Position numbers and translations under genes: made by a program | The notes under the pieces: generated by a model | What the model was told of the DNA's origin: nothing | What the model saw: only the letters and a program-made list of their open reading frames with translations | Database searches by the model: none | Source of the DNA: an uncultured Methanosarcinales archaeon | Lineage (GTDB): Archaea > Nanobdellota > Nanobdellia > Woesearchaeales > JACPBV01 | Length of the DNA stretch: 64,000 nucleotides | Assembly (NCBI GenBank): GCA_964609455.1 | Contig: CAZSRD010000005.1 | Coordinates: forward strand, 4,878 to 68,877 | Direction of reading: 5' to 3' | In this document: positions 1 to 64,000 of the stretch, piece after piece | Position numbering within the stretch: position 1 is the first letter of the stretch | How the letters are laid out: each line of letters opens with the position of its first letter

Positions 1-40
1 CGGCTATATGCAAATTCTGCTTAAAAGAATATTTAGAGCA

Positions 41-111
41 ATATAAGTTTATGTAGTGGTTAACTTAGGGTAATATTTACAGATACCGACTAGAAATGTA
101 GTGGTTAACTT
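41..111. repeat. 16-bp direct repeat ATGTAGTGGTTAACTT x2, at 41-56 and 96-111; contains a GTTAAC palindrome
   Basis: Two identical copies visible in the first 120 nt, upstream of the MNT gene. Confidence 0.5.
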
Positions 112-350
112 CTTAAACTTTCAGCAGCAATCTCTTCACTTTTTTATCTATGCCCTTTACTTTGACTTCTTTTATTGATTCTCTTATGTTCTCTTCTGCC
201 TTTATTTATTGCATTTTTTAATATGTGCTGCACATGCACATTTTAGAATGTAGAATATTAAAAAACAGATGTTCCTTAATCACTTATTAGCCAATAAAAA
301 TAAAAAGATTTATATATCAAATATATAATATTATATATTGACTATACAAT

Positions 351-977
351 ATGAAACCTTACAAAGATACAGAAAACAAGATATTGGGAAACTTACTAAG
401 ACAGCCCCTGAAAAGCAAAAGTTTGCATCAGATTGCATTGGATACTGCGTTAACTTATGTAACTGTGCATAAAATAATACCTATCTTATTAAAAAGAAAA
501 TTAATAAAATTAGAAAAAAAAGGAAAGGCGAATCTTATCAGCATAGACTTTGAAAATTCCAGGATAGAGGATTTAAGCTCAGCCATATTGCATGAAAAAG
601 CTAAATTAATGAAAAAATACCCTCAAATTGCCATCTTAATAAGGGATATAGGGGAAGAACTGGCAGGAAAGCTCTATATACTGCTTTTTTTTGGCTCTTA
701 CGCTAAGGAAAATCCAAGAAAGGACTCTGATGTAGATTTGCTTTTTATTATTCAAGAAAGAAAAGATATTGAAGCTTATAAAGAGAAAATTAATAAAGCC
801 TTGAAGTTATCAACATTAAAAAAGGATTTTAATATAGTTACAACAAATGATTTCATAGATATGCTAAACCAGAAATATTCAGTTGGCAGAGGGGCTTTTG
901 AACAAGGAATTGTTCTTTTTGGAACAGAACCTTATTATGTTATGGTGAAAGAGCATGTTACAAAAAGAGGATATTGA
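351..977 (+). CDS. minimal nucleotidyltransferase (MNT) protein with an N-terminal winged-helix-like region
   Basis: Motif GSYAKENPRKDSDVDLLF matches the GS...DxD polymerase-beta/MNT signature. The ORF overlaps the following gene by 23 nt. Confidence 0.6.
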   Translation: MKPYKDTENKILGNLLRQPLKSKSLHQIALDTALTYVTVHKIIPILLKRKLIKLEKKGKANLISIDFENSRIEDLSSAILHEKAKLMKKYPQIAILIRDIGEELAGKLYILLFFGSYAKENPRKDSDVDLLFIIQERKDIEAYKEKINKALKLSTLKKDFNIVTTNDFIDMLNQKYSVGRGAFEQGIVLFGTEPYYVMVKEHVTKRGY

Positions 978-1566
978 AGAAGCTAAGAAACTCTTTAAAG
1001 AGTGGGACAATAAGCATATTTGGGATGCTCCTGAGCCTGCTTTTTTGGACCATACAAAGAAAAAAGCACAAGATTCTTTAAATTTGGCATTATACCTTTT
1101 AGATAAGGTTGAGCAGACAGAAGAACTTGAAGGCAACGATACAGTTACTATCTGGATTATTGCTGCAAGCTATTATTCAATGTTTTTTCAAGTTGAATAC
1201 TTATTGGGATTGGATGGAAAAAAGCTCCCAAGAGGAACAAAAGATACCCATAAAACAATTTATCTCGCTTTTATCTATTATTACATTGTTAAAGGCTCTG
1301 AACTAGAACAGAAAAAGCCCAAAGAGATAACAACGAGCAGAATGTCAAAAGCTTTGGCAATGTTTAAGGAATTGCAGGATGAAACTCTTGAGCTTCATAG
1401 AATAGAGAAAAGCGCTAAGGATTTGAAAAAACAAAAAGAACAACGGCACGAGTTTACTTATCAAATGAACAGGACAGCAGAAGTTTCTGAAGCAAAAAAC
1501 AGCACTATCAAAGCAACGCAATTTAGGGAATTAATTGAAGAGTATATAATGGCAAAGCAAGGGTAA
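955..1566 (+). CDS. putative HEPN-like partner of the MNT protein (toxin-antitoxin-like pair)
   Basis: Overlaps the MNT ORF in the usual MNT-HEPN order. Contains an R-x5-H candidate (RGTKDTH). Helical with a coiled-coil C-terminal tail. Confidence 0.35.
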   Translation: MLQKEDIEEAKKLFKEWDNKHIWDAPEPAFLDHTKKKAQDSLNLALYLLDKVEQTEELEGNDTVTIWIIAASYYSMFFQVEYLLGLDGKKLPRGTKDTHKTIYLAFIYYYIVKGSELEQKKPKEITTSRMSKALAMFKELQDETLELHRIEKSAKDLKKQKEQRHEFTYQMNRTAEVSEAKNSTIKATQFRELIEEYIMAKQG

Positions 1567-1737
1567 AGAATGAAAGTTTATGCTGCAGGGGGCCATGGGC
1601 TAGAGCATAATTCAATGCCCGGCTTTTTGCAGGATATCTCTTTTTTGAAAATTTGCAGGCCACTTATACGGCTTAGAATGGATAATGAGAAAATAAAAAT
1701 ACTAAAGTTTAAATACTAGCTTTACAAAAAATGGATT

Positions 1738-2019
1738 ATGGCAACGCTGAGAAGAAGGCCTAATGCTTTTGAAACAATCTTACTAATTATTGGGATTGCT
1801 TTGATAGTAGTTGGTTACATAGCTATACACCGAATGGTTGTTTTTGAAGGTGCGCTTTCTTGGGATCTTCTTCAGACAACTTTCTTATGGCTTTTGATGA
1901 TTCTAATGGTTATATTGGCAGCTGTTAACGAAAACATGAAGGAAGAGCTGAAGATTGTCATTCTGAACCAGGCAGAAGAGATAAGGCTTTTAAGGGAAGA
2001 TTTTAAGAAGAAGAGATAA
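1738..2019 (+). CDS. small membrane protein with two predicted transmembrane helices
   Basis: Hydrophobic segments LLIIGIALIVVGYIAI and LWLLMILMVILAAV. Confidence 0.3.
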   Translation: MATLRRRPNAFETILLIIGIALIVVGYIAIHRMVVFEGALSWDLLQTTFLWLLMILMVILAAVNENMKEELKIVILNQAEEIRLLREDFKKKR

Positions 2020-2068
2020 TTCTTAGAAAAGGTTTATATACCATCTTTAATTCTTATTAGGATAATTT

Positions 2069-5000
2069 ATGGTTGGGGGGTTAAAGATTAAGAAAATATT
2101 AAGATTACTTTCTATTTTTGTAGTCATCTTCATAGTTTCTTTTTCTCTTGTATATGCATTAGGGGACACTAGGTCAAACTTTTTAAATATGGTACCCTTA
2201 CGTGAAAAACGCGAAATTAATACTTATGAACTTATAAAAAATTTTAACACATTGTATATATTAGATGAATATAACTCATTGCAAGCCCCTAGTGGATATT
2301 TATGGGTGGTTGATTCTCATTTAGGTAATAATAAGTTACTTAAAATAAACCCCTTAGATGGTAGTATAGAGGCCAGTTTTGATATAATTAGTAGCCCAAG
2401 TTTAATAGGTCTCGCTTTTGATGGAAATAATCTTTGGATATCTGATTCTAATAATAATAAGATATATAAATATTCTAGGGCGGGTTTATTACTAAATACA
2501 TATGATTGTCCGTCCCCTTGTCGTTATCCTTATGGCCTTACATGGGATGGAAATAACTTATGGGTTGCAGCAGAAACTTCTACTTATAGGGATTATAAAT
2601 TATTTAAACTATCTTCTGATTTAGGGAGTATACTTACTTCTATTGATATTCCTGTAGAATATCCTTGGGATCCTGAAGGACTAACTTGGGATGGTTCCTA
2701 CCTTTTATATACTGAAGACTCATTTAATGGTTATCTAAGAAAAGTTACGCCGTTAGGACAGATATATTCTAGGATTTATAGTGAATATGATATTTTTGGC
2801 CTTGCTTTTGATGGGCAAAACCCTTGGGTTTCTTTATGGGGTTCAAGTTCTCAACCAGCTTATATTGGGAAACTAGGTGCAGATTATAGGTTAAGTTTTG
2901 CTAAAGAATACCCGGGGATTCTACCTAGAGATTCTGCTTGGGAATCTACGTCGGTTTGTGATTGTGGCTCTTGGTCAAACCAAGGTTGCGGTCAGGGAGG
3001 TTGTGCAGCAGACAAAATGTATCAGACAAGAACATGCAATCCATCTGGTTGTGATACACAATCTCAATGTGTTAGTGATGCAAGTTGTAATCCGCAATGC
3101 TCAGGTACAGACACTTCATGCGGCACTTACCCTAGTTGTACAAACTGCAACTCCAATGATGGCTGCAATGGTGATTCCTATAGGAATTATTATTGTGTAA
3201 GTAATGCTGCTGGATGTAGCTATACATCTGATAACTGTAATGACTGCTCATGCACATGCGGCGGGTATAACACAGCAGAAACAACTGCAAATGGAAATTG
3301 CGGCGATGGAAAAGATAATGACTGTGATGGAGATACTGATGGAGCTGATTCTGGTTGCGCAACATGCTCAGGTACAGACACTTCATGCGGCACTTACCCT
3401 AACTGTTTGAATTGTAATTCTTATGATACCTGCTCAGGAAATTATTATTACAACTATTACTGTTCCGGAACTTCCTGTACTTATTCTTCTGACAGCTGCA
3501 CTGACTGCTCATGCACATGCGGCGGGTATAACACAGCAGAAACAACTGCAAATGGAAATTGCGGCGATGGAAAAGATAATGACTGTGATGGAGATACTGA
3601 TGGAGCTGATTCTGGTTGCCAATCATGTGAATGCAGTTCTGAAGTATGTTGTGATGGCTGCCATTATAAACCTTCAGGAAGCCAGCCAACAGGATATACT
3701 GATGATTCAAATGGGTTCTGTGATGGCTCTAATTCTCCAACAGGAACAAATTATGTAAAGACAAGGGATTATTACTGCGATGGGGTTGACGCAGGTTTAC
3801 ATTATTTAGATACTATAGTTGATACATGCAGTACTTGTGAATACTGCACAAATAATGACTTAACATGCAATTATTATACTTCTTCTACTGTTTGCGGTTC
3901 GCAGGATTGCGACTACCTTGATACAATATGCAGGGACTATATTGATATGAATATGTATTGCAGCGGAAGCAGCAGTACCTGTAGTGCTTTTTGTTCTTCT
4001 TATACAAATGCTCCTGCCGGAACTTCATGTGGGGCTAGTCAGGAATGCGATGGTAATGGAAATTGCATTCAGGTAAGCCATTGCAATAATGGTGTAAAAG
4101 ACTATGATGAGTTAGGTATAGACTGCGGCGGAAGCTGTTCAAATCACGATTGTTGTGAGAACAATTATGAAGATTCTAATCTAGGTGAAGATGGTGTTGA
4201 TTGTGGTGGAGTTTGCCATTATAGTTGTGTTGTCCCAGTTATTTTGGTTCATGGTTATCTTAGCACCTCTGCTTCTTTATCAAATTTTGAGAATTGGTTG
4301 AGGGCAGATGGCTTCGCAGTTTATAATGTTGATTATGCACAGGGTTCTGCTTTTGCTAATGGGGATATTACTGATTACGCAAAAGTCCTATGTAAAGAAA
4401 TAGACCGAATTAGGAGAGTTGAAAAAGTAAATTATGTGGATATAGTTGCTCACTCAATGGGGGGCCTGGTAGCGAGGGAGTGCTTATTGCATTATGAAAC
4501 ACAAAAGGGAGTAAGGAAACTAATAATGTTGGGAACACCAAATCATGGCACTAATGCATTCGAGTCAAGTAAATATTTCACAACCTATATTGTCTCAATA
4601 TTTGATATAGGCCGTGGCTATTTGCAAGATGTTGCTTTATTGAATAGTATATTGGGGGTTGCAAGAAATCAAATGAGAGTATGCTCCCCATTTTTGAATC
4701 ACCTTAATTTTGGCGGAGATGTTGATAAAAGCAAGTGTGAATATCCTGAGAAGAGCACAGATATTTTAGTTAATGAGGTGGAGTATGATAATTTGGCAGG
4801 AGTTGTTGGATTGAGTTCCTTATTTCATCTTAAAAATAATGATATGTTAGTTAGTGTTGTTAGTGCTTATCTGGATGGAGCTTATAGAAATAATCCTGCG
4901 TATGGGTATGACCACTTTAAACTTGTTAAAGAAACAGAAACTTACCAGTGGGTGAAATCTGTCCTGGATGAAGAAGTAGTTGGTTCTTTAAGTAAGCTAA

Positions 5001-7576
5001 GCTTAAATTCAGATAAGATGGTTGCCCTAACAGAAGCAGGGCCTTCTGAAGAGGATTACCAGGAATTGCCTGAAATCAATGGGACAATCTATCCTGGTCA
5101 GATAAAGAACCATAGCATTAGCGTTGATTCTGCGCAGGAAATTATGTTTTCATTAGTTAGTTTTGCAGAGAATGTTAGCTTTTATTTGATTGACCCTAAT
5201 GGATTGAAAGTTGATGAAACATATTGTATAAGCAATAACCAGTGCAATTATTCTTTTTTTAGCGGTATTCATGGTTATGACATTTTAGGGCCCGTCACTG
5301 GGAATTGGAGCCTTATTATCGAAGCTGTAAATGTGAATGAAAGCGGCGATGATTATGCTATACTTACCAGTTTAATAACCGATCTTCACTTATCCCCAAC
5401 TACTCAAATAGTCCGATATAGGCTTAACGAACAGATGAACATAACAGCAAATCTTACAAAAAATGGAGATGCAGTTCTTGAAGCTGTATTGACAGCTAAA
5501 ATTCACAGGTCAGATGGTGTTGAAAGTTTGCTTGACCTATACGATGATGGGATACATAATGATAATTCAGCTAATGATGGAGTCTATGGAAATGCTTATA
5601 CAGATACGGATGAATATGGTGCTTATGATTTAGACATTACTGCCAAAGGCAGTTATAACGGAAACTTGTTTAGCAGGGCAGCACAATTTACTCTCTGGGT
5701 AGAAGACTATCCAGACTTGCTTGTTAAAACTATTTCTTTTTCTAATTCTACTCCAGTAGAAGATGAAAATGTTGTAATCTCTACTTTAATTGGTAATATT
5801 GGCGAAAAAGAAGCCATAAACGCCACAATAGAATTTTACCATTCGACTAAATATGAAGATGAGTTTATTGGCGAAGCCAATGTTAGCTTAGGTATTGGAG
5901 AAGAAGGCATTGCATCTGTTAATTGGACAAATATTACTGCGGGAGAATATAATGTTACTGTTTTGGTTTCTCCTTTTAATTCGTTTTTGGAGAGCGATTA
6001 TTCGAATAATAGGCTGGGAAAAAATATTACTATCCGAAGCAAATATTCGTTTAATATAAAAGTTTTTTCTCCAATCAATAAAATATACTATACAAATTCT
6101 ATTGATTTAAATTGGACTCTTAATCAAAGTGTTAGCTGGTGTGGATATAGTATAGACAGCAAAGAAGATGTAAGTATTCTTAGGAATGATGTGTTTTGTT
6201 GGGGTAGTAATTCCCATGGTGGATCTGATCCTTATAATGGGGGAAATGCAGTTCAGGTAGATTCTGGATGGGGGAATAATTGCGTTCTAAAATCAAACGG
6301 CAATGTACAATGCTGGGGGTATAGTAAATATGGTGAGTCAGATCCTTACAATGGCGGAGATGCAATCCAAGTATCTGCTGGTTATTATCATACTTGCGTT
6401 CTAAAATCAAACGGCAATGTACAATGCTGGGGGTATAGTAAATATGGTGAGTCAGATCCTTACAATGGCGGAGATGCAATCCAAGTATCTGCTGGTTATT
6501 ATCATACTTGTGTCCTTAAATCAAACGGCAATGTACAATGCTGGGGGTATAATGAGGATGGTAGAGCTGATCCCTACAATGGAGGAAATGCAATTCAAGT
6601 TTCTGCTGGTGTTTCTCATACTTGCATTCTAAAATCAGGTGGCAATGTAAAATGCTGGGGATTAAATGACCAAGGTCAAGTAATCTCCTATAATTTGGGA
6701 AATGCAATTCAAGTCTCTGCTGGTGCTTCTCATACTTGCATTCTAAAATCAGGTGGCAATGTAAAATGTTGGGGATTAAATGACCAAGGTCAATCAGAAC
6801 CTTATAATGGTGGAGACGCAATACAATTATCTGCTGGTGTTTGGCATAATTGTGTTCTTAAATCAAATGGGAATGTTCATTGTTGGGGAGATAATTATAG
6901 TGGTAAATCTACAGATTATAATGACGGAGACGCAACCCAGATATCTGTTAATTGTTGTAATACTTGTGCTATGATACATTCTGAAGGCAATTTAACTCTT
7001 AAGGATTTGCAACAAGGCGTACATAGCCTAGTTGTTTCTTGTAATGCTACCCTGGGTAGGATTGGTAAATCTAAGGATATCTTTTTTTTAGTAGCAACTA
7101 AAATCTATAATCTTACTTTAAGTGAGAATTGGAACTTGATTTCGCTACCAATAAGCTTATCAGATAATTCAGTAAACTCAGTATTCAGCAATATCAAATC
7201 AATCTTTACTTATGCTCCTTGGCTTTATTATTTCAACGAAACTAATAACAACTTCAATACAATCGATGAAACAAAGGCTTATTGGGTCAATTCGCTGGAA
7301 AACCAGACATTGACAATTGAGGGAATGGAGTTTGAGTATCCTATTTTCTTTAACCTGACTGAAGGGTGGAACCTAATTGCTTACCCTTCTTTGAATGTTA
7401 GTTTGATCAATGAAAGTTTGAAAGATGTTGAGTATGGGTCTATCTTGACATATAAAGATGATAACTGGCATTCTGGATTTGGTTTAGAGAATCTGACGCC
7501 CTGGCAGGGTTATTGGGTTAAGGTTCCTGCTAATGTTACTTGGGGCTTTGACGGCAGTGTTTTCAAAGAATCTTAG
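2069..7576 (+). CDS. giant secreted surface protein: signal peptide, beta-propeller-like repeats, Cys-rich tandem repeats, Lipase_2-like alpha/beta hydrolase, CARDB-like domain, RCC1-like repeats, shared C-terminal module
   Basis: N-terminal hydrophobic signal. NNLWISD/NNLWVAAE/GLTWDG blades. PVILVHGY plus DIVAHSMGG (GxSxG) as in Bacillus LipA. DLLVKTISFSNSTPVEDENV is CARDB-like. Seven repeats of CWG..G.....HTC.LKS.GNV.CWG. C-terminus GWNLIAYPSLN...WQGYWVKV. Confidence 0.85.
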   Translation: MVGGLKIKKILRLLSIFVVIFIVSFSLVYALGDTRSNFLNMVPLREKREINTYELIKNFNTLYILDEYNSLQAPSGYLWVVDSHLGNNKLLKINPLDGSIEASFDIISSPSLIGLAFDGNNLWISDSNNNKIYKYSRAGLLLNTYDCPSPCRYPYGLTWDGNNLWVAAETSTYRDYKLFKLSSDLGSILTSIDIPVEYPWDPEGLTWDGSYLLYTEDSFNGYLRKVTPLGQIYSRIYSEYDIFGLAFDGQNPWVSLWGSSSQPAYIGKLGADYRLSFAKEYPGILPRDSAWESTSVCDCGSWSNQGCGQGGCAADKMYQTRTCNPSGCDTQSQCVSDASCNPQCSGTDTSCGTYPSCTNCNSNDGCNGDSYRNYYCVSNAAGCSYTSDNCNDCSCTCGGYNTAETTANGNCGDGKDNDCDGDTDGADSGCATCSGTDTSCGTYPNCLNCNSYDTCSGNYYYNYYCSGTSCTYSSDSCTDCSCTCGGYNTAETTANGNCGDGKDNDCDGDTDGADSGCQSCECSSEVCCDGCHYKPSGSQPTGYTDDSNGFCDGSNSPTGTNYVKTRDYYCDGVDAGLHYLDTIVDTCSTCEYCTNNDLTCNYYTSSTVCGSQDCDYLDTICRDYIDMNMYCSGSSSTCSAFCSSYTNAPAGTSCGASQECDGNGNCIQVSHCNNGVKDYDELGIDCGGSCSNHDCCENNYEDSNLGEDGVDCGGVCHYSCVVPVILVHGYLSTSASLSNFENWLRADGFAVYNVDYAQGSAFANGDITDYAKVLCKEIDRIRRVEKVNYVDIVAHSMGGLVARECLLHYETQKGVRKLIMLGTPNHGTNAFESSKYFTTYIVSIFDIGRGYLQDVALLNSILGVARNQMRVCSPFLNHLNFGGDVDKSKCEYPEKSTDILVNEVEYDNLAGVVGLSSLFHLKNNDMLVSVVSAYLDGAYRNNPAYGYDHFKLVKETETYQWVKSVLDEEVVGSLSKLSLNSDKMVALTEAGPSEEDYQELPEINGTIYPGQIKNHSISVDSAQEIMFSLVSFAENVSFYLIDPNGLKVDETYCISNNQCNYSFFSGIHGYDILGPVTGNWSLIIEAVNVNESGDDYAILTSLITDLHLSPTTQIVRYRLNEQMNITANLTKNGDAVLEAVLTAKIHRSDGVESLLDLYDDGIHNDNSANDGVYGNAYTDTDEYGAYDLDITAKGSYNGNLFSRAAQFTLWVEDYPDLLVKTISFSNSTPVEDENVVISTLIGNIGEKEAINATIEFYHSTKYEDEFIGEANVSLGIGEEGIASVNWTNITAGEYNVTVLVSPFNSFLESDYSNNRLGKNITIRSKYSFNIKVFSPINKIYYTNSIDLNWTLNQSVSWCGYSIDSKEDVSILRNDVFCWGSNSHGGSDPYNGGNAVQVDSGWGNNCVLKSNGNVQCWGYSKYGESDPYNGGDAIQVSAGYYHTCVLKSNGNVQCWGYSKYGESDPYNGGDAIQVSAGYYHTCVLKSNGNVQCWGYNEDGRADPYNGGNAIQVSAGVSHTCILKSGGNVKCWGLNDQGQVISYNLGNAIQVSAGASHTCILKSGGNVKCWGLNDQGQSEPYNGGDAIQLSAGVWHNCVLKSNGNVHCWGDNYSGKSTDYNDGDATQISVNCCNTCAMIHSEGNLTLKDLQQGVHSLVVSCNATLGRIGKSKDIFFLVATKIYNLTLSENWNLISLPISLSDNSVNSVFSNIKSIFTYAPWLYYFNETNNNFNTIDETKAYWVNSLENQTLTIEGMEFEYPIFFNLTEGWNLIAYPSLNVSLINESLKDVEYGSILTYKDDNWHSGFGLENLTPWQGYWVKVPANVTWGFDGSVFKES
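3098..3619 (+). repeat. in-frame tandem duplication, 2 x about 261 bp, encoding an 87-aa Cys-rich unit; the 117-bp cores 3242-3358 and 3503-3619 are identical
   Basis: CSGTDTSCGTYP...CSCTCGGYNTAETTANGNCGDGKDNDCDGDTDGADSGC occurs twice. The repeat also explains the spurious overlapping ORFs in both strands here. Confidence 0.8.
6180..6960 (+). repeat. RCC1-like tandem repeats with a 120-bp period; two copies are nearly identical at DNA level (6301-6420 and 6421-6540)
   Basis: Repeated tgctgggggtatagtaaatatggtgagtcagatccttacaatggcggagatgcaatccaagtatctgctggttattatcatacttg. Confidence 0.8.
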
Positions 7577-8799
7577 AGCTTATCTAGAATCTGGCTTATA
7601 TAAAAAACAGGTATAAAATCAATTGCACACCCCTTTTCCTTTCTTTTTCCAGTGAATTGGTCTGCTGCTACAAACCCTTTTTTTGGCCTGTATTTTTCAA
7701 TGAAACTCATGAAGGATCTTGTAACCTTCTCCGATAACAATAGGGATTTTACCTCAAGCGGATAAACTTCATTATTTTTTATTATGACAAAATCAACTTC
7801 TGCTTTGGATTTGGAACGCCAATACCTCAACTCAAGCTCTTTTTTTATAATTTCAGAAGCGATGAAGTTCTCATTCAAAATGCCTTTGTCGATTCTTTTG
7901 TCAAGTTCTTGAAAACTGCTAATTACTATATTTCTGAATCCATTGTCAAAAAAATATATTTTGGGATTTTTGGTTAATTCTATCCTTTTATTGGTATAAT
8001 ATGGCCTGCTCATTTTACAAATAAACGTTTTTTCTAAGATATTGAGGTGCCGCAATAACTCGTAATGGCTGAAACCTGTTAGACTTGACAGTTCGTTATA
8101 GTTAATCAAACCGCCTATCTGCAATGACAGCACTTTAATAAGTTTGCTTAGCTTAAAATCAGCGGTTAACCCTAAAATCTCTTTTATCTCCTTTAGAAAA
8201 TAGGTATTATAGATGTTTTTCAACACTATTTCCTTTTCTTCTTTATTATGGGCAATAACAACTCTGGGGTAGCCCCCATAGGCGGCATATTCTTTGTAAA
8301 GCCCATAAATATGTTTTATGATAATCTTTGATAAATTTCCTTTAGTATAAATTTTTTCATAGATCTCTTTGCCCTTATAGCTTAAAAATTCTTCAAATGA
8401 GAATGGAAAAAGATTAAACACAAAAATCCTTCCAACAAGGTATTTAATGCTTTTAATTGTCAGCCCTGTTGCAGATGAGCCCGATATAAATATTTTGATA
8501 TTATAATTATCATAAATAAACTTGAGACTTTTGCCCCCGTCAGAGGCATATTGAAACTCATCAATAAAGAGGTACTTGTTTGGTTTTACGTATAGCTCTA
8601 TAAATGAGCTTATGTCTGTCATAAAAAGCTCAAGTTTTTCCCTATCTTCAAAATCAATAAATACTGCATTTTTTAGATTTTTAAATATGCGGTTTAGCAG
8701 GGTAGTCTTACCGCATTGTCTTGGCCCCATAACTGCTATGACCTCTTTTTTATTAAGGTACTTTAATAGTGTTTTTTCCAATGTTCTTGGTATGTACAT
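7573..8799 (-). CDS. AAA+ ATPase of the archaeal ATPase/DUF4143 type
   Basis: Walker A motif VMGPRQCGKTTLL. Overall layout typical of AAA_14/DUF4143 proteins. Confidence 0.7.
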   Translation of the reverse strand: MYIPRTLEKTLLKYLNKKEVIAVMGPRQCGKTTLLNRIFKNLKNAVFIDFEDREKLELFMTDISSFIELYVKPNKYLFIDEFQYASDGGKSLKFIYDNYNIKIFISGSSATGLTIKSIKYLVGRIFVFNLFPFSFEEFLSYKGKEIYEKIYTKGNLSKIIIKHIYGLYKEYAAYGGYPRVVIAHNKEEKEIVLKNIYNTYFLKEIKEILGLTADFKLSKLIKVLSLQIGGLINYNELSSLTGFSHYELLRHLNILEKTFICKMSRPYYTNKRIELTKNPKIYFFDNGFRNIVISSFQELDKRIDKGILNENFIASEIIKKELELRYWRSKSKAEVDFVIIKNNEVYPLEVKSLLLSEKVTRSFMSFIEKYRPKKGFVAADQFTGKRKEKGCAIDFIPVFYISQILDKL

Positions 8800-8902
8800 T
8801 TTATCCCTGCTAAAATTAAAATTAGTTAAATTTTAGCATTACTTATATTTAAAGATTTCTATAGTCTAGACTACATATAGGGTAGCCTAAAAGTCTAACT
8901 AT

Positions 8903-9175
8903 TCAATGCCCTAACATTCTCCAGATAAAATTCTGTATATTCTCAGAGAACATCAATGATAAGAAGATCACATATCCAAGGGTAAATAACACCAGCGCAA
9001 TTATCAAAGGAGCTGTTTGAGCAGGTGATAAAAGCTCTGAGCCTGAGGAAATATTATACTGCAGATAGAAGATCCATGACAAGCTTAAAACTATTGGCAA
9101 AGCCAATACTGTTTTTTTCCAAGGCTCTAATTTTGGATGTTTTTTAAAAACTTCTTCTTTAGCTTTTTTTCTCAT
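8903..9175 (-). CDS. small membrane protein
   Basis: Two hydrophobic helices. No recognisable motif. Confidence 0.3.
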   Translation of the reverse strand: MRKKAKEEVFKKHPKLEPWKKTVLALPIVLSLSWIFYLQYNISSGSELLSPAQTAPLIIALVLFTLGYVIFLSLMFSENIQNFIWRMLGH

Positions 9176-9676
9176 TTAGCATTCACCTATTTTATCTATT
9201 GAAAAACCGCTCTTTGGGCATAATCTTTGCTGACCAGCATTATTGAATTTAGGTATGAATATGACCTTTTCTATTTTACCAATACCTGAGTAAGAATGCT
9301 CTAGTTTCACTATCTCTCCGACATTTATTTTTCTGTCAATTTCTGATGAATCAATACCTTCCCCTAATACAGAAATGCCTAATCCATCCAGCTCAATCTC
9401 CCCATTATTTTGAATTGTGAAAAACAATACATTATCTTTGTAGCATATGCCTTTATTTTCACCATAATCAATAAGTGTTAAGCTAGTTTGTTTGCACTCT
9501 ACTGGTTTTGCTGGCGTGTAACCTGCTTTACCCCAGCTCATTACTACTCCACCTAAGGCTATAGCAAAAGCTATCAAAATGATTGTTGAAAATAAAGGGG
9601 ACATGGCTTTTTTTTGAAAAAATCTTCGATTTTTTCTAAACCTATAAAAAATTTTCAATTTTTTAAGTTTTCTCAT
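9176..9676 (-). CDS. archaeal type IV pilin-like protein with a class III signal peptide
   Basis: QKKAMSPLFSTIILIAFAIALGGVV resembles the [KR][GA]-[QS]P + hydrophobic helix prepilin N-terminus. The true start is probably internal to the ORF. Confidence 0.5.
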   Translation of the reverse strand: MRKLKKLKIFYRFRKNRRFFQKKAMSPLFSTIILIAFAIALGGVVMSWGKAGYTPAKPVECKQTSLTLIDYGENKGICYKDNVLFFTIQNNGEIELDGLGISVLGEGIDSSEIDRKINVGEIVKLEHSYSGIGKIEKVIFIPKFNNAGQQRLCPKSGFSIDKIGEC

Positions 9677-9966
9677 TTTCTCAATTCAAATAACCTTAAC
9701 CTTATCCATCTCTCTTCTTTGTGGGATATCACCAGATAAGGCACCGTGCTAATGATCAGAATAATAATCCCTACTATAACCAGGATATTTAACATTAGGC
9801 TATCTATATATTCAAAAGCAAAGCCTATAACTCCCGCTACTAAAAAACCAAAATAAAGAAAAAGGCCCATGTTTAGGACAATTCTAGCTTTTTCCCTGTT
9901 CATTCTGCTTTTTTCTACTTCCAGATAGATTGTTTCTTCACTCTTTTTTGGCATTATATCCACCAT
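9673..9966 (-). CDS. small membrane protein
   Basis: Hydrophobic helices. Sits in an apparent operon with the pilin-like gene. Confidence 0.3.
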   Translation of the reverse strand: MVDIMPKKSEETIYLEVEKSRMNREKARIVLNMGLFLYFGFLVAGVIGFAFEYIDSLMLNILVIVGIIILIISTVPYLVISHKEERWIRLRLFELRK

Positions 9967-10092
9967 AATCTGCTTAATATATAAATTTTGTGATTTATCC
10001 TCACTTTCCGTAATTTTTACAGAAAGGATTAAATAGGGATTTATATTCTTCTCGATGGGGGGGTTAAAATTAGAAAAATTATATGGTTAGCT

Positions 10093-13023
10093 ATGCTTGT
10101 AATTCTTTCTAGTTTTGCTTATGCAGAGGAGATAATTGAGTTTAGCTCATTACCAGGAATCATAGAGACCAACATTCCTTCTTTTCCGGTAACTGGAAGA
10201 GTTCCTGCTACAACTAAAACTGTTTATATTAATGGAATAAATACCACTTTTTATTCTACTTCAAATTATCGTTTTGATTTCTTCATTGTTGTAGATTTAG
10301 TTGAAGGTATAAACATAATTAACTTGATAGTAATTGATCAAAACGGTTCAGAACAGATTTACTCAAAACAAGTTGAATTTTACACTAATTATTCAACAGA
10401 AGAAAGTGAATTAGTATATGCAAATTCTCAGCCAAGGGATATTGATGGAATAACCTACAATAGCATACTTGTTATTGACACAAAAAGTAATACTTTTATT
10501 GGAGCAATAAAAAATAAGAATGTGCTTGCTATAACTAAAAATGGTTCAGAAATAATATTATCTGATGGAAGCAGGTATTCAACAAAAAATCACAGTTTTA
10601 CTGGAAGGATTTTGCCAAATTTTGATCATATCTGTGATTTGGTTTTCTCAAACCACCAGGATTATTTATACCATAAATATTATCAAATTAACTTAAGTTC
10701 AAATTTAGTTAAAGCAACTTCATTTCCTAGTTTATGCTATTACTCAGATATAACCAGTGACGATGAAGCAATAATAACCTACAATGGTTACATAAACCTT
10801 ACATCTAAATCCATAATATCAAAAGATTATGTTAATGGCCGTATGCCCCTGATGGGTAACCTTAGGGTTGATCCTACAGACAAATATGTATTGCATTCTA
10901 GTTATGGTTCTGCTACAGGAGAGTTGAATGTTTTAGATATAGATACTACCAATATACTTCAAACTGTTGGTGGAGGAGATTATGCTGGAGATATTGTTTT
11001 TTCTCAGGATGGAAGCAAAGCCTATAGCGGTTTCTATGGAAATACTTGGTTTGGTTTTGGCAGGATAGCCATACTGGATATGCTAACCTTGAATCTAGAC
11101 AGCTATTTTGATCTGCAAGGTTCAATATCATTAGCTGTTTCAAAAAATGGAGAGATATATTCTTCTGCATTTTACACGCTAAATGCAGGTAAATACTTAG
11201 GGAAACCTGAGCAAAGAGGAATAATCAAGCTAAAACCAATAAATAATGGGCAAAACCTTCAGATTGACAAGGTTTTTTTTGTTAGCCTTAAAAGCACCCT
11301 TAGTGAACCTTATTATGGTTCAAACAACATATTCTACAAGCCAGGAATTGATAACTATACCTGTAGTTCAGACATTGAATGTGGGTTAGATGGATGGTTA
11401 GGAGCTCCATCTTGCCAGAATGCTAATGTGTATCAGACTTTAGTTTCATATCATTGCACAAATCCTGCAACAGAAAACTCATACTGTTCAAACATAACAG
11501 GATTAACCCTTAAGCAAGAGTGCGCTTTTGGTTGTGATGATGGAACATGCAATAAAAAGCCAGTTAGTACAGGAGCCATAAAAGTTATTGGAAGAAAGTT
11601 ATTTGTTGATGGAGTTGACTTTAAGATAAAAGCAGTTGGCTATGCACCTGTTCCTATTGGATACAGTGGCGATAGTTATGACATAACAGTACATAAAGAG
11701 CTGCGAGACAGGGATTTTCCTCTATTGAGGGCAATGAATACAAACGCTATAAGGACATGGGGAAAGGTTAACAGCATATCTTTCTTAGACGATGCATGGA
11801 ATAATGGAAACAACCCAATTAGGGTGATAATGGGTTATTGGATGGGTCCAGAAAGAGACTACCAAAGCGAAACTATCAGGCAATCCATACTTGATGATTT
11901 TGAGGATTATGTTCAAGCATATAAAGACCACCCTGCTGTGCTCGTTTGGGCAATTGGTAACGAAGAAAATAATTTTTATGGTGGCGGCAATAATGAAAAA
12001 CATGCAGCATACTTTTCTTTGGTTGATGAGATGGCAAAAAAGACATACACCCTTGAAGGTCCATCTTATCATCCTGTTGTTGCAGTTTCCCTTGAAATGC
12101 CAGGACAACTTGCTACTGTTGGAAGTTACGCAGGAGGAAGCGATGATGGCAGCATACAATATGTGGATATTTGGGGGATTAACAATTACCCAATTTATAC
12201 ATTTGGTGATTTTTTTGATAAGTTTGCAGAAAAAACATCTAAGCCATTGCTTATTACAGAGTATGGCATAGATGCATTGAACAATACTAACAAGAATGAG
12301 TATGAAGGCGCTCATGCAGAATGGGTCTTAAACCAATGGGATGAAATATACTCGTCCGATGTTACTATTGGAGGAAGCTTGATGGCCTATTCAGACGAGT
12401 GGTGGAAAGGCAATAATTTTGGTTGTGACAACAGCAACACTCATGGTTATTGCGGTTATACTACAGATTCCCATCCAGATAATTATGCTAACGAAGAATG
12501 GTGGGGCATAATGAGAATAGTAGAAAATGGTGATGATCCAAATATAATGCAGCCAAGACAAGTTTATTATACTTTGATGTCAGCATTTGAGGATAAACAA
12601 CACCAAACCCTAAAACTTAACAATGGCTGGAATCTGGTATCGATAAATTTGAACTTGACAAAAAATATTGCAGATTTCCTGCTTGATAATTTTTTAATAC
12701 TAGGCTATAATGGGTCGTGGTTTTATCCTGAAGAAATAGATGTGAATGATGGTTACTGGATTGATTCTGATTTCAATTTGAAGTTTAATCTTTTTGGAGG
12801 TCAAGTTGAGGATGATATAACTCTACAGGATGGATGGAACCTTATTGGTTATCCAAGCTTAAATGAAACAAACATATCAACTTTTGCAGATGAGATTAAT
12901 GTTACTAATGTGTTTATGTATGAGAATGGCACATGGAAATCATACAAACCAGACAAGCCATCTTACTTAAACACAATTACAAAGGCAAAGCCAGGTTATG
13001 GCTATTGGGTTAAAGTAGAGTAA
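10093..13023 (+). CDS. secreted clan GH-A (TIM-barrel) glycoside hydrolase carrying the shared C-terminal module
   Basis: VLVWAIGNEEN (acid/base, NE-type) and LLITEYGIDA (nucleophile, TEYG-type) are GH-A signatures (GH2/GH5/GH72-like). C-terminus GWNLIGYPSLNET...KPGYGYWVKVE. Confidence 0.7.
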   Translation: MLVILSSFAYAEEIIEFSSLPGIIETNIPSFPVTGRVPATTKTVYINGINTTFYSTSNYRFDFFIVVDLVEGINIINLIVIDQNGSEQIYSKQVEFYTNYSTEESELVYANSQPRDIDGITYNSILVIDTKSNTFIGAIKNKNVLAITKNGSEIILSDGSRYSTKNHSFTGRILPNFDHICDLVFSNHQDYLYHKYYQINLSSNLVKATSFPSLCYYSDITSDDEAIITYNGYINLTSKSIISKDYVNGRMPLMGNLRVDPTDKYVLHSSYGSATGELNVLDIDTTNILQTVGGGDYAGDIVFSQDGSKAYSGFYGNTWFGFGRIAILDMLTLNLDSYFDLQGSISLAVSKNGEIYSSAFYTLNAGKYLGKPEQRGIIKLKPINNGQNLQIDKVFFVSLKSTLSEPYYGSNNIFYKPGIDNYTCSSDIECGLDGWLGAPSCQNANVYQTLVSYHCTNPATENSYCSNITGLTLKQECAFGCDDGTCNKKPVSTGAIKVIGRKLFVDGVDFKIKAVGYAPVPIGYSGDSYDITVHKELRDRDFPLLRAMNTNAIRTWGKVNSISFLDDAWNNGNNPIRVIMGYWMGPERDYQSETIRQSILDDFEDYVQAYKDHPAVLVWAIGNEENNFYGGGNNEKHAAYFSLVDEMAKKTYTLEGPSYHPVVAVSLEMPGQLATVGSYAGGSDDGSIQYVDIWGINNYPIYTFGDFFDKFAEKTSKPLLITEYGIDALNNTNKNEYEGAHAEWVLNQWDEIYSSDVTIGGSLMAYSDEWWKGNNFGCDNSNTHGYCGYTTDSHPDNYANEEWWGIMRIVENGDDPNIMQPRQVYYTLMSAFEDKQHQTLKLNNGWNLVSINLNLTKNIADFLLDNFLILGYNGSWFYPEEIDVNDGYWIDSDFNLKFNLFGGQVEDDITLQDGWNLIGYPSLNETNISTFADEINVTNVFMYENGTWKSYKPDKPSYLNTITKAKPGYGYWVKVE

Positions 13024-13073
13024 GTTTTAAATAGATATGGAAATTTCCCTATAGCCAACGGGGGTGTATTTGA

Positions 13074-13847
13074 ATGAAAAAAATTATTAATATAATTTTA
13101 GTTTTATTAGTTATCTATTCCAGTACAGCTTTAGCTGGTACTTTTCAGCAGGTTGTACAGGGAGCTGGAAATCCTGAAATCACAATACAATCGACTATTA
13201 ATACCGGACAGCAGGTTGTTGGCAAAATTTATTATTGGGCAGGTGACGGATCTGTTATAGAAGCAGAGACTGCAGGAGCAACTATGGGGGCTGTGCCTGT
13301 TATAACTTCAAGTGTGTCAACAAACTTAACTGTGAGGGTTTTATTTTGGAATGTTGATGCATGGCCAGATGAGCAAAAGGATTATTGTCCAATAGATGGG
13401 TATAAATACTATTATTATGATAGTATATGGAAAGAATGGCATTATGGAAAGAATATAATAACCTATGGGGAATTATTTAGTAGAAACATCGAAAGTGTTA
13501 CACTATTTTATGATAGGGATACCCAATTTGGTAATGGAAATGAGGTCGAGATTAAGGATTATAATCCAACAACATCCATTTTTTATGAAGCATGGCAGCA
13601 TGGCAGTGAGGGAGTATATACAGGTTCAAGTGCATGTCGTTCTTATCTAGTTCCAGCTAACTACTCACAATTAGTATTTTTTGGTTCAAAAACATGGACC
13701 TTATCAAATCCATCATTGATTACCCAAGATTCTTTGTTAAATCCAGGTGAAAATATATATTTAGTCATTCGGGCAGATTCTTACGGATACCAAGGTATGA
13801 ATGGCGCATGGATGATGACTTTAGGATTGGATGCTGTAGCTACTTAG
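13074..13847 (+). CDS. secreted hypothetical protein
   Basis: Signal peptide MKKIINIILVLLVIYSSTALAGTF. Same ALAGTF/FAGTF cleavage context as the 14255 protein. Confidence 0.4.
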   Translation: MKKIINIILVLLVIYSSTALAGTFQQVVQGAGNPEITIQSTINTGQQVVGKIYYWAGDGSVIEAETAGATMGAVPVITSSVSTNLTVRVLFWNVDAWPDEQKDYCPIDGYKYYYYDSIWKEWHYGKNIITYGELFSRNIESVTLFYDRDTQFGNGNEVEIKDYNPTTSIFYEAWQHGSEGVYTGSSACRSYLVPANYSQLVFFGSKTWTLSNPSLITQDSLLNPGENIYLVIRADSYGYQGMNGAWMMTLGLDAVAT

Positions 13848-13856
13848 GTGATTTAG

Positions 13857-14258
13857 GTGAGAAAGACAGCTTTAATTATCACTTTATTGGCAATCTTTTT
13901 TCTTTCAATCGTTTGGATTAGTGCAGAAAAAGGACAGGATCTTTTGTATAACCTCTCTGTTGAAGTTAGCAATGTAACCATGCTTAGCCCAACTCCAGAT
14001 TTGAATTTTGGAACTCTAAGGAAAGGCGAATCTGCTACTAAATCTATAACTTTGACAAACCCATTCCTATCTTTTCTTAGCATAAATGCTACATTCGATG
14101 GAGTACCAGAAGAATGGGCAGATGTTAATAGGGATTTTTTCATAGGTCCGTTTATGTCAAAAAAATTTTATATTACAATTTCTATACCAGAAGATTCGAG
14201 TGTAGGAATCTATAAGGGCAATGTCCTAATAAAAGCAAGAAGGAAATTAATAATATGA
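13857..14258 (+). CDS. small secreted or membrane-anchored hypothetical protein, possibly Ig-like fold
   Basis: N-terminal hydrophobic segment. No catalytic motif. Confidence 0.35.
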   Translation: MRKTALIITLLAIFFLSIVWISAEKGQDLLYNLSVEVSNVTMLSPTPDLNFGTLRKGESATKSITLTNPFLSFLSINATFDGVPEEWADVNRDFFIGPFMSKKFYITISIPEDSSVGIYKGNVLIKARRKLII

Positions 14259-16321
14259 ACAAAACAATTTTACTGATAATCATAGCAACAGTTTTGTTAA
14301 GTTCTTACGCTTTTGCAGGTACTTTTAATCAGCAAATCTATGGGCAGCTGGTTAGCTTTGTTAATTGCACAAATTGGATTAAAGATGGTGACGAGACAGA
14401 TATAGATTGCGGGGGTTCCTGTTCAAAGTGCGTTGATGGAAAGAACTGCTTAGTCAACTCTGGATGCTTGAGTAACTATTGCAACTTAAATAAGATATGC
14501 TCTACTCCTAATTGTCTAGATGGTTGGCAAAATCAGGACGAAATAGGAGTTGACTGCGGTGGAAGTTGCCCACCTTGTGTAAGTTGCAATAATAGGATAA
14601 AAGATGGTGATGAGGCGGGTGTTGATTGTGGGGGGAGCTGTTCAGATCCATGTTATGAATGGAGAGTTTTGGCTTTGCCTATAAGTTGGTCAGGCTCACA
14701 TCAGGAATTTGTAGATGATGTAGTCAATCAAATGAATTTTTTTATAAACTCAACCGATTTAGATAACTGCAGGGAAAGAATCTTTGTAGATATATTGGAT
14801 GCAGATGTTCATAATTTTAGGGATTTTTCTTGTTCTTTGAAGAACTGCGGTGTTGGTAGCATAAAGCCTTTTGTTGAAAGATTTGGGATAAACCTTAATC
14901 AATATGACCATATAATCGCATTTACAGATTCTTCGCCTTGCCCACCTTTTGAGGGATGTTCTAATGGGGAGGATGTTGCATGGGTAAGCGTTACTTATGA
15001 AACTGTTGCTGCACATGAAATAGGGCATTTCTATGGATTAGAGGATGAATATTGCAGCAATCAGGCTGGCTCAACACATCCCAACTGCAATGACGGCAAT
15101 GATGGATGGTGGAAAGATGGAAGTTATATCTTTCCAGATGATATAAACTACCTTGGGGCTGATTTGGGGTGTGACCCCCATATTGGCGATTGCTGCTCTG
15201 ATTGCAGTAAAGGAAATGATCCAAATGACCCCAATAATGATTATTTTGCCTGTTGCCATGGGAATATAGTTAATGCTCAGGGGGGTAGGGCAATAATGTC
15301 TTATGCTAATGCTCCTGGACCAAGAGCTTTTGATGATAGGTCTAAAGCTCATTTAAGCACTTTTCCAAAGCTTAGTTGCCCTAATCAAATTCAAGCGACG
15401 CAATTAGCTTCAGTAGTTTCAGATAAAATTATTGATTTGGATTTGTTGATACACAAGAATGATTCTATTTTGAATCAGAGAATAAATTTGGTAGATGGAA
15501 GTCCTTCAATTGTTAATTCAGAGGAAGGAATCTACAGTTTGCTGATAAAAGATGTAAATGGAATTGCCTTATTTAATTACACCTTTGAGCCATTTTTTTA
15601 TTACAATGGCCCTTTTGTTAAAGATGCAAATTATAGCGGAATAAATCTTGACGAGTATGACTTAAGCTTAAGAATAGGATATGATGATGAAATGCGCCAG
15701 CTGGAGTTAAGGAAGAATTCAACTATAATCTTTTCAGAGTTATTAAATTTCTGCAACCAAGATGAGGTATGCAACGGCTCTGAAACATATCTTTCATGCT
15801 GGGATGACTGCAAGTCTTATTCCCAGGATGGCTTATGCCTGAATTATTCTGGAGATGGCTGCGATCCTGATTGTGCTAAAGGTGTTGATTCTGATTGTAT
15901 ATCATTTAATCTCTTTTTTGATGATGATTGGAGCCTGATGTCAATACCTCTGGAGTTGGTGAATAGTTCTATTGCCTACTTGTTTTATGGGTTTAATATA
16001 AGCATTTATGGCTATAAGAATAGTTCATGGTTTGTGCCTGAAGAAATTGATAATAAGTTAGGTTATTGGGTTAAATCAAATGAGTCTAATAATATAACCT
16101 TGATTGGAACTAAGGTTAAGAATGGATTAATTGTTAATGGTCCAGGATGGCAATTAATTGGTTATCCTAACCTTGATGAGTCTTTGGTCAATGAAAGCTC
16201 CTTAAATGAATCGATTGTTTACGCTTATAATGGAACCTGGTCTATGTACAACATAGATAATAGGTTTACTAAACTGGATAAATTTATACCAGGATATGGC
16301 TATTGGGTCAAAGTTGAGTAA
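14255..16321 (+). CDS. secreted M64-like zinc metalloprotease with three N-terminal Cys-rich repeats and the shared C-terminal module
   Basis: HEIGHFYGLEDEY matches the Peptidase_M64 HExxHxxGLxDEY motif. Three repeats of KDGDE..(I/V)DCGGSC..C. C-terminus GWQLIGYPNLDES...IPGYGYWVKVE. Confidence 0.65.
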   Translation: MNKTILLIIIATVLLSSYAFAGTFNQQIYGQLVSFVNCTNWIKDGDETDIDCGGSCSKCVDGKNCLVNSGCLSNYCNLNKICSTPNCLDGWQNQDEIGVDCGGSCPPCVSCNNRIKDGDEAGVDCGGSCSDPCYEWRVLALPISWSGSHQEFVDDVVNQMNFFINSTDLDNCRERIFVDILDADVHNFRDFSCSLKNCGVGSIKPFVERFGINLNQYDHIIAFTDSSPCPPFEGCSNGEDVAWVSVTYETVAAHEIGHFYGLEDEYCSNQAGSTHPNCNDGNDGWWKDGSYIFPDDINYLGADLGCDPHIGDCCSDCSKGNDPNDPNNDYFACCHGNIVNAQGGRAIMSYANAPGPRAFDDRSKAHLSTFPKLSCPNQIQATQLASVVSDKIIDLDLLIHKNDSILNQRINLVDGSPSIVNSEEGIYSLLIKDVNGIALFNYTFEPFFYYNGPFVKDANYSGINLDEYDLSLRIGYDDEMRQLELRKNSTIIFSELLNFCNQDEVCNGSETYLSCWDDCKSYSQDGLCLNYSGDGCDPDCAKGVDSDCISFNLFFDDDWSLMSIPLELVNSSIAYLFYGFNISIYGYKNSSWFVPEEIDNKLGYWVKSNESNNITLIGTKVKNGLIVNGPGWQLIGYPNLDESLVNESSLNESIVYAYNGTWSMYNIDNRFTKLDKFIPGYGYWVKVE

Positions 16322-16353
16322 GATTTATATACTTTCATAGTTCTAAACTTATT

Positions 16354-17121
16354 ATGCCACAACAACCACAGCAACAAATGAGCGAAGAGCAGATTAAGGA
16401 GCTGCAGGAAAAGGTTAAAAATATGTCTCCTGAAGAGCTTAAGGAGTTTCAGAAAAAGCAATGCATCTTCTGCCAAATCATTTCCGGAAAGGTTCAGTCA
16501 AGAAAGGTTTATGAGGATGATAAAAGCATTGCCATAATGGATATTAATCCTGCTAATCCAGGCCATGTTCTTCTTTTGCCAAAGGAGCATTATGCTATAA
16601 TGCCCCAGGTTCCGCCAGATGATCTTGCGCATCTTTTTATTGTTACAAAAACAATTTCTAATGCTTGTTTAAGGGCTTTGCAGGTTCAGGGCACGAATAT
16701 TATTGTGCAGAACGGCATTGCTGCCGGCCAAAAAGCGCAGCACTTTATGATTCATATAATTCCCAGAAAAGAGGATGACGGAATCAATTTTGAACTGCCC
16801 CAGAAGAAAATTTCTGAAAAACAGCTAGACACACTACAGGAGAAGCTTAGGTCTAAGCTAGGCGGTGTTATTGTACCCAATAGTTCGAGCGAAGCTCGAA
16901 CTAAGGAAACTAAGGCAATTGTTCAGCAGCCGGTTAAGCCAAAGGTCGTGGAGGCAGAATTTACCGTACCAAGTTCAGACATAGCCAAAACTAAGGAAGA
17001 AAATAAAGAAACAAAACCAGCTAAGAAAGAGCCTGTGAAAAATGAAGCAGGAAAAAAGAAATCAGCTAAGAAAAATGAAGTAAGCTTGGATGATATTGCT
17101 AATGTTTTAGGTGTGAAATGA
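16354..17121 (+). CDS. HIT-family protein with a degenerate histidine triad and a Lys/Glu-rich C-terminal tail
   Basis: CIFCQIISGKV...NPGHVLLLPKEH...AQHFMIHIIPR. The second His of HxHxH is Met. Confidence 0.7.
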   Translation: MPQQPQQQMSEEQIKELQEKVKNMSPEELKEFQKKQCIFCQIISGKVQSRKVYEDDKSIAIMDINPANPGHVLLLPKEHYAIMPQVPPDDLAHLFIVTKTISNACLRALQVQGTNIIVQNGIAAGQKAQHFMIHIIPRKEDDGINFELPQKKISEKQLDTLQEKLRSKLGGVIVPNSSSEARTKETKAIVQQPVKPKVVEAEFTVPSSDIAKTKEENKETKPAKKEPVKNEAGKKKSAKKNEVSLDDIANVLGVK

Positions 17122-17651
17122 ACGAACAATGCATCATATGCCAGATAATAGATGGAAAAGTTCCATCAAAGAAAATTTATGAAGATGACGAGATAGTTGC
17201 GCTTCTTGATTTTAATGGAGCTAACCCAGGGCATAGTTTTGTAATGCCAAAACAGCACTTTCCAATATTGGAGCAGATACCAGCAAAATTGATTGGCAAA
17301 TTGTTTAATGCCGCTAACAGGGTAAGCTCTGCTATTTTTGAAGCATTAGGCGTCCAGGGCACGAATATTTTTGTTGCAAATGGCATTTCTGCTGGGCAGA
17401 AAGTTGCGCACTTTATGATAAATGTTGTTCCAAGGACGGAGAATGATGGAATAAATATGCAATGGCAGCCAAGGCAGTTAGATGAAGAAGAGATGTCAAC
17501 GATAGAATTGAAGTTAAAAGAGGAGATTGGCAATGTTGGCATTGGAGAAGCGCCAGCTAAAAGCATGCAGCCTAAGAAGGCAGAGCTCATTCCTGAGAAG
17601 ATTTCTGGAGAAGAAAGTTACCTGGTTAAGCAGTTGAGGAGAATTCCTTAA
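17118..17651 (+). CDS. HIT-family paralog with a degenerate histidine triad
   Basis: CIICQIIDGKV...NPGHSFVMPKQH...AHFMINVVPR (H-phi-M-phi-N). Start overlaps the preceding stop (ATGA). Confidence 0.65.
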   Translation: MNEQCIICQIIDGKVPSKKIYEDDEIVALLDFNGANPGHSFVMPKQHFPILEQIPAKLIGKLFNAANRVSSAIFEALGVQGTNIFVANGISAGQKVAHFMINVVPRTENDGINMQWQPRQLDEEEMSTIELKLKEEIGNVGIGEAPAKSMQPKKAELIPEKISGEESYLVKQLRRIP

Positions 17652-18505
17652 AATAGGAATGTTAGCAAGTTTCCAAAAATCAAGGTTAGGATATACGCTA
17701 TCAAAAAGCTAGGGACAAATGGAATTCCTTCTTTGATTAAGATCTTTTTTATTTTAAGTTTTACTAATTGATTTATCTGTTTTTTCTCTATGCCTAAATC
17801 TTTAGGCCCGCAGATATACTTTCCTTTATATTTGATGTCTTTTGCAATCCAGTCACCTTCTGTCAATTTGTTGGTATCTATTTTCTTTAGCATGCATGTC
17901 TTTTCAATGGCTTTTACAAAAATCCATAAATAGAATGTTGCCAATGCCATTACCAACAAAGCCAATAACATAGAGTTGATGAGCCTGTCTTTTGTAAGGA
18001 AGAGTACAACCAGCATTAGCAGGGTGAAAAATATAAGGAAAGTCCTTAGTTTTGCTACTTTTGGCCTCTTGGCTATATTTTTGAATTCTTTTGAGAACTT
18101 TTTCCAGTTTTTAAAAACCAAGGAAATGCTCCATAACAATCCATAAACTGCACCTACTAACAATATATTGATAAGGAAGCTGATTATTAATGGGAAGCTT
18201 GTAAATCTTATATCTAACCCTATCAGAGCTCCTAAGCCCATAAGCACTTTACTATCTCCGCCGCCCCATTGTCCTGTGTAGAACATTACTAATGCAACTA
18301 TAAGGAACAGCACAAATCCTATTATGCTGTTTAGTATAAGCCAATAATCTTGGTATATGACTGAAAATAATAGGTTTAAGCCTAAGCCAATGCCTATTAA
18401 ACCATAGCTCAGCCAATCTGGGACTTCTCTTGTCTTTAAATCTGTAATTGCAGCTATGATCAGTGCAATTAAGGTTATTGCTGTTAATATTAAGAGGTAT
18501 ACCAT
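17648..18505 (-). CDS. type IV prepilin/preflagellin peptidase, A24 family (PibD/FlaK-like)
   Basis: Polytopic membrane protein with the two catalytic Asp contexts: ITDLKTREVPD and GGGDSKVLMGLGA (GGGDxK). Confidence 0.7.
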   Translation of the reverse strand: MVYLLILTAITLIALIIAAITDLKTREVPDWLSYGLIGIGLGLNLLFSVIYQDYWLILNSIIGFVLFLIVALVMFYTGQWGGGDSKVLMGLGALIGLDIRFTSFPLIISFLINILLVGAVYGLLWSISLVFKNWKKFSKEFKNIAKRPKVAKLRTFLIFFTLLMLVVLFLTKDRLINSMLLALLVMALATFYLWIFVKAIEKTCMLKKIDTNKLTEGDWIAKDIKYKGKYICGPKDLGIEKKQINQLVKLKIKKILIKEGIPFVPSFLIAYILTLIFGNLLTFLF

Positions 18506-18583
18506 TATTACAGATTAAAAATGAGAATCTTTATAAACTTAATTATATCCTCTATAAAATATTCGTTTTAGCGGGGGGGCAAG

Positions 18584-19312
18584 ATGTTAGACAAGTTTAA
18601 GGATATTCTGAAAAAGGAAGAGGATATAATACAATTTAAGCTACCCCGGCATATAGCCTTGGTTACAAAAGGAAAAAAGATATATGCAGAGAAGCACAAA
18701 ATATCTATAGAAAAGGTTTATTCCAGGAGTACTTTGATAATAACAAGCACAATTGCGTCTTGTGTTAAGATGGGAGTTCCTATAACCACATTTTATTTAC
18801 TCTCAACACACGCAGAGCAGCTTGAGCATTTCTCGACTATTGTTGATTCTTTAACAGATTTTTTAAATAACCTAGCTGAGAAGGAAATGATCCATAAAAA
18901 TAAGATAAAGGTATCTGTTTTTGGCAAGTGGTATGATCTGCCAGGTAAACTAGTTGATTCAATAAAAAACATCATAGATAAAACAAAAGATTATGACAGC
19001 TATTTTGTAAATTTTTGCGTTAATTATGGCGGCCAGGAGGAAATAGTTGACGCTATCAAGCTGATAGCAAGGCAGGTAAAGGCAGAGAAGATAGATGCTG
19101 AAATGGTAAACAAGGAAATGATAAAAGAGAATATATATTCCTCTTACTTTTTAGCCCCAGACCTGATAATTGTGAATGGCTCGAAGAGAACTTCTGATTT
19201 GCTGTTATGGGACTCACCTAAAGCTAAAGTATATTTCACAAATAAGCTGTGGCCAGATTTTGATAAGAAAGAGCTGATGGATGCTATAAGCGAGTATCAG
19301 AAGAGTGATTGA
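18584..19312 (+). CDS. UppS-like cis-prenyltransferase-family protein with substituted catalytic residues
   Basis: NFCVNYGGQEEIV aligns with the NYGGR motif. RHIALVTKGKKIYA aligns with RHVAIIMDGNGRWA. LWPDFD is conserved at the C-terminus. Confidence 0.7.
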   Translation: MLDKFKDILKKEEDIIQFKLPRHIALVTKGKKIYAEKHKISIEKVYSRSTLIITSTIASCVKMGVPITTFYLLSTHAEQLEHFSTIVDSLTDFLNNLAEKEMIHKNKIKVSVFGKWYDLPGKLVDSIKNIIDKTKDYDSYFVNFCVNYGGQEEIVDAIKLIARQVKAEKIDAEMVNKEMIKENIYSSYFLAPDLIIVNGSKRTSDLLLWDSPKAKVYFTNKLWPDFDKKELMDAISEYQKSD

Positions 19313-19328
19313 TAAATTTTTGAATTAA

Positions 19329-19727
19329 CTATGCATGACGACAGGCTTGTTCAATTCTTTTTTGATGATCCTCCAACTTTTTCCTGCGCATCTCGTCTAA
19401 TGTTGGTTGTAATTCAGGGTATCCTGTTGTGAAAATTTTATATAGATCTCCACCTTTGCAGAAATCTGCTTCAACCCAGACAGCAACAATTCTATGATCT
19501 ACTTTTCTTTGCCTTATTGCTTCCATCGCTTCACCATAAGTCTGCGCACCAATTTCATCCCTAAGATAGACATACATACCAATCATATTGCGATAACTAG
19601 GATCTCCTCTGATGCCCTTGGCACGAATTTGATTCATCTCGGTAAGAAAAGCAATATAATCATTTATATTTGTAGCCCCTATTGGCTCCGAAATTCTCGC
19701 ATGCACCATTTCTACCAAATTAACCAT
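19329..19727 (-). CDS. hypothetical protein
   Basis: 132-aa ORF. No recognisable motif. Confidence 0.3.
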   Translation of the reverse strand: MVNLVEMVHARISEPIGATNINDYIAFLTEMNQIRAKGIRGDPSYRNMIGMYVYLRDEIGAQTYGEAMEAIRQRKVDHRIVAVWVEADFCKGGDLYKIFTTGYPELQPTLDEMRRKKLEDHQKRIEQACRHA

Positions 19728-19878
19728 ATAATCTGGAGTTACAGAGAACCTTTTAAATCTTTGTTCTAGATACTATTTAATGCACGATTTATACAATCTT
19801 CTACTGTTAAGAACCAAAACCCGTTACATTTATAAATAAGCCTTATTTTCTACTATATTACCTATGATTAATGAACCT

Positions 19879-19895
19879 TATATATACTATATATG
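19879..19895 (+). promoter_or_regulatory. TATA-like element (ttatatatactatatat) upstream of the L7Ae operon; an AGGTGA Shine-Dalgarno sits at 19930-19935
   Basis: AT-rich box about 50 bp upstream of the start codon. Several genes here carry GGTG-type ribosome-binding sites. Confidence 0.3.
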
Positions 19896-19942
19896 GGGCG
19901 AATGAGGAAGTGTTCTAATATTCCTCAAATATAAACTAAAAG

Positions 19943-20287
19943 GTGAATAACATGGCAGATGAACCAACAGATAAAATATATGAAGCAATTGAAACAGCTA
20001 AATCTACAGGAAAATTAAGGAGAGGAACAAACGAAGTAACAAAAGCAATAGAGAAGGGAACGGCAAAATTAGTTATTGTTGCTAAAGATGTAAATCCTCC
20101 TGAAATAACAATGCATATTCCATTATTATGCAAAGAAAAAGGAATAACCTGTGTTGAGGTGCCTTCTAAGGAAGAGTTAGGAGCTGCTTCAGGCATAGAA
20201 AAACCTACTGCTTCAGTGGCTATTGTCCAGGAAGGAGAGGCAAAGGGCTTAATAAAAGAAGTAACTGCAAGCGCAAAGAAAGAATAA
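19943..20287 (+). CDS. rpl7ae: ribosomal protein L7Ae
   Basis: KLRRGTNEVTKAIEKGTAKLVIVAKDVNPPEI is the L7Ae/L30e kink-turn binding fold signature. Confidence 0.9.
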   Translation: MNNMADEPTDKIYEAIETAKSTGKLRRGTNEVTKAIEKGTAKLVIVAKDVNPPEITMHIPLLCKEKGITCVEVPSKEELGAASGIEKPTASVAIVQEGEAKGLIKEVTASAKKE

Positions 20288-20288
20288 A

Positions 20289-20621
20289 ATGGCACAGAAA
20301 AAGATGGCTGGAAAAGAGGAATCAGTATCAGAAGACGGTAAAGTAGAGAATAAAAGGAGAGTAAAAGAGGAAGAAGTAAAGAAAGGCTCTGTTCATTTTA
20401 CACAAGCAATCCCTGCCAGGGTTGAGGAGGTTATTGGGAGGACAGGGACAAGAGGAGAAGCAATACAGGTGAGATGCAAGATTTTAGATGGAAGAGACCA
20501 AAATAAGGTTTTGAGAAGAAATGTCAGGGGGCCTATACAGGTTGGCGATGTTCTTATGCTAAGGGAAACTGAAATCGAGGCAAGGGCTTTAAGCAAAGCA
20601 GGCAGAGGCTCAGGGAGTTAG
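20289..20621 (+). CDS. rps28e: ribosomal protein S28e with a Lys/Glu-rich N-terminal extension
   Basis: ARVEEVIGRTGTRGEAIQVRCKILDGRDQNKVLRRNVRGPIQVGDVLMLRETE. Confidence 0.85.
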   Translation: MAQKKMAGKEESVSEDGKVENKRRVKEEEVKKGSVHFTQAIPARVEEVIGRTGTRGEAIQVRCKILDGRDQNKVLRRNVRGPIQVGDVLMLRETEIEARALSKAGRGSGS

Positions 20622-20625
20622 AAAA

Positions 20626-20796
20626 ATGGTAAAATGCACATTTTGCGGCAATATACTTGACCCAGGAACTGGGAAGATGTATGTTCAGAAGGATGCTAAG
20701 ATATTATATTTTTGCACTATGAAATGCGAAAAGAATATGTTAAAGTTAAAAAGAAAACCATATAATATAAAGTGGACTAAATCTTATAAAAAATAA
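20626..20796 (+). CDS. rpl24e: ribosomal protein L24e (56 aa; below the ORF-track size cutoff)
   Basis: Translation MVKCTFCGNILDPGTGKMYVQKDAKILYFCTMKCEKNMLKLKRKPYNIKWTKSYKK carries the C4 zinc ribbon typical of L24e. Confidence 0.8.
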   Translation: MVKCTFCGNILDPGTGKMYVQKDAKILYFCTMKCEKNMLKLKRKPYNIKWTKSYKK

Positions 20797-20797
20797 A

Positions 20798-21307
20798 ATG
20801 GCAGTCGAACAATCTTTGGTGCTAATAAAACCTGATGGATTAGTCAAATCTTTGACGGGAGATATCTTGTCAAAGATGTCTGAAATAGATCTTAAGATAG
20901 TTGGAGCTAAGATAGTCCAGGTTACCAGAGAATTAGCAGAAGAACATTACCAGCACCTTAGAGAAGAAAAGTTTTTTGATGAATTGATAAAATATATCAT
21001 GGGGGAGTACCATACAAAGAGGGTTTTGGCTTTGGTTTATCATGGTGAAGATGCTATCAAAAAGGTAAGGAAGATTGTAGGCGAGACAAACCCAGAGAAA
21101 GCAGAGCCTACATCCATAAGGGGAAAATATGGGAGGATTACATCTGCAGGAGTTTTTGAAAATGTTGTCCATGCTTCTGAAAATACAAAGGAATCAGAGA
21201 GAGAAATCAAATTGTGGTTCAGGCCAGATGAGCTGGTTTATACCCTTTATCCTACTGAATTAAGAAACGTACAAATAGATAAAGCCTTCTGGAAGGGGAA
21301 GAAATAG
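20798..21307 (+). CDS. ndk: nucleoside diphosphate kinase (divergent)
   Basis: LVLIKPDGLVKSLTGDILSKM at the N-terminus and a catalytic His context NVVHASEN. Confidence 0.8.
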   Translation: MAVEQSLVLIKPDGLVKSLTGDILSKMSEIDLKIVGAKIVQVTRELAEEHYQHLREEKFFDELIKYIMGEYHTKRVLALVYHGEDAIKKVRKIVGETNPEKAEPTSIRGKYGRITSAGVFENVVHASENTKESEREIKLWFRPDELVYTLYPTELRNVQIDKAFWKGKK

Positions 21308-21315
21308 GCGGTATT

Positions 21316-23508
21316 ATGGCAGAAAAGATGACCGAAAAGATATTCAGGATCATGAGATTTCCTGAGCAGATCAGAAATATTGCTACATGCGCGCATATTG
21401 ATCATGGTAAAACTACATTTTCAGATAATCTGCTTTCAGGAGCAGGAATGATGTCTAAGGATGATGCAGGAAAAGCGCTAAAGCTAGATTTCCATGAAGA
21501 TGAACAGCAGAGAGGAATTACAATTGATACAGCAGCTGTTTCTATGGTTCATAATTTTGAGGGTAAGGAATATTTGATTAATCTGCTTGATACACCAGGA
21601 CACGTTGATTTTGGCGGTGATGTTACAAGGGCCATGAGGGCAGTGGATGGCGCTATTGTCTTATGCTGCGCTGTTGAGGGCATAATGCCTCAGACAGAGA
21701 CTGTTCTAAGGCAGGCTCTTAAGGAGAGAGTAAGGCCAATTCTATATATAAACAAGGTTGACAGGCTGATCAAAGAAGTTAAATTAACACCTGAGCAAAT
21801 GCAGAAAAAATTTATTGATATCATCAATAATGTTAATAAGCTGATAAAAGAGATTGCAGAAAAAGAATTTGGAGACAAATGGCAAGTTAATGTACAAGAT
21901 GGTACAGTTGGTTTTGGATCAGCTTTTCACAATTGGGGCTTAAGCCTGCCTTATATGCAGAAGAAAGGAATCTCATTTAAAGATGTTATAGATGCTTATA
22001 GCGAGCCAGATGAAAATAAACAAAAAGAAAACATAAAAGCTTTAGCTGAAAAAGCTCCTCTGCATGAGGTTGTCCTTAATATGGTCATTAGGCATCACCC
22101 AAATCCAGTTCAAGCGCAGAATTATAGGATTCCCAAGATATGGCATGGTGAATTGGAATCAGAAGAGGGAAAATCACTAAGAGCATGTAATCCAAATGGG
22201 CCTTTATTTTTTGTTGTTACTAAGATAGTTGTCGATCCACAAGCTGGAGAGATTTCTGCTGGAAGGTTATTTTCAGGAACAATGGAAAAAGGAAAAGAAG
22301 TTTATCTTAGCATGGGCAAGACCACAGGGAGAGTGCAGCAGGTTTTTGTTTATAATGGAGCCAAGAGAGAGATTGTAGAAGATGCTCCTTGCGGCAATAT
22401 CATCGGTGTAGCTGGAATAAAAAGTTTTGTTGGAGAGACGGTTTCTTCAAAAGAAACAGAGCCTTTTGAAAAGATAAGCCATATTTTTGAGCCTGTCATA
22501 ACAAAAGCTATTGAAGCTACACAACCTTCAGATTTGCCTAAATTAGTTGAGATATTAAAGATTGTTGGGAAAGAAGATCCTACTATTCAGATTGAGATTA
22601 ATGAAGAGACTGGTGAGAATTTAATGCATGGAATGGGTGAGCTGCATTTAGAGGTTATTGAAAACAGAATCAGGGATGAAAAAGGCCTTAAGGTCAAAAC
22701 ATCCAACCCAATTGTTGTTTACAGAGAGACGATAACAAAGAAATCTCCTGAGGTTGAAGGAAAAACACCTAACAAACATAACAAGTTCTATTTTTATGTT
22801 GAGCCTTTAGAGCCTGCTATCAGAGAGGTTATTAAAAAAGGCGAGCTGCCTGAGATGAGATTCAAGAAAAAAGATCTGGCTGTCAGAGACAAATTAGTTG
22901 AGTGCGGGATGGACAGCAAGGTAGCTGTTAAGATCAAGAATATATATAAAGGCAATATGCTTATAGAGCAGACCAGGGGATTAGTGCATATTGGAGAAGT
23001 AATGGAGATGGTTCAGGACATGTTTGAAGATGTTATGAGATCCGGCCCTTTGGCAAAAGATCCATGCATTGGAGTTAAGGTTGTATTTACAGATGCTAAA
23101 CTGCACGAAGATGCTATCCATAGAGGCCCTGCCCAGGTTTATCCTGCTGTTAGGGAATCTATAAGGGGGGCGATGATGCAGGCCAGGCCATTGATGTTTG
23201 AGCCTTATCAGGTATTGCATATAGAAGCTCCAAATGAGTTTATGGGAGAACTTTCTAAGCTGATTTCGAATAAGAGGGGACAATTGTTAGACATGCAGCA
23301 GGAAGGAAGCTTGGTTATTGCAAAAGCTAAGATGCCAGTAGCTGAATTGTTAGGATGGAGCTCTGATTTGAGAAGCGCAACTGGCGGCAGAGGCAATAGC
23401 TCTTTAATAGACCAGATGTTTGAGAAACTGCCAGAAGAGCTGCAGCAGAAAGTCATTAAATCAATCAGAGGCAGAAAAGGATTAACAGATGCTATGGTTG
23501 GCGCGTAA
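21316..23508 (+). CDS. fusA: translation elongation factor 2 (aEF-2)
   Basis: G1 motif AHIDHGKTT, DTPGHVDF, and the diphthamide-site context LHEDAIHRG. Confidence 0.95.
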   Translation: MAEKMTEKIFRIMRFPEQIRNIATCAHIDHGKTTFSDNLLSGAGMMSKDDAGKALKLDFHEDEQQRGITIDTAAVSMVHNFEGKEYLINLLDTPGHVDFGGDVTRAMRAVDGAIVLCCAVEGIMPQTETVLRQALKERVRPILYINKVDRLIKEVKLTPEQMQKKFIDIINNVNKLIKEIAEKEFGDKWQVNVQDGTVGFGSAFHNWGLSLPYMQKKGISFKDVIDAYSEPDENKQKENIKALAEKAPLHEVVLNMVIRHHPNPVQAQNYRIPKIWHGELESEEGKSLRACNPNGPLFFVVTKIVVDPQAGEISAGRLFSGTMEKGKEVYLSMGKTTGRVQQVFVYNGAKREIVEDAPCGNIIGVAGIKSFVGETVSSKETEPFEKISHIFEPVITKAIEATQPSDLPKLVEILKIVGKEDPTIQIEINEETGENLMHGMGELHLEVIENRIRDEKGLKVKTSNPIVVYRETITKKSPEVEGKTPNKHNKFYFYVEPLEPAIREVIKKGELPEMRFKKKDLAVRDKLVECGMDSKVAVKIKNIYKGNMLIEQTRGLVHIGEVMEMVQDMFEDVMRSGPLAKDPCIGVKVVFTDAKLHEDAIHRGPAQVYPAVRESIRGAMMQARPLMFEPYQVLHIEAPNEFMGELSKLISNKRGQLLDMQQEGSLVIAKAKMPVAELLGWSSDLRSATGGRGNSSLIDQMFEKLPEELQQKVIKSIRGRKGLTDAMVGA

Positions 23509-23597
23509 AAAACTAATAAAACAGTAAGATTTATAAAGCAAGACAAAATTCCTACAGTATAAATATTCACATAAAAATCTAAACAAGGTGGTAAATA

Positions 23598-24878
23598 ATG
23601 GCTAAAGAAAAACAGCATATAAATTTGGTATTTATCGGTCACGTTGACCATGGAAAATCAACTACAGTAGGCAGAATGTTATATGATTCTAAGAATATCG
23701 ATGAACAGGCTATGAGGAAGCTAACAGAAAGAGCTAAAGAGCTTGGAAAACCTGGCTTTGAGTTTGCTTTCGTTATGGACAACCTAAAAGAAGAGCAGGA
23801 AAGAGGAGTTACAATAGACCTAGCTCACAAGAGATTTGATACACCTAAATATTATTTTACAATAATTGATGCGCCTGGGCACAAGGACTTTATCAAGAAC
23901 ATGATTACAGGAGCTGCTCAAGCAGATGCAGGTGTTGTTGTAGTAGATTGCTCAAATGGCGTGCAGGCACAAACAAAGGAACATATTTTCCTGGCAAGAA
24001 CCTTAGGGGTCAACCAGCTAATAATTGCTGTTAACAAGATGGACATGGTGAAGTATGATGAAGCCAGATTCAAGAAAGTAAAAGAAGAGGTTTCAACATT
24101 GCTGAAAACAGTAGGTTATAAGCCAGATACAATACCTTTCATACCAGAAGCAGCTTTACTTGGGCAGAACGTTGTTAATAAAAGCGACAAAATGCCCTGG
24201 TATACAGGCGCAACTTTGTTAGAAACATTGGATACATTAAGTCCACCTGAAAAACCAACAAACTTACCATTAAGGCTGCCAATACAAGATGTTTATAGCA
24301 TAACAGGGATTGGTGTTGTTCCAGTTGGAAGAGTTGAAACTGGAGTTATGAAAGTTGGAGACAAGGTTATTATAGTTCCAGGAAGAGAAGGAAAGGGAAT
24401 TACAGGCGAAGTTAAGACAATAGAGATGCATCATGAACAGATGCAGAAAGCAGAGCCTGGAGACAATATTGGATTTAATGTTAGGGGCATAGAGAAGAAA
24501 GACATAACAAGAGGAGATGTTTTAGGCCATACAGATAATCCGCCTTCACTTGCTACAGAATTCACAGCACAAATTGTTGTTTTAAACCATCCAACAGTTT
24601 TAACAGTTGGATACACACCAGTATTCCATATACATACAGCTCAGGTTGCATGCCAAATAGTTGCTATAGAGAAGAAATTAAATCCAGCAACTGGCGAAGT
24701 AATGCAGGAAAATCCAGATTTCATAAAGAATGGCGATGCAGCTATTATCAGAGTAAAGCCAGTTACACCATTAGTAATTGAAAGGCAGAAAGACATTCCA
24801 GAAATGAGCAGATTTGCAGTCAGAGATTCCGGCGCAACTGTTGCAGCAGGAATGTGCATTGACCTAGTGAAGAAGTAA
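23598..24878 (+). CDS. tuf: translation elongation factor 1-alpha (aEF-1A)
   Basis: [27 protein letters not shown] Shine-Dalgarno lies upstream. Confidence 0.95.
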
Positions 24879-24900
24879 ATTTTTTTATTTTTCTTCCCTC
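24879..24900 (+). terminator. oligo-T tract (atttttttatttttcttccc) downstream of tuf; archaeal-type terminator candidate
   Basis: T-runs immediately after the stop codon. Confidence 0.3.
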
Positions 24901-24954
24901 TATCGGGTCATGACAAGCTGAGCTTATCATGGAGTAAACTCCCAGTGATCGCAG

Positions 24955-25263
24955 ATGCAAAAAGCAAGAATAAAACTAGCAAGCACAGAAATCGCAAAAA
25001 TTAATGAAGTATGCGATTACATTAAAGATATTTCTACTAAGACTGGAGTTGACATGAGGGGCCCGATACCATTGCCAACAAAGAAGCTAAAGTTAGCTAC
25101 AAGGAAAGGGCCAGATGGCGGCGGGACTTCTACATGGGATAGATACGAGATGAGAATTTATAAAAGAGTTATTGATCTAGGCCTAGATGAAAGGGCTTTA
25201 AGATTGGTTATGAGAGTTCCTATTCCAGAAGGGCTTAATATTGAGATTGAGATGATTGAGTAG
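24955..25263 (+). CDS. rps10: ribosomal protein S10
   Basis: MQKARIKLASTE...MRGPIPLPTK is the S10 signature. Confidence 0.9.
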   Translation: MQKARIKLASTEIAKINEVCDYIKDISTKTGVDMRGPIPLPTKKLKLATRKGPDGGGTSTWDRYEMRIYKRVIDLGLDERALRLVMRVPIPEGLNIEIEMIE

Positions 25264-25268
25264 TTTTA

Positions 25269-26075
25269 CTAGTTTCTAATTTTATCTGCAATTCTTTTGG
25301 CTTCTCTAACAATTCTGGGGATCATATCCAGCCTTATCTCATATTCCCACAATAACTGTTCCATCTTTCTTATTTTTTTCTTGGTGTCTCTTCTTGTTAC
25401 CTTATCAACTTTATTTAAAGATTCTTTCTGTTCTTTTATTCCTTCTCTTAAAGCCCTGATACTTCTCTTTAGTTTTTCTTCTTCAATGTAAAAATTAGAG
25501 TATGCATAAGCCTCACGAATAGATTTTCCTGAACTCATAAAAGATACCATAGACGCTATTCTTGCTTCGATTTCATCATGATTTGTTATAAACAGCAATT
25601 CTTTAGACATCTTACGGCTAGATCTTGGTGCATCAGTCAGTTTTGCTACAGCTCTTTCTATTACCATATCCCTCCTTAGTTCTTCAGGAATATTAATTGT
25701 CATCTTGTTTTGCAGGATATGCTGATATTCATGTATCAACCAGGTTCTATTTCTTGGGTTGCTGTCTAATAGCTTTGCAGCCAGGTCTGGATTTCTTTCA
25801 ATTCTTTCTAGGGCTTGTTCAGACACACCAAATTGATCAATGTAAACATACATTTTCCCTGTTATCCTATTGTGGGCCCTAACACTATTTGCGCTGCCTG
25901 AATATAAGTCATAGAATCCACCAAATAGATGTTTAACAAGAAAACTATTCCTGATTATTACTTTTGGATTAGGCAACATTCCCTTAAAATTAGGATATTT
26001 AACACGAACATATCTTTGCAGATATTCAAAGGTCTTTGGGAATAACTCTGAAAAATAGCCTTTTTTAATGTTCAT
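25269..26075 (-). CDS. hypothetical protein with an HExxH motif; possible zincin-like metallopeptidase
   Basis: WLIHEYQHILQ. Charged helical C-terminal region. Higher GC than the flanks. Confidence 0.35.
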   Translation of the reverse strand: MNIKKGYFSELFPKTFEYLQRYVRVKYPNFKGMLPNPKVIIRNSFLVKHLFGGFYDLYSGSANSVRAHNRITGKMYVYIDQFGVSEQALERIERNPDLAAKLLDSNPRNRTWLIHEYQHILQNKMTINIPEELRRDMVIERAVAKLTDAPRSSRKMSKELLFITNHDEIEARIASMVSFMSSGKSIREAYAYSNFYIEEEKLKRSIRALREGIKEQKESLNKVDKVTRRDTKKKIRKMEQLLWEYEIRLDMIPRIVREAKRIADKIRN

Positions 26076-26198
26076 ATTTGATTATTTATCTGTTGGGATT
26101 ATAAACTTTTTGATGTGAAAACCAACATATTCAAATTAAAAGCAGTAATCTAACTATCTTTATTGAGATGATTGAGTAATTCTGAGTTATATTTATAA

Positions 26199-27176
26199 AT
26201 GCAGATTCGTTCTTCTACTATCAAAATGTCTTATAAACTAAGATATATCACTTTAAATTATCAACCTCCTGTTGCTATTGGATCAGAATCAGTTCTTTAT
26301 AGGGCAGAGGGCAATATGGTTAGGCATCTCTGTGTGAAAGAAGTTAGGCGTGATTCATTTAAAGACTCAAACCATAGACAATCAAGAGAATCAGCAGATA
26401 GAGACTGTATGCAACATGGAATAAACGATAAAGCTCGTAGGGACTCTTATAAGTTTAGAGTGCAACATCTTAGAACTGAAGCTGAAGTCGGAAAGACGTT
26501 ATATGAAGATGGTGAAATACCTGTTGTGCAGGTGTATGCCTTTAGAAGGGTCGGTATTCCTTTTTTTGAGGATGGTTATGACCTTGTTATGGAATATGTT
26601 CCAGGTAAAGACCTTAGTGATAAAGCATTTTTAGATACTTTGTCTTTTGAAGATAAACTAAATTACTTCTTTCAGACAGCATTGGCTTTAAAATATGTTC
26701 ATGGAAAAGGCTATTTGCATTTGGATGGAAAACCAAGAAATATTATGGTTTCTAATGGACATGTAAAACTTATTGACTTTGCTTATAGTTTACCTATTGG
26801 GACAATACCTTCCTTCTTTAGAGGGACTCCCGGGTATAGTCCTCCGGAACAGATTCTTTGTCGTTCTCTTGATGGGGGAACGGATGTATTTTCATTTGGG
26901 GTTGCATTTAATGTTATATTTGGGGGTCCTAAAATAAATGAACAGCTTAGGGGTACTACTTTCTTAAAGGGGTGGTCTGAGGGTGCATTTAATACAAGAA
27001 CACCAGCAGTAGAGACGTCTGATGAATTGAAAGATACTCCTAGGCTTGCCGAACTCATTAAAAGATGCACTATACCAAGAAGGAAGGTTAGAGTGCATAA
27101 TACAGATTTTTTAATTGATGAATTATGGAAGATAGGGAAAGAGTTAGGTATTAAATTGACAGAAACTTTTTCATAA
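26199..27176 (+). CDS. eukaryotic-like Ser/Thr protein kinase
   Basis: VKEV (beta3 Lys), HLDGKPRNI (HRDxKxxN-type catalytic loop), DFAYS (DFG), GTPGYSPPE (APE). Confidence 0.7.
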   Translation: MQIRSSTIKMSYKLRYITLNYQPPVAIGSESVLYRAEGNMVRHLCVKEVRRDSFKDSNHRQSRESADRDCMQHGINDKARRDSYKFRVQHLRTEAEVGKTLYEDGEIPVVQVYAFRRVGIPFFEDGYDLVMEYVPGKDLSDKAFLDTLSFEDKLNYFFQTALALKYVHGKGYLHLDGKPRNIMVSNGHVKLIDFAYSLPIGTIPSFFRGTPGYSPPEQILCRSLDGGTDVFSFGVAFNVIFGGPKINEQLRGTTFLKGWSEGAFNTRTPAVETSDELKDTPRLAELIKRCTIPRRKVRVHNTDFLIDELWKIGKELGIKLTETFS

Positions 27177-27192
27177 AAAACCAACAGAATTC

Positions 27193-28860
27193 TTAGATTA
27201 GTCTTGCCGTTAAAGGAGTGTTTGCGCAGTAGACACTGAAAGTGCTATCTTCCCTGATAAATATAGCATTACAACGGGCATCTCTCGCTTCAGCAAATTT
27301 TTCTCTTGCGTTATCAGTAGCTAGTTGTATCCCTAATTTTGTACGATCCTCATCTAAATCATGGCGTGTTTCTGGGCAGAACCATCTTCCTAAGTCGCCA
27401 CCATAAGACAAGCCTTTTCCATAACTGGCATAATTTAATGCATCTCCATTATACCTGTAAATTCTTGCTTCTGATGTTGCTGTTTTTATCATAAATATAT
27501 GGTTGTCCTCAACTACCCAGACTATGTCGTGAGGTTGCTTGGACATTGTTGTTCTGTATTGAAGGGCTTTTTGCTTTAACCTTTTCATCTCTTCAGCTTT
27601 GGTGTTACAAACACTTGCTTCAATCAGATGTTCTCCTGGGTCTTCCATTGGTAGTACAGATTCTAAATCTGGCCTTTCCCAAACGGATATAGCATCAAAT
27701 GCTGCTCTTTTCAATAGGGCAGTTGCAAATTTTCTTCCGTCTTCATGAAGCCTTTTTATAGCTTCTAGCGTAAACGGCTGCCTTAAATATAATTCTGGAT
27801 GCTTTGAATTTTGGTTTATGTTAATGAGCCTAAGGATATGATCTCCTTCCCATCCGGCGGGCCTTCTCTCTTGAGAGTAAATAGTGAATGCTTCAATTGT
27901 TCTGCTCAACTCTTCTTCCCAGAAGATACTTAAATCTCTGCCAGGCAATATGCTTGTTCCGTCTCTGTATAACCTTGCTGCCAGATTCTTTGTTTCGGAT
28001 TTTAGTTCATACCAATCCCTGCTTTGAACTAAAGACCTAACTTCTTTCCACCACATTTGTGCTGGGTTAAAGGTTGGCCATTCAATTCCCATAAATCTTT
28101 CTTTTGCAAGTGCATCTGCACTCACTACATATGCCATAAATTCCCTTGCATCTGCTCTTCCTTTACCTTTTAGATATTCTTCCCATACAATATTTACGTT
28201 TGCTTTGTAGTTAGAGGTTATATTTTCTTTTTCATCTCCTAATAAAATCGCTAATTTTACTAAATCAATGAATTCATCTTTTTTATCGTCCTTGAGATTA
28301 CCCCTAAAAAGATTTTCATAAAAAAGAGAGCAAAATCTTTTTCTATGCTCTTTTAACATTTCCATTAGTTTGGCGCCATATTGTTCTCTTAATTTTTCGG
28401 CAAAGTCTGGCTGCGCAATTGCTTTTTTTGCCAAAGCATGCCAAACTACTCGATACCATCTTCTCGGTTCTTGGTTATAAATCGATTCATTGTTATGTAT
28501 GTGTACATCACGGTGGTCGAGCAAAGCATACAGTTGTTCAGGAGCATAATATAAAGCAACTGCTTTCTCACATAATCTTTGGGTTCTTGCTACGTCAAGC
28601 TTATTTTCTGTTGGTACATATACTGTTTCTTTTTCAGCTATCTGTTTTACTGCTTCTTCCATCAAAGTTATCTCTGCATCTGACATCTCCTCAAGCCCGC
28701 CTGTGACAGGGTCTTTCAGCCAATCAGTCATTCTACGCTGCCATAATATGTGTACATAAGGATCTTCTGTTCTAGGGAAATCTCCAACTGAATCAAGAAA
28801 CATCTGTGTATCTCTGCTTTTTACCGCTGCTTCAAGCCCCCCAAAGTTTACTTCGGTCAT
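27193..28860 (-). CDS. large hypothetical protein (555 aa) with no recognisable domain
   Basis: Long ORF. Its composition is richer in G+C (noticeably more CGN and GCN codons) than the neighbouring core genes. Confidence 0.4.
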   Translation of the reverse strand: MTEVNFGGLEAAVKSRDTQMFLDSVGDFPRTEDPYVHILWQRRMTDWLKDPVTGGLEEMSDAEITLMEEAVKQIAEKETVYVPTENKLDVARTQRLCEKAVALYYAPEQLYALLDHRDVHIHNNESIYNQEPRRWYRVVWHALAKKAIAQPDFAEKLREQYGAKLMEMLKEHRKRFCSLFYENLFRGNLKDDKKDEFIDLVKLAILLGDEKENITSNYKANVNIVWEEYLKGKGRADAREFMAYVVSADALAKERFMGIEWPTFNPAQMWWKEVRSLVQSRDWYELKSETKNLAARLYRDGTSILPGRDLSIFWEEELSRTIEAFTIYSQERRPAGWEGDHILRLININQNSKHPELYLRQPFTLEAIKRLHEDGRKFATALLKRAAFDAISVWERPDLESVLPMEDPGEHLIEASVCNTKAEEMKRLKQKALQYRTTMSKQPHDIVWVVEDNHIFMIKTATSEARIYRYNGDALNYASYGKGLSYGGDLGRWFCPETRHDLDEDRTKLGIQLATDNAREKFAEARDARCNAIFIREDSTFSVYCANTPLTARLI

Positions 28861-28940
28861 TAATAGAGAAGAATGAATTTTGATTTAAAAAGTTATCTGA
28901 AAAAACTAAAAAAACCAACAATTTTATATATAAAACGATT

Positions 28941-28966
28941 AATCCCCTTTATTAGCCCAGCTTAGG
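28941..28966 (+). repeat. degenerate partial copy of the tRNA-Tyr 5' end (aatcccctttattagcccagcttag versus ctatccccgcttag)
   Basis: CCCAGCTTAG versus CCCCGCTTAG at the genuine tRNA start, 880 bp downstream. The pair flanks the LAGLIDADG ORF. Confidence 0.45.
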
Positions 28967-29018
28967 ATTTTGGAATGTCCTTTTTTAATTTTTGTATTTT
29001 CCATAAAGTTAGAGTAAT

Positions 29019-29816
29019 ATGAAAAACAAAAAAATTTCAAAAAAAGACCTTATTCAAGAAGTACATAATCTGGAACTTACATTACATAGGAGGCCAGTTA
29101 AAAGGGATAACGCAACATTATACAAAAATTCTAGAGAGTTTTTTGGTTCTTGGAATAAGATGTTATTTTCAGCAGGATACTCTGTTCAATTTTTACAAAA
29201 AATAGGTTCATATACATTTAATCATAATTTTGCATATTTTTTAGGATTATTAATCACTGATGGGCATATTGCTTATGATAAAAGACGAGAAAACTACAAA
29301 GTGGCCATCTATACTAGTTATCCAGACGAAAGAGATATGTTAGTAAAACTAATCAGGCATATATTTGAGTATAATGCACGTATTAGCAAGAAGAAGGCAG
29401 GGTATAATGTGAAATTTAATTTTGAAGTTAGGATAAATTCTAAAAAGCTTGCTGAGGATTTAATTGATGATTATTGTATTCCTTCAGGTAAAAAATCTTT
29501 AAACGTTCGTTTACCAAATTTCTTATTTAATACACAAATAAGGTGTAAGGAATCTTTTTTAAGGGGGGTTATTGATGGTGATGGTTCTATTACAAAGAGG
29601 GGAATAAAAATTGTATCTGGTTCTACACTTTTCCTTAAAGATTTGAAACATTTTTTATTCACTTTAAAAATTCACACTGGTAGTATTATAAAGGAGCACG
29701 ATAGAAATACTTATTCAATTAGGATTAATAAGAAAGAAGATTGGATTAAAATTAAACGAATTTACTCTTTTGGATATTTCTATAAGCGAAAGAGAGAAAG
29801 TATCAATAAGATTTAA
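29019..29816 (+). CDS. free-standing double-motif LAGLIDADG homing-endonuclease-like protein
   Basis: Two LAGLIDADG motifs: FAYFLGLLITDGHIAYD and FLRGVIDGDGSITK. Confidence 0.75.
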   Translation: MKNKKISKKDLIQEVHNLELTLHRRPVKRDNATLYKNSREFFGSWNKMLFSAGYSVQFLQKIGSYTFNHNFAYFLGLLITDGHIAYDKRRENYKVAIYTSYPDERDMLVKLIRHIFEYNARISKKKAGYNVKFNFEVRINSKKLAEDLIDDYCIPSGKKSLNVRLPNFLFNTQIRCKESFLRGVIDGDGSITKRGIKIVSGSTLFLKDLKHFLFTLKIHTGSIIKEHDRNTYSIRINKKEDWIKIKRIYSFGYFYKRKRESINKI

Positions 29817-29844
29817 ATAGGAGAAGCTAACCTCCCTGTACTAT

Positions 29845-29999
29845 CCCCGCTTAGTTTAGACTAACATTTTTTAGTGTTGGGAACAATGGCTAGAACGGTC
29901 GGCTGTAGATAAGATCACTTACTGACTTTGCATTTTGCATAGAATGAAAGTAAGTCAGCTGGTACCGACAAATCCCTGGTTCAAGTCCGGGAGCGGGGA
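29845..29999 (+). tRNA. tRNA-Tyr(GTA) with a canonical 55-nt anticodon intron and a probable second intron of about 27 nt in the D-arm
   Basis: Acceptor CCCCGCT/AGCGGGG. Anticodon arm GTCGG-CTGTAG[intron]A-CCGAC. T-arm CCTGG-TTCAAGT-CCGGG. The D region is 46 nt instead of 19. Mature length would be 73 nt. Confidence 0.7.
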
Positions 30000-30131
30000 T
30001 TTCTTATTTTTTATTTTATTTCTTGATATATTTTCTTGATGTATTAAAAATAGTAAACTTTATATACTTCCTATAATATTATATTGAATATTACTTAAAA
30101 TATTTGAAATAATATTATTCAAAATACTAAA

Positions 30132-30287
30132 ATGGGCTATAGAGTAAAGATACAGGAGACAAACAGGGGGCAAAAGATATTGAATATTCCAAAAGTAGTT
30201 TCAGCGCTGTTTAATTTAAAGCGCGGCATGGAATGTGAGTGGGTGTTGGAGAAGGGGGAGTTGACGCTAAAAGTTCCAAATAGGTAA
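30132..30287 (+). CDS. small AbrB/SpoVT-like (swapped-hairpin) DNA-binding protein, 51 aa; not in the ORF track
   Basis: MGYRVKIQETNRGQKILNIPKVVSALFNLKRGMECEWVLEKGELTLKVPNR resembles the VapB/AbrB pattern. Confidence 0.3.
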   Translation: MGYRVKIQETNRGQKILNIPKVVSALFNLKRGMECEWVLEKGELTLKVPNR

Positions 30288-30452
30288 AATTTAGTGAATT
30301 ACCTATCAAAAAACGATAGATTTAAATATAATGAGGAAATTCAACGCATAATGGCAGTTAATCTTTCTTTAGTTGAAATGCTATGATATTGAGCGTTATA
30401 TAATTATAAGAGGAAGAACTGCCTTTGCAATATAAAACAAAGCAGATATGGT

Positions 30453-30541
30453 GCCCTGGTGGTGTAGTGGCCTATCATGAAGCCCTGTCGATGCTATAGA
30501 AGCAGAACGGCTTCGACCCGAGTTCGAATCTCGGCCGGGGC
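30453..30541 (+). tRNA. tRNA-Asp(GTC) with an intron of about 17 nt in the anticodon loop
   Basis: GCCCTGGTGGTGTAGTGGCCTATCATG-AAGCC-CTGTC-G[ATGCTATAGAAGCAGAA]C-GGCTT. T-arm CCGAG-TTCGAAT-CTCGG. Acceptor 3' strand CCGGGGC. Closely matches archaeal tRNA-Asp. Confidence 0.8.
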
Positions 30542-30544
30542 GTA

Positions 30545-30657
30545 GGGCCCGTAGCTCAGCCTGGTTAGAGCGCCTCACTTTTAATGAGGTGGCCGCGCGT
30601 TCGAACAGCAGGTCAGCCAAAGGTTGATCACGACGCTCTGAAAATCGCGTCGGGCCC
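30545..30657 (+). tRNA. tRNA-Lys(TTT) with a non-canonical intron of about 39 nt in the T-loop
   Basis: GGGCCCG-TA-GCTC-AGCCTGGTTA-GAGC-G-CCTCA-CTTTTAA-TGAGG-TGGCC-GCGCG-TTCGAA[39 nt]T-CGCGT-CGGGCCC-A. Starts 3 nt after tRNA-Asp. Confidence 0.7.
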
Positions 30658-30674
30658 ATTTTAAAGTCATTAAA

Positions 30675-30917
30675 ATGAAAAAGAAATACGATGTAAACGA
30701 ACACGCGCTGGTTCCTGAACACTCTAAACTAAATGATAAAGAGAAGAAGGACCTCTTGGAAAAGTATCATATTTCTTTAAAGGAACTTCCTAAGATAAGT
30801 AAAAAGGATCCTGCTATCGCCAATCTTAATGTAAAAGAGGGGGATGTAATAAAGATAACAAGGAAAAGTCAAACAGCAGGTGAAGCTATATTCTATAGGG
30901 GTGTAATTAATGTATAA
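30675..30917 (+). CDS. rpoH: DNA-directed RNA polymerase subunit H (Rpb5-like)
   Basis: HALVPEHSKLNDKEKKDLLEKYHISLKELPKI...GDVIKITRKSQTAGEAIFYRGV. Confidence 0.9.
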   Translation: MKKKYDVNEHALVPEHSKLNDKEKKDLLEKYHISLKELPKISKKDPAIANLNVKEGDVIKITRKSQTAGEAIFYRGVINV

Positions 30918-32391
30918 ATATTCTAAAACCTTAATTGCAAAACATTTTAAGGATCAAAGCTTTGTAGATTCAAACATAGCTTCTTTTAATGATTTTGTTG
31001 ATAGGGATTTAGCAAATATAATAGGGGAGAATAAAGAGGTTGTTCCCACAATCTTGCCCCATAATATTGATGATTTTAAGATAAACTTGGACAAGATATG
31101 GGTTACTAAACCAGAGATAACAGAGGCAGATGGAAGCAAAAGGAATATCTACCCGATAGAGGCTAGATTAAGAAAATTAACTTATTCTGCTCCTGTTTTC
31201 ATTGAAGTTTCTGCCCATATCAACGGCGTCCAAAGAGAAAGTTTCACTACACAGATTGGAAACCTGCCAATAATGCTGAAGAGCAAGAACTGCCATTTGC
31301 ATAAATTGAGCAGGGAAGAGCTTATTGAAAAAGGAGAGGATCCTGACGATCCAGGCGGATATTTTGTGATAAATGGAACTGAAAAGGTTTTGATAAATAT
31401 AGAAGATTTAGCCCCTAACAGGGTGCTTGTCGAGAAAGCATCAGGCCCTTCAGAATTTGTAGGCAAATTGTTCTCTGAAAGAGGCTCTTTCAAAATCCCC
31501 CATACCTTAGAGAGAAAGAAGGATGGACTTTTCTATCTTACTTTTACAAGAATTAAAAGAGTGCCTATTGTCGTTATAATAAAAGCTTTAGGCCTGTTAA
31601 AAGATGAGGATATAATGAATTTTGTTTCTAGAGACAAAAAATATGATGAGGTTCTTATCAATCTGTTTGAATTTGTGGATATAAAGGCAGAAGAAGAAGC
31701 TTTAGACTATATTGCTAAAAAGGTTGGAATAACACAAAGCAAAGAGATCAGAGTAGAGAGGATGAAAGAAATTTTAGACAAATATTTATTGCCCCATCTC
31801 GGAGTTAATAAGGAAGACAGAATATATAAGGCTTATAATCTGTGCAAAATAATCAGGCGCTTCATTAATGTAGCTGATGGAACATTAAATGTGGCGGATA
31901 AGGACCATTATATGAATAAAAGGCTGAAGTTAAGCGGAGATCTGTTAGGGGATTTGTTTAGGGTTAATTTAAAGGTCTTGATAGGAGACTTGTTATATAA
32001 TTTTCAGAGGATTGTTAAAAGAGGCAAATTCCCATCTATCAAAGTTATCATCAGGGATAAACTTTTGACGCAGAGGATTTATTCTTCTATGGCAACAGGC
32101 AATTGGGTTGGCGGCAGAAAAGGAATTTCGCAGAGAATCCAGAGATTGAATTTCTTAGAGTCATTAAGCCATCTGCAAAGAGTTGTCTCACCATTGTCCG
32201 CTTCACAGGAGAATTTTGAGGCTAGAGAACTGCATAGCACTCATTTGGGGAGATTATGCCCAATAGAAACTCCAGAAGGAACCAATATTGGGTTAAGGAA
32301 AAATCTTTCATTATTATGCTCTGTTTCATCAGAAGGAAATGAGGAAGAAACATTGAAATCATTAAAAAACCTGGGGTTAAAGGGTTATTAA
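30910..32391 (+). CDS. rpoB2: RNA polymerase subunit B'' (N-terminal half of Rpb2)
   Basis: Typical split-B layout. Motifs GYFVINGTEKVLI, GNWVGGRKG, CPIETPEGTNIGL. Confidence 0.9.
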   Translation: MYKYSKTLIAKHFKDQSFVDSNIASFNDFVDRDLANIIGENKEVVPTILPHNIDDFKINLDKIWVTKPEITEADGSKRNIYPIEARLRKLTYSAPVFIEVSAHINGVQRESFTTQIGNLPIMLKSKNCHLHKLSREELIEKGEDPDDPGGYFVINGTEKVLINIEDLAPNRVLVEKASGPSEFVGKLFSERGSFKIPHTLERKKDGLFYLTFTRIKRVPIVVIIKALGLLKDEDIMNFVSRDKKYDEVLINLFEFVDIKAEEEALDYIAKKVGITQSKEIRVERMKEILDKYLLPHLGVNKEDRIYKAYNLCKIIRRFINVADGTLNVADKDHYMNKRLKLSGDLLGDLFRVNLKVLIGDLLYNFQRIVKRGKFPSIKVIIRDKLLTQRIYSSMATGNWVGGRKGISQRIQRLNFLESLSHLQRVVSPLSASQENFEARELHSTHLGRLCPIETPEGTNIGLRKNLSLLCSVSSEGNEEETLKSLKNLGLKGY

Positions 32392-32392
32392 T

Positions 32393-34195
32393 ATGAGCGA
32401 AGTATACCTAAATTCAAAATTTGTAGGCGAAGTTGATGAGCCAAGATTGTTTGTTGAGAAGGTTAAAGAAGAGAGAAGAAAGGGCAAGATAAATTCCAAT
32501 CTTAATGTATATCATAATGACAAAGCAGATATTGTTGAGGTTGAGTGCGGGAAAGGAAGAGCGAGAAGGCCTTTAATTGTTGTTAAAGAAGGCCAGCCAT
32601 TATTGACAGAAAAGCATGTTAAGCAGCTGGAGAAAGATGAGATATCTTGGAATGATCTGATACAGCAGGGCGTAATAGAATACATTGATGCTGCTGAAGA
32701 AGAGAATTGTTTTGTTGCTTTTTTTGATTCTGAACTTACACCTGAGCATACACATCTGGAAATAACGCCTTTGTCTATGCTGGGGTTAGCTACTTCTTTG
32801 GTCCCTTATGGGAATTTCAACCAATCAACAAGGTTAAATGCCGGCTCTAAAAACCAAAAACAGGCTTTGGGTTTTTATGTTTCAAATTTTTCTGTTAGGA
32901 TGGATATGGATGTTAATCTGTTGTACGAGCCTCACGTGCCAATTACACAGACAATTGTCCATGAAATATCTGATTATGACAAGCATCCAGCAGGGCAGAA
33001 TCTAGTAGTAGCGATAATGTCTTACAAAGGGTATAATATGGAAGATGCCATTATACTGAATGGCGGCTCTATCCAAAGGGGATTAGCAAGAAGCTCATAC
33101 TACAGGCCTTCCATTGCTGAAGAATTAAGGTATGCTGGCGGGTTAGTTGATGAAGTAAGCATACCTGATAAAGATGTTAAGGGCTATAAATCAGAAAAGG
33201 ATTACAGATTTTTAGAGGGAGACGGAATAATTTATCCAGAAGCTGATATAAAAGAAGGAGATGTTATAATTGGAAAGACATCACCACCAAGGTTCTTGAG
33301 CTCATTAGACGAGTATAATCTGGCATCGTCAACCAGAAGGGAAAGCTCAGTTAGCGTGAAACATGGCGAGAAAGGAGTTGTAGACTTTGTTTTGATAACA
33401 GAAAATGAAGAAGGCAATAAGCTTGTTCAAGTGAGAGTTAGAGATGAAAGGATACCAGAAGTTGGAGATAAATTTACATCAAGGCACGGGCAGAAAGGAG
33501 TTGTAGGCTTAATCGTTCCTGAAGCTGATATTCCATTTTCTGCATCAGGCATAAAACCGGATTTAATATTCTCCCCACACGGAATTCCATCTAGAATGAC
33601 TATTTCACATTTAATTGAATTGATAGCAGGGAAGGTTGGAGCTTTGAATGCCAGGTACATAAACGGAACAACATTTGATTCTGAGCCGGAAGAAAGGCTA
33701 AGAAAAGAGCTTTTAAGCTTAGGGTTTAAGGAGAATGGCACTGAAATGATGTATGATGGAGAAACAGGAGAGCCATACGAAGCTAAGATCTACATGGGTA
33801 ATATGTATTACCTAAAGTTAAAGCACATGGTTTCAAATAAATTGCATTCAAGGGCTAGAGGGCCAATACAGCTTCTTACAAGACAGCCTACTGAAGGAAG
33901 AGCAAAAGAAGGAGGCTTGAGATTAGGAGAGATGGAGAAGGATACTTTTGTTGCTCATGGCGCGGCCCTATTATTGAAGGAAAGATTTGATTCAGACAAA
34001 ACTACTGTGCCGGTGTGTGAGGGCTGCGGATTAATAGCTATTAGGGATGAATTCAAAAATAAGAGCTATTGTCCAATATGCGGTGATAATACCGAGATAT
34101 CCTTTATTGAAATATCGTATGCTTTTAAGCTTATATTAGACGAGTTCAAGTCATTATGCATATATCCAAAATTACTTTTGAAAAGCAAATATTAG
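32393..34195 (+). CDS. rpoB1: RNA polymerase subunit B' (C-terminal half of Rpb2)
   Basis: SRHGQKGVVG, GEMEKDTFVAHGAA, and a C-terminal zinc ribbon CEGCG...CPICG. Confidence 0.9.
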   Translation: MSEVYLNSKFVGEVDEPRLFVEKVKEERRKGKINSNLNVYHNDKADIVEVECGKGRARRPLIVVKEGQPLLTEKHVKQLEKDEISWNDLIQQGVIEYIDAAEEENCFVAFFDSELTPEHTHLEITPLSMLGLATSLVPYGNFNQSTRLNAGSKNQKQALGFYVSNFSVRMDMDVNLLYEPHVPITQTIVHEISDYDKHPAGQNLVVAIMSYKGYNMEDAIILNGGSIQRGLARSSYYRPSIAEELRYAGGLVDEVSIPDKDVKGYKSEKDYRFLEGDGIIYPEADIKEGDVIIGKTSPPRFLSSLDEYNLASSTRRESSVSVKHGEKGVVDFVLITENEEGNKLVQVRVRDERIPEVGDKFTSRHGQKGVVGLIVPEADIPFSASGIKPDLIFSPHGIPSRMTISHLIELIAGKVGALNARYINGTTFDSEPEERLRKELLSLGFKENGTEMMYDGETGEPYEAKIYMGNMYYLKLKHMVSNKLHSRARGPIQLLTRQPTEGRAKEGGLRLGEMEKDTFVAHGAALLLKERFDSDKTTVPVCEGCGLIAIRDEFKNKSYCPICGDNTEISFIEISYAFKLILDEFKSLCIYPKLLLKSKY

Positions 34196-34204
34196 GTTAA
34201 AAAA

Positions 34205-36964
34205 ATGGCAGAAGAACAGGAAAATAAACTTTCTTTATCTCAGGCAAAGCCTGAGAAAGCAAAAAAGGAAGCTAAGGAAGAAAAGGCTAAATCCAAAAAG
34301 GAAGCAAAAGAAGAGAGCAAAGAATCAAGCAAAAAAGAGACAGGAAGAATAGAGACTCAGGAAATTTTTGTGAATAAAAAAGTAAGCAGCTTGATTTTCT
34401 CAGTTTTAGCTCCAAAAATGATAAAACAAATGGCTTCTGCTAAGATAGTCACACCTGAATTGTATGATAAGGAAGGTTACCCAGTAGACGGCGGATTGAT
34501 GGATATTAGATTGGGGGTTATAGATCCAGGATTGAAATGCAAGACTTGCGGAAGCAAGTTAAAAGAATGTTCTGGACATTTTGGCTATATTGAGCTGGCA
34601 AGGCCAATAGTCCATATAAAATTTGTTAATGTAATCATGAATTTGTTAAAAAGCACCTGTAGAGATTGCGGCAGGATATTGATACCAAAAAACAAGATAG
34701 ATATTGCTGTTAAGGAGCTGGATAAAATTGAGCTGGAAGCAGGCATTGAATCAAGAAGGCAATATGTAAAAGATATTATCAAGAATCTTAAAACAGTAAA
34801 CAAATGCCCCTGGTGCAAGGCAAGGCAGCAGAAAATATCTTTGGAGAAACCAACTACTTATCTGGAAAACGATAAAAGGCTAAACCCAATAGAAATAAGA
34901 ACAAGGCTCGAGAAAGTAACTGATGAAGATCTTGAGTCATTTGGAATAGTGCCAAAGTATGCAAGGCCAGAATGGATGATATTGACTATTCTTCCCATTC
35001 CTCCTGTTACAATGAGGCCCTCTATTACTTTAGAATCTGGTGAGCGTTCAGAAGATGACCTTACCCACAAGCTTGGGGATATTGTAAGAATTAACCAGAG
35101 ATTATTTGAAAATATAAATGCAGGGGCTCCTGAGATAATAATTGAGGATTTGTGGGATTTATTGCAATACCATATAACAACATTTTTTGATAATAATGTT
35201 GCAGAGCTTCCTCCTGCCAGGCACAGATCAGGACAACCGCTTAAAACAGTTACTGAAAGAATAAAAAGCAAGGAAGGCAGAATAAGGCATAATCTAGCTG
35301 GAAAGAGAACAAATTTCTCAGCAAGGACAGTTATCAGCCCAGATCCAATGCTTGATCTGAATGAAGTTGGAGTGCCTATGGAAATTGCAATGAAAATGAC
35401 TGTTCCAGAAAGAGTTAATGACTGGAATATGGAATACTTAAAAAAATTCGTTAAGAACGGCCCTAGCAAATACCCTGGAGCCAATTATATCATAAGGCCT
35501 GATGGAAAAAAGAAAAAATTAACAGAAGAAACTATTGAAGCAAGTTTGGAAGAGATTCAGCCAGGATACATAGTTGAGAGGCAACTTATAGACAGGGATA
35601 TTGCTATTTTTAACAGACAGCCATCATTGCATAGGATGTCAATGATGTGCCATAGAGTTAAGGTTCTTCCTTACAAAACATTTAGGTTGAGCCCGGCTGT
35701 TTGCCACCCATACAATGCGGATTTTGATGGAGATGAGATGAATTTACATATACCTCAAACAGAAGAGGCAAGAGCAGAGGCAGAGGTATTGATGGAAGTT
35801 CAGACACAGCTGATTTCTCCAAGATACGGGCTAAGCATTATAGGCTGCGTTCAGGATGCTATATCCGGCAATTACTTACTAACAAAGGGAATGGAATTTA
35901 AGAGAAACGAAGCTGTTTCATTGTTAGCTGCTGCAAGTATAAATGATTTTTCAAAATTACCTAAGAGAGAGATTGTAACGGGGAAAGATGTATTCTCTGT
36001 GCTGATACCTGATGATTTTAATTTTACCGGGAGAGCCAGGCATTATGACCCTATGCTTGATAAAAAAGCAAATATGGAAAAGGACGCTTATGTTGTTATT
36101 AAAGATGGGCAATTGATATCAGGGGTTATGGACAGAAATAATTTAGGAGAAGGTTCAGGATTATTATTAAGAAATATCCATAAGAGGTATGGGAAAGAGA
36201 AGACTATTGACTTATTGGGCAAGTTATTCAGGTTAGGGATTGAGGTGCTGTTAAAAGTTGGTTTTACTACAGCAATCTCTGATACAGACTTGCCAGAGAG
36301 CGCAGTCTTAAACATAAGGGAAACATTAAGCAATGCCAGAAAGGAAGTTGAGGAATTAATCAATCTTTACAATAATAACAAGTTAGATGCTTTCCCCGGA
36401 AAGACATTGAAGGAAACTTTAGAATTAAAGATATTAGAGGTTTTGAATAGAGCGAGAAACAGGACTGGAGAATTAGTGGCTAAACATGCAGATAAAAAGA
36501 CACACACAATGGTAATGGCAGATTCAGGAGCCAGAGGCAACTTACTAAATTTAGCGCAAATGGCAGCTTGTGTAGGGCAGCAGGCTATGAGGGGCAAAAG
36601 AATAGAGAAAGGCTATAGCCAAAGAACATTATCCTGCTTTAAGAAAGGGGATTTAAGCCCCGAAGCCCATGGTTTCATCTCAAATGGATTTAAAACGGGG
36701 TTGAATCCTTCAGAGTTCTTTTTTGGCGCTATGACTGGCAGAGATTCATTGATGGATACCGCTCTCAGGACTCCAAAATCAGGTTATCTTTATAGAAGAC
36801 TGGCTAATGCTATGCAGGATTTGAAAACAGAATACGACGGAACGATAAGGGACGCTGCAAAAAGGATTATACAGTTTAGTTATGGTGAAGATGGGATAGA
36901 TGTTTCAAAATCAGAAGGTGGAATATTAAATATAAAAAGAATCATAAAAACAGTAGGTGGATGA
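34205..36964 (+). CDS. rpoA1: RNA polymerase subunit A' with a Lys/Glu-rich N-terminal extension
   Basis: [35 protein letters not shown] (catalytic DxDGD), [13 protein letters not shown]. Confidence 0.95.
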
Positions 36965-38094
36965 TGATGTCAATATTTACAGAACACAAAGATAGGTTGC
37001 CTAAAAATATTTTGGATCAGCTTAAGGAGTATACGAAAGATATGTCTGATGCTAAAATCAAGAAAGTCTTTGAAGCTACATTGGAAGAATATGAAAATGC
37101 CCAGGCTGAACCCGGCGAGTGCGTGGGTATTGTTTCTGCAGAGAGCATTGGCGAACCTGGAACGCAGATGACCCTGAACACATTCCATTTTGCAGGAGTT
37201 GCAGAGATGAACGTTACAATGGGCCTTCCAAGAATTATTGAAATATTAGATGGAAGAAAAGAATTAAAGACGCCCATGATGGAAATTTATCTTAAAGAGC
37301 CGCATTCAAAAGGGAAGGACATAAGAAAGCTAGCTTTAAGCATAAAGGAAACTCTGATAGAGGAAGTTGTTTCTGAATTTTCTATTAATATTGCCGATTA
37401 TGTTATTGAACTGAAATTAGATCTAGAGAAAATGAAAGAGATAGGCGTTACAGAGAATACTATTGTTGGCGCCTTAAAACAAGGCATCAAGGGATATAAT
37501 GTAAGGGAGACAAAGGAATCGGTTGTTTTAAAAGCAAAAACAAAAGAAGACAGCATCAACCAGGTTTATCTGGATAAAGAAAAAATCAAGAAAATACATT
37601 TAAAGGGCGTAAAAGGCATATCCCAGGTATTGCCTGTAAGAAGGGGGGAAGAGTATATAATAATCACATCAGGCACTAACATGAAAGAGATTCTAGAGCT
37701 CGATTATGTGGATGCTACAAGGACAACAACAAATGATATTTTTGAGATAGGCAAAACTTTAGGCATTGAGGCAGCAAGACAATCTATTATTAAAGAGGTC
37801 TTTAAGGTTATTGAGAGCCAAGGATTAGATGTTGATATAAGGCACATAATGCTGGTAGCTGATACAATGTGCAATTCTGGCATGGTAAAAGGAATTACAA
37901 GGTATGGCGTTGTTTCAGAAAAAAGCTCTGTTTTAGCAAGAGCAAGCTTTGAGACGCCAATCAGGCACATTATTGGCGCAGCTTTGATAGGTGAAGAGGA
38001 TAAGCTTGATTCTGTTGTTGAGAATGTTATGTTGAATCAGCCCGTGCCTGTAGGCACAGGATTGCCAGGCTTAGTTACAAAAGTGAAAAAATAA
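36961..38094 (+). CDS. rpoA2: RNA polymerase subunit A''
   Basis: [17 protein letters not shown] (trigger loop/bridge region of Rpb1 C-terminus). Confidence 0.9.
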
Positions 38095-38113
38095 AAAATG
38101 CTAAGGCATTTTT
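38095..38113 (+). terminator. hairpin AAAATGC-TAAG-GCATTTT followed by T, downstream of rpoA2
   Basis: 7-bp inverted repeat immediately after the stop codon. Confidence 0.3.
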
Positions 38114-38139
38114 AATTGTAAAAAACCGAGGTTTTTAAC

Positions 38140-38421
38140 ATGGTGGAAAAAGTAGTTGACAAGAACATTGCTGAAATAAGGAAGCTGTTGAAGAACAAGG
38201 GCACAATAATAGGCAGCGAGAGAACTTTGAAAAACTTGAAATTGGGCAAGGTAAAAAAGGTTTATTTAAGCTCTAATTGCGCTGATGATGTTAGGGATAG
38301 AATTGAGCATTACTCTAAATTGAGCAAAGCAGAGATTGTTAAGCTGAACTACCCTAATCTAGAATTAGGCATACTGTGCAAGAAGCCATTTTCTATTTCT
38401 GTTTTGAGTGTAATGAAATGA
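38140..38421 (+). CDS. rpl30e: ribosomal protein L30e
   Basis: L7Ae/L30e-fold sequence IRKLLKNKGTIIGSERTLKNLKLGKVKKVYLSSNC, in the conserved rpoA2-L30e-NusA-S12-S7 order. Confidence 0.85.
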   Translation: MVEKVVDKNIAEIRKLLKNKGTIIGSERTLKNLKLGKVKKVYLSSNCADDVRDRIEHYSKLSKAEIVKLNYPNLELGILCKKPFSISVLSVMK

Positions 38422-38831
38422 ATAAGATCAAATATGACATTAACACTATGAAATATATTCAGATATTCGAGGCTATGACCCATACTAGACTAAAAGATTG
38501 CGTAGCTAATGAAGTGCTGTTGTTTATTGTTGAAGAAAATGAGATCGGCAAGGCAATCGGAAAGGGGGGGAGCAATGTTAAAAGGCTGGAGGGCCTGCTA
38601 AAGAAAAGGATAAAGATAGTTGAGTTCAATCCTGATGTTAAACATTTTATAAATAATTTTGTTATGCCGCTTCAAGTCAGGGGCATTACTGAAGAGAATG
38701 GAGTAATTACCCTCACTGGGCCAGATACAAAAACAAAGGGCCTTTTGATAGGCAGGGATGCTAAAAACCTTAATCATCTGAAGGATATTGTAAGGAGGTA
38801 TTTTGAGGTTGAGGATATTAAGGTTGTTTAA
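38418..38831 (+). CDS. nusA: archaeal NusA-like KH-domain protein; start placed at MNKIKYD rather than the ORF-track start
   Basis: KH motif [18 protein letters not shown]. The chosen start overlaps the L30e stop (ATGA). Confidence 0.8.
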
Positions 38832-38916
38832 CCAAAACCTATTGTCCCAATACTTTACGTTCTCGCTTCGCTCAAGCATAAAGTTTATAAATGGAATGTC
38901 AATTCTCAATATTAAA

Positions 38917-39354
38917 ATGGGAAAGAAATCTAGGGGATTAAATGCAGGAAACAGGCTGAGGAAGAAAAGAGCCAGATTTAGGTGGAGCAATAAATGGTAC
39001 ACAAGAAGGATGAAGGATTTAAAGGCAAAATCAGATCCTTTAAAAGGCTCTTCACAAGCTAAAGGGATTGTTCTTGAAAAAGTTCAATTTGAAGCAAAGC
39101 AGCCAAACTCCGCTATGAGAAAATGTGTCAGGGTTCAGCTGGTTAAGAATGGAAGGCAAGTAACTGCTTTTTGCCCTGGCGATGGCGCTACAAAACTTAT
39201 TGATGAGCACGATGAGGTAATGATTGAGTGTATTGGCGGGGCTATGGGCAAGTCCAAAGGAGACATTCCAGGGGTTAGATGGCAGGTTATCAAAGTTAAT
39301 GATCAGAGTTTAGATGCTTTAAGAAAAGGAATAAGGGAGAAGGCTAGAAAATGA
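38917..39354 (+). CDS. rps12: ribosomal protein S12 (uS12); start at MGKKSRG, not the ORF-track start
   Basis: [24 protein letters not shown]...[13 protein letters not shown]...TAFCPGDG. Confidence 0.9.
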
Positions 39355-39950
39355 GCGAGTTATTAGCTTTTAACAAATGGAGCACAGAGGGCATTAAGGT
39401 AGAAGACCCAGGATTAGCTAATTACATCACACTTGAGCCTAGGATAGTCCCTAAGACAGGAGCTAGGTACCATGGCAATAAATTTCACAAATCTAAGGTT
39501 TTTATTGTTGAAAGGCTGATAAATAAAATTATGGTTCCAGGGCATAAGGCTAAGAAACATTATAGAACCAGCTATAAAGTAACTGGAAAAGCCCAGACAG
39601 CTTATGATATTGTTGAAAAAACTTTTAGGCTAATAGAGAAGCAGACAAAAGAGAACCCTATAAAGATTTTTGTAAAAGCTCTTGAGAATGCCTCTCAGCG
39701 TGAAGAGATTATTACAATTGAATATGGCGGAGCCAGATACCCAAAAGCTGTTGAGTGCGCTCCTCAAAGAAGAGTTGATATTGTCCTTAGGTTAATGGCA
39801 CAAGGCGCTTATCACAGGTCTTTTAACTCTAAGAAGAGCATGGTTAATTGTTTAGCAGATGAGATAATTGCTGCTTATAAGCTAGACAGATCTTCTAATG
39901 CTGTTTCTAAGAAGCTGGAAGTTGAAAGACAGGCTGATGCGTCGAGATAA
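39351..39950 (+). CDS. rps7: ribosomal protein S7 (uS7)
   Basis: [16 protein letters not shown]...VERLINKIM...[20 protein letters not shown]. Confidence 0.9.
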
Positions 39951-40015
39951 ATTCTCTAATTTAAGAGAGAAAAATATTTAAAGCTGGATAGATTCTTGCA
40001 TATTAAGGTGGTTTT

Positions 40016-40858
40016 ATGTCGATTTTAGATAGGATATATTATGGATTAGCAGATGTTGGCAGGACAGTTGCATTTACAGGTATTTTTGGAGCTGCTGTTC
40101 TAGGTGGCCATGTTCCTTCTTATGTTTATTCTGCTGAGCCACCTGCTAAAATAGAGCCAGATAAACTTTCTATTGATGAATTGGTGTCTCGCGCTGAGAA
40201 AAATTGCGAGCAAGCCAGAAATGCTAAAGAAAACCAGAAAGAATTGTATGGGAAGGTTCTTGAGGATTCAGTAAAAGTAGCAAAGCTAATAAAAGGGGGT
40301 AAAGAAAAACCTTCTCCTGAAGATATGCCCTCATTCTATTTCGCTTGCAAACTTCAAGCAGAGGCCTTATACTCTCTCAAAAAATATGACCAGGAGTTGA
40401 GCGTTCTAGATGAGCTTATCAATTTAATGGAGGGTAAGGGAAAAGATAAACTAAGCGGAGAAGATTTAAGCTTATTAGCAGATGCCTACATGCCTAAAGG
40501 GGATGCTTTTAGGAAGTTAAAGAATTATAAAGGGGCTGTTGAAGCATTTAAGACAGCTTTTGAACTTTTGCAAAAGAGATTAAATGCAGAAAAGGAATAT
40601 GAAGGCAGGAAGTATGATGGAGAGAGCTTAGTTTATGTAAAGTCTCGATGGATTGAGGCCAAATATTTTGGAGAACTGGTTCCTATGTATAAAGAGCTGC
40701 ATAAGTTGAAAAAAGGAACACCGGAAGCAGAAGCTAAAGCTAAGGAAGCACTTGAAAAATGCGATGAAATATTAAAGATTGGTGAAGGCTCTGATGATAG
40801 ATTATTAAAGAGTGTAGAGCTAATTAAAAAGACAGCGAAAGATATTCTAGGTAAATAG
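40016..40858 (+). CDS. hypothetical membrane-anchored helical protein
   Basis: N-terminal hydrophobic segment, then a TPR or coiled-coil-like helical region. Confidence 0.35.
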   Translation: MSILDRIYYGLADVGRTVAFTGIFGAAVLGGHVPSYVYSAEPPAKIEPDKLSIDELVSRAEKNCEQARNAKENQKELYGKVLEDSVKVAKLIKGGKEKPSPEDMPSFYFACKLQAEALYSLKKYDQELSVLDELINLMEGKGKDKLSGEDLSLLADAYMPKGDAFRKLKNYKGAVEAFKTAFELLQKRLNAEKEYEGRKYDGESLVYVKSRWIEAKYFGELVPMYKELHKLKKGTPEAEAKAKEALEKCDEILKIGEGSDDRLLKSVELIKKTAKDILGK

Positions 40859-40969
40859 TTTTACGATGTACTTATATCCAATTTTAAGTTGAAAGTGTAA
40901 TAGAAAGAATTGCTACCTTAAATTGGTTTAAAAAGACTAATTTTGAAGAAAAGAGAAACTTTTCTACAA

Positions 40970-42865
40970 TTATCCCACATTCCTTACTTTCTCACCAAAT
41001 ATAAATATATATTTCCAGGCAAATCCCTGCTTTCTCTTTACTTGCACCTTAAAACCAGCTCTGTAAAAAATATCTATTATTTTTTTGTCATCGCTTAACC
41101 AATCTTTATTTGGGATAATATCAAAAAATTTATCATAATCCACAAAGCATATTTTAGAGCCTTTTTTGAGTCTTTTGTTCATGTGTTTTAATACTGCATG
41201 GATATCTTTGACATACCCTATTGTCCCTACTGAAACTGCTGTATGGAGCAATGGAACGTCTGGGTGCACTCTGCTATGGTGCTGCAGGTCATGAATGACC
41301 TTAACATGGGTATGGCCTTTTTTATCTAAACGCCGCTGAGTTATTTCAAGGTCTTTTTCTGAAATATCAGTAGCGTATACTTTTCCTTTTGGCCCTACTT
41401 CTTCTGCCAGATGCATTGTTAATGTGCCTACAGAGCATCCGAACTCCAGCACTATTTTTCCCTTTATATTTCCCAGCAATCTAATTATCTCTTTTCTGAC
41501 ACTTAATGGCAAGGCTAACCTTTCAGTCCATAAGACCAGATATGCTAAGAGGTTATTTGTTTTTCTAATTGCTTTTGGATTGTAGTAAAGCTCTAGCAGA
41601 AAGTATACTGGCGCTCCCAAAATTATTAATGAGACAGATAAAGCAATCAATTTTACTGCTTCTGCTTCTAATATAACCCACATAATCAATAAGGAGATCA
41701 TGACCAGTATCGTAATTATTGGGCCGACTTTGCCAAATGGGGCTTTGAAATGCCTTTTTAGTTCAGGCTTTTTAAATCTTAATACGACCAATGCCAACAA
41801 TACAGATATGTACATCACCAATACAAAGGGAAGCAGCATTAGAAGCAGCGTTCTATAAGCTCCAAGGCCAATTATCACTAAAAGGGAGGTTACAATTGTC
41901 TGGAAAACTATTGCTTTATGCGGTGTGTGATATTTTGGATGTATTGCTGAGAATTGTGTCAGGAATAGTCTGTCCCTAGCTAATGCCAATAATAATCTTG
42001 GCGCAGCAACTATCCAACTGGCGACTGCGCCGATAATTGCTAAATATATCCATAATGTAAATATGCTTCTTCCGATATTACCGAAATGTAGAGCACCAAG
42101 GTCGGATAATGGAGCAACGGATTTTGAGAATGTCTGCCAGGGTATGTTTCCAATAGATGTTATTACAAACAATAATGAAATTATGGATATACATATTGTT
42201 CCGATAATTAATGCTTTTGGCATTACCTTTTCCGGGTCTTTGGTTTCTTCTGCTAAGAATGTAGCTGACTCCCAACCAAAAAACGTTTCTTGTATGAAAT
42301 ATAATGTTATGAAAATAGCTGATGTTGGAAAAACCCAGAATGGCACAAAATTTTGAGGTTGTAGTTTGAATAATCCCGGGATTATCAATGAAAACACTGC
42401 TGATATAGCTATTATTGAAAAAGTAGCCAGCATGAAGGATGATGTTTTCATTCCCCTGTAAGCTATGCAGTTGAATGCCAAAATGAAAAATAAAGATAGC
42501 GCAGCTTTTTGCAAAGGCAAGTTATAGGGCAAGAGATATTGGATAGCGCCTACTACCAGCATAGCTATTGTTATATTCCCTGCTATGAGTGTGATCCATC
42601 CAATTATGAATGAAGTAAACCTTCCATAAGCTTGTTTTGCATATTCATAGACTCCTCCAGCTTTTGGAAACATTGAGACTAGTTCTGCAAAACACATTGA
42701 GATGTAGAGCGCTATTATAGACATTATTGCCCAGGAGATTATGGACATTGGGCCTGAGTATTTTGCGCCAACTGCTGGCAAGAAGTAGATTCCTGTGCCC
42801 ATTATTGCGTTGATTGTTATCAATAGGATAACCTTGAAGCCGAGTACCTGCTTTAGTTCTGCCAT
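40970..42865 (-). CDS. fusion protein: APC-family amino acid permease (12 TM) plus a C-terminal class I SAM-dependent methyltransferase
   Basis: N-terminal 430 aa is polytopic and typical of amino-acid transporters. C-terminal IVLEFGCSVGTLTMHLAEEVGPKGKVYATDISEKDL is MTase motif I, with further downstream MTase-like sequence. Confidence 0.7.
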   Translation of the reverse strand: MAELKQVLGFKVILLITINAIMGTGIYFLPAVGAKYSGPMSIISWAIMSIIALYISMCFAELVSMFPKAGGVYEYAKQAYGRFTSFIIGWITLIAGNITIAMLVVGAIQYLLPYNLPLQKAALSLFFILAFNCIAYRGMKTSSFMLATFSIIAISAVFSLIIPGLFKLQPQNFVPFWVFPTSAIFITLYFIQETFFGWESATFLAEETKDPEKVMPKALIIGTICISIISLLFVITSIGNIPWQTFSKSVAPLSDLGALHFGNIGRSIFTLWIYLAIIGAVASWIVAAPRLLLALARDRLFLTQFSAIHPKYHTPHKAIVFQTIVTSLLVIIGLGAYRTLLLMLLPFVLVMYISVLLALVVLRFKKPELKRHFKAPFGKVGPIITILVMISLLIMWVILEAEAVKLIALSVSLIILGAPVYFLLELYYNPKAIRKTNNLLAYLVLWTERLALPLSVRKEIIRLLGNIKGKIVLEFGCSVGTLTMHLAEEVGPKGKVYATDISEKDLEITQRRLDKKGHTHVKVIHDLQHHSRVHPDVPLLHTAVSVGTIGYVKDIHAVLKHMNKRLKKGSKICFVDYDKFFDIIPNKDWLSDDKKIIDIFYRAGFKVQVKRKQGFAWKYIFIFGEKVRNVG

Positions 42866-42947
42866 AGGCTGAATTTTATGTTTATTATTTATAAAATGTT
42901 CGTTTTTAGGAAAGACTTAAAAATAGATTATTATTTGCAGTACTAAT

Positions 42948-43562
42948 ATGGAAACATTGTTTATTGAGGCTAAATACGATAAGCCAATAAAGATTGGCAA
43001 AATAGCAGATAGATTGGAAGGCATAATTGGTCTAGTGAGCTCAATACAATTTTTGGAAGGCTTATCATTAATTAAGAAACAGTTGAAAAAAGCTGTTATT
43101 GGCGGTCAGATTTTAGGCTGTGATGTGAGTAACGCTTTGAAGATAAACAATAAGGTTGATTCGTTCTTATATATTGGTGATGGCAGTTTTCATCCATTGA
43201 AGGTTGCTTTAGAAACAAAGAAAGAAGTTTTTACATTTAACCCTTTTAGTAAAACTTTTGGTAAGATTGATAAGAAAGATGTTGAAAATTATAAAAAAAG
43301 GAAAAAAGGCGCTTTGCTGAAGTTTTTATCTGCTGATAATGTAGGTATATTGGTTTCAACAAAACCAGGTCAATATTATGATATTAAGAAGTTAAGTTTT
43401 TTAGAGAAAAAATATCCTAAGAAGAAATTTTACACATTTATTGCAGAAACAATTGATTATAGCCAATTAGAGAATTTTCCTTTTATACGAGCTTGGGTCA
43501 ATACTGCTTGCCCCAGGATTGATGAGGATATTTCTGTGGTTAATGTTGAAGAGATAAAATGA
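42948..43562 (+). CDS. N-terminally truncated Dph2-like protein (domains 2-3 only)
   Basis: GDGSFHPLKVALETKKEVFTFNPFSK and QLENFPFIRAWVNTACPRIDED align with archaeal Dph2 [26 protein letters not shown] and KLEGFPFEAYVVVACPRVPLDD. The first-domain Cys is absent. Confidence 0.4.
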   Translation: METLFIEAKYDKPIKIGKIADRLEGIIGLVSSIQFLEGLSLIKKQLKKAVIGGQILGCDVSNALKINNKVDSFLYIGDGSFHPLKVALETKKEVFTFNPFSKTFGKIDKKDVENYKKRKKGALLKFLSADNVGILVSTKPGQYYDIKKLSFLEKKYPKKKFYTFIAETIDYSQLENFPFIRAWVNTACPRIDEDISVVNVEEIK

Positions 43563-44746
43563 CAATAGAATTATTAAGCCCAGTGCAGGATTTTACTAGC
43601 TTAAAGGCTGCGATAGATGCTGGCGCAGATGCTGTTTATTTTGGGGTTAAAGAGCTAAATATGAGGCTGGGAGCTAAGAATTTTGAGCTAAAAGATACAA
43701 AAAAGGTTATAGATTTATGTCATAAAAATAAGGTTAAGGCTTATTTTACTTTGAATACAATCATTTATGATGATGAAATCAGTAAAGTAAGGAAAATTCT
43801 TGAAAAACTAAAAAAAGAAAAGATAGATGCTATAATTTGTTGGGATTTTTCTGTAATAACGGAATGTGAAAGATTAAATCTGCCTGTTCATTTGTCTACG
43901 CAAGCTTCTGTGAGCAATTTTGAAGCAATAAAGATTTTGAAAAATAGATTTAAAAATATAAAAAGAATAAATCTGGCAAGAGAGCTTTCTTTGGAGCAGA
44001 TAAAAAGTATAATTAAACAAATAAAAAAGAACAAATTAAATGTTGAGATTGAAACCTTTGTTCATGGAGCAATGTGTGTGAGCATTTCTGGAAGATGTTT
44101 TTTATCACAGGATATTTTTAATAAGTCCGCCAATAGAGGAGAGTGTTTGCAGCCATGCAGGCGCAAGTATCTTATTAAAGATGTTGAGGAGGATCATGAG
44201 TTAGAGTTAGGAGAAGATTATATCATTTCTCCAAAAGACCTTTGTGCAATTGAAATCATTGATAAACTGATTAAAGCCAGGATTGATGCTTTTAAAATAG
44301 AGGGAAGGAACAGGTCGCCAGAGTATGTCAAGGTTGTTACAGAATGTTATAAAAGAGCTATTGATAAAGGGTATAGTAAGGAATTATTGGATAAGCTGAA
44401 AACTGTATATAATCGTGGATTTTCAACTGGGTTTTATTTAGGCAAGCCAATGAATGAATGGGCGGGGGTTTATGGGAGTAAAGCGACAAAGAAAAAGATT
44501 TATATTGGCAAGGTAAGAAATTTCTATAAAAAAGTAAATGTTGCTGAAATTTTGATTGAGTCTTCAACATTAAAATTAGGCGATACTATAATGTTTCAGG
44601 GCCCAACTACTGGTGTTTTTGAGGAGAAAATAGTTTCAATGGAGAAACACCATAAAATGATTAAAAAAGCAAATAAGGGAGAGAGAATAGCAATTAAACT
44701 AAGGGGAAATGTAAGGGAGAATGACATGGTCTTTTTAATAAAATAA
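43559..44746 (+). CDS. peptidase U32-family protein
   Basis: U32 signature ETFVHGAMCVSISGRCFLS, plus CLQPCRR and IEGRNRSPEYV. Confidence 0.75.
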   Translation: MTIELLSPVQDFTSLKAAIDAGADAVYFGVKELNMRLGAKNFELKDTKKVIDLCHKNKVKAYFTLNTIIYDDEISKVRKILEKLKKEKIDAIICWDFSVITECERLNLPVHLSTQASVSNFEAIKILKNRFKNIKRINLARELSLEQIKSIIKQIKKNKLNVEIETFVHGAMCVSISGRCFLSQDIFNKSANRGECLQPCRRKYLIKDVEEDHELELGEDYIISPKDLCAIEIIDKLIKARIDAFKIEGRNRSPEYVKVVTECYKRAIDKGYSKELLDKLKTVYNRGFSTGFYLGKPMNEWAGVYGSKATKKKIYIGKVRNFYKKVNVAEILIESSTLKLGDTIMFQGPTTGVFEEKIVSMEKHHKMIKKANKGERIAIKLRGNVRENDMVFLIK

Positions 44747-44747
44747 T

Positions 44748-47700
44748 TTACTTCTTTCGGATATATAACCAGACGATTAAAGCAATAAGAGCAAGCATTA
44801 GGAAAAGCAATATAGTCTTTCCTTCATTTAATACACCCATTATTGTTTTTCCTGTTATGATAAAGAAACCATGTTCACTTTTTTCTACTCCTCCTCCCTC
44901 AATTTCAGTTATAGCTGGAGTTGTTTGTTCAATCTCTTCTGTTTGCCCTTCAACAACTTCCCCTGATTGACTTATTGTAAAATCCTGTTCTGTTGCGGAG
45001 ATTGCAAAAACAGAAAATCCAGGAGTGTAAGAAATATAATATGCGCTTTCATTTGTCTCTAGGTAACTGATTGTATCTAACTTATTCCATCCTTTGTTGT
45101 ACCTGTACATAGAAATTTGTCCTTTGGTAATGCCCTTGTCTTTTAACCATTGATTTTTTACTTTAAACCTTATTTCTACTGGTTGTGAAAGGTCACTTTC
45201 ATTTAGGTTTTCTGCTCCTAACTCCAGATATTGGTAAGCAGTTCCAGATATCTTAGGGTGCGATTGACTTTCATTTAAAACTTTAACATTGATCCTTACT
45301 TTGTCTAATCTTTTGTTAACCTTAAATCCTATTCTGTTGACTGCTATGTTTGGAGAGTTAATTGCCATTAATGGTGTTAGTGTCTCTGTTACCAAGACAA
45401 AGAACCTTGAAGCTTCGTTTGGGCTTTTTGCTGAAGTTCCCCCTCCACCGCCCCCTCCGCCACCACCACTACCCCCACCACCTCCTCCGCCGTCATTGTT
45501 ATTTGGCGCTGTATAGGTTAAGGACGCATTAACATAATTATTTGAATAGTCTATATTTAAATTTTTATTATCTGCATCGTCTAATGTGGTTACAACAAAA
45601 TGGTACGTTCCTGAGCTTGTCACAGATATTGAAGTTCTATTTGTGGAAACAGTTGCTGCGCTATATCCTACTATTGATTCATTTGCTAAGCTTTTGGATG
45701 AATTGAAATTTGCCCCATAATAGGCAACGTAACGGAGATTTTGGAAGTCTGAATTGCCACTTATATCTGTACTTACATTAACCCATGTTAATGTGGCAGT
45801 ATCTCCTGATGCAGATACCTGCAGGCTTGTTACTTTGTTCGGGGTTATTGTGTCATTTGCAGTACTCCCTAATGAGTTTGACATTACAGAATCATTATAA
45901 TTGCCGTATGAGTCAACGGTGACAAGAGCATACCAATAAGTTGTCCCGTGAGTTGTGGTGGTATCTTCGTAAAATTGCGTTCCTTCGGCAACCCCTGTTG
46001 TTATGTTTACTATAGAGATGTTTATTAAATTTATTTGGCTGCTGAACCTGTAGAGCCTGTATGTTTCTCCTGTTTCATTGCCGTCATCATTCCATACAAT
46101 TTCTATATTGCCGTCTGAGTCAGAATCTGAAACAGATGTTAGTGTTGGGTGTGTTGTAGGAGCTAATGTGCCTGTATAGGTGATATTGGTTGAGTTATAC
46201 CATATACTCCACTTATAGCCGTCATTAACCCTGATTGAGAATAGCCAAACTTCACCTTCTGATAAATTGCCAGAGCTTATTGTTGTTAAATTATCTAAAC
46301 CAGGCACATATTTGCTGTTATTGAACCATCTTGTTTCGTTAAATGTATTTGGGTCATTATCAACATCAGAATAATCAAACCTAGCTACTAAATCATTACC
46401 AGATATTACACTTGCATTTTCAACTGTTGGTGGTGTGTTTTCTACTGTGAAGCTCCATTCATCTGTCATATTTATGTTATTGTTTGTATCATTGCAGTAG
46501 AATTTCCACGATATAACTTTACTTCGTGTTGAGGTTACGACTTTGTAAATGCTTATTGGGTAAAACGTTACAATTGGCGTTGTGTTTGTGGTGTTAACCC
46601 AAGAGCCAGTATCATTCCATGAAAACACATAAGCTGACAGCCCAATAGCGTCATTGCAGGTTATATTGAATTGGATTACATCATTATTTTTTGGAGATGT
46701 ATTGTTAGTTGCGTTGTTTGACCATGTTGGGGGAATAGTGTCTAATGAAGCAAGAGCTGCAAAAATATCTATTCTTGAAAAATTATAACCACTCCCCCCA
46801 GAATCACCAATAATTTTGCCTGTATTATTTAATGTCCTTTTTATTTGGTTAGGTGTTAAAGTAGTTCCATTCTCTAACTTTTTAAACTGAAATAATAAAG
46901 CTACTGCCCCCGCAACATGCGGCGTTGACATTGATGTTCCATCCAGTTCTTGGGTGGCATCATTTGGGTATGTTGAGGTTATATCTACGCCAGGCGCCAA
47001 TAATTCAAAGAGAGCCCCCCCTTTGATAAGTTATAGAATCTGCATCATTTACTGCTCCAACTGCTGTGGCATTCTCTACACATGCAGGGGAAGAAGGGCC
47101 TGCCGTACAAGATTGGCCTGGACATTGGGCTTGATTGCAGTTACCCGCCGCTATTGTAACAACAATACCCTGACCTACCGCAGTATTAATGGATGAAGCC
47201 TCGCTATCAGTATTGCAGTAAGTAGTATGATTAGAGCAATCCCCTAAACTCAGGGTAATGACTGAAATATTAAATTTTGAAGCATTATTAGTGCACCAAT
47301 CAATTCCTGCAATTATATCATCACTCCATCCTGATCCTGTAGAATCCAAAACTTTGACTGCAATTATTTTGGCGTCTGGCGCAACCCCCTTATATATGCT
47401 GTTAGTAGAAGCAACTATTCCTGTGACATGTGTCCCATGACCATGGTCATCAAAGCAAGCACTATTATTCAAACTACATTCCTCTGTGTCAGCCCCCTGA
47501 TTCAGCGACCTATACCCCCCAATAACCTTATTCCCCCAACCACCACCTAGATCAGAATGATTATAATCAACGCCAGTATCAATCACACAAACTGTTTCAC
47601 CCACACCAGTTATATTTGTTCCGTTAAGAACTATGCCCCATGAACTATTTGCCTTAATAAGTGGTGCACTATTATCTAGAGTTGCATAAACCCGTTTGTT

Positions 47701-48147
47701 AAGTTGTATGCTCTTTACGTTAGAATCATCCACCAATTTTTCAAGGCCATGTTTAGTTATTTTTCCAGAGAATCCATTTACAGTAGAATATTTATGCTTC
47801 AATTTAAAATCCACATTATCTATATCAAAAAATGAACTATTTTTAGTTTGTTTTTTATAGTCTTCCATATTTAACTTTGAAAGAACCCTCTCTTGCTGTT
47901 CCCCCACCATTAGTTTTTTCTGTTCTAAGCCAGCTTTTTTTGCTTCATTAACCTGCATAAATGGAGCATCTGTTTGTGATATAAGTTCAGGCTCGTCTTT
48001 TAACATTACAATTACGGAAGCCTCCCCTTTATCTTCCAACTCCCCTCCAATTAAAGGGTCTACTCTTTCCGCATAAATTAGTTTTGTAGCTATTAACAAG
48101 AATACTAAAATCAAAAACCCCTTTTTTATTCTATTACTACAGCACAT
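44748..48147 (-). pseudogene. subtilisin-like S8 protease with a C-terminal transmembrane anchor, split by a +1 frameshift in a G7 homopolymer (C7 on the plus strand at 47015-47021)
   Basis: Upstream fragment 47005-48147 has VIDTGVDYNHSDL (Asp) and HGHGTHVTGIVAS (His). Downstream fragment 44748-47000 begins APGVDITS...GTSMSTPHVAG (Ser). Removing one G fuses the frames. A poly-Gly linker and a C-terminal TM helix follow. Confidence 0.7.
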
Positions 48148-48395
48148 TTGTTACCAGCACACTCGCAATGACCTTGCCCACAATCCATTGTTTCAGGAGC
48201 ACATTCCATTGAACACATTAAGCCTTCGCAATCCGGTCGATAATTTATGTTTACACATGAAGAAGGATGACAACAAGTTGCAGGAATACAGTTGGAATCT
48301 TTATTACAATATATCTTCTCTGGAATATCTTCTTTACAGCCATTAATTAAAATCAAAAACATTAAAAGCATTACAATTAAAAATATTTTATTCAT
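48126..48395 (-). CDS. small secreted Cys-rich protein, lipoprotein-like
   Basis: Signal sequence MNKIFLIVMLLMFLILINGC, then 14 Cys in 65 aa. Confidence 0.4.
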   Translation of the reverse strand: MNKIFLIVMLLMFLILINGCKEDIPEKIYCNKDSNCIPATCCHPSSCVNINYRPDCEGLMCSMECAPETMDCGQGHCECAGNKCAVVIE

Positions 48396-48579
48396 TTTCT
48401 TTCCTCCTCCAAGAATTTTTTCATAAAGTTTTCAATCTGCTTTGACATTATAAGGCCTTTTTCTTTGCATGCTTTAACATATTTAGAATAAACACCAGAA
48501 TCGACATTCATTGAAATAATCTGTTTGGGCATGCTTTATATAATCTTATATAAGCTTATATATAAAGGTTACTATTCCT

Positions 48580-49500
48580 TTAAGTCCAAACTTCTATCCT
48601 ATTTGAGCTTCTTGGCTCCAGCATAGAAGAGCCAATTCCTTTTCCAACAAAAAAGGATTTCTCGTTCATAATTTCACTTAAGACGTCAAGAAGGCTTGTT
48701 TTTTCAGCAAATTCGCTTGTTTCTGCAGTTATATTGAGCCTGTCTTCAATAAATTTAATTGCTTCTTCTTTTCCACCAAATTCGTCAATCAACCCTGCTT
48801 CTTTTGCTTCTATTCCTGAGAATATCTTTGCTGTTTTTACCTCTTCTATCCTTTCTTTAGGCAGGTTTCTATTTTTTAAAACATCATCCAAAAAATATTC
48901 CTGCATTAAGTCAATTTGTTTTTGAAGTATCCTTTCCTCATCATATGTCAGTTCTTTGAAAGGACTTCCTATATCTTTGTATTTTCCTGCAACCAGCCTT
49001 TGGTAGGTTACGTTATAATCTTTTAATAGCCCTGAGAATTCCATATAGGATCCGATAACTCCTACAGAACCGGTAATGGACATTCTACTGGCAAATATAT
49101 AATCTGTTGCAGATGCAACCCAATAAGCTCCTGAAGCGCCAATATCTTTTATATAAGCTACGCTTGTTTTATTCAATTTTTTAATTGCTGATACAATCTC
49201 TTCTGATCCAACAGGGGTCCCCCCTGGAGAGTTGATTTCAAAGATTACTGCCTTTATTTTTGGGTTTCTATCAGCTTCTTCTATGAATCCCACAATAGAT
49301 GGCGCAGATGCTATTGACTGCCCAAAACTTCTTGTTTTTTCTGACATTATAACTCCACTTATAGGTATTATTGCTACGTTTCCATCTATAATATCTGTTC
49401 CTATGAAAAAAGATATAATCCAAGAGACAACAAAACTTATTATTGCCAATATTAAAATCAATTTAATAGCTGTATGCCATTTGCTTTTTTGTTTTTCCAT
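48580..49500 (-). CDS. sppA: signal peptide peptidase SppA (S49 family)
   Basis: N-terminal TM helix. IKDIGASGAYWVASATDYIFASRMSITGSVGVIG is the S49 catalytic Ser region. Confidence 0.8.
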   Translation of the reverse strand: MEKQKSKWHTAIKLILILAIISFVVSWIISFFIGTDIIDGNVAIIPISGVIMSEKTRSFGQSIASAPSIVGFIEEADRNPKIKAVIFEINSPGGTPVGSEEIVSAIKKLNKTSVAYIKDIGASGAYWVASATDYIFASRMSITGSVGVIGSYMEFSGLLKDYNVTYQRLVAGKYKDIGSPFKELTYDEERILQKQIDLMQEYFLDDVLKNRNLPKERIEEVKTAKIFSGIEAKEAGLIDEFGGKEEAIKFIEDRLNITAETSEFAEKTSLLDVLSEIMNEKSFFVGKGIGSSMLEPRSSNRIEVWT

Positions 49501-49504
49501 CTTA

Positions 49505-50023
49505 TCACCTTATTATATATTCTTCAACGGTTTTTGTTTTGCTTAAAATCTCGCTTAAGCGCTGGTTTGTTTTTGTCAAAAATAAGAATAATGGATCAAG
49601 AACCCATAGCAGAAAAAAAGGGAAAATTGGTATAATAAACAGGCTTCTCACCAAGTATTGCCAAAATCTTACTTCTTTTTTTTCTCCAATTACAGAAATT
49701 TTTAACAGCATTTTTCCGGGGGTTTGCTGGATTTTATATTCTAACAATGCAAAATAAAATAATGCAAATATTGACATTGCTAAGGATACAACAGTCAATG
49801 CTTGTGTATAACTTTGATTTGATATAAGATAAGCATAGGTTTCTGAGAATGAGCCAAATTCAGGCATGGAACTTTGTATCAATCTTTTGAAAGGAAAGAA
49901 CAACACCAAATTTATGATTAAAAAATCTGTTAAGAAAGCAAGAAACCTTTTCCAGACTAAAGCTGGCCCTTTAAATGTCCTTTCTTCAGGCAGATTTAAG
50001 CCTCTTTTTTTCATATTAAACAA
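49505..50023 (-). CDS. RDD-family membrane protein
   Basis: WKRFLAFLTDFLIINLV plus further TM helices. Confidence 0.5.
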   Translation of the reverse strand: MFNMKKRGLNLPEERTFKGPALVWKRFLAFLTDFLIINLVLFFPFKRLIQSSMPEFGSFSETYAYLISNQSYTQALTVVSLAMSIFALFYFALLEYKIQQTPGKMLLKISVIGEKKEVRFWQYLVRSLFIIPIFPFFLLWVLDPLFLFLTKTNQRLSEILSKTKTVEEYIIR

Positions 50024-50150
50024 ATAAAGTCAAGTTGTATAAAAAGCTTATGTTATAGAAAGTTGCTTGTAAATTACAAGCAAGTTCTTGCACATCTAAA
50101 ATCAAGATTTTCGTAAGGTTTTTAAACATATCATATATACTTTCATATTA

Positions 50151-50495
50151 ATGAGTAAAAAGAAGGAAGAACAAGCAAGAGAAGAAGACCTACAGAATCA
50201 GATTTCTAGGATTCACTTGCCTAGAGGTGTACAACTCTTTGGTATTGTTGAGTCAAGATTAGGCGGATCTAGGATGCGTATAAGGTGTTTTGATGGCAAA
50301 GTAAGGATATGCAGGATACCAGGCAGGCTAAAAAGAAGATTGTGGGTAAGGGCTGGTGATTTAGTTATAGTTGAGCCTTGGGAGTTTAGCGGAGATGGCA
50401 AAGGAGATGTTCTTTACAAATATACTAATGCTCAAATGGCTTTCCTAAGAAGGAAAGGTTATCTGAAAAAAATGGATGAATTTGAGGAGTTTTAA
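50151..50495 (+). CDS. eif1a: translation initiation factor aIF-1A
   Basis: OB-fold sequence GVQLFGIVESRLGGSRMRIRCFDGKVRICRIPGRLKRRLWVRAGDLVIV. Confidence 0.85.
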   Translation: MSKKKEEQAREEDLQNQISRIHLPRGVQLFGIVESRLGGSRMRIRCFDGKVRICRIPGRLKRRLWVRAGDLVIVEPWEFSGDGKGDVLYKYTNAQMAFLRRKGYLKKMDEFEEF

Positions 50496-50517
50496 AAAAT
50501 AAATAAAGGTGGTATAG

Positions 50518-50712
50518 ATGGCAAAATACAAAGTAGAAGTGGACGAGGAAAAGTGCATAGGGTGCGGAGCATGTGTTGCTCAATGTGACAATTTTGAGAT
50601 GAATGGGGACAAAGCAGTTCCAAAAGAGGCAGAGGTTGATGATATTAGCTGCAATAAAGATGCTGAAGATGCATGCCCTGTTCAGGCTATAAAAGTTACA
50701 GAGATGGAATAA
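50518..50712 (+). CDS. small ferredoxin (4Fe-4S)
   Basis: CIGCGACVAQC...CP cluster-binding pattern. A GGTGG ribosome-binding site lies upstream. Confidence 0.7.
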   Translation: MAKYKVEVDEEKCIGCGACVAQCDNFEMNGDKAVPKEAEVDDISCNKDAEDACPVQAIKVTEME

Positions 50713-50924
50713 TGGCTGATAAAATTAATGGAGATATGACTTTCCAGCAGGTTCTGGAAAAATACCCTAAAACAGCAGCAATAATGATGAAACACGGCCT
50801 TCATTGCATAGGATGCCATATGTCAGCTATGGAGACAATAGAGCAGGGATGTATGGGCCATGGTATGGATGAAGAAGCAATGAAGAAGATGCTTAAAGAG
50901 ATGAACGATTCAATTAAAGATTAA
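50712..50924 (+). CDS. DUF1858-like small redox protein (CxxC); start placed at MADKING
   Basis: MTFQQVLEKYPKTAAIMMKHGLHCIGCHMSAMETIEQGC. Confidence 0.5.
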   Translation: MADKINGDMTFQQVLEKYPKTAAIMMKHGLHCIGCHMSAMETIEQGCMGHGMDEEAMKKMLKEMNDSIKD

Positions 50925-50957
50925 GTTTTTAAATGATATTTCTATTCTTTTTATAAT

Positions 50958-51605
50958 ATGAAAAACATACCTAAAATAATGCAAATTCTTAATAAACATT
51001 TCAATTTTACAGAGAGAACAACATTGAATAGAATGCGTAAAAAACCAGATGCATATAAAATTCTTATATCTTGTTTGCTGTCTTTGAGGACAAAGGACCA
51101 GAATACAGAAAAGGTTTCTAGACAGTTATTTGCAGTTGCAGACACTCCTCAGGAGATAGTTAAGATACCAATAAGAAGATTAGAAAAGCTTATATTTTCA
51201 TCAGGGCATTATAAGAAAAAAGCACGAACATTAAAACATGTGTCCTCTGAGCTGATTAAAAGATTTGATGGAAAAGTTCCAAATGATAAGGGGAGTCTTC
51301 TTTCGATTAAAGGAATTGGCCCAAAAACAGCGAATATTGTTTTGAATTTTGCATTTGGTCAGGATGTGATTCCTGTTGATGTGCATTGCCATAGAATTCC
51401 CAACAGATTAGGGTGGGTTAAGACAAAAACACCAGAGAAAACAGAAAAAGCTTTGGAGAAAATATTGCCTAGGAAGTATTGGAAAGAATTTAACGGCATC
51501 TTTGTATTGTTTGGAAAGACAATCTGCCAGCCTGTAAGCCCTTGGTGCAGCAAGTGTCCTGTAAGCAAGTATTGTCCAAGGATTAATGTTAAGAGAAGCA
51601 GATAA
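50958..51605 (+). CDS. nth: endonuclease III (HhH-GPD DNA glycosylase with a 4Fe-4S cluster)
   Basis: LLSLRTKDQNT, GIGPKTANIVL, VDVHCHRI, and CQPVSPWCSKCPVSKYC. Confidence 0.85.
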   Translation: MKNIPKIMQILNKHFNFTERTTLNRMRKKPDAYKILISCLLSLRTKDQNTEKVSRQLFAVADTPQEIVKIPIRRLEKLIFSSGHYKKKARTLKHVSSELIKRFDGKVPNDKGSLLSIKGIGPKTANIVLNFAFGQDVIPVDVHCHRIPNRLGWVKTKTPEKTEKALEKILPRKYWKEFNGIFVLFGKTICQPVSPWCSKCPVSKYCPRINVKRSR

Positions 51606-51950
51606 TCATTTTTTTTTCTTAATCTTCTTCAAATATCCATCAACATCTTTTGGTTTTTTGAAAATAACCTTGGCAAACTCTTCTTCATGAGCCTCGCACT
51701 CATGGGTTCCATGATCCTTGCATACCTGAGGCCTTTTGTCATAGATTTTGCATTTATCATCATCATCAAGAAATTTGCATTTCGTCCTTACTTCAACATT
51801 CCATTCACCTTCAAGATCCTTATATATCATGACTCCCTTATGCAACAACATCCACTTTACTTCATCCCAGCTTTCTTTGTCCTTAGGGTCCTTTAAAGTT
51901 ACGGTAATGTACCTGCAGCATTCTCCATTGCATTCTTCACATGAAACCAT
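51606..51950 (-). CDS. YkgJ/UPF0153-like Cys-cluster protein
   Basis: CEECNGECC followed by additional Cys and His. Confidence 0.5.
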   Translation of the reverse strand: MVSCEECNGECCRYITVTLKDPKDKESWDEVKWMLLHKGVMIYKDLEGEWNVEVRTKCKFLDDDDKCKIYDKRPQVCKDHGTHECEAHEEEFAKVIFKKPKDVDGYLKKIKKKK

Positions 51951-51989
51951 TTTTATGAAATACCCAATAGCTTATATTTAAAGTTATGT

Positions 51990-52081
51990 GAAAAATGGCT
52001 GAAAAACATTTTTGGATTTATCGATAGGATTCATGGATTAGCCATTTTTCATATCTCACAAATTTGCTTAGCAAATTTGTG
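51990..52081. promoter_or_regulatory. two palindromic elements in a divergent intergenic region: an 11-bp inverted repeat GAAAAATGGCT/AGCCATTTTTC (51990-52000 and 52040-52050) and a perfect 25-bp palindrome CACAAATTTGC-TTA-GCAAATTTGTG (52057-52081)
   Basis: Read directly from the sequence. Lies between the divergently oriented 51606-51950(-) and 52323-52955(+) genes. Confidence 0.5.
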
Positions 52082-52322
52082 TTAACTAGAACCCAATTAT
52101 TTTCCTGTTTTTATTGAATCTTTCATTCTCTACAGCAAGGCTTCCCCAATTATGGAACTTTTTAGGAATGTTATGCAGAAAATAACGCTTATTTTTTCTT
52201 TCTTTTATGAACTGTGAATTTGGGCTTTATGTGCTTTTTAGTGTTAAAATTTTAAAGAATTAGGCTTGGTAAGTGAGGTATATAGTAAGGTATAAATAGG
52301 GGTTCATAAGGATTTTGCCCAT

Positions 52323-52955
52323 ATGGAAATAATCATTGCTTTCATAAAATTGCTAATTACTTTTTTAGCCTCACTCTTCTTTGGGTTAGAGAGGCAGAGA
52401 TCACATAAACCAGTTGGTTTCGGCACTTTTATTTTTGTCTCTGTTGGGGCTTGCGCTTTGGGCATTATTGTTGTTTCAGGCACTATCCTGAATACAGTTT
52501 CCTTATTGGCTGCTGTTGTTACAGGAATTGGCTTTTTAGGTGCTGGAGCTTTAATAAGGGGGCCTGATAAAGTTTTTGGATTTACGACTGCTGCATCAAT
52601 TTGGTTGTTTGCTATATTTGGCTTAACTTTGGGTGTTGGTGAGTACTTAATTGGCCTTTTTGTATATGTTATAATGTGGGTTGTTGTCCTTTTTGACCAT
52701 TACTTAGAGGACAGAGGCATAGGGTCGTATCAGAGGAGGTTGGTTATACGGACCAATAGGATAATTAGCGAGAAAGAGATCCATAGGCACCTTCTTTTGC
52801 ATACTAAAAGGCATAGGATATTAAGCTCTGATATAAACAAAGATACAAAGGAGATGGTTTTATCTTACTTGATAAATGGCGGCAGGGAGAAGCTGAACAA
52901 GTTATCTACTGAATTATACAAAGAAGAATGGTTAAAATCCCTTAGGATTGAGTAA
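52323..52955 (+). CDS. MgtC/SapB-family membrane protein
   Basis: LERQRSHKPVGFGTFIFVSVGAC...GIGFLGAGALIR. Confidence 0.65.
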   Translation: MEIIIAFIKLLITFLASLFFGLERQRSHKPVGFGTFIFVSVGACALGIIVVSGTILNTVSLLAAVVTGIGFLGAGALIRGPDKVFGFTTAASIWLFAIFGLTLGVGEYLIGLFVYVIMWVVVLFDHYLEDRGIGSYQRRLVIRTNRIISEKEIHRHLLLHTKRHRILSSDINKDTKEMVLSYLINGGREKLNKLSTELYKEEWLKSLRIE

Positions 52956-53457
52956 ATTTTATAATTTCTCTAGATAAGTAATCTCTCCAAAGTGCTCTTC
53001 TGCGCAGCCTTTACAATAGCTTTCGCTAGAATCCTTAATGCAAAACTCTGCTTCGTTACCACAAATTATACATTTTTTAGGCATGAATATTACTGAATGA
53101 TCTCTTCTTTAACCGCATGAACAATAGCCCATCTTTGATTTCTAATTGTTTGTGGATATAAAATTTATCATATTGCCTAACTATATCTATTACTTTAGAA
53201 TTCTCTTTATTATCGCTTGAAAAAATAAATACCACCCCCCTCTTGCGCTTTGTGGCCTCTTTCTGCCACCCCCAGCACAACCATTTTTAATGAATAGGTG
53301 ATTTAAATAGTTTTGGGTTGAGAAATATGACAAGAATATGCTAGTATAGGGATTTGTGATATTGGGTTCTGAAAATTCTATTAAATCCTACCTATATAAT
53401 CTAGTCACGAAAAATTTATTAACAACCCTTGCTTTCGAATGATTTGGGGGTTTTAAT

Positions 53458-54102
53458 ATGAAAACATATACTGCTGACACTAAATCTTTACTTACACATC
53501 TTGAAAGCAATGTCACAAAAATACAGCAATATCTATTAGATAATGGTGTTGAAGATATTCTTGAACCTTTTAGATTAGTTGAGTTTACTGTAAAAGCACA
53601 CGTTTACCATAATGCCAGATGCGCATACATGCTTGGCATTGCTGATGGAATGGCAGCTTTAAGGGATGGTACAATTGATGCAATTGTAGATACGGAATTC
53701 GAACAATCTGCAGCTCGTTTTGGGGAACTTCCTGGTGCTTTATATAATGAAGTTGAAAAAACTGAATTGCTGCTAGAACCTATGGGTATAAAGGAATTTG
53801 CACCTGATACCAAGGATGTTTTAAAGGTTATGAAGGCAAACTTTGATATAGTGTATCAAGCTTGGGTAAATGCAGGACTTGGAAAAGATCGAAAGCAACG
53901 TAATTACCTATATGCCCAGTTTATATACCATATGCATCTATTCTATAATCTTGGTGCGTATGATGCTTTTGACGCAACTTTACATAGTGATATACTTGTT
54001 ACAGATCCACCAGGAAAGAAAGATCGTTACGAGCGTCTCAAGAAACAGCTTGAACAAGAGCTTAAAAAACATGCGGAGAAAGCTACTGCAGCTGGAGAAT
54101 AA
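53458..54102 (+). CDS. hypothetical protein, compositionally GC-richer
   Basis: No motif recognised. Codon usage differs from the neighbours. Confidence 0.35.
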   Translation: MKTYTADTKSLLTHLESNVTKIQQYLLDNGVEDILEPFRLVEFTVKAHVYHNARCAYMLGIADGMAALRDGTIDAIVDTEFEQSAARFGELPGALYNEVEKTELLLEPMGIKEFAPDTKDVLKVMKANFDIVYQAWVNAGLGKDRKQRNYLYAQFIYHMHLFYNLGAYDAFDATLHSDILVTDPPGKKDRYERLKKQLEQELKKHAEKATAAGE

Positions 54103-54175
54103 ATCACAATATCTTCTCTTCTTCTTTATCTTTAGAGTTCTCCATAATTTTTTATGATTAAAAAGAATAAAAAAT

Positions 54176-54294
54176 GCGAGGAGGAGGATTCGAACCCCCG
54201 TAAGCACTAAGCTAATAGGTGTCTTACAAAAGTGACCTAAGCTTGGACATTTCTTGAGAAAATCTATCCCGTTTGGCCACTCCGGCATCCTCGC
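54176..54294 (-). tRNA. intron-containing class II-type tRNA (long variable arm, discriminator A; Leu-like), intron about 36 nt, anticodon not resolved by eye
   Basis: Minus strand GCGAGGA-TG-CCG-GAGTGGCCAAA-CGG-G-ATAGA...CCTAT-(AGC-TTAGT-GCT)TAC-GGGGG-TTCGAAT-CCTCC-TCCTCGC. Acceptor and T-arm pair perfectly. 119 nt in total. Confidence 0.65.
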
Positions 54295-54946
54295 ATTTGA
54301 AACGCTTATTGATTCTCTCAAGCTTTTCTGTGTTTTGTAATGGTAAAAGCTTTAAAAATTTATCTATTTCTCCTTTGTAAATCCTAATCCCATAAAACTC
54401 TTTATTGTATCTCTTGTTAGTCCATCTTTCTTTTAGATGTTTAATACCAAATTCGTTAAGGAGTTCTATTGTTCCTTTATGAAGAATTTGGCTTGCAGTT
54501 GTAAACCCTAAAGAATTGCCCCTGAATCCACCATCTGTATCAAAATATCCTGCTAGAAAGCAACTTTTAATTTCTTTTGAAGAGTTTTTTATTTTATTTG
54601 GAACAAAAACTATGGAACTTTTAGCTCCTTTTGGAATTTCCATTTCTTCGGACAAAAACTTAAATAACCTTTTATTCCTAACTTGAAAATATAATCTTTC
54701 CATCCTATTTCCATAAATTTTTGGAGATTGGGGTTGACTTTTTGTATAAATTAAGGATTTAATTACTTTACTTAAGTAGACAAGGTATTCTTTGTCTGAT
54801 ATATCTATTCTTATTTGATAATCAGTAGAATGATCAGTTTTAGATTTTGATGAGTTTACTATATGCCCATCACCAATTATAACTCCTACAAGATAAGCGG
54901 TTTTGGGAGTAAGCTTAATCTTTGATTCAATTTTTTTATTATTCAT
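54224..54946 (-). CDS. free-standing double-motif LAGLIDADG homing-endonuclease-like protein; its 3' end runs into the tRNA
   Basis: YLVGVIIGDGHIVNS and FLAGYFDTDGGFRG. Confidence 0.7.
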   Translation of the reverse strand: MNNKKIESKIKLTPKTAYLVGVIIGDGHIVNSSKSKTDHSTDYQIRIDISDKEYLVYLSKVIKSLIYTKSQPQSPKIYGNRMERLYFQVRNKRLFKFLSEEMEIPKGAKSSIVFVPNKIKNSSKEIKSCFLAGYFDTDGGFRGNSLGFTTASQILHKGTIELLNEFGIKHLKERWTNKRYNKEFYGIRIYKGEIDKFLKLLPLQNTEKLERINKRFKCEDAGVAKRDRFSQEMSKLRSLL

Positions 54947-55087
54947 TTAAATCACTAAATTTTACTTAGTTGAGACTATTTAAATGATTTTTAGTTTTTT
55001 TAGCAAAAATCATAATTTAATAGTCGAAACATTATTTAAAGTGATTTAAATATAAAAGAATTGGAGTTTAAATATCTTGCTTAATTT

Positions 55088-55107
55088 GACCACTCCGGCA
55101 TCTCCGC
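55088..55107 (-). repeat. degenerate partial copy of the 54176-54294 tRNA 5' end (GCGGAGATGCCGGAGTGGTC versus GCGAGGATGCCGGAGTGGCC)
   Basis: 17 of 20 positions identical. Located on the far side of the LAGLIDADG ORF from the intact tRNA. Confidence 0.5.
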
Positions 55108-55204
55108 ACAATAGGCTAAGAAAATTGGCCATTATAAAAATCTTTCTACTTCTATGTTGGAAATTAATAAAATTTAAATATGACCTGTTGAGCAAAGAAT
55201 TAAG

Positions 55205-55903
55205 ATGAAAAAGCTGATTTATCTGTTATTGGTGTTAGGCATTGCCCTAATAGTCGGTTGTAGTTTAAAAAAACCGTGTGAATCTATAGCTGATCCTGCT
55301 ACTAAGGATGATTGCCTTTTTGAAAGAGCACTTGAGTCTGGTTCTTTAAATGATTGCAATAGCATCCAATCTGATTCGGTTAAAAATCCATGTATTGCCG
55401 AGATCGGAATAATGAAAGAAGACCAATCTATATGTGATTCAATAGATGGGATGTCAAGGGATTATTGCATTACAAAGATTGCTATGTCCGCAAAAGATTT
55501 CTCCAGGTGCAATCAGGTAAGTACAACCTACTGGTCAGACATATGTGTTAAGGAATTTGCAGTATCTGATAACAATTTTACAAGATGCGCTAAAATCTCT
55601 AATCTTTTTGAGAAGGATGAATGTTATAATGCTATAGCGCAGAATATCGCTAAAGTTGAGCCGTGCTTTTATATCTATAATGAGACAAATCATGACTTAT
55701 GCGTAAGGAGAATAGCAGTAGCTACCTTGAATGAGAGTTTATGCGAGGAAACGAAAACTGTCGTAATAGGGGATATATGCTACCAGAAGATAGCCCAGTT
55801 GAAGAAAAATGAATCAATTTGTGATGGTGCTAGTTATTGGGATATAAAGAATGCTTGTAAGGCAGCAGTAAGATCTATCCTTAATAAAACTGAGCAGGAT
55901 TAA
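55205..55903 (+). CDS. secreted Cys-rich repeat protein with a lipobox-like signal (LIVGC)
   Basis: MKKLIYLLLVLGIALIVGCS, then roughly 35-aa repeats of the form C...D.C......A. Confidence 0.4.
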   Translation: MKKLIYLLLVLGIALIVGCSLKKPCESIADPATKDDCLFERALESGSLNDCNSIQSDSVKNPCIAEIGIMKEDQSICDSIDGMSRDYCITKIAMSAKDFSRCNQVSTTYWSDICVKEFAVSDNNFTRCAKISNLFEKDECYNAIAQNIAKVEPCFYIYNETNHDLCVRRIAVATLNESLCEETKTVVIGDICYQKIAQLKKNESICDGASYWDIKNACKAAVRSILNKTEQD

Positions 55904-56068
55904 CTATTTCTTTTGCCACTTATATTTTCTTAGTCTAGAAGATTTTCCATAGCCGCATGAGCAGCATCTGCTTTTTCTCATGTGGTATGTCCTTTTACCG
56001 CATCTTCTGCAATGTATCATATTCTTCTTTCCAGACTTCCCACCCATTGATTTAGTTCCTTTAGTCAT
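55904..56068 (-). CDS. rpl37e: ribosomal protein L37e (54 aa; not in the ORF track)
   Basis: Minus-strand translation MTKGTKSMGGKSGKKNMIHCRRCGKRTYHMRKSRCCSCGYGKSSRLRKYKWQKK carries the L37e C4 zinc ribbon. Confidence 0.8.
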   Translation of the reverse strand: MTKGTKSMGGKSGKKNMIHCRRCGKRTYHMRKSRCCSCGYGKSSRLRKYKWQKK

Positions 56069-56087
56069 TTTAAAGAAATATATCCTT

Positions 56088-56324
56088 TTATTCTGGAGAG
56101 ATTACAGTTATTGTATCTCCTCTTATAAAGATAACTCCTAGTTTTCTCTTAACTTCTCCGTTTTCTCTTTCTTCTGCGTTCTCTAGAACAACATTTATAT
56201 GTATGTCAAATGATTTTAGATTTCCAATGTACTGTTTGTTGTTCTTTAGCTCTACAATTACTTTCTTATCTCTTGCTCTATTCAATGCGTCCAATGGTCT
56301 TGATACTTCGGTCATAAAAAACAC
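56088..56324 (-). CDS. Sm-like archaeal protein (SmAP)
   Basis: RPLDALNRARDKKVIVELKNNKQYIGNLKSFDIHINVVLENAEE...IFIRGDTITVIS contains Sm1 and Sm2 motifs. Confidence 0.8.
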   Translation of the reverse strand: MFFMTEVSRPLDALNRARDKKVIVELKNNKQYIGNLKSFDIHINVVLENAEERENGEVKRKLGVIFIRGDTITVISPE

Positions 56325-56436
56325 CCCTCCAATAAATTAAATAATAACATAAGAGGTGGCGGTTCTATATATAAATCTTTTGGATTATTTGATATTTACC
56401 ATAAGATTTATAAATGAAATAGGAATTCTGCTTTTT

Positions 56437-56817
56437 ATGGTAGTTTATCAGGGAAGAGGCAAGAGGAGTTCAAGAGGCTCAAGGTATAAGAGCTATAGGG
56501 GTTATAAGAAAAATGAACTAGGCAGATTGCCTTCTTTGACTGGATTAGCTAAGAAAAGATTAAAGCATATAAGGATTCTTGGTGGAAAAAATAAGTTAAG
56601 GCTATTAAGTGAAGAGTTTGTTAATGTTGTTGATACTAAAACAAAAAAATCACAGAAAGTAAAGATAAAAACTATTACTGGAAATCCTGCAAACAGGCAT
56701 TTTGTCAGAAGAAACATAATGACAAAAGGCGCAATTATAGAGACAGAAGCTGGCAAGGCAAGAATAACTTCAAGGCCAGGGCAGGATGGCGTTGTTAATG
56801 CAGTACTTATTTCTTAG
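56437..56817 (+). CDS. rps8e: ribosomal protein S8e; start placed at MVVYQGRGKRS
   Basis: YQGRGKRSSRGSRYKSYRGYKKNELGRLP...AIIETEAGKARITSRPGQDGVVNAVLI. Confidence 0.85.
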   Translation: MVVYQGRGKRSSRGSRYKSYRGYKKNELGRLPSLTGLAKKRLKHIRILGGKNKLRLLSEEFVNVVDTKTKKSQKVKIKTITGNPANRHFVRRNIMTKGAIIETEAGKARITSRPGQDGVVNAVLIS

Positions 56818-56875
56818 ATATTGTTACTTTTTAGTAATTACAAGATAGAAAGATTTATATATTGGTTGTCTATGT

Positions 56876-57739
56876 GTGATTTATATGGTTAAGGGAGTTG
56901 AAGAAATAGTACTTACTGAAACTGCACTTAGGCAGAAAGCTTCTCATATGGTTGCTATAGATGGAGTAAATTGGGAACAAATTAGAGCAAGAGAAGGGGA
57001 AGCAAAAGCAGCAAGATTATTAGAAGAAGCAATAGAAGCTGAAAAAGAAAGTATTGCTTCTCAACCAGGTGTTGATATTTTTAAAGATAATTCTGAGCCA
57101 GGTTATGGTGTAAACTATGATAACTTAAGTTGCTTTAGGAGCAAAGGCCAAGCAAGTTTTGACCAAAATTATCTTCTATTAAGGCAGATATGGTACGGCA
57201 TTAATTATGTTGAAGTTCCAGGAAGAAAATCAGGAGTTCCGCATGAATTTTTATCGGCTATGAATACGTCTGAAATTCTATCGCTTTATAGGGCGTTTGC
57301 AAGATTACTGGAAAAGAGGAACATTCCTACTGGAAAAGGAGAAGAGACTATTTCAAAAGAGGAATTAAAAGGCATGCCTGTTGAGCTTATAATATCTAAG
57401 ATGGTTGGTTATGGATGCAGGCATCAAGCTATGGCTGCAATGACCAAAAGAGGATGGACTTATTTCCACACCAGAAGAGGAGATCTAATAAGAAGGATAA
57501 AACCATTTGGACAAAGAACAAAGGATAAGTTCATGGAATTATTAGATAATTCAGTTAGAACAACCCAGCTAACTTCAGGAAGGGGAGGACAATACGATTT
57601 TGAAGATCCATGTTATGATGGTTGGGATGCTAGAAGGGGGCTAATGAAAATTAAGGGCCCTATGGGGAGAAAGTCGTATACCCGAGCTATCGCTTCTTTT
57701 ATGGGTAATTTATATGCTAGAAACACACAAAAAGCATAA
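56876..57739 (+). CDS. hypothetical protein
   Basis: 287-aa ORF. No recognisable motif. Confidence 0.35.
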   Translation: MIYMVKGVEEIVLTETALRQKASHMVAIDGVNWEQIRAREGEAKAARLLEEAIEAEKESIASQPGVDIFKDNSEPGYGVNYDNLSCFRSKGQASFDQNYLLLRQIWYGINYVEVPGRKSGVPHEFLSAMNTSEILSLYRAFARLLEKRNIPTGKGEETISKEELKGMPVELIISKMVGYGCRHQAMAAMTKRGWTYFHTRRGDLIRRIKPFGQRTKDKFMELLDNSVRTTQLTSGRGGQYDFEDPCYDGWDARRGLMKIKGPMGRKSYTRAIASFMGNLYARNTQKA

Positions 57740-57764
57740 ATACTAATAAGCTATTTCTTTTTTT

Positions 57765-58424
57765 ATGAATAAGATATATGAAGTATACAATTTGCTCTAC
57801 AGCTCATTTGGCAAACAAGGCTGGTGGCCTTTAACCATTGAAGGGTTTGAAAGTAAACACTATGCTGGTAGGCCTAAGAATTCTAAGCATAGATTTGAGA
57901 TAATTGTTGGTGCAATATTAACTCAGAATACTAATTGGAAGAATGTTGAGAAGGCGCTTTACAACCTAAGCAAAAACAACTTATTAGGCACAGATAAAAT
58001 AATCAAAGCAAAAAAAGAAAAGATTGCTTCTTTGATAATGCCTGCTGGTTATTACAACCAGAAAGCTGAAAGATTGAAGATAATTGCTGAGTTTATTTCT
58101 AAGAATGATAATCCTACAAGGGAAGAATTGTTAGCTGTAAAAGGAATAGGGTCAGAAACAGCAGATTCTATATTGCTTTATGCTTATGAAAAGCCATTTT
58201 TTGTTATAGATGCCTATACAAAAAGGATATTTGAAAGGCTGGGTTTTGTAGCTTCGGATTATTATGGGTGGCAGAAATTGTTTATGGATAATCTGCCTAA
58301 AGATGTTTCATTGTTTAAGGAGTATCACGCTTTATTGGTTGAATTGGGGAAAAATTATTGCAAAACAAAGCCAATATGCAAGGAATGCCAGCTTAATAGC
58401 TTATGCAAACAAAAAATTTTATAA
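57765..58424 (+). CDS. second HhH-GPD DNA glycosylase (EndoIII-like) with a C-terminal Cys cluster
   Basis: IIVGAILTQNTNWKNVEKAL, VKGIGSETADSILLYAY, VIDAYTKRIF, and CKTKPICKECQLNSLC. Confidence 0.75.
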   Translation: MNKIYEVYNLLYSSFGKQGWWPLTIEGFESKHYAGRPKNSKHRFEIIVGAILTQNTNWKNVEKALYNLSKNNLLGTDKIIKAKKEKIASLIMPAGYYNQKAERLKIIAEFISKNDNPTREELLAVKGIGSETADSILLYAYEKPFFVIDAYTKRIFERLGFVASDYYGWQKLFMDNLPKDVSLFKEYHALLVELGKNYCKTKPICKECQLNSLCKQKIL

Positions 58425-58600
58425 ACTTAGCCGATTTATCTTTCTTTATGGCAAAATGTCCTAGTTGTAAAGGAGAAGTAACATTAAAAACTGTAGAGAC
58501 TGAAACCAAAGGAGCTGGGTTTTTGAAACAGGAGATTATGTATGCCTGCCCTCACTGCAAAAGCATCTTAGGTTTTAGCAGGGGCAAATGGACAGGTTAA
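58403..58600 (+). CDS. small zinc-ribbon protein
   Basis: CPSCKG...CPHCKS. Confidence 0.3.
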   Translation: MQTKNFINLADLSFFMAKCPSCKGEVTLKTVETETKGAGFLKQEIMYACPHCKSILGFSRGKWTG

Positions 58601-58601
58601 A

Positions 58602-58907
58602 ATGATAAAAATATTAATTATTTTAATAATTGCAATTGTAATGGCTGCTGTTCTGTTTACTTTGTTAAAAAAGGTTGTGAAATTTGCTTTATTTGTTGGG
58701 CTAATTATCATTGTTTTTTTAGTTATAACCAGCATCATTTACCCTGGTGAAAACATATTTCAAAAGGGAAAAGATTATATACTAGGAAAAACAGGAAGTG
58801 CATTAGAGGCAGGAAAAGACAAGGTTACGGCATATGTAATTACAGGGACTAATGAGTCATTAAATAAGGCTAAAGAAAAGGTCTTTGAAGTTATAGAATT
58901 GGACTGA
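58602..58907 (+). CDS. small membrane protein
   Basis: Two TM helices. Confidence 0.3.
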   Translation: MIKILIILIIAIVMAAVLFTLLKKVVKFALFVGLIIIVFLVITSIIYPGENIFQKGKDYILGKTGSALEAGKDKVTAYVITGTNESLNKAKEKVFEVIELD

Positions 58908-58925
58908 TTTCATTTAAAAGAGAGG

Positions 58926-59381
58926 TTGATAGAGAAGATGGGTATTTTTGATAAATTAGCTTTCTGGAAGAAAAAGGATGATTTTGATCTAGGCAAGGAT
59001 TTCGGAGCAGACCTAGGCTTAGGCCCTAATGATAATTTTGGAGGCCCTGATTTAGGTTTGCCGCCACAAGGAAGAGGGCCAGGCAGAGATTTAGGTTTGC
59101 CTTCAAGAAATTTAGGAATGCCAGATGATACAGGATTTGGCAATATGGGGCAGGGATTTCAACAGGCTCCCCCAGGCAGGCCAGCACCAATGCAGCAGCC
59201 ATTTGGAGCTCCAGTACAACCATCAGTAACGGAAAGAGATTACGCAAGTAATGATAAATTTGAGGTTGTTTCTGCAAAACTTGACGCTATTAGATACACA
59301 TTAGACAGCATTAACCAAAGATTAAGGAGTTTAGAGAGAGTTGCTTACGGTGAGCATGAAGATAATAAGAAGAGATGGTAA
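58926..59381 (+). CDS. Gly/Pro-rich low-complexity protein with DLGLP repeats and a C-terminal coiled coil
   Basis: DLGLGPNDNFGGPDLGLPPQGRGPGRDLGLPSRNLGMPDD. Confidence 0.35.
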   Translation: MIEKMGIFDKLAFWKKKDDFDLGKDFGADLGLGPNDNFGGPDLGLPPQGRGPGRDLGLPSRNLGMPDDTGFGNMGQGFQQAPPGRPAPMQQPFGAPVQPSVTERDYASNDKFEVVSAKLDAIRYTLDSINQRLRSLERVAYGEHEDNKKRW

Positions 59382-59413
59382 GGTTTATAAAGTTCTGAAT
59401 TAATTCTTCTATT

Positions 59414-59854
59414 ATGAAAAAACCAATTGTATTGATTTCCTCAATAAGCATACTTATTGTTATCTTAGATCAATTAACCAAATTTTTTGTTTCTAAGTAT
59501 ATGAGTTTAGGCCAATCAATACCTTTGATAAAGAATATTCTTAATTTTACATATATACTCAATACCGGAGGAGGATTTGGCATACTTAAAGGGTGGAATG
59601 TTGTTTTAATATTTATTTCTTTGATTATTATTGGCATTATATTGTTTTATATGGACAGAATTGCCAGGGATAAGCAGATTCATATACCCACAGCTTTGGT
59701 TTTAGGCGGCGCTGTTGGTAATTTAATTGATAGGATACTCTTAGGCCATGTTATAGATTTTATTGATTTTAGGATATGGCCTGCTTTCAATGTAGCTGAT
59801 TCTTGCATTACAATAGGTGCTATATGGCTTATTGTTTATTTCTGGAGAAAATGA
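59414..59854 (+). CDS. lspA: lipoprotein signal peptidase (signal peptidase II, A8 family)
   Basis: NTGGGFGI and FNVADSCITIGAIWLI match the conserved LspA Asn/Asp boxes. Four TM helices. Confidence 0.75.
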   Translation: MKKPIVLISSISILIVILDQLTKFFVSKYMSLGQSIPLIKNILNFTYILNTGGGFGILKGWNVVLIFISLIIIGIILFYMDRIARDKQIHIPTALVLGGAVGNLIDRILLGHVIDFIDFRIWPAFNVADSCITIGAIWLIVYFWRK

Positions 59855-59989
59855 GCTCTAATGTTTTTTTATATGTCAGAAATATACCGTTGGCCTATTT
59901 TACCAGTGGATAATGTCCACTCTTCTGTTTTGGAAGAGGGTGTATTTCTGAGCATGCTCAAGAACCACAAAGATCAATTGGATGGCTTA

Positions 59990-60277
59990 TCAACGTGAGC
60001 CTTTCATGCCACCCCTATCTGGTGGGCGGTTCTTGACATTTTTGAAATAACCCCTTCTGTAAAGAGTGTATAGGGTTATACTTCCGGCTACAAATAAGGC
60101 TAGAATTGATAACTGGCTCAACATAAACTTAGTATTGTTAAATGGGCTGTACAGGCCTTTTTGAATGATGTGAAATTTCCAGTTGCTTTGTATCAGCACT
60201 TTAACAACCCTTAAGCCGAATGTGAAGACATAGACTGCAATGCCGATTAAGAAACCTACAATATATTCTCGCCTCAT
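59990..60277 (-). CDS. small membrane protein
   Basis: Two TM helices. Confidence 0.3.
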   Translation of the reverse strand: MRREYIVGFLIGIAVYVFTFGLRVVKVLIQSNWKFHIIQKGLYSPFNNTKFMLSQLSILALFVAGSITLYTLYRRGYFKNVKNRPPDRGGMKGSR

Positions 60278-60312
60278 TAGACTTTTTGAAAATTACTAGA
60301 ATAAAAAGGTTT

Positions 60313-60849
60313 CTATTTTAAGCAGGAATGGGGCTTGTAGTCCTTCTTAGCTTCTGCTTCATCATTAAACCATACTTGGTTTGCTTTTTTAATCTTCTTT
60401 GCCCAGTCGCATTTTGGAGCATGGTAACTTGTTCCTGTTTTGCTTGCCACAAATTTTCCTGGCTCGAAGTTAGTATAAACTGGCTCTTCTTTTCCAACTT
60501 CTTTCTCTTCCTCTTCTTTTTTAATGTTTAATACAGAAAGTACAAAGCCAAGTGCTGCAAAAAGCAATGTAAATAGGAATGTTACTCCTGTTGTGCCAGT
60601 CTTCATAAAGATAAACAACAGATCAAGTAATATCAATATGAAAACACCGTTTAAAACTCCCCAGCCGCCTTTTGAGCCAGAATATGCTGGGATTAAAGCA
60701 ACAAATGATATGAAAAGCAATAATGCCACAAACAGCAATTCCAAAAGAAAACCTAAGCCTGAGTATCTAAAAATTATTTTTGTAAGGCCTAGAAATACTA
60801 TTAACAATATAAGGTCTGTAATGAAATAGCTTATCTTTGCGTCCCCCAT
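60313..60849 (-). CDS. membrane protein with a C-terminal Ada-like zinc-binding motif
   Basis: Four TM helices, then SYHAPKCDWAKKIKKANQVWFNDEAEAKKDYKPHSC, which resembles the Ada N-terminal C...C...FxxxxxAxxxGxxPC pattern. Confidence 0.4.
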   Translation of the reverse strand: MGDAKISYFITDLILLIVFLGLTKIIFRYSGLGFLLELLFVALLLFISFVALIPAYSGSKGGWGVLNGVFILILLDLLFIFMKTGTTGVTFLFTLLFAALGFVLSVLNIKKEEEEKEVGKEEPVYTNFEPGKFVASKTGTSYHAPKCDWAKKIKKANQVWFNDEAEAKKDYKPHSCLK

Positions 60850-60908
60850 TTTATATATTGCTAATGCATAGCTTATATTTAAATATTTCTATTCTGGAGT
60901 GGTGATTT

Positions 60909-61457
60909 TTACTCGAGAGCGTTTATTTTTGCTTCTGGCTTAGGCATCTTTACAAAAGCGACACCTACTTCCTGTAGAAGGTCTTTTGCTGCCTGGTCAG
61001 GGTAATCGCCAAAGGTAACATACCTTTTGATTCTTGCATTAGCCAGCATCTTGGCGCACAATATGCAAGGGGGATGAGTGCAATAGATGGTTGCTCCTTC
61101 TATGTTGACACCATGCAAACCTGCTTGTATTATTGCGTTCTGCTCTGCGTGAATAGCTCTGCATATTTCATGGCGCTCTCCCGAAGGAATATTATTTTGG
61201 TCTCTTAAGCAGCCTAACTCCAGGCAATCCTTAACACCTGCTGCTGCCCCATTATAGCCTGTTGTAAGAATCTGCTTGTCTTTTACAATAACTGCTCCAA
61301 CATGGTGCCTTCTGCATGTTGAGCGCTCTGCTACAAGCATGGCTATCTTTAAGAAATATTCATCCCATGAAGGCCTTTTTATTATATCTGTCATTTTGAT
61401 GTGCATAACTTTACTTTTTTCTTTTTGCAAACCAGTTTTTTGTTTTCCAGTTCGCAA
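60909..61457 (-). CDS. deoxycytidylate (dCMP) / cytidine deaminase-family zinc enzyme
   Basis: HAEQNAII and PCILCAKML (H[AC]E...PCxxC). Confidence 0.8.
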
Positions 61458-61505
61458 ACTTCTGCTTCATGCTCTTTACAATCCATCTTTTCTTTTTTGA
61501 CCATT

Positions 61506-61697
61506 TTAACCATTTATCTCCACAAATTTTTCAAAACTTCTTTCATCTGTTCTTGCTATATCTTCCGGAAAGCAGCAGGCAGGCAATTGTTTTAAACCTA
61601 AATGATATTGTAGGCATTCACAGCAAATGCCATGATGAGAACATTCTTTATGCAAGCATGGGCAATTCTCTGCATTTTTCTCTTGTTTACAATCCAT
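61506..61697 (-). CDS. small Cys/His-rich protein
   Basis: CPCLHKECSHHGICCECLQYH. Confidence 0.3.
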   Translation of the reverse strand: MDCKQEKNAENCPCLHKECSHHGICCECLQYHLGLKQLPACCFPEDIARTDERSFEKFVEING

Positions 61698-61737
61698 TAT
61701 ATCCCCAACAAAAGGTAAAGAGTGAAGTTTTTAAATG

Positions 61738-62439
61738 TTATGTTCTAATTTCTACTTCATTGATATAATTTTTTAATATTTCTTTGAATTCTTCTAATTC
61801 TTCTTTTTTGAAAGATTCCATAGTCTCGTATTTAGAATCAATCACTTCTTTAGCTGGCTTGAAGTTTTGTATTGCGAATTTTTTAGAGCCTTTAAGCCAT
61901 TCGCCTATCTTTTTTATGTCTTCTTTTTTGTGTAAGCCAGGCACTACTGTGGTTCTGAATTCATAATCTATTCCTGAGTTTTTGATTATGTCAACACTTT
62001 CTTTTATTTCATCAATATTTACTTTACTTGCTGTTGTTTCATCATATTTTTCTAAAGAATTCTTTAGGTCCATTGCTATAAAATCAACTAGCTTTTTATC
62101 TATTAGTTGTTTTAATAGATCTGGGTTAGTTCCGTTTGTGTCAATTTTAACCAGGTAGTTTAGCTCTTTAACTTTTGGCAGGAAATCAAGCAGTTCTTTG
62201 TGCAACAATGGCTCACCGCCTGTTACGCAGATTCCGTCTAACCATTTCTTTTTTTCTTTTAAGAAATTTAAAAGCTCTTCTTCTGAAATTGTTGGCAATG
62301 AATCTGGGTTTAGGACTAAATCTTTATTATGGCAAAAGCCACACCTAAAGTTGCATCTAGGCAAAAATATAGTACAAGCTACTTTATTTGGATAGTCTAC
62401 AAGAGTTGTTTTTTGCAGGCCTTTAATTGACAGGCTCAT
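61738..62439 (-). CDS. nrdG: anaerobic ribonucleotide reductase activating protein (radical SAM)
   Basis: CNFRCGFCHN (CxxxCxxC) and GVCVTGGEP. Confidence 0.85.
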   Translation of the reverse strand: MSLSIKGLQKTTLVDYPNKVACTIFLPRCNFRCGFCHNKDLVLNPDSLPTISEEELLNFLKEKKKWLDGICVTGGEPLLHKELLDFLPKVKELNYLVKIDTNGTNPDLLKQLIDKKLVDFIAMDLKNSLEKYDETTASKVNIDEIKESVDIIKNSGIDYEFRTTVVPGLHKKEDIKKIGEWLKGSKKFAIQNFKPAKEVIDSKYETMESFKKEELEEFKEILKNYINEVEIRT

Positions 62440-62451
62440 AATAAGAAAAAA

Positions 62452-64000
62452 TTAAATAACTTGTTTAATGTCATCTATGTGGTGTGCTACTGTTACCAAC
62501 CTATCATTCTCATCATATAACAATATGGTAGGTATTGGCAGGCTCCCATCATCGTTTCTGTGAATCTTGTCTTTTAATTTTTTATAGACCTCTCTAAACT
62601 CTTTCAATCCTTCGTTTGATCCTAAGTCCACTACGTTCCCTTGTACTTTGTTTATGAGGTATTCTTTTGCTGCAGCACATTTATCGCAATTTGGCAGGGT
62701 AAATATCCTATATCTGCTTATTATGCTATCATTGTTGGAGATTAGCTCTTCGGCCTCTACAGAAGTTGTTCCCCCTTCACTTACAACAGACTCCATCTTT
62801 ATTGTTCCTGTAAGCCCTTTTTGTTCCAGGTACTCAAGTCTATCTTTGAACTCTTCTTTCTTTCCATTGTTCCATTGCCTTATTGGCCTGTAATAGCCGA
62901 CTATTCTCGAATAAACCTCTGTTTCAATACCACATTCAGGGCATTTATAGATTTCTCCTTTGATGTAGCCATGTTCAGGGCAAACACTGAATGTGGGTGT
63001 TATTGAAAAATATGGTAATTGTGTGTTTTCTGCTATTTTTTTGACTAATTGTTTGCATGCTTCTCCTGAACTTAGTTTTTCACCCATGAAAGTATGGAAT
63101 ATTGTCCCTCCCGTATATAATGGCTGTATCTTGTTCTGATGTTCTATTGCTATTATTGGGTCATCTGTGTAATCTACTGGAAGTTGCGTAGAGTTTGTAA
63201 GATAGGGCTCTTTGTCTCCTGCTGTGATTATATCAGGGTACATTTTTTTGTCCAATCTTGCAAGCCTATAAGAAGTAGATTCTGCAGGTGTTGCTTCTAA
63301 GTTATATAGGTTGTCTGTTTCCTGCTGGAACTCAACTAATTTGCCCCTCATAAATTCTAAAACATCAATTGCAAACTGAGTTCCTTCTTTTGTGCTTATA
63401 TCCTTGCCTATAAAATTTAAAGCAGCTTCATTCATTCCGCACAGGCCAATTGTTGAGAAATGGTTCTTGAAAGTTCCTAGGTATATTTTTGTAAAGGGCA
63501 TTAAGCCATTTTTCATATTTTTCTCAACCATAACTCTTTTAATTTCTAAAGAGTTTTTGGCCAAAGTCATATAATAACCTAGTTTTTCAAATAATTCTTC
63601 TTTTGTTTTTGCTTCATAGCCTAACCTATTCATATTCATTGTTACTACGCCTACTGAACCAGTTGCATCTCCTGGGCCCCACATTCCCCCTGGCCTTTTG
63701 ATTAATTGATTTTGGTCAAGATTAAGCCTGCAGCACATTGCCCTGACGCTTTTTGGGTCTAGGCCTGAGCCAACGTAATTCTGGAAATATGGCAAACCAT
63801 ATTTTGCAGTTGCTTCAAATAACAAATTAGCATTTTCAGAGTTCCAGTCAAAACTTTTTGTTAAGTTATATGTTGGGATTGGGAATGTAAATATCCTTCC
63901 CTTGGCATCTCCTTCCAACATTACTTCTAAGAATGCTTTGTTGACCATGTCCATCTCTTTTTGGCAATCTTTGTATGTGAAATCTTGTTTCTTACCACCA
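62452..64000 (-). CDS. nrdD: class III anaerobic ribonucleoside-triphosphate reductase with a C-terminal glutaredoxin-like extension; the 5' end runs off the window
   Basis: The frame stays open to the window edge. C-terminal zinc ribbon CPECG...C. Tail IFTLPNCDKCAAAKEYL...PIPTILLYD is glutaredoxin/NrdH-like. Confidence 0.85.
   Translation of the reverse strand, partial: GGKKQDFTYKDCQKEMDMVNKAFLEVMLEGDAKGRIFTFPIPTYNLTKSFDWNSENANLLFEATAKYGLPYFQNYVGSGLDPKSVRAMCCRLNLDQNQLIKRPGGMWGPGDATGSVGVVTMNMNRLGYEAKTKEELFEKLGYYMTLAKNSLEIKRVMVEKNMKNGLMPFTKIYLGTFKNHFSTIGLCGMNEAALNFIGKDISTKEGTQFAIDVLEFMRGKLVEFQQETDNLYNLEATPAESTSYRLARLDKKMYPDIITAGDKEPYLTNSTQLPVDYTDDPIIAIEHQNKIQPLYTGGTIFHTFMGEKLSSGEACKQLVKKIAENTQLPYFSITPTFSVCPEHGYIKGEIYKCPECGIETEVYSRIVGYYRPIRQWNNGKKEEFKDRLEYLEQKGLTGTIKMESVVSEGGTTSVEAEELISNNDSIISRYRIFTLPNCDKCAAAKEYLINKVQGNVVDLGSNEGLKEFREVYKKLKDKIHRNDDGSLPIPTILLYDENDRLVTVAHHIDDIKQVI

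Follow-up and report, generated by a model that had tools for sequence, protein, structure and literature searches.

Four tRNA genes (Tyr, Asp, Lys and Leu) in the 64,000-nt stretch of DNA analysed here (the window), which lies on a 72.9-kb contig from the lineage Woesearchaeota (DPANN), are interrupted by six short introns in total, three of them at non-canonical positions. Judged from sequence comparison, the inserts are very probably archaeal bulge-helix-bulge (BHB) introns within functional tRNA genes of a Woesearchaeote. BHB introns of this kind are already known and have been reported for DPANN at survey level; what we add to the class is documentation at the level of individual junctions, backed by covariation. 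In addition, LAGLIDADG genes at the 5′ ends of tRNA-Tyr and tRNA-Leu hint at how introns are gained.

Identification of the interrupted tRNA genes

Standard tools dealt poorly with the unspliced genes at 29845-30658: ARAGORN called tRNA-Asp, gave tRNA-Lys a wrong end and missed tRNA-Tyr, and the Rfam tRNA model at its gathering threshold recovered Asp in full, the 5′ part of Lys and no others. Of the four tRNA genes in the window, ARAGORN thus recovered two, one of these wrongly ended. Once the inserts were removed, it called full-length tRNA-Tyr(gta), Asp(gtc), Lys(ttt) and Leu(tag) of 73, 73, 75 and 84 nt, respectively. An independent scan of the whole window for acceptor and T-arms yielded a single additional tRNA at 54175-54294 on the minus strand, likewise intron-bearing. 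The locus sequences are 100% identical in four further assemblies (ENA ERZ27248920 and ERZ27248939, Logan SRR8437217 and JGI 3300028168), and the agreement of five assemblies rules out an assembly artefact.

Exon-intron borders were set by manual parsing and spliced alignment, and intron-less orthologues from related Woesearchaeota defined the junctions; minimum free energy folds of the unspliced genes were uninformative. Since BHB-like motifs are common by chance in these AT-rich sequences (a naive scan returns many), the motif alone is unconvincing and comparative junctions are needed; the BHB motif scan was applied solely at junctions fixed independently. The gene order Asp-Lys-rpoH-rpoB is kept across relatives, with zero to three introns per gene among 80 related species.

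tRNA-Tyr(GUA) occupies 29845-29999 on the plus strand, with exons at 29845-29859, 29887-29908 and 29964-29999 (spliced alignment, and ARAGORN on the spliced form). Its acceptor stem has a C1-G72 pair, CCA is not encoded, and the anticodon stem shows compensatory changes relative to loci L007 and L012 (GUCGG:CCGAC versus CUCCG:CGGAG). An earlier note on this DNA had proposed a canonical 55-nt anticodon-loop intron in this gene and, from the length of its D region, a second intron in the D-arm, and both proposals stand. The D-loop intron is 27 nt long (29860-29886, +) and lies at the non-canonical position 15/16, between G15 and U16; the D-loop of nine LAG-less tRNA-Tyr genes, those without an adjoining LAGLIDADG gene, is of the AGUGGCUA type and uninterrupted, which makes this junction unambiguous, and the BHB geometry agrees with it. 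The central helix (H) pairs GUUU (nt 10-13) with GAAC (29881-29884) at four of four positions between the bulges AG|A and AA|U. The inner helix (h′) is an 8-bp hairpin, the outer helix (h) is absent, and this BHB is the highest-scoring motif of its gene. The 15/16 intron occurs in 33 of 47 LAG-linked tRNA-Tyr genes and was seen only in LAG-linked copies; H pairs at four of four positions in 31 of the 32 genes that were scored automatically, and U11:A covaries with C11:G of the D-stem.

The canonical 37/38 intron of tRNA-Tyr (29909-29963, 55 nt, +; spliced alignment and BHB geometry) can equally be written as 29910-29964 because an A stands at both ends. It is present in 10 of 10 tRNA-Tyr genes of the rpoB loci, with G(n-5), C(n-4) and G(n-2) conserved by eye. 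Its H, CUGU:GCUG, contains a U33·U mismatch (three of four pairs; h=5, h′=1). The 3′ site falls in a true 3-nt bulge (GU|A) and the 5′ site in a larger loop, a bulge-helix-loop form, and a pairing of nt 29-34 with CAGCUG competes with this helix.

tRNA-Asp(GUC) (30453-30542, +; ARAGORN and Rfam) is intron-less in L007 and L009, and these orthologues place its intron of 17 nt (30491-30507, +) exactly at the canonical position 37/38, in keeping with the earlier estimate of about 17 nt at or next to position 37. Here H is CUGU:GCAG, paired at four of four positions, with bulges CG|A and AA|C, h=7 and h′=1. tRNA-Lys(UUU) (30545-30658, +; orthologue alignment, and ARAGORN on the spliced form) follows after a spacer of 2 nt, TA at 30543-30544, between the discriminator G30542 and G30545, rather than the 3 nt given previously. 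Its T-loop insert, earlier put at about 39 nt, is an intron of 39 nt (30606-30644, +) at the non-canonical position 59/60, as fixed by uninterrupted orthologues; in L051, L072, L074 and L082 the T-loop reads TTCGAAT or TTCAAAT. H pairs UUCG (nt 54-57) with UGAA at four of four positions between bulges AA|C and AA|U; the T-stem serves as the outer helix (h=5), and h′=0, or 3 bp when one bulged nucleotide is tolerated. Across 81 T-loop inserts (the window and 80 related species), H was paired at four of four positions in 65 and at three of four in 15, compared with 0-3 of 81 in slid controls. Compensatory changes occur at nt 55 and nt 57: A57 stands opposite U 31 times and opposite C never, and G57 opposite C 21 times and opposite U 19 times. 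The 59/60 site is occupied in about half of the woesearchaeotal Asp and Lys genes examined, which means that default tRNA finders under-call tRNAs in this group.

tRNA-Leu(UAG) (54175-54294, −), which scored 36.8 bits with the Rfam tRNA model in an E-value search, was solved through its orthologues in L173-L175. It has a non-canonical 30/31 intron (54243-54263, 21 nt, −; H GGAU:GUCC, bulges AG|A and AA|G) and a 37/38 intron (54221-54235, 15 nt, −; H CUUA:UAAG), separated by a 7-nt exon, GCUUAGG (54236-54242, −); by eye, both helices pair at four of four positions. The L173-L175 orthologues carry the 30/31 intron only, and its H covaries (GGAU:AUCC or GGCC:GGCC) in four of four loci. A CUCAAGA hairpin had been considered as the anticodon loop of a Leu(CAA) tRNA and was rejected, as L173-L175 reveal a UAG anticodon and place the hairpin within the 30/31 intron, where it forms the inner helix. 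Several other one-intron and two-intron parses of this gene failed.

Each orthologue-fixed junction follows the second base of a 3-nt bulge that adjoins a 4-bp helix, except at the Tyr 37/38 5′ site with its larger loop, and the junctions given by BHB geometry coincide with those given by intron-less orthologues. Compensatory change in the exon-intron helix was found for the 59/60 (n=81), 15/16 (n=32) and 30/31 (n=4) introns. None of the four BHBs in 29845-30658 has the strict hBHBh′ form, each being relaxed in one or both outer helices, and the inner helices of Lys and Asp are weak. BHB motifs, which the earlier note named as the check on its proposal, are present at all four introns of the cluster with relaxed outer helices; of these introns, Tyr 15/16 and Lys 59/60 are non-canonical, and Tyr 37/38 and Asp 37/38 are canonical.

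LAGLIDADG genes and tRNA relics

Upstream of tRNA-Tyr lies LAG1 (29019-29816, +; Pfam LAGLIDADG_3/Hom_end), a free-standing gene for a double-motif LAGLIDADG endonuclease of 265 aa with an I-DmoI-like core and an N-terminal HNH_repeat domain. The profile of its family matches I-DmoI over the full length (residues 6-175, E 1e-8), and D81, D186 and D188 are invariant among 30 homologues. A TATA-like box, TTTAAATA (29812-29819), precedes tRNA-Tyr by 26-33 nt and contains the LAG1 stop codon. In 47 of 51 distinct members of the LAG1 family, tRNA-Tyr follows 24-92 nt downstream; LAG1 is missing from 80 of 80 rpoB-linked relatives. On the other side of LAG1, comparison with LAG-less tRNA-Tyr genes revealed a relic of tRNA-Tyr nt 1-10 (CCCAGCTTAG, 28956-28965, +; 9 of 10 positions identical), preceded by a promoter-like stretch at 28922-28936; in LAG-less tRNA-Tyr genes, the orthologous counterparts of the two are the promoter and the 5′ end. 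G10 is invariably the last base of the relic, and of 46 distinct LAG1 loci, 25 have it with two mismatches or fewer (null 3%).

A second LAGLIDADG gene from another family, LAG2 (54224-54946, −; 240 aa, Pfam LAGLIDADG_2/_3), extends into the 5′ 71 nt of tRNA-Leu. LAG2 has 64 homologues, and downstream of each of the four that were examined stands a tRNA-Leu(UAG) gene containing a 30/31 intron. A relic of tRNA-Leu nt 1-23 (55085-55107, −; 20 of 23 positions identical) lies upstream of LAG2, 161 nt from its start codon; no such relic was found upstream of LAG2 in L173-L175. The layout at Tyr and Leu is therefore the same: a tRNA 5′ relic, preceded at Tyr by the old promoter, then a LAGLIDADG gene, then a complete intron-bearing tRNA whose non-canonical intron (15/16 or 30/31) lies 5-7 nt past the point at which the relic ends.

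We infer that this layout arose by means of a mobile endonuclease cassette. Two other origins were rejected. A giant intron holding the LAG1 ORF, with the relic as its 5′ exon and a junction at 10/11, has no BHB (GCUU against GCUU pairs at two of four positions in a hand check); LAG1 is not intron-encoded, its ORF lying upstream of a complete tRNA gene. Integrase-type att integration of the SSV/pNOB8 type does not fit a segment (28966-29844) that holds LAG1 only and no integrase or recombinase. Longer direct or inverted repeats were searched for around the 4.5-kb lineage-specific region, and none were found. A literature search for free-standing LAGLIDADG genes beside archaeal tRNA genes returned nothing specific.

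We tentatively suggest, from the gene arrangement, that LAG1 and LAG2 are present or recent homing endonucleases that target tRNA genes, with a cassette that brings in a new tRNA 5′ segment and an intron. Such a cassette would insert within the tRNA gene, after nt 10 in tRNA-Tyr and after nt 23 in tRNA-Leu, its transcript would use the old promoter and the first tRNA bases, and the tRNA would receive from the cassette a new promoter as well as a 5′ segment in place of its former one. The non-canonical BHB intron (15/16 or 30/31) would have originated in the cassette and would move along with it, splitting the presumed cut site.

The pairing of LAGLIDADG genes with tRNAs may instead be an old vertical synteny in which the protein has been domesticated for DNA binding, for instance as a regulator of the WhiA type; the 15/16 intron would then be confined to LAG-linked genes through shared ancestry and not by mechanism. 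This explanation comes close to an even chance. In its favor, the LAG1 family is uniform in length, with few members per cluster, and LAG1 has a weak match to a WhiA domain. Moreover, 14 of the 47 LAG-linked tRNA-Tyr genes have no D-loop intron, including those of a basal clade in which the relic persists, which shows that the cassette can do without the intron, and the D-loop sequence of some LAG+ genes is the same as in LAG− genes; the same two observations weaken the proposal that the 15/16 intron is an obligatory immunity for the LAG1 carrier. Nevertheless, vertical synteny is at odds with the relic, which shows insertion inside a tRNA gene after nt 10 and which follows the acceptor sequence of each host lineage, a pattern that is hard to fit with one ancient event. 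The catalytic Asp residues are invariant, and LAG1 presence is patchy, with four lineages equidistant by RpoB′′ and LAG+ and LAG− genomes interleaved at the same RpoB distance of 84-87%. Finally, domestication would have to account for a second, unrelated LAGLIDADG family with the same layout at tRNA-Leu.

A k-turn in the tRNA-Tyr intron

The 37/38 intron of tRNA-Tyr contains a k-turn hairpin at 29917-29955 on the plus strand (ACUUACU-GA-CU ... AG-AAU-GA-A-AGUAAGU). The motif, comprising a covarying helix of 4-7 bp, GA opposite xAU-GA and a closing stem, was found in 47 of 60 distinct tRNA-Tyr genes, compared with 8.7% of shuffled sequences, and its helix reaches 6 bp or more in 28 of 60, compared with 1.4%. 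A literature search for k-turns in tRNA introns returned nothing specific. Two L7Ae-family genes are located within the window.

A k-turn inside a canonical 37/38 intron is shared with the tRNA-Trp intron of Haloferax volcanii, which is a box C/D guide RNA (PMC4090602). A similar role for the Tyr intron, for which one could cite the D′-like xUGA and C′-like RAUGA elements of the conserved k-turn as well as the L7Ae-family genes, is nevertheless unlikely. Unlike the Haloferax intron, it has a single k-turn and lacks C and D boxes at its termini; conservation is absent from the 5′ ends of these introns, and the 3′ end forms the BHB helix. On either side of the k-turn, the two arms form a covarying duplex with each other and hence are not free guides. 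With an internal k-turn only and no single-stranded guides, we rejected identity with a box C/D guide RNA.

Predicted expression and splicing of the interrupted tRNAs

Based on established archaeal tRNA biology, tRNA-Tyr would be transcribed by itself and tRNA-Asp and tRNA-Lys are probably co-transcribed, since their spacer is just 2 nt; the ends would be trimmed by RNase P and RNase Z. In the precursor, exon bases beside the insertion site are predicted to form a 4-bp helix with an intron segment near the 3′ end, leaving both junctions in 3-nt bulges. EndA would then cleave after the second base of each bulge, the exons would be joined by an RtcB-type ligase, and CCA would be added. Because the outer helices of the predicted structures are incomplete, the splicing enzyme would have to accept relaxed motifs. 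No EndA or RtcB gene was found on the 72.9-kb contig (Pfam for EndA), and a phmmer search of 1.36 Mb of related loci, using M. jannaschii EndA as a query checked against PDB 1a79, did not find EndA.

Two further possibilities bear on whether these genes make spliced tRNAs. The interrupted genes could be pseudogenes broken by insertions, with functional intron-less copies encoded elsewhere in the genome, and it is true that Tyr, Lys and Leu are missed or truncated by standard detectors and that the genome is represented by the 72.9-kb contig. However, this is highly improbable given that the exons are intact and give canonical cloverleaves after splicing, that the stems show compensatory changes between lineages, and that zero to three inserts occur at the same syntenic site in 80 species, with the pairing segment of the intron covarying with the exon; such exon-intron covariation indicates selection on the structure of the precursor. 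Retention of the inserts in the mature RNA as D-loop and T-loop expansions, or their removal by a route other than EndA such as self-splicing, is more improbable still, having nothing positive in its favor besides the failure to find EndA in the 1.36 Mb of related loci, whereas inserts of 15-55 nt are far below the size of group I or II ribozymes, they interrupt the anticodon stem and the contacts of G18 and G19 with the T-loop, and their only conserved feature is a 4-nt segment that precedes the 3′ junction by 2 nt and is the complement of the four exon bases ending 2 nt before the 5′ junction, which is the ruler used by EndA.

Comparison with known systems

Multiple and non-canonical BHB introns are known from the tRNAs of Thermoproteales and Thaumarchaeota (PMC4090602, PMC4033280; tRNAscan-SE 2.0, PMC8450103). 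The BHB introns described here share with the crenarchaeal and thaumarchaeal examples their short length, location outside 37/38, number of up to three per gene and tendency to be missed by standard finders, as well as a 4-bp helix with two 3-nt bulges and outer helices that are often relaxed. In contrast, the host here is a DPANN Woesearchaeote and not a member of TACK, and, of the Asp and Lys genes examined, about half have an intron at 59/60. The non-canonical intron models of tRNAscan-SE were trained on Crenarchaeota, Euryarchaeota and Thaumarchaeota (PMC8450103). For DPANN, the parts of Kaneta 2018 (PMC5829648) available to us report multiple and non-canonical tRNA introns together with an alpha4 EndA bearing an extra 'L3' loop, more disrupted tRNA genes where EndA has the insert, and one Woesearchaeota genome among those surveyed; in these parts the data are a genome-level count, without junction, covariation or locus analysis.

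The endonuclease cassettes weigh more than the introns themselves and bear on the route by which non-canonical tRNA introns are gained. We found only one published snapshot of such a gain, a single Caldiarchaeum locus with a recombinase element, for which Sugahara 2012 proposed a disruption model of tRNA-Thr(GGU) in Caldiarchaeum subterraneum (PMC3293823). The Caldiarchaeum locus resembles the Tyr and Leu loci in its order of a 5′ fragment, an inserted element gene on the same strand and a complete tRNA with an extra non-canonical intron, in the position of that intron near the fragment end, and in a state that is polymorphic among close relatives (PMC3293823). However, the Caldiarchaeum element is 1.8 kb long, encodes a putative recombinase (pNOB8-like att recombination) and is known from one locus, and its fragment (nt 1-27) overlaps the intron site 24/25 (PMC3293823), whereas here the insert is about 0.9 kb with a LAGLIDADG endonuclease only, the relic stops 5-7 nt short of the intron site, and dozens of metagenomic loci show the layout, which involves two different tRNAs. 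A three-part layout on this scale, with a nuclease whose target can be tested, makes the idea that a mobile element brings the intron experimentally approachable.

With I-DmoI, LAG1 shares a monomeric double-motif LAGLIDADG fold, an archaeal host and a link to BHB introns. I-DmoI sits inside the intron that it mobilises, whereas LAG1 and LAG2 are free-standing and upstream of the tRNA, and the introns beside them (15-41 nt), unlike the I-DmoI intron, are too small for coding. Free-standing endonucleases beside their targets are also represented by SegB in the tRNA gene cluster of T4 and by F-CphI, which acts with the psbA intron of a cyanophage in 'collaborative homing'; the cyanophage carrier allele is shielded by an intron without an ORF that sits at the cut site. 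LAG1 and LAG2 are likewise encoded beside and not within the gene that they presumably cut, although SegB and F-CphI come from phages, and their systems involve group I introns and nucleases of the GIY-YIG or other families. If LAG1 and LAG2 do home, they would provide a concrete DNA-level path by which DPANN gain and spread non-canonical tRNA introns, and a free-standing endonuclease paired with an ORF-less intron would constitute an archaeal counterpart of collaborative homing.

Interrupted tRNA genes and their host

Reading through 29500-31000 places three tRNA genes on the forward strand: tRNA-Tyr(GUA) at 29845-29999 with two inserts, tRNA-Asp(GUC) at 30453-30542 with a single insert 3' of G37, and tRNA-Lys(UUU) at 30545-30658, whose T-loop (UUCGAA...U) is interrupted by 39 nt. 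tRNA-Tyr has the acceptor CCCCGCU/AGCGGGG with the archaeal C1-G72 pair, the D-stem GUUU/GAAC, the anticodon stem GUCGG/CCGAC and the T-arm CCUGG-UUCAAGU-CCGGG, and none of the three genes encodes CCA. On the unspliced genes, ARAGORN found Asp, gave Lys a wrong end and missed Tyr, while Rfam tRNA exceeded threshold for Asp and the 5' part of Lys; once the inserts were removed, ARAGORN returned tRNA-Tyr (73 nt), Asp (73 nt) and Lys (75 nt). Four further assemblies, made from other samples, contain the same tRNA sequences at 100% identity, indicating that the inserts are not assembly errors. The Asp and Lys genes, which an earlier note had separated by 3 nt, are two bases (TA) apart from Asp discriminator to Lys +1. 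Between tRNA-Tyr and tRNA-Asp lies a 51-aa ORF (30132-30287, +) that has no Pfam match, and a 52-aa gene is called at a comparable place between tRNA-Tyr and rpoH in the related locus L091 (8106-8264).

The window is a section of a 72.9-kb metagenomic contig (ENA ERZ27248937 k141_820373) on which rpoH, split rpoB and rpoA'/A'' lie downstream of the tRNA cluster, and the order tRNA-Asp, tRNA-Lys, rpoH, rpoB is kept in 80 related loci. Nearly all of the nearest RpoB'' relatives among species-representative genomes (74-87% identity) bear the label Woesearchaeota, Nanoarchaeia or Nanoarchaeota, which are DPANN. Many of the closest genomes carry the title 'uncultured Methanosarcinales archaeon', and one carries 'Aminicenantes bacterium'; in RpoB'' they match the window and Woesearchaeota at 73-87% identity, and since these records sit among Woesearchaeota sequences they are probably mislabelled bins. 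Just beyond the window start, the same contig (locus L176) carries more self-splicing or mobile-type domains, in an 884-aa protein with Hint/PT-HINT domains (2004-4658) and a Fic-domain gene.

Intron junctions and splice motifs

Because intron-less orthologues exist, the junctions could be set independently of any splicing model. The Asp genes of two rpoB-linked relatives (L007, L009) read ...CUGUCG/CGGCUU... without an insert, placing the window intron at 30491-30507 (37/38), and the uninterrupted Lys T-loop of four others (L051, L072, L074, L082) places that intron at 30606-30644 (59/60). Nine tRNA-Tyr genes have the insert-less D-loop UAGUUUAG/UGGCUAGAAC or similar, which fixes the Tyr D-loop intron at 29860-29886, between G15 and U16, with sliding impossible. 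The other Tyr intron, 55 nt at 29909-29963, is present in 10/10 Tyr genes of the rpoB-linked loci. The inserts that the earlier note had proposed from sequence, namely a 55-nt anticodon-loop intron and a second D-arm intron in Tyr, one of about 17 nt at or next to position 37 of Asp and one of about 39 nt in the Lys T-loop, thus all stand.

In archaea, EndA, the tRNA-splicing endonuclease, cuts within two 3-nt bulges that flank a 4-bp helix, in each case 3' of the second base (PMC4090602). We scored this bulge-helix-bulge (BHB) motif at the junctions already fixed by comparison (slashes mark junctions). At Tyr 15/16, the central helix pairs GUUU (nt 10-13) with intron GAAC (4/4), the 5' and 3' bulges are AG/A and AA/U, and there is an inner helix of 8 bp and no outer helix. 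At Asp 37/38, the helix is CUGU:GCAG (4/4), with bulges CG/A and AA/C, an outer helix of 7 bp and an inner helix of 1 bp. At Lys 59/60, UUCG (nt 54-57) pairs with UGAA (4/4), the bulges are AA/C and AA/U, the T-stem (5 bp) is the outer helix, and an inner helix of 3 bp forms only past a 1-nt bulge. At Tyr 37/38, the helix CUGU:GCUG is 3/4 (U33.U), the 5' site lies in a loop of ~10 nt, the 3' site (GU/A) is a proper bulge, and the outer and inner helices are 5 bp and 1 bp. The BHB expected at the proposed boundaries is therefore present in its core at all four junctions, each of which is relaxed somewhere. Since a blind BHB scan of these sequences gives many chance motifs, the weight lies on the match to independently fixed junctions and on covariation.

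Across relatives, tRNA genes carry 0 to 3 inserts, located in the D-loop, the anticodon stem (~30/31), at 37/38 and in the T-loop. Upstream of rpoH in L007-L086, tRNA-Asp and tRNA-Lys genes have up to three introns, at sites that include the D-loop after nt 16-21 and the anticodon stem at ~30/31, and a few T-loop inserts are as long as 130-210 nt (e.g., L020, L022, L039). With the 59/60 geometry, the central helix is 4/4 in 65 and 3/4 in 15 of 81 T-loop inserts of Asp, Lys and Tyr genes, and with the intron strand shifted by 1-3 nt, 0-3/81 remain. A57 lies opposite U in 31 cases and never C, G57 lies opposite C (21) or U (19), and C55 is paired with G. The helix of the Tyr D-loop intron is 4/4 in 31 of 32 scored genes, GAAC accompanying GUUU or GUUC and GAGC accompanying GCUC or GCUU. 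This covariation reflects selection on the precursor structure, and a covarying exon-intron helix argues against the inserts remaining in the mature RNA and equally against the interrupted genes being pseudogenes. We therefore read the inserts with high confidence as BHB introns, a class already known in tRNA genes, DPANN included at survey level.

No EndA domain is recorded among the called genes of the whole 72.9-kb contig, and phmmer with M. jannaschii EndA, a query checked against PDB 1a79 (371 bits), gave no match in the window or across related loci totalling 1.36 Mb. Kaneta et al. 2018 (PMC5829648) report, in a survey that includes a Woesearchaeote, that the alpha4 EndA of several DPANN lineages bears an additional 'L3' loop at its C-terminus and that tRNA gene disruption is increased in them. 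Such an enzyme would be consistent with the relaxed motifs in the window.

LAGLIDADG genes and tRNA relics

LAG1 (29019-29816, +), which ends 28 nt before tRNA-Tyr, encodes a LAGLIDADG protein with two copies of the motif and, at its N-terminus, an HNH_repeat domain. The 58 proteins of its family are ~265 aa long and all come from Woesearchaeota or Nanoarchaeota; the aspartates of the LAGLIDADG motifs do not vary, and the profile of the family aligns with I-DmoI along its entire length. None of the 80 rpoB-linked relatives has LAG1; homologous loci were obtained by exact look-up (four) and by a metagenome scan (80). In 47 of the 51 distinct assessable family genes, a tRNA-Tyr in the same orientation lies 24-92 nt downstream, and the wider surroundings vary. 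The 15/16 intron occurs in 33/47 LAG-linked versus 0/9 LAG-less tRNA-Tyr genes (Fisher p = 1e-4, phylogeny not corrected for).

Upstream of LAG1 lies a 10-nt relic of the tRNA-Tyr 5' end, CCCAGCTTAG (28956-28965, +), preceded by AAAAACCAACA..TTTTATATATAAAAC, and this whole stretch is orthologous to the promoter and nt 1-10 of LAG-less tRNA-Tyr genes (L007, L012). The relic always stops after G10, 31-57 nt upstream of the LAG1 start codon, matches each lineage's own acceptor sequence, and has at most two mismatches with the tRNA of its own locus in 25/46 loci (null 3%). This layout indicates that LAG1 lies inside an ancestral tRNA-Tyr gene, after nt 10. LAG1 would use the old tRNA promoter, and a new TATA-like box, TTTAAATA (29812-29819, +), overlapping the LAG1 stop codon, would serve the working tRNA-Tyr copy. 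The ~4.5 kb between the S10 gene and tRNA-Tyr is lineage-specific (25269-29816 versus 3773-4373 in L007) and contains a 268-aa ORF, a eukaryotic-type Ser/Thr protein kinase gene (26199-27176), a 555-aa ORF with no Pfam match, and LAG1; L091 has the kinase and LAG genes only, and L007 none of these.

A fourth tRNA gene, tRNA-Leu(UAG) (54175-54294, -), was missed by ARAGORN and is the one additional gene given both by Rfam (at the E-value threshold) and by an acceptor/T-arm scan. Its parse was solved by orthologues (L173-L175), which have only an intron at 30/31, in the anticodon stem, with a covarying helix (GGAU:AUCC, GGCC:GGCC). In the window this intron (54243-54263, -, 21 nt; helix GGAU:GUCC, bulges AG/A and AA/G) is separated by a 7-nt middle exon, GCUUAGG, from a canonical 37/38 intron (54221-54235, -, 15 nt; helix CUUA:UAAG). 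The spliced sequence is called tRNA-Leu(tag), 84 nt, by ARAGORN, and the window totals four tRNA genes with six introns, three of them non-canonical. An intron hairpin in this gene imitates the Leu(CAA) anticodon loop.

Directly 5' of tRNA-Leu(UAG), and overlapping it in the window, is LAG2 (54224-54946, -), from a different LAGLIDADG family with 64 homologues; 4/4 loci examined have tRNA-Leu(UAG), with its 30/31 intron, after LAG2. In the window, 23 nt from the 5' end of tRNA-Leu remain as a relic (55085-55107, -) 161 nt upstream of the LAG2 ORF, and for LAG1 and LAG2 alike the relic stops 5-7 nt short of the non-canonical intron site. Since no proper TATA box precedes the window tRNA-Leu, it may be co-transcribed with the LAG2 ORF.

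A k-turn in the tRNA-Tyr 37/38 intron

The tRNA-Tyr 37/38 intron contains a hairpin (29917-29955, +) composed of a freely covarying helix of 4-7 bp, then GA opposite xAU-GA, and a short closing hairpin, an arrangement that fits the k-turn consensus. Of 60 distinct tRNA-Tyr genes, 47 contain it (8.7% of shuffles), and 28 have it with a helix of at least 6 bp (1.4%). A guide RNA is out, since the intron has no terminal C/D boxes and its arms are paired together. Two L7Ae-family genes lie within the window; we infer L7Ae to be a putative binder of the k-turn, which may assist presentation of the poorly structured 5' splice site of this intron.

Origin of the layout and published precedent

In a neighbor-joining tree of LAG1 proteins, carriers lacking the intron form one basal clade and at least eight scattered tips, suggesting that the 15/16 intron was probably gained after LAG1 insertion and then lost repeatedly, and that it is dispensable for LAG1 carriers. 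The window and L091, which have LAG1, and L007 and L012, which lack it, share 84-87% RpoB'' identity in every comparison, and the distribution looks patchy. That the cassette is mobile, with any causal link to intron gain, is a tentative hypothesis that we consider rather unlikely to hold.

New above all is that a tRNA relic, a LAGLIDADG gene and an intron-bearing tRNA recur in this order, a layout that widens a single-locus disruption model to a new type of element and makes it testable; also new are the exact junctions, large-scale covariation for the 59/60 and 15/16 introns, the 7-nt micro-exon and the conserved k-turn. In the literature, the tRNA-Thr locus of Caldiarchaeum comes nearest: there, a 5' fragment is followed by a 1.8-kb recombinase element and a tRNA with an extra 24/25 intron (PMC3293823).

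Follow-up and report, generated by a model that had tools for sequence, protein, structure and literature searches.

An APC-Fold Permease Fused to a Class I Methyltransferase in DPANN Archaea

Does one archaeal gene join a membrane transporter to a methyltransferase, and if so, what would such a pairing accomplish? The question is raised by a locus in the window analyzed here, by which we mean the whole stretch of 64,000 nucleotides. The original prediction placed a 12-TM APC-type transporter and a class I methyltransferase in a single 631-aa ORF, called such fusions unusual, and proposed that import of a substrate, perhaps an amino acid or a polyamine, would be coupled to its methylation at the membrane. 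One unbroken ORF with an ATG start does occupy exactly the predicted coordinates in the ORF listing of the window, and it encodes both domains, in the order permease, helical linker and methyltransferase.

40970..42865, minus strand: permease-methyltransferase fusion gene, 631 aa, stop codon at 40970-40972
41582..42865, minus strand: APC-fold (LeuT-type) 12-TM amino-acid/amine permease domain, residues 1-428, assigned from Pfam, PDB sequence matches and Foldseek
41471..41581, minus strand: junction and helical linker, residues 429-465 (NPKAIRK...LLG), delimited by conservation and the AlphaFold model
40973..41470, minus strand: class I (Rossmann, seven-strand) SAM-dependent methyltransferase core, residues 466-631, assigned from Pfam, AlphaFold and Foldseek

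The fusion gene is monocistronic, convergent with the gene at 40016-40858 and divergent from that at 42948-43562. That a sequencing or assembly error joined adjacent permease and methyltransferase genes is extremely improbable. The exact 631-aa protein was recovered from 8 contigs of at least 4 independent samples and assemblies, with neither frameshift nor stop between the domains. Both domains are present in all 120 of the best homologues (55-100% identity), and 73 of the best 80 loci in GTDB species genomes are intact single-ORF fusions (47-81% identity), a further 6 being cut by contig ends. Residues across the junction are conserved, and GC is even over the gene (0.38 and 0.36 in its two halves). 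Nothing was found in favor of an artifact; at locus L021, a shortened version lies beside a frameshifted neighbor, indicating that some assemblies of the fusion family are imperfect. Independent samples, intact homologues and intact genomic loci together rule out a fusion created by sequencing error. We conclude that the fusion exists as a single gene and is maintained by selection.

Related archaea carry many orthologous fusions. A probe consisting of the methyltransferase alone found matches in at least 241 GTDB species genomes, and a methyltransferase profile retrieved 89 clusters (50% identity) at E<=1e-30, in which nearly all long matches carry the methyltransferase at the C terminus of a 600-700-aa protein. 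Named records belong to Woesearchaeota/Nanoarchaeota, with distant fusions in Aenigmatarchaeota, and the fusion protein is typical of DPANN archaea (Woesearchaeota/Nanoarchaeota). One locus labeled "candidate division LCP-89 bacterium" (L050) was rejected as a bacterial occurrence; it carries archaeal Dph2-like and L10e genes and has 33% GC. The description "unusual" is apt in one sense, as full-text literature searches for the permease-methyltransferase architecture found nothing and the protein matches no named subfamily, but not in another, as the fusion is common within one lineage. Existing database names are "amino acid permease" or "amino acid transporter/precorrin-6B methylase 2."

The permease domain matches the Pfam profile AA_permease_2 over residues 8-399 (E 1.8e-46; 159.3 bits against a cutoff of 27; profile positions 1-404 of 427) and AA_permease over residues 13-421 (E 1.2e-32; 113.7 bits against a cutoff of 24.6), which places the whole domain in the APC superfamily above curated cutoffs. 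Full-length sequence matches in the PDB include xCT, BasC, GkApcT, AdiC and LAT1/2 (E 1e-33 to 1e-22). The AlphaFold model of the whole protein (pLDDT 86.7) has a canonical APC fold with 12 TM helices in LeuT-type arrangement, and Foldseek aligns it to solved APC carriers, AdiC, LAT1, y+LAT1, BasC and GkApcT among them, with TM-scores of 0.76-0.85 on the target (0.79-0.85 for these five). The 12-TM APC-type description thus fits, both by end-to-end alignment with 12-TM APC transporters and by superposition of the model. In APC carriers, the unwound segment of TM1 binds the substrate alpha-carboxylate and that of TM6 the alpha-amino group. The corresponding motifs of the fusion are as follows.

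42791..42799, minus strand: TM1 motif G23-T24-G25, with G23 and G25 invariant in the clade
42269..42289, minus strand: TM6 motif E193-T-F-F-G-W-E199, the unwound segment, located by sequence alignment

TM1 GxG, TM6 FFGWE, K140 and W284 are invariant or nearly so; the first three are invariant or in the majority across 45-119 aligned homologues. K140, the lysine of TM5, aligns with GkApcT K191, and W284 in TM8 occupies the position of AdiC W293; when aligned with GkApcT, xCT and BasC, the protein shows the full combination of TM1 G-x-G, TM6 (F/Y)-x-G-(W/F)-(E/D) and TM5 lysine. Judging from these transport motifs and the modeled fold, the permease domain looks functional. The usual aromatic gate residue (F231 in GkApcT, a tyrosine in xCT) is replaced by the invariant E193, which we take, by manual placement in the motif register, to be equivalent also to AdiC W202 and LAT1 F252. 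Because an invariant glutamate stands in for the aromatic gate, the solute may be cationic. Compared with APC carriers (AdiC, BasC, LAT1/2, y+LAT1, xCT, GkApcT and ApcT), the fusion shares the 12-TM LeuT-type fold, with sequences alignable over their whole length at roughly 21-24% identity, together with TM1 GxG, TM6 xGW(E/D), the TM5 lysine and the TM8 tryptophan; it differs by E193, by an added C-terminal enzyme domain of 200 residues, and by scores far below the NCBIfam subfamily cutoffs. The best-scoring subfamily, TIGR00909 (TC 2.A.3.6-type), reaches 208.4 bits against a cutoff of 556.8, followed by the BcaP model at 149 bits against 690 and TIGR00905 (basic amino acid/polyamine antiporter, APA) at 117.9 bits against 409. 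Some homologues carry JGI "APA family" names, which are unsupported at the TIGR00905 threshold.

For the second domain, Pfam Methyltransf_23, Methyltransf_12, Methyltransf_31, Methyltransf_25, Methyltransf_11 and Ubie_methyltran match at residues ~456-591 (E 1e-10 to 1e-12), so that a search of the ORF returns the permease and several class I methyltransferase models, all above cutoffs. An AlphaFold model of the methyltransferase alone (pLDDT 88.6, pTM 0.86) consists of alternating beta and alpha elements with a C-terminal beta hairpin; it has the seven-strand Rossmann fold, with more than 1300 methyltransferase matches in the PDB at E<=0.001 by Foldseek. By APC topology, this domain is cytoplasmic. 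Its predicted functional positions are listed here.

41417..41452, minus strand: motif I VLEFGCSVGTLT, residues 472-483, predicted SAM-binding glycine loop, from the alignment
41366..41368, minus strand: D500, acidic residue at the end of beta2, predicted SAM-ribose position, D/E in 96 of 119 sequences and N/S in 19
41288..41290, minus strand: D526, acidic residue after beta3, predicted adenine-binding position, D in 112 of 119 sequences
41099..41146, minus strand: post-beta5 loop FVDYDKFFDIIPNKDW, residues 574-589, acidic/aromatic-rich, the most conserved non-SAM segment

The peptide quoted in the original prediction is motif I of the SAM-binding fold. It reads L-E474-F-G476-C-S-V-G480 and follows the (E/D)xGxGxG pattern, with E474 as E or D in all 119 sequences, G476 in 118 and G480 in all 119; the middle glycine is replaced variably, the position being Ser, Asn or Gly, and usually Ser. 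On the strength of the conserved motif I, D500 and D526, the methyltransferase looks functional, and a few lineages have a degenerate motif I. Outside the SAM site, conservation is strongest at S545/G547/Y551, D576-Y-D-K-F-F..P585-N..W589, R611 and W617, positions that lie in the loops building the acceptor pocket in class I methyltransferases. By analogy with class I topology, the post-beta5 loop is a candidate acceptor-substrate pocket; within it, residues 581-584 form the sole low-confidence loop of the AlphaFold model.

Which methyltransferases are closest? The top Foldseek match in the PDB is 3dh0 (TM-score 0.75-0.77), an Aquifex aeolicus protein of unknown function, and the nearest structures are small-molecule methyltransferases, namely 3dh0, CouO/NovO, phosphoethanolamine N-methyltransferase, CbiT, ArsM and Coq5. 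The domain shares with 3dh0 and the UbiE/MenG/COQ5-like group of compact class I enzymes the same ~190-residue seven-strand Rossmann fold, motif I and the acidic beta2 and beta3 residues; identity to 3dh0 is only 20%, however, and similarity to UbiE/MenG is limited to the SAM-binding core. Specific to the family are DYDKFF..PN..W and a His-rich loop between beta3 and beta4, both on the acceptor side, and the domain, unlike 3dh0 and UbiE/MenG, is fused to a transporter. In NCBIfam scans of 18 domain sequences, no named methyltransferase family reached its cutoff, and MenG, CbiT, BioC, RquA and ArsM gave sub-threshold matches confined to the SAM-binding core. The best of these was MenG (47 bits against 235; profile positions 35-153 of 237), and the NCBIfam equivalogs of the UbiE/MenG/COQ5 quinone C-methyltransferases scored 34-48 bits against cutoffs of 216-420. 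Pfam PF01209 (Ubie_methyltran) exceeds its cutoff (41.6 bits against 20.1), but over profile positions 36-156 of 233 only.

In the AlphaFold model, the linker forms four short helices that run from TM12 on into the N-terminal lid of the methyltransferase. Residues P419, Y421, L423, Y427, P430, A441, E448, P453, R457 and G465 are near-invariant across the junction. The pTM of the whole chain is 0.77 against 0.86 for the methyltransferase alone. Together, the conserved junction and these values suggest, if weakly, a defined arrangement of the two domains.

How might the two domains work together? The coupling originally proposed from the existence of the fusion, in which an imported amino acid or polyamine becomes methylated, is plausible. 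Our tentative preference, which we consider possible if somewhat short of probable, is a covalently linked transport metabolon in which the methyltransferase methylates the carried solute. Residues 1-428 would act as a functional secondary carrier of the APC fold, moving a small alpha-amino-acid-like, perhaps cationic, solute, and beyond TM12 the conserved helical linker would lead to a compact methyltransferase facing the cytoplasm. There, at the carrier's cytoplasmic exit, a catalytically active enzyme would methylate the solute, probably on a moiety shared by different solutes, for example, the amino group, either on entry or just before exchange out. Of such coupling, the physical fusion and the cytoplasmic topology are established; that the domain binds SAM and is catalytic, the nature of the solute, and that this solute is also the methyl acceptor are all inferred. 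Since spending SAM on amino acids imported in bulk would be costly and the resulting N-methyl amino acids are useless for translation, the coupled substrate would have to be a special metabolite.

There are precedents for the functional logic of this proposal. In AdiC-AdiA, PotE-SpeF, CadB-CadA and GadC-GadB, the amino acid moved by an APC carrier is altered by a partner enzyme in the cytoplasm. In these precursor/product exchange systems, that enzyme is a separate, operon-encoded decarboxylase whose cycle generates energy or uses up acid, whereas here a fused methyltransferase would consume SAM. In the bacterial phosphotransferase system and in vectorial acylation, a solute is modified during passage by an enzyme attached to its transporter; the concept is the same, but the folds differ and the chemistry is that of phosphoryl or acyl transfer. 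We know of no methyl-transfer version of group translocation. A rather improbable form of coupling would be exactly this: methylation of the amino group as the solute leaves the carrier, either trapping the solute or making it a counter-substrate for exchange. If true, such vectorial methylation would be used by genome-reduced DPANN archaea scavenging metabolites from hosts. In a variant reading, the carrier would move SAM itself or a SAM-like sulfonium amino acid, exchanged for SAH, straight to the fused enzyme.

Natural variants argue against strict coupling to one substrate. In a sister clade, the methyltransferase and the junction are retained, including the E-x-Y-Y-N motif just upstream of the linker, while the TM1 GxG and TM6 FFGWE motifs are lost and the Pfam permease match is weak or absent. 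One Woesearchaeote has a soluble, stand-alone methyltransferase of 195 aa at the syntenic position; a tblastn search found no permease remnants beside it, and it is therefore not a frameshifted fusion. Locus L021 encodes a stub of TM11-12 plus the methyltransferase. The domains also differ in their histories. The identities of the two domains are discordant, at 53% against 84% in one pair of proteins and 75% against 41% in another, and tandem paralogues in one genome have permeases that are 40% and methyltransferases that are 62% identical. A mirror-tree test of domain coevolution gave a weak signal (Pearson 0.24, Spearman 0.03) and exposed mosaic pairs instead. Given mosaic domains and paralogues with similar methyltransferases but different permeases, the methyltransferase is not coadapted to one carrier specificity. 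Obligatory coupling across the family is thereby weakened.

The same variants bear on a second explanation, that the protein is a membrane-tethered methyltransferase whose target is not the transported solute; lipid head groups, proteins associated with membranes or ribosomes, and other metabolites at the surface of the membrane are examples. The permease would then be mainly an anchor or scaffold, or a transporter with an independent role. We judge this somewhat unlikely. In its favor, the clade with the degenerate permease preserves enzyme and junction, the stand-alone protein and the TM11-12 stub keep the enzyme without the carrier, and the reciprocal case, a permease of the window's clade without the methyltransferase, is absent from the 120 best matches; mosaic reassortment of the two domains is in keeping with it as well. 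The nearest sequence families (UbiE/MenG, RquA and, weakly, CMAS/CfaB) act on membrane-embedded substrates, but the UbiE/MenG similarity covers the SAM-binding core only and lies far below family cutoffs. Moreover, 12 TM segments would be an expensive anchor, and the substrate-binding motifs of the permease are invariant in the window's clade, so that the carrier there is no mere anchor.

The gene neighborhood is relevant to the tethered enzyme, too.

42866..42947, no strand: AT-rich divergent intergenic region, 82 bp, with presumed promoters for the fusion and Dph2-like genes, from sequence inspection only
42948..43562, plus strand: Dph2-like radical-SAM gene, 204 aa, lacking the N-terminal domain, a recurrent divergent neighbor

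A Dph2-like gene is divergent from the fusion in 34 of 80 loci, and S7 lies downstream in 16 of 80. The 3-amino-3-carboxypropyl group installed by Dph2 is amino-acid-like and normally N-methylated, and the recurrent neighbor keeps open a possible link to SAM-dependent modification chemistry. Against this, the Dph2/S7 synteny may be a stable ancestral neighborhood beside a ribosomal/RNA polymerase cluster; it is missing from roughly half of the loci, and the neighbors of a 59%-identical homologue are unrelated. Operon context was dropped as a functional clue for the monocistronic gene, and we retain the Dph2-like neighbor as a lead, not as evidence.

A third explanation holds that the methyltransferase fold binds SAM and/or SAH without catalysis and gates or tunes the carrier according to methyl-donor status, for example, by trans-inhibiting uptake of methionine or other amino acids. 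Eukaryotic SAMTOR is a precedent for a SAM sensor with a methyltransferase fold. KimA, which binds c-di-AMP, and NKCC/KCC/NCC likewise combine the APC fold with a regulatory C-terminal cytosolic alpha/beta domain for a nucleotide-like ligand; they are whole-length Foldseek matches of the fusion, though with a poor rmsd of 13-16 Angstrom, and their C-terminal domains are neither methyltransferases nor catalytic. One methyltransferase module common to divergent permease paralogues would suit a shared regulatory module. In addition, a CBS-domain gene comes next after a distant homologue, and some family members of 820-860 aa have a further C-terminal domain. This third domain is DUF3108 in one protein (P0122), and in the other variants nothing was recognizable even at E<=10; a first impression that it resembles a histidine-kinase-type ATPase was unsupported and was dropped. 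Still, we think a regulatory sensor quite doubtful, because conservation is as high in the acceptor-side loops as at the SAM-binding positions, and a lineage whose motif I is degenerate would be equally unable to sense SAM. The stand-alone homologue lacks any transporter that could be regulated, and the post-beta5 loop is still recognizable in it, diverged to EYDNFYGFVDNEYW; the loop's persistence there indicates that it is not merely an interface with the permease.

The tentatively preferred reading remains methylation of the carried solute, without obligatory pairing across the family. DPANN genomes are minimal and imported building blocks are needed, and transporters are therefore central to life on hosts. 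Among the lineage-specific membrane proteins of Woesearchaeota/Nanoarchaeota, the permease-methyltransferase fusion ranks with the more widespread, and its natural variants, namely the degenerate-permease clade, the stand-alone methyltransferase and the three-domain forms, provide ready comparisons. A different methylation target near the membrane would imply that DPANN archaea have a modification not yet known; a SAM-sensing domain would represent a new way of regulating an APC carrier; and action on the carried solute would make the fusion the first example of methyl transfer linked to transport.

In the ORF listing, the permease-methyltransferase gene is one uninterrupted ORF with an ATG start that encodes 631 amino acids. 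It is flanked as follows.

40016-40858, convergent with the fusion gene: 280-aa gene without assignable annotation
40970-42865, minus strand: permease-methyltransferase fusion
42948-43562, plus strand: short Dph2-like gene, divergent from the fusion gene across an 82-bp AT-rich spacer

Since it converges with the gene at 40016-40858 and diverges from the Dph2-like gene, the fusion gene is monocistronic. Around it in the window (36% GC) are archaeal core genes for RNA polymerase B and A subunits, L30e, NusA-KH, S12, S7, EF-2 and EF-1alpha.

The window holds several other unusual genes. A subtilase (Peptidase_S8) at 44748-48147 on the minus strand is broken into two neighboring ORFs in different frames: ORF 47005-48147 carries an I9 inhibitor and S8 profile positions 3-187, and ORF 44748-47000 carries S8 positions 207-273 followed by Asn/Thr-rich repeats, a poly-Gly run and a C-terminal TM segment. 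An identical split is present in an independent assembly (locus L001), and it could reflect a frameshift, a pseudogene or recoding. At 2069-7576 (plus strand) lies an unusual giant surface-type protein of 1835 aa with an alpha/beta-hydrolase (palmitoyl-thioesterase/PGAP1-like) region, a CARDB domain and six RCC1 repeats. At 29019-29816 (plus strand), directly upstream of a tRNA-Asp/tRNA-Lys pair (30452-30619) and the RNA polymerase B genes, is a free-standing LAGLIDADG/HNH-repeat homing-endonuclease-like ORF; the tRNA-Asp may hold an intron, given its ARAGORN length of 92 nt. Two HIT-domain (DcpS-like) genes, 16354-17121 and 17118-17651 (plus strand), are adjacent and overlap.

The original prediction had named a frameshift, stop or sequencing error as a possible source of an artificial fusion of adjacent permease and methyltransferase genes. 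Such an error can be dismissed with near certainty: the exact 631-aa sequence occurs on eight contigs, drawn from four or more independent samples and assemblies, as one ORF every time; both Pfam domain sets are present in all 120 best database homologs (55-100% identity, 581-657 aa); junction residues are near-invariant among homologs; and GC content is even along the whole gene. The fusion is a full-length single ORF in 73 of the 80 best loci, a contig end cutting six and a truncated stub occupying one (L021), so that orthologous fusions in related archaea are abundant. In L021 (1867-3869), the stub is a 261-aa ORF with TM11-TM12 and the methyltransferase only, and its neighbors are a response-regulator gene and two ORFs of a split Dph2-like gene; this is either a decaying locus or poor assembly.

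Relatives were detected in 241 GTDB species genomes with a probe consisting of linker and methyltransferase only. Searching 1.84 billion representative proteins with a profile gave 206 clusters at E<=1e-10, 89 of them at E<=1e-30; in nearly all long matches, the methyltransferase is at the C terminus of a 600-700-aa protein. Named homolog records are from Candidatus Woesearchaeota, Nanoarchaeota or Nanoarchaeia; remoter fusions, with a canonical motif I, VLD(F/Y)G(C/S)G, come from Aenigmatarchaeota. Many "uncultured Methanosarcinales" titles of GTDB loci look like mislabeled placeholder names. One locus titled candidate division LCP-89 bacterium (L050, NJBN01000005.1, 1-7258, at the end of a 306-kb contig, 33% GC) carries archaeal Dph2-like, ribosomal protein L10e and permease-methyltransferase genes; because of the Dph2-like and L10e genes, the bacterial label is a mislabel or chimera, probably a chimeric contig or binning error. 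Full-text searches found no description of the architecture in the literature.

In Pfam, AA_permease_2 covers residues 8-399 (E 1.8e-46) and several class I methyltransferase models, each over its cutoff, cover residues ~456-591, in agreement with the single fused ORF originally proposed; the peptide singled out there, VLEFGCSVGTLT, is motif I (residues 472-483). The predicted 12-TM APC-type transporter was also borne out: the permease aligns end to end with the 12-TM carriers xCT, BasC, GkApcT, AdiC and LAT1/2 (E 1e-33 to 1e-22), and in an AlphaFold model of the fusion built with 45 homologs (pLDDT 86.7, pTM 0.77) the membrane part superimposes on AdiC, LAT1, y+LAT1, BasC and GkApcT (TM-scores 0.79-0.85). 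Both termini of 12-TM APC carriers are cytoplasmic, which gives the methyltransferase an intracellular position with access to SAM. Modeled alone, residues 436-631 form a compact seven-strand Rossmann methyltransferase (pLDDT 88.6, pTM 0.86), whose top PDB match is 3dh0, an Aquifex SAM-methyltransferase of unknown function (TM-score 0.75-0.77, 20% identity), followed by generic small-molecule methyltransferases. It falls in no named NCBIfam family; matches to MenG, CbiT, BioC, RquA and ArsM are 5-10 fold below cutoffs and span the SAM-binding core only. Whole-length structural analogs found by Foldseek are KimA and CCC transporters, in line with a domain that regulates the carrier by sensing SAM or SAH, a role we consider rather improbable.

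Among 119 sequences of the window's clade (>=55% identity), TM1 G23-x-G25, TM6 F195-F-G-W-E199, K140 (aligned with GkApcT K191) and W284 (at the position of AdiC W293 and GkApcT M321) are invariant or nearly so. E193 is invariant and retained even in the Aenigmatarchaeota fusions, whereas the gate residue at this position is aromatic in APC carriers of solved structure; read from alignments at only 22% identity, it hints at a cationic substrate. In the methyltransferase, position 474 is E or D in 119/119, G476 is kept in 118/119, G480 in 119/119 and D526 in 112/119, and position 500 is acidic in 96/119 and Asn or Ser in 19/119. Beyond the SAM site, conservation is highest at S545/G547/Y551, D576-Y-D-K-F-F..P585-N..W589, R611 and W617. 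In class I enzymes, the corresponding loops make up the acceptor pocket, and their conservation supports a predicted specific substrate site; being acidic and aromatic, this site would be well matched to an ammonium group.

No conserved operon was found around the fusion gene. The short Dph2-like gene is upstream and divergent in 34/80 loci (within 700 nt in about 25), including fusion members only 49-51% identical, and S7 is downstream in 16/80. The window's Dph2-like (Diphthamide_syn) protein, which also occurs in L050 (3923-4588) and at many further loci, has only 204 aa. Its match in the deposited Pyrococcus Dph2 chain (378 aa) is to residues 193-329, and in a third solved Dph2 (337 residues) to about 94-300; it therefore lacks the N-terminal domain, which bears one of the three Fe-S cysteines. 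Dph2 is a radical-SAM enzyme that adds an amino-acid-like 3-amino-3-carboxypropyl group. Because this group is later N-methylated, the pairing is an intriguing lead, although it may just as well survive from a stable neighborhood beside the ribosomal/RNA polymerase cluster.

The fused architecture of the original prediction stands; its mechanism, import coupled to methylation, is complicated by five kinds of variant. A sister clade of ~12 representative clusters (~600-690 aa; P0172, P0174, P0175, P0180, P0182, P0189, P0194, P0201, P0204, P0227, P0237 and P0251; loci L091 and L092) retains the methyltransferase, the DYDKFF..NKW loop and the E-x-Y-Y-N junction. Having lost TM1 GxG and TM6 FFGWE, its 12-TM domain, for which the Pfam match is weak or absent, looks like a degenerate "pseudo-permease". 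One Woesearchaeote (GCA_018221105.1) encodes a stand-alone soluble methyltransferase of 195 aa, linker helices included, 44% identical to the fusion domain, in two independent assemblies (L087, 5001-5588; L088, 1250-1837); it adjoins the same S7-S12-NusA-L30e-rpoA'' cluster, and no permease remnant was found upstream. Mosaicism is apparent between homologs P0049 and P0064, with permeases 53% identical and 84% identity from the end of TM12 on, across a sharp boundary; in P0054 and P0115, it is instead the permease that is the more similar half (75%, against 41% for the methyltransferase). Tandem copies at L083 (2154-4661; 4693-7164) share 40% identity in the permease, 62% in the methyltransferase and 49% in a third domain. 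Three-domain forms (P0122, P0127, P0132, P0171; 820-860 aa) have ~200 extra C-terminal residues, DUF3108 in P0122 and nothing recognizable in the others. Motif I is degenerate in a few lineages.

The degenerate permeases, stand-alone enzyme, mosaicism, tandem paralogs and degenerate motif I show that the methyltransferase is the more persistent module and has not been co-adapted to a single specificity of the carrier. Should it act on the carried solute, it would be expected to recognize a common moiety, for example, the alpha-amino group; otherwise it would have a different target or a regulatory role. The best-supported reading, which we hold tentatively, is a functional APC carrier with an active cytoplasmic methyltransferase attached covalently: the carrier would move a solute, which the attached enzyme would methylate at the inner membrane face. 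A membrane-tethered enzyme with another target seems to us somewhat less likely than this. Both folds, that of the carrier and that of the enzyme, are known; their fusion is lineage-specific, widespread and uncharacterized.

Follow-up and report, generated by a model that had tools for sequence, protein, structure and literature searches.

The window analysed here, i.e., the whole 64,000-nt stretch of archaeal DNA, carries on its minus strand a partial tRNA-Leu copy, a predicted LAGLIDADG homing endonuclease gene and an intron-containing tRNA-Leu(UAG) gene, one behind the other. All elements of the initial annotation of this locus were recovered at, or 1–3 nt from, the positions it had given. 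From 5′ to 3′, the features are as follows:

55131..55140, minus strand: TATA-like box TTTTTATAAT, read from the sequence, 24–33 nt upstream of the orphan fragment
55085..55107, minus strand: orphan copy of tRNA-Leu nt 1–23, GCGGAGATGCCGGAGTGGTCAAA, a 20/23 match to the downstream tRNA
55066..55075, minus strand: TATA-like box ATATTTAAAC, read from the sequence, candidate promoter of the endonuclease gene
55006..55050, minus strand: conserved non-coding leader element TTTAAATCACTTTAAATAATGTTTCGACTATTAAATTATGATTTT, 89% identity over 45 nt with loci L012 and L140
54951..54955, minus strand: Shine-Dalgarno-like GTGAT, read from the sequence, 5 nt before the ATG
54224..54946, minus strand: predicted LAGLIDADG homing endonuclease ORF, 240 aa, with Pfam LAGLIDADG_3 and LAGLIDADG_2 matches; residues 5–218 (to ~54293) form the folded core and residues 219–240 are translated tRNA sequence
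54264..54294, minus strand: exon 1, tRNA-Leu(UAG) gene nt 1–31 (acceptor 5′ strand, D-arm and initial four nt of the anticodon stem), placed by RF00005, intron-less alleles and in-silico splicing
54243..54263, minus strand: intron 1, 21 nt, at the non-canonical Sprinzl position 30/31, ATTTTCTCAAGAAATGTCCAA
54236..54242, minus strand: exon 2, GCTTAGG (last 5′-strand nt of the anticodon stem, C32, U33, anticodon UAG and G37), conserved in all loci and placed by in-silico splicing
54221..54235, minus strand: intron 2, 15 nt, at the canonical position 37/38, TCACTTTTGTAAGAC, holding the TAA stop of the ORF
54175..54220, minus strand: exon 3 (A38, anticodon-stem 3′ strand, long variable arm, T-arm, acceptor 3′ strand and discriminator A), placed by the Rfam alignment and the ARAGORN cloverleaf of the spliced sequence

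The ORF at 54946–54224, already read as a LAGLIDADG gene in the initial annotation, scored above the Pfam cut-offs for both LAGLIDADG_3 (56.4 bits, cut-off 22.5) and LAGLIDADG_2 (31.7 bits, cut-off 25). Its product holds two LAGLIDADG motifs, VIIGDGH (D26) and YFDTDGG (D138), and residues G25, D26, G27, D136, D138, G139 and G140 are invariant across 24 homologues, the catalytic motifs reading GDG and D(T/A)DGG. The AlphaFold model (pLDDT 88.6, pTM 0.84) displays the tandem alpha-beta-beta-alpha-beta-beta-alpha fold of LAGLIDADG endonucleases, and Foldseek aligned it to I-DmoI with a TM score of 0.79 and an rmsd of ~3.1 Å. Further structural matches included PI-PfuI and the Tli VMA intein endonuclease (E down to 3.5e-11), as well as the bI3 maturase. 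A single-sequence search of the PDB with the endonuclease returned no match, I-DmoI being found there only by a profile search with the endonuclease family (E = 7e-7). As judged from motifs and modelled fold, the product is a two-motif, monomeric, I-DmoI-like LAGLIDADG endonuclease. LAGLIDADG homing endonucleases cleave a ~20-bp target site-specifically and leave 4-nt 3′ overhangs.

To compare loci, we used 48 loci with this endonuclease family (cited below by labels such as L005), mainly from Woesearchaeota and Nanoarchaeia and all from metagenome assemblies, with homologues sharing 37–69% identity with the endonuclease. Both catalytic motifs are intact in 37 of the 48. The ORF does run into the tRNA, as had been noticed before: its last ~70 nt coincide with tRNA gene nt 1–71, and its TAA stop (54226–54224) lies inside intron 2. 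This read-through is incidental, since homologues enter the tRNA in all three frames, or stop just short of it, and the C-terminal tail is disordered in the model (pLDDT <50); on the same grounds, a functional C-terminal peptide was ruled out. The endonuclease is neither intron- nor intein-encoded: the ORF lies upstream of tRNA nt 1, outside both tRNA introns, and does not form an in-frame part of a host protein. Rfam returned no group I or group II intron around it and the insert at L013 consists of the ORF alone, which together rule out such an intron housing the ORF.

The tRNA gene at 54294–54175 (minus strand) is easily missed. ARAGORN and Rfam with default filters both fail to detect it, and with its intron mode ARAGORN mistakes the unspliced gene for tRNA-Val, so that a sensitive Rfam scan (RF00005, 36.8 bits, gathering threshold 29) and comparison with intron-less alleles were required. 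Exon limits were fixed by in-silico splicing and by comparison with intron-lacking alleles (L005, L008). Removal of minus-strand 54263–54243 (21 nt) and 54235–54221 (15 nt) left 84 nt, for which ARAGORN returns tRNA-Leu(tag) with a complete cloverleaf, an AGC/GCU stem in the variable arm and a 3′ A. The acceptor stem forms 7/7 pairs with the downstream 5′ end, compared to only 5/7 plus one G-U with the orphan fragment, as read directly from the sequence. The gene is thus, by prediction, a class II tRNA-Leu(UAG) with two BHB introns, at Sprinzl positions 30/31 and 37/38. This settles the intron and anticodon that the initial annotation had left to a tRNA scan and upholds its class II-like, intron-containing tRNA, although the end it gave, 54176, leaves out the discriminator A at 54175.

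Intron 1, which is absent from at least 32 tRNA-Leu(UAG) alleles in a metagenome sample of 39, can be folded into a BHB with a central helix GGAU/GUCC and bulges AG|A and AA|G, leaving 2 nt per strand before the splice site. This helix is paired at 4/4 positions in all 43 parsed loci, with compensatory changes that include the types GGCC/GGCC, GGCA/TGCC, GGGT/GCCC and GACC/GGTC. Intron 2 is missing in L005 and L008 and present at variable length in many other loci; its BHB, read directly, has a helix CUUA/UAAG and bulges GG|U and AC|A. Since the outer helix is weak, the BHB is of the relaxed form.

Upstream of the endonuclease gene, the 17/20 copy of the tRNA 5′ end first reported at 55107–55088 proved real and longer than claimed, with 20/23 matches over 55107–55085; when the window was searched in full on either strand (128,000 positions), the runner-up match to tRNA nt 1–23 reached 16/23. 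The copy ends exactly with the D-loop CAAA, before the D-stem 3′ strand. It is not the start of an unrelated complete tRNA, as the sensitive Rfam scan found only one tRNA in 53900–55300. It is, however, identical at 23/23 positions to the beginning of tRNA-Leu genes that are intact and have no endonuclease (L104, L112, L138 and L193), and by this resemblance is the remaining stump of another tRNA-Leu allele, of the resident type. Equivalent fragments occur in L013, L040, L172, L015, L021, L032, L035, L038 and L209, and a TATA-like box precedes the fragment by 25–35 nt in all ten fragment-keeping loci. The fragment is recognisable in only 10/48 loci, some of them interrupted or rearranged (L015, L021, L172). 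In half of the ten, the intact part ends or breaks exactly at nt 23/24, with a different joined sequence every time, and fragment breakpoints cluster 8 nt upstream of the 30/31 intron site.

From their positions, we infer that the resident tRNA-Leu gene was originally transcribed from TTTTTATAAT and that ATATTTAAAC is a candidate for the endonuclease gene's own promoter; the same box as ATATTTAAAC, ATATTTAAA(C/T), is found upstream of the ORF in L005, L012 and L015. Most homologous loci have GGAGGT/GGTGAT-like motifs 5–8 nt ahead of the ATG. The counterparts of the leader element TTTAAATCACTTTAAATAATGTTTCGACTATTAAATTATGATTTT in L012 and L140 likewise lie upstream of endonuclease ORFs, and by eye the element is also present in L005 and L015. 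No further copies were found elsewhere in the window or in 240 loci, and a MITE origin of this leader element (about 70 nt) was ruled out because no repeat was found elsewhere. A strongly conserved motif, CCACTGG(A/T)CA, occurs upstream of the endonuclease promoter, at 12–17 nt from the TATA box in ~20 loci, and its conservation suggests a regulation that the cassette model set out below leaves unexplained. We considered the conserved CCACTGGACA motif as a decayed piece of tRNA, in which case the upstream copy would once have reached the anticodon loop (nt ~39); its best ungapped matches to the tRNA are weak (7/10 at nt 21–30, or 6–7/10 at nt 12–21).

Next, we evaluated the distribution of the arrangement. 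The endonuclease ORF abuts the tRNA-Leu(UAG) 5′ end in 47/48 loci, while the 48th, from a Micrarchaeota, carries the same enzyme family in the opposite orientation. None of 46 tRNA-Leu(CAA) genes, which have the same D-arm, had an endonuclease upstream. In the unselected sample, 5 of 39 tRNA-Leu(UAG) alleles (~13%) were occupied, and occupied and empty sites have in common the gene order S8e-LSM-L37e-tRNA-Leu. The empty site in L105 reads L37e, 77 nt and tRNA; its occupied counterpart in L013 reads L37e, 77 nt, fragment 1–23, endonuclease gene and tRNA, with an insert of 657 nt whose start codon lies inside the fragment. About 8–10 of the 48 endonuclease copies (~20%) are decayed by stops or frameshifts. 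Presence at this fixed site in a conserved gene is therefore optional, as both the empty sites and the decayed copies attest, and the presence/absence polymorphism anticipated by the initial annotation exists between sites with the same neighbouring genes. Endonuclease identity tracks host markers (LSM+L37e) weakly (Spearman rho = 0.34), and no pair in this comparison showed recent transfer between distant hosts, so that much of the inheritance may be vertical. No close relatives of the endonuclease were found among the 2.9 million viral contigs of IMG/VR.

The 30/31 intron is present in 47/48 endonuclease-linked tRNAs. In the unselected sample, the endonuclease accompanied 5/7 intron-bearing UAG alleles compared to 0/32 intron-less ones (Fisher p = 3.6e-5). 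The sole linked allele without the intron, L044, differs in its D-stem (CGAGC), exactly where the cut is proposed. Introns of linked alleles have a common sequence, e.g., AATTCTAATC...GTCCAA. The linkage is not exclusive in the other direction: L135 and L158 are intron-bearing UAG alleles without endonuclease, and no endonuclease remnants were found upstream of either. Nor is the intron position unique to the endonuclease system, since 30/31 introns also occur in tRNA-Leu(CAA) genes, where they belong to another sequence family and no endonuclease accompanies them. Overall, the endonuclease-intron linkage gives direct statistical support to the view that introns shield tRNA genes from mobile elements.

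Given these patterns, we think it reasonably likely that the loci harbour a free-standing LAGLIDADG homing cassette dedicated to the DPANN tRNA-Leu(UAG) gene, which would invade this gene and supply a replacement tRNA. Specifically, the enzyme would cut intron-less tRNA-Leu(UAG) near the D-loop/D-stem boundary, at about gene nt 23/24, within a ~22-bp site that would span about nt 12–35 and reach the anticodon stem and loop, cut site and target being placed by breakpoints and associations only. An occupied allele would serve as repair template: the right end of the break would copy the donor tRNA with its intron, then the endonuclease gene, while the left end, inside the resident tRNA, would remain as the orphan 5′ fragment, which could act as a portable left homology arm in later transfers. 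The resident tRNA would be replaced by the incoming one, in the window including the acceptor stem.

The replacement tRNA's intron probably blocks self-cleavage: we propose that the cassette's own tRNA would stay uncut because the 30/31 intron interrupts the recognition site, a case of "collaborative homing" in which the intron would protect and the endonuclease would mobilise both. As the duplication would regenerate the whole nt 23/24 surroundings downstream, immunity would have to come from the intron, 8 bp off. In a 22-bp site centred on 23/24, the intron may affect only the outer 3–4 bp and so be too peripheral. Endonuclease mRNA and tRNA would probably form one transcript, from which RNase P and the splicing endonuclease would free the tRNA, and the overlap of ORF and tRNA would be a by-product of the tight junction. 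A tRNA promoter may also lie within the 3′ end of the ORF.

Some of these patterns would also be expected of a domesticated LAGLIDADG protein serving the tRNA-Leu(UAG) locus, which would either assist the unusual 30/31 intron in the manner of a maturase or bind the CCACTGGACA motif and the tRNA gene as a regulator. The protein always sits beside the same tRNA, with the same intron in 47/48 cases; 77% of ORFs are intact across the 37–69% identity range; endonuclease identity correlates, if weakly, with host markers; the motif 12–17 nt upstream of the TATA box is conserved in ~20 loci; and some LAGLIDADG proteins are known maturases, with that of bI3 among the structural matches. However, only ~13% of tRNA-Leu(UAG) genes have the protein, close relatives with the same neighbours manage without it, and ~20% of copies have decayed beside an intact tRNA. 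A maturase or repressor would have no need of the two catalytic Asp motifs, yet both are invariant, and L135 and L158 keep the intron without the protein. The cell's own splicing endonuclease excises BHB introns, for which no maturase is required. We thus regard domestication as unlikely.

We give very little credence to a giant intron or split tRNA, in which the fragment would be the true 5′ exon and the endonuclease gene with the second copy of nt 1–23 a ~0.8-kb BHB intron or trans-spliced leader. The host archaeon is rich in non-canonical tRNA introns, the fragment stands behind a TATA box, archaeal rRNA BHB introns carry LAGLIDADG genes such as that of I-DmoI, and the L013 ORF starts inside the fragment. 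Yet the downstream tRNA is complete, with its 7/7 acceptor stem, while the fragment's acceptor strand would leave one mismatch and one G-U; on direct reading, the fragment's 3′ flank has no complement ahead of nt 24 with which it could form a BHB; and 38/48 loci have no recognisable fragment, others a decayed one. No 3′ half matching the fragment exists within the window. The complete downstream gene and the lack of a complement and of a partner half likewise ruled out a split or permuted tRNA gene.

Even less credible is an integrase-type element or virus using the tRNA as att site, with the LAGLIDADG gene as cargo and the 23-nt repeat as att duplication. tRNA genes are classic integration sites, and a 1.8-kb, recombinase-bearing insertion between a tRNA fragment and its tRNA gene is on record for Caldiarchaeum (cited in PMC4033280). 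Here, however, the ~0.8-kb insert comprises the endonuclease gene only (in L013, 657 nt and the ORF alone), the duplicated part is the 5′ end, and with neither integrase nor recombinase in the insert, and no close relatives among the 2.9 million viral contigs of IMG/VR, such an element was ruled out. Chance or an assembly artefact, which would make repeat and adjacency meaningless, is a negligible prospect, and already refuted, even though all sequences are metagenome assemblies, as the identical arrangement was independently assembled in four samples, the 20/23 match exceeds a background maximum of 16/23, and endonuclease and tRNA-Leu(UAG) are adjacent in 48/48 loci.

The homing cassette that we favour has parallels in several known systems. 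As in I-DmoI, I-Tsp061I, PI-PfuI and Tli VMA, the predicted fold is monomeric and two-domain with one catalytic acidic residue per motif, and as with I-DmoI, to which sequence identity is ~20%, the host is an archaeon and the presumed target a stable-RNA gene in which BHB introns also occur. Unlike the I-DmoI group, encoded inside the mobilised intron or intein, the gene here is free-standing in the tRNA 5′ leader, and the linked intron measures only 12–36 nt and holds no ORF. Collaborative homing was described for F-CphI and the psbA group I intron of a cyanophage (Zeng, Bonocora and Shub 2009, as represented in PMC6083498), and trans-homing of I-TevIII for T4 mobE (PMC2790892). The loci studied here resemble the F-CphI/psbA pair in that the endonuclease gene is free-standing, adjacent to and outside an intron-containing gene, that intron and endonuclease co-occur, and that intron-less alleles have no endonuclease; for both, it is proposed that the intron prevents self-cleavage and that the endonuclease mobilises the two together, here on the basis of sequence patterns. 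The two differ in setting (archaeal chromosome vs phage), target (tRNA vs protein gene), intron (BHB, removed by a cellular enzyme, vs self-splicing group I) and enzyme fold (LAGLIDADG vs Endo VII or HNH), and a 5′ stump is left in the invaded gene here.

Other tRNA-associated elements are similar in part. T4 SegB is a free-standing GIY-YIG homing endonuclease in a tRNA gene cluster (PMC2988022, Table 1), which targets the tRNA region of SegB-lacking genomes and is inherited via co-conversion of flanking tRNA DNA. As here, a free-standing endonuclease gene is placed among tRNA genes; SegB differs in its enzyme family, phage genome, location between tRNA genes and intergenic target, with neither a tRNA fragment duplication nor an intron partner involved. 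The Caldiarchaeum insertion (cited in PMC4033280) matches ours in its order of tRNA fragment, insertion and intact tRNA gene, but it carries a recombinase instead of a homing endonuclease, and the 5′ end is duplicated here; double-strand-break repair is likely in our case rather than site-specific recombination. Endonuclease-bearing group I introns are known from cyanobacterial tRNA-Leu and from Patescibacteria tRNA-Asn and tRNA-Asp (PMC13011429); these also associate a homing endonuclease with a tRNA gene in a reduced-genome organism, unlike our loci, which have no ribozyme and keep the ORF outside the tRNA. The hypothesis of Randau and Soll that disrupted tRNA genes resist invaders is cited in PMC4033280. 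We found no published description of the endonuclease-tRNA-Leu(UAG)-stump arrangement in the literature.

More broadly, archaeal tRNA introns occupy dozens of non-canonical positions and archaeal tRNA genes are frequently disrupted, for which intron "transposition" and protection from invaders have been proposed as origins. We know of no agent identified behind this spread or disruption. The 48 loci offer a concrete candidate: a putative endonuclease in a tRNA leader, dedicated to one isoacceptor and tied to one ectopic intron, with orphan fragments resembling those seen at disrupted tRNA genes. The linkage offers a hint of the way in which unusual tRNA introns may spread in archaea. In practical terms, standard tRNA finders overlook such genes and gene callers prolong the endonuclease ORF into the tRNA, and an enzyme family with a predictable ~22-bp target in a conserved tRNA gene may serve as rare cutters.

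A comparable layout lies elsewhere in the window, at locus 1:

29019–29816, plus strand: second LAGLIDADG ORF
29845–29999, plus strand: two-intron tRNA-Tyr(GUA) after the ORF, read by eye
28956–28965: upstream repeat, much weaker, a 9/10 match

The ORF stands beside tRNA-Tyr in 4/4 distinct locus-1-type contexts examined. The initial annotation had taken the tRNA-Leu locus as an independent instance of this layout and hence not a coincidence, given its repetition at a second locus, and its recurrence in the homologous tRNA-Leu(UAG) loci and these four tRNA-Tyr contexts bears this out. Tentatively, free-standing LAGLIDADG endonucleases targeting tRNA genes could form a general mobile class of DPANN, possibly of archaea more widely, with at least three subfamilies of one tRNA each (Leu-UAG, Tyr-GUA and Thr-GGU) and small non-canonical tRNA BHB introns in archaea arising and spreading as their immunity partners, an extension that we hold possible but doubtful. 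If true, the ectopic proliferation or "transposition" of tRNA introns, and perhaps also split tRNAs and orphan pieces of tRNA genes, would be traces left by tRNA genes and homing endonucleases in an arms race.

Finally, the gene at 53458–54102, described beforehand as GC-richer, has a GC content of 36.9%, close to the window mean of 35.9%; it merely appears GC-richer because it adjoins the endonuclease gene, which at 30.4% is AT-richer than its surroundings.

The LAGLIDADG endonuclease gene lies directly 5' of a tRNA-Leu(UAG) gene in AT-rich archaeal DNA (window G+C 35.9%), which also carries genes for ribosomal proteins L37e and S8e, an Sm-like protein, RpoH and RpoB. The nearest public sequences are metagenome-assembled Woesearchaeota and Nanoarchaeia. 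The following layout was read from the sequence:

55140-55131, minus: TATA-like box TTTTTATAAT
55107-55085, minus: copy of the first 23 nt of a tRNA-Leu gene, 23 nt
55075-55066, minus: second TATA-like box ATATTTAAAC
55050-55006, minus: conserved non-coding element, 45 nt
54955-54951, minus: GTGAT ribosome-binding motif
54946-54224, minus: endonuclease ORF, 240 codons
54294-54175, minus: tRNA gene, overlapping the final 70 nt of the ORF

G+C is 30.4% across 54224-54946 and 28.1% in a second tRNA-linked LAGLIDADG gene of the window (29019-29816), against 36-37% in neighbouring genes. Neither flanking gene, 53458-54102 (plus, 214 aa) nor 55205-55903 (plus, 232 aa), has a Pfam match; the 232-aa protein is Cys-rich with an N-terminal lipobox-like LVGCS, and it has homologues in L024, L028, L029, L036 and L037, where they separate L37e from the cassette (L-numbers denote comparison loci from other archaeal genomes or metagenomes). 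The leader element at 55006-55050 (minus; core AACTAYTAAATTATRATTTT) has counterparts of 89% identity in L012 and L140 and can also be seen in L005, L015, L011, L021, L043, L172 and L209, with no further occurrence in the window or the remaining loci.

ARAGORN and a default Rfam scan both missed the tRNA gene, while a sensitive Rfam scan scored it at 36.8 bits against RF00005 (gathering score 29). Exon limits were set by comparison with homologous genes without one or both insertions:

54294-54264, minus: tRNA-Leu exon 1
54263-54243, minus: intron 1, 21 nt, Sprinzl 30/31
54242-54236, minus: exon 2, GCTTAGG
54235-54221, minus: intron 2, 15 nt, canonical 37/38
54220-54175, minus: exon 3

The spliced 84-nt sequence is called by ARAGORN as tRNA-Leu(tag) with a normal class II cloverleaf. 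One bulge-helix-bulge (BHB) rule fits both introns: exon nucleotides -6 to -3 of the 5' splice site pair with intron nucleotides -6 to -3 of the 3' splice site, and two unpaired nucleotides precede each splice site (caret). For intron 1 this gives helix GGAU/GUCC with bulges AG^A and AA^G, and for intron 2 helix CUUA/UAAG with bulges GG^U and AC^A. In 43/43 parsed homologous loci, pairing of the intron 1 helix is complete, and compensatory types include GGAC/GUCC, GGCC/GGCC, GGCA/UGCC, GGGU/GCCC and GACC/GGUC.

The ORF scores above threshold for Pfam LAGLIDADG_3 and LAGLIDADG_2, its catalytic motifs GDG (25-27) and DTDGG (136-140) do not vary across 24 aligned homologues, and a PDB profile search with the protein returned archaeal intein endonucleases and I-DmoI, with which its AlphaFold model (pLDDT 88.6) superposes at TM 0.79. 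Relatives number 64 in a 5.8-billion-protein collection and 103 in one-genome-per-species GTDB; 2.9 million viral contigs held no close relatives. The initial annotation had the ORF reading into the tRNA, and this is real, the final 70 nt lying within the tRNA gene. Since homologue tails read the tRNA in all three frames or end just before it, and the tRNA-gene-encoded residues 219-240 are modelled at pLDDT <50, the overlap simply follows from how closely ORF and tRNA are joined and encodes no conserved peptide.

The tRNA 5'-end repeat reported upstream of the ORF was likewise borne out: 55107-55085 matches tRNA nt 1-23 at 20/23 positions, no other stretch of the window on either strand matches better than 16/23, and the match ends exactly where the D-stem 3' strand should start. 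The three differences include an acceptor-stem swap, G4A5 in the fragment versus A4G5 in the tRNA; the downstream tRNA acceptor pairs 7/7 with its own 3' strand, while the fragment would not. Intact tRNA-Leu genes on other contigs (L104, L112 and L138, UAG; L193, CAA) begin with exactly the fragment's 23-mer. The best reading is therefore that the fragment is what remains of a different, resident-type allele, with that allele's promoter still in front of it, and not a mutated copy of the neighbouring gene.

Next, we examined 48 loci at 37-69% protein identity; genomes supplied 43 of these, and an independent scan of metagenomes the other 5. In 47, the ORF directly adjoins the tRNA-Leu(UAG) 5' end. 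In the 48th (L051, Micrarchaeota), the gene lies in opposite orientation beside tRNA-Leu(UAG), with a duplicated tRNA 3' end on its other side. There (2370-3310), a 37%-identical endonuclease gene sits between the complete opposite-strand tRNA and a reverse-complemented copy of a tRNA 3' end, T-arm plus acceptor (~2370-2410), mirroring the window layout with a 3' instead of a 5' duplication. The gene order S8e-LSM-L37e-tRNA-Leu(UAG) is common to occupied and empty sites of comparably related organisms: empty site L105 reads L37e, 77 nt, tRNA, and occupied site L013 reads L37e, 77 nt, fragment 1-23, a 657-nt ORF-only insert, tRNA. Stops or frameshifts interrupt ~8-10 of the 48 ORFs with the tRNA intact. 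Presence and absence at one site, together with decayed ORFs beside an intact tRNA, are on this comparative evidence hallmarks of a selfish homing endonuclease gene.

We also assembled an unselected sample of 120 metagenomic tRNA-Leu loci from a shared D-arm pattern search, and scored endonuclease presence solely where the upstream sequence extended for 800 nt or more.

Endonuclease gene beside tRNA-Leu in the unselected sample
UAG with 30/31 intron: present 5, absent 2
UAG without 30/31 intron: present 0, absent 32
CAA (ten with a different 30/31 intron): present 0, absent 46

Intron and endonuclease were strongly associated among these UAG alleles (Fisher p = 3.6e-5), and across the unselected and genome sets the 30/31 intron is found in 47/48 endonuclease-linked tRNAs. 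The lone one without it is L044, whose D-stem 3' strand is a variant, CGAGC.

A recognisable tRNA 5'-end copy precedes the endonuclease gene in 10/48 loci (opposite-strand background maximum, 15/23), each with a TATA-like box 25-35 nt before it. In five loci the intact copy ends or breaks at gene nt 23/24, and the joined sequence differs each time: the promoter region in the window, ORF codon 4 in L013 (with a GTG start inside the fragment), sequence 44 nt upstream of the ORF in L040, a 14-nt insertion and then an intron-less copy on to ~nt 34 in L172, and a ~190-nt insertion in L015. In the remaining fragments, 12-16 nt at the 5' end are perfectly preserved and the 3' portion is scrambled. 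From this we infer that the enzyme cuts at nt 23/24, which would make the fragment the left end of a broken resident gene. The orphan fragments of L021 (128-260; two inserts, ~38 and ~46 nt) and L172 (4-60; the 14-nt insert at nt 23/24) are interrupted by sequences whose ends repeat flanking tRNA sequence, and these could be cut-site repair scars or introns in the D-loop of the earlier resident allele.

The predicted target is ~22 bp around the D-loop/D-stem boundary of tRNA-Leu(UAG) genes that lack the intron, extending into the anticodon stem and loop. Such a reach would explain both why occupancy is never seen at Leu(CAA) genes, which have the same sequence as far as nt 31, and why occupancy goes with an intron 8 nt from the breakpoint. 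The occupied allele would serve as repair template, so that donor tRNA and intron are copied, then the endonuclease gene, while the resident 5' end would stay upstream as a possible left homology arm in later transfers. Given that the ORF abuts the tRNA, the latter is probably matured from the endonuclease transcript, which would make the cassette promoter hard to lose. This mechanism would correspond to the "collaborative homing" described for cyanophage F-CphI and the psbA intron (PMC6083498), and the cassette resembles free-standing phage endonucleases, e.g., T4 SegB in a tRNA cluster (PMC2988022).

The main rival, a domesticated role for the LAGLIDADG protein, appears improbable. Several observations sit uneasily with homing. 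The intron reaches just the edge of the predicted site centred on 23/24; L044, L135 and L158 break the intron-endonuclease pairing; tRNA-Leu(CAA) genes carry their own 30/31 introns with no endonuclease; endonuclease identity tracks host-marker identity weakly (rho 0.34), with no clear recent transfer; and a 10-nt motif, CCACTGG(A/T)CA, in ~20/48 loci hints at regulation, for which the homing model has no explanation. Giant-intron, integrase and artefact readings are effectively excluded; the identical locus sequence was independently assembled in four ENA samples, and is thus not an assembly artefact.

The 10-nt motif lies 12-17 nt upstream of the endonuclease-gene TATA box (L005, L008, L011, L012, L015, L019, L020, L028-L030, L033, L035-L037, L041, L044-L046, L050), twice in L008, L045, L046 and L050, and is kept despite 37-65% protein divergence. 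It weakly resembles tRNA nt 21-30 or 12-21, may be an operator or half-site, and in the window its position is taken by the fragment's own GGAGTGGTCAAA. The CAA 30/31 introns, frequent in the same archaea, form a different sequence family (e.g., CGTTTGGTAATTAGGTACTAAACATCCAA), usually accompanied by a long 37/38 intron and with no endonuclease gene close by (L092, L095, L099, L107, L122, L123, L129, L131, L150, L161, L163, L179, L180, L190, L200, L204, L210). In L182, a distant LAGLIDADG ORF (866-1318; 32% identity to P0064) ~670 nt downstream of tRNA-Leu(CAA) was left out of the endonuclease-linked count.

Full-text literature searches turned up no account of LAGLIDADG genes located in the leaders of archaeal tRNAs. 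For archaeal group I introns, every case reported to date is in an rRNA gene (PMC6125680). The components, i.e., LAGLIDADG homing endonucleases, BHB introns, collaborative homing and tRNA fragments at insertion sites, are of known kinds; their combination and setting appear new. The cassette offers an agent, open to testing, by which ectopic tRNA introns may spread in archaea.

Other LAGLIDADG genes adjoin other tRNAs:

28956-29999, plus: second module of the window, LAGLIDADG ORF 29019-29816, then tRNA-Tyr(GUA) 29845-29999
L062 2450-3155 and L080 2300-2885: tRNA-Thr(GGU)-linked LAGLIDADG relatives

The tRNA-Tyr-linked protein is 27% identical to the tRNA-Leu endonuclease and has an extra N-terminal repeat domain (HNH_repeat). 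Its tRNA, undetected by ARAGORN and Rfam, contains a D-loop intron and a 37/38 intron, and a 9/10 copy of the tRNA's first 10 nt lies at 28956-28965 (plus). Relatives (located in L211, L213-215 and L216) were directly upstream of tRNA-Tyr(GUA) in 4/4 distinct contexts examined, with a D-loop intron in 3/4 distinct tRNA-Tyr genes and orphan 5'-end copies of 9-11 nt in 3/5 loci (the window, L211 and L215), perfect over 11 nt in L211 and 10 nt in L215. L213/L214 and L215 share an identical endonuclease protein and downstream tRNA-Tyr/RpoH/RpoB, while their upstream flanks are unrelated, either a BcrAD_BadFG gene overlapping the ORF start or seryl-tRNA synthetase together with an orphan tRNA fragment. 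A rearrangement breakpoint therefore forms this cassette's left edge. Distant relatives (~27-31% identity) in a Nanoarchaeia and a Pacearchaeota genome abut a tRNA-Thr(GGU) that has no intron, and read into it. Immediately before the ATG in L062 stand a TATA box and GCGCTATAGTGGT, and the latter may be a decayed tRNA-Thr 5' fragment.

Near the tRNA-Tyr module, tRNA-Lys(UUU) (30545-30658, plus) has an apparent ~39-nt T-loop insertion (CAGCAGG...CTGAAAA). Its end is called too early by ARAGORN (30546-30619) and Rfam (30545-30603), the true acceptor 3' strand, CGGGCCC plus A, being at 30651-30658. Next to it, tRNA-Asp (30453-30542) contains a canonical intron of 20 nt.
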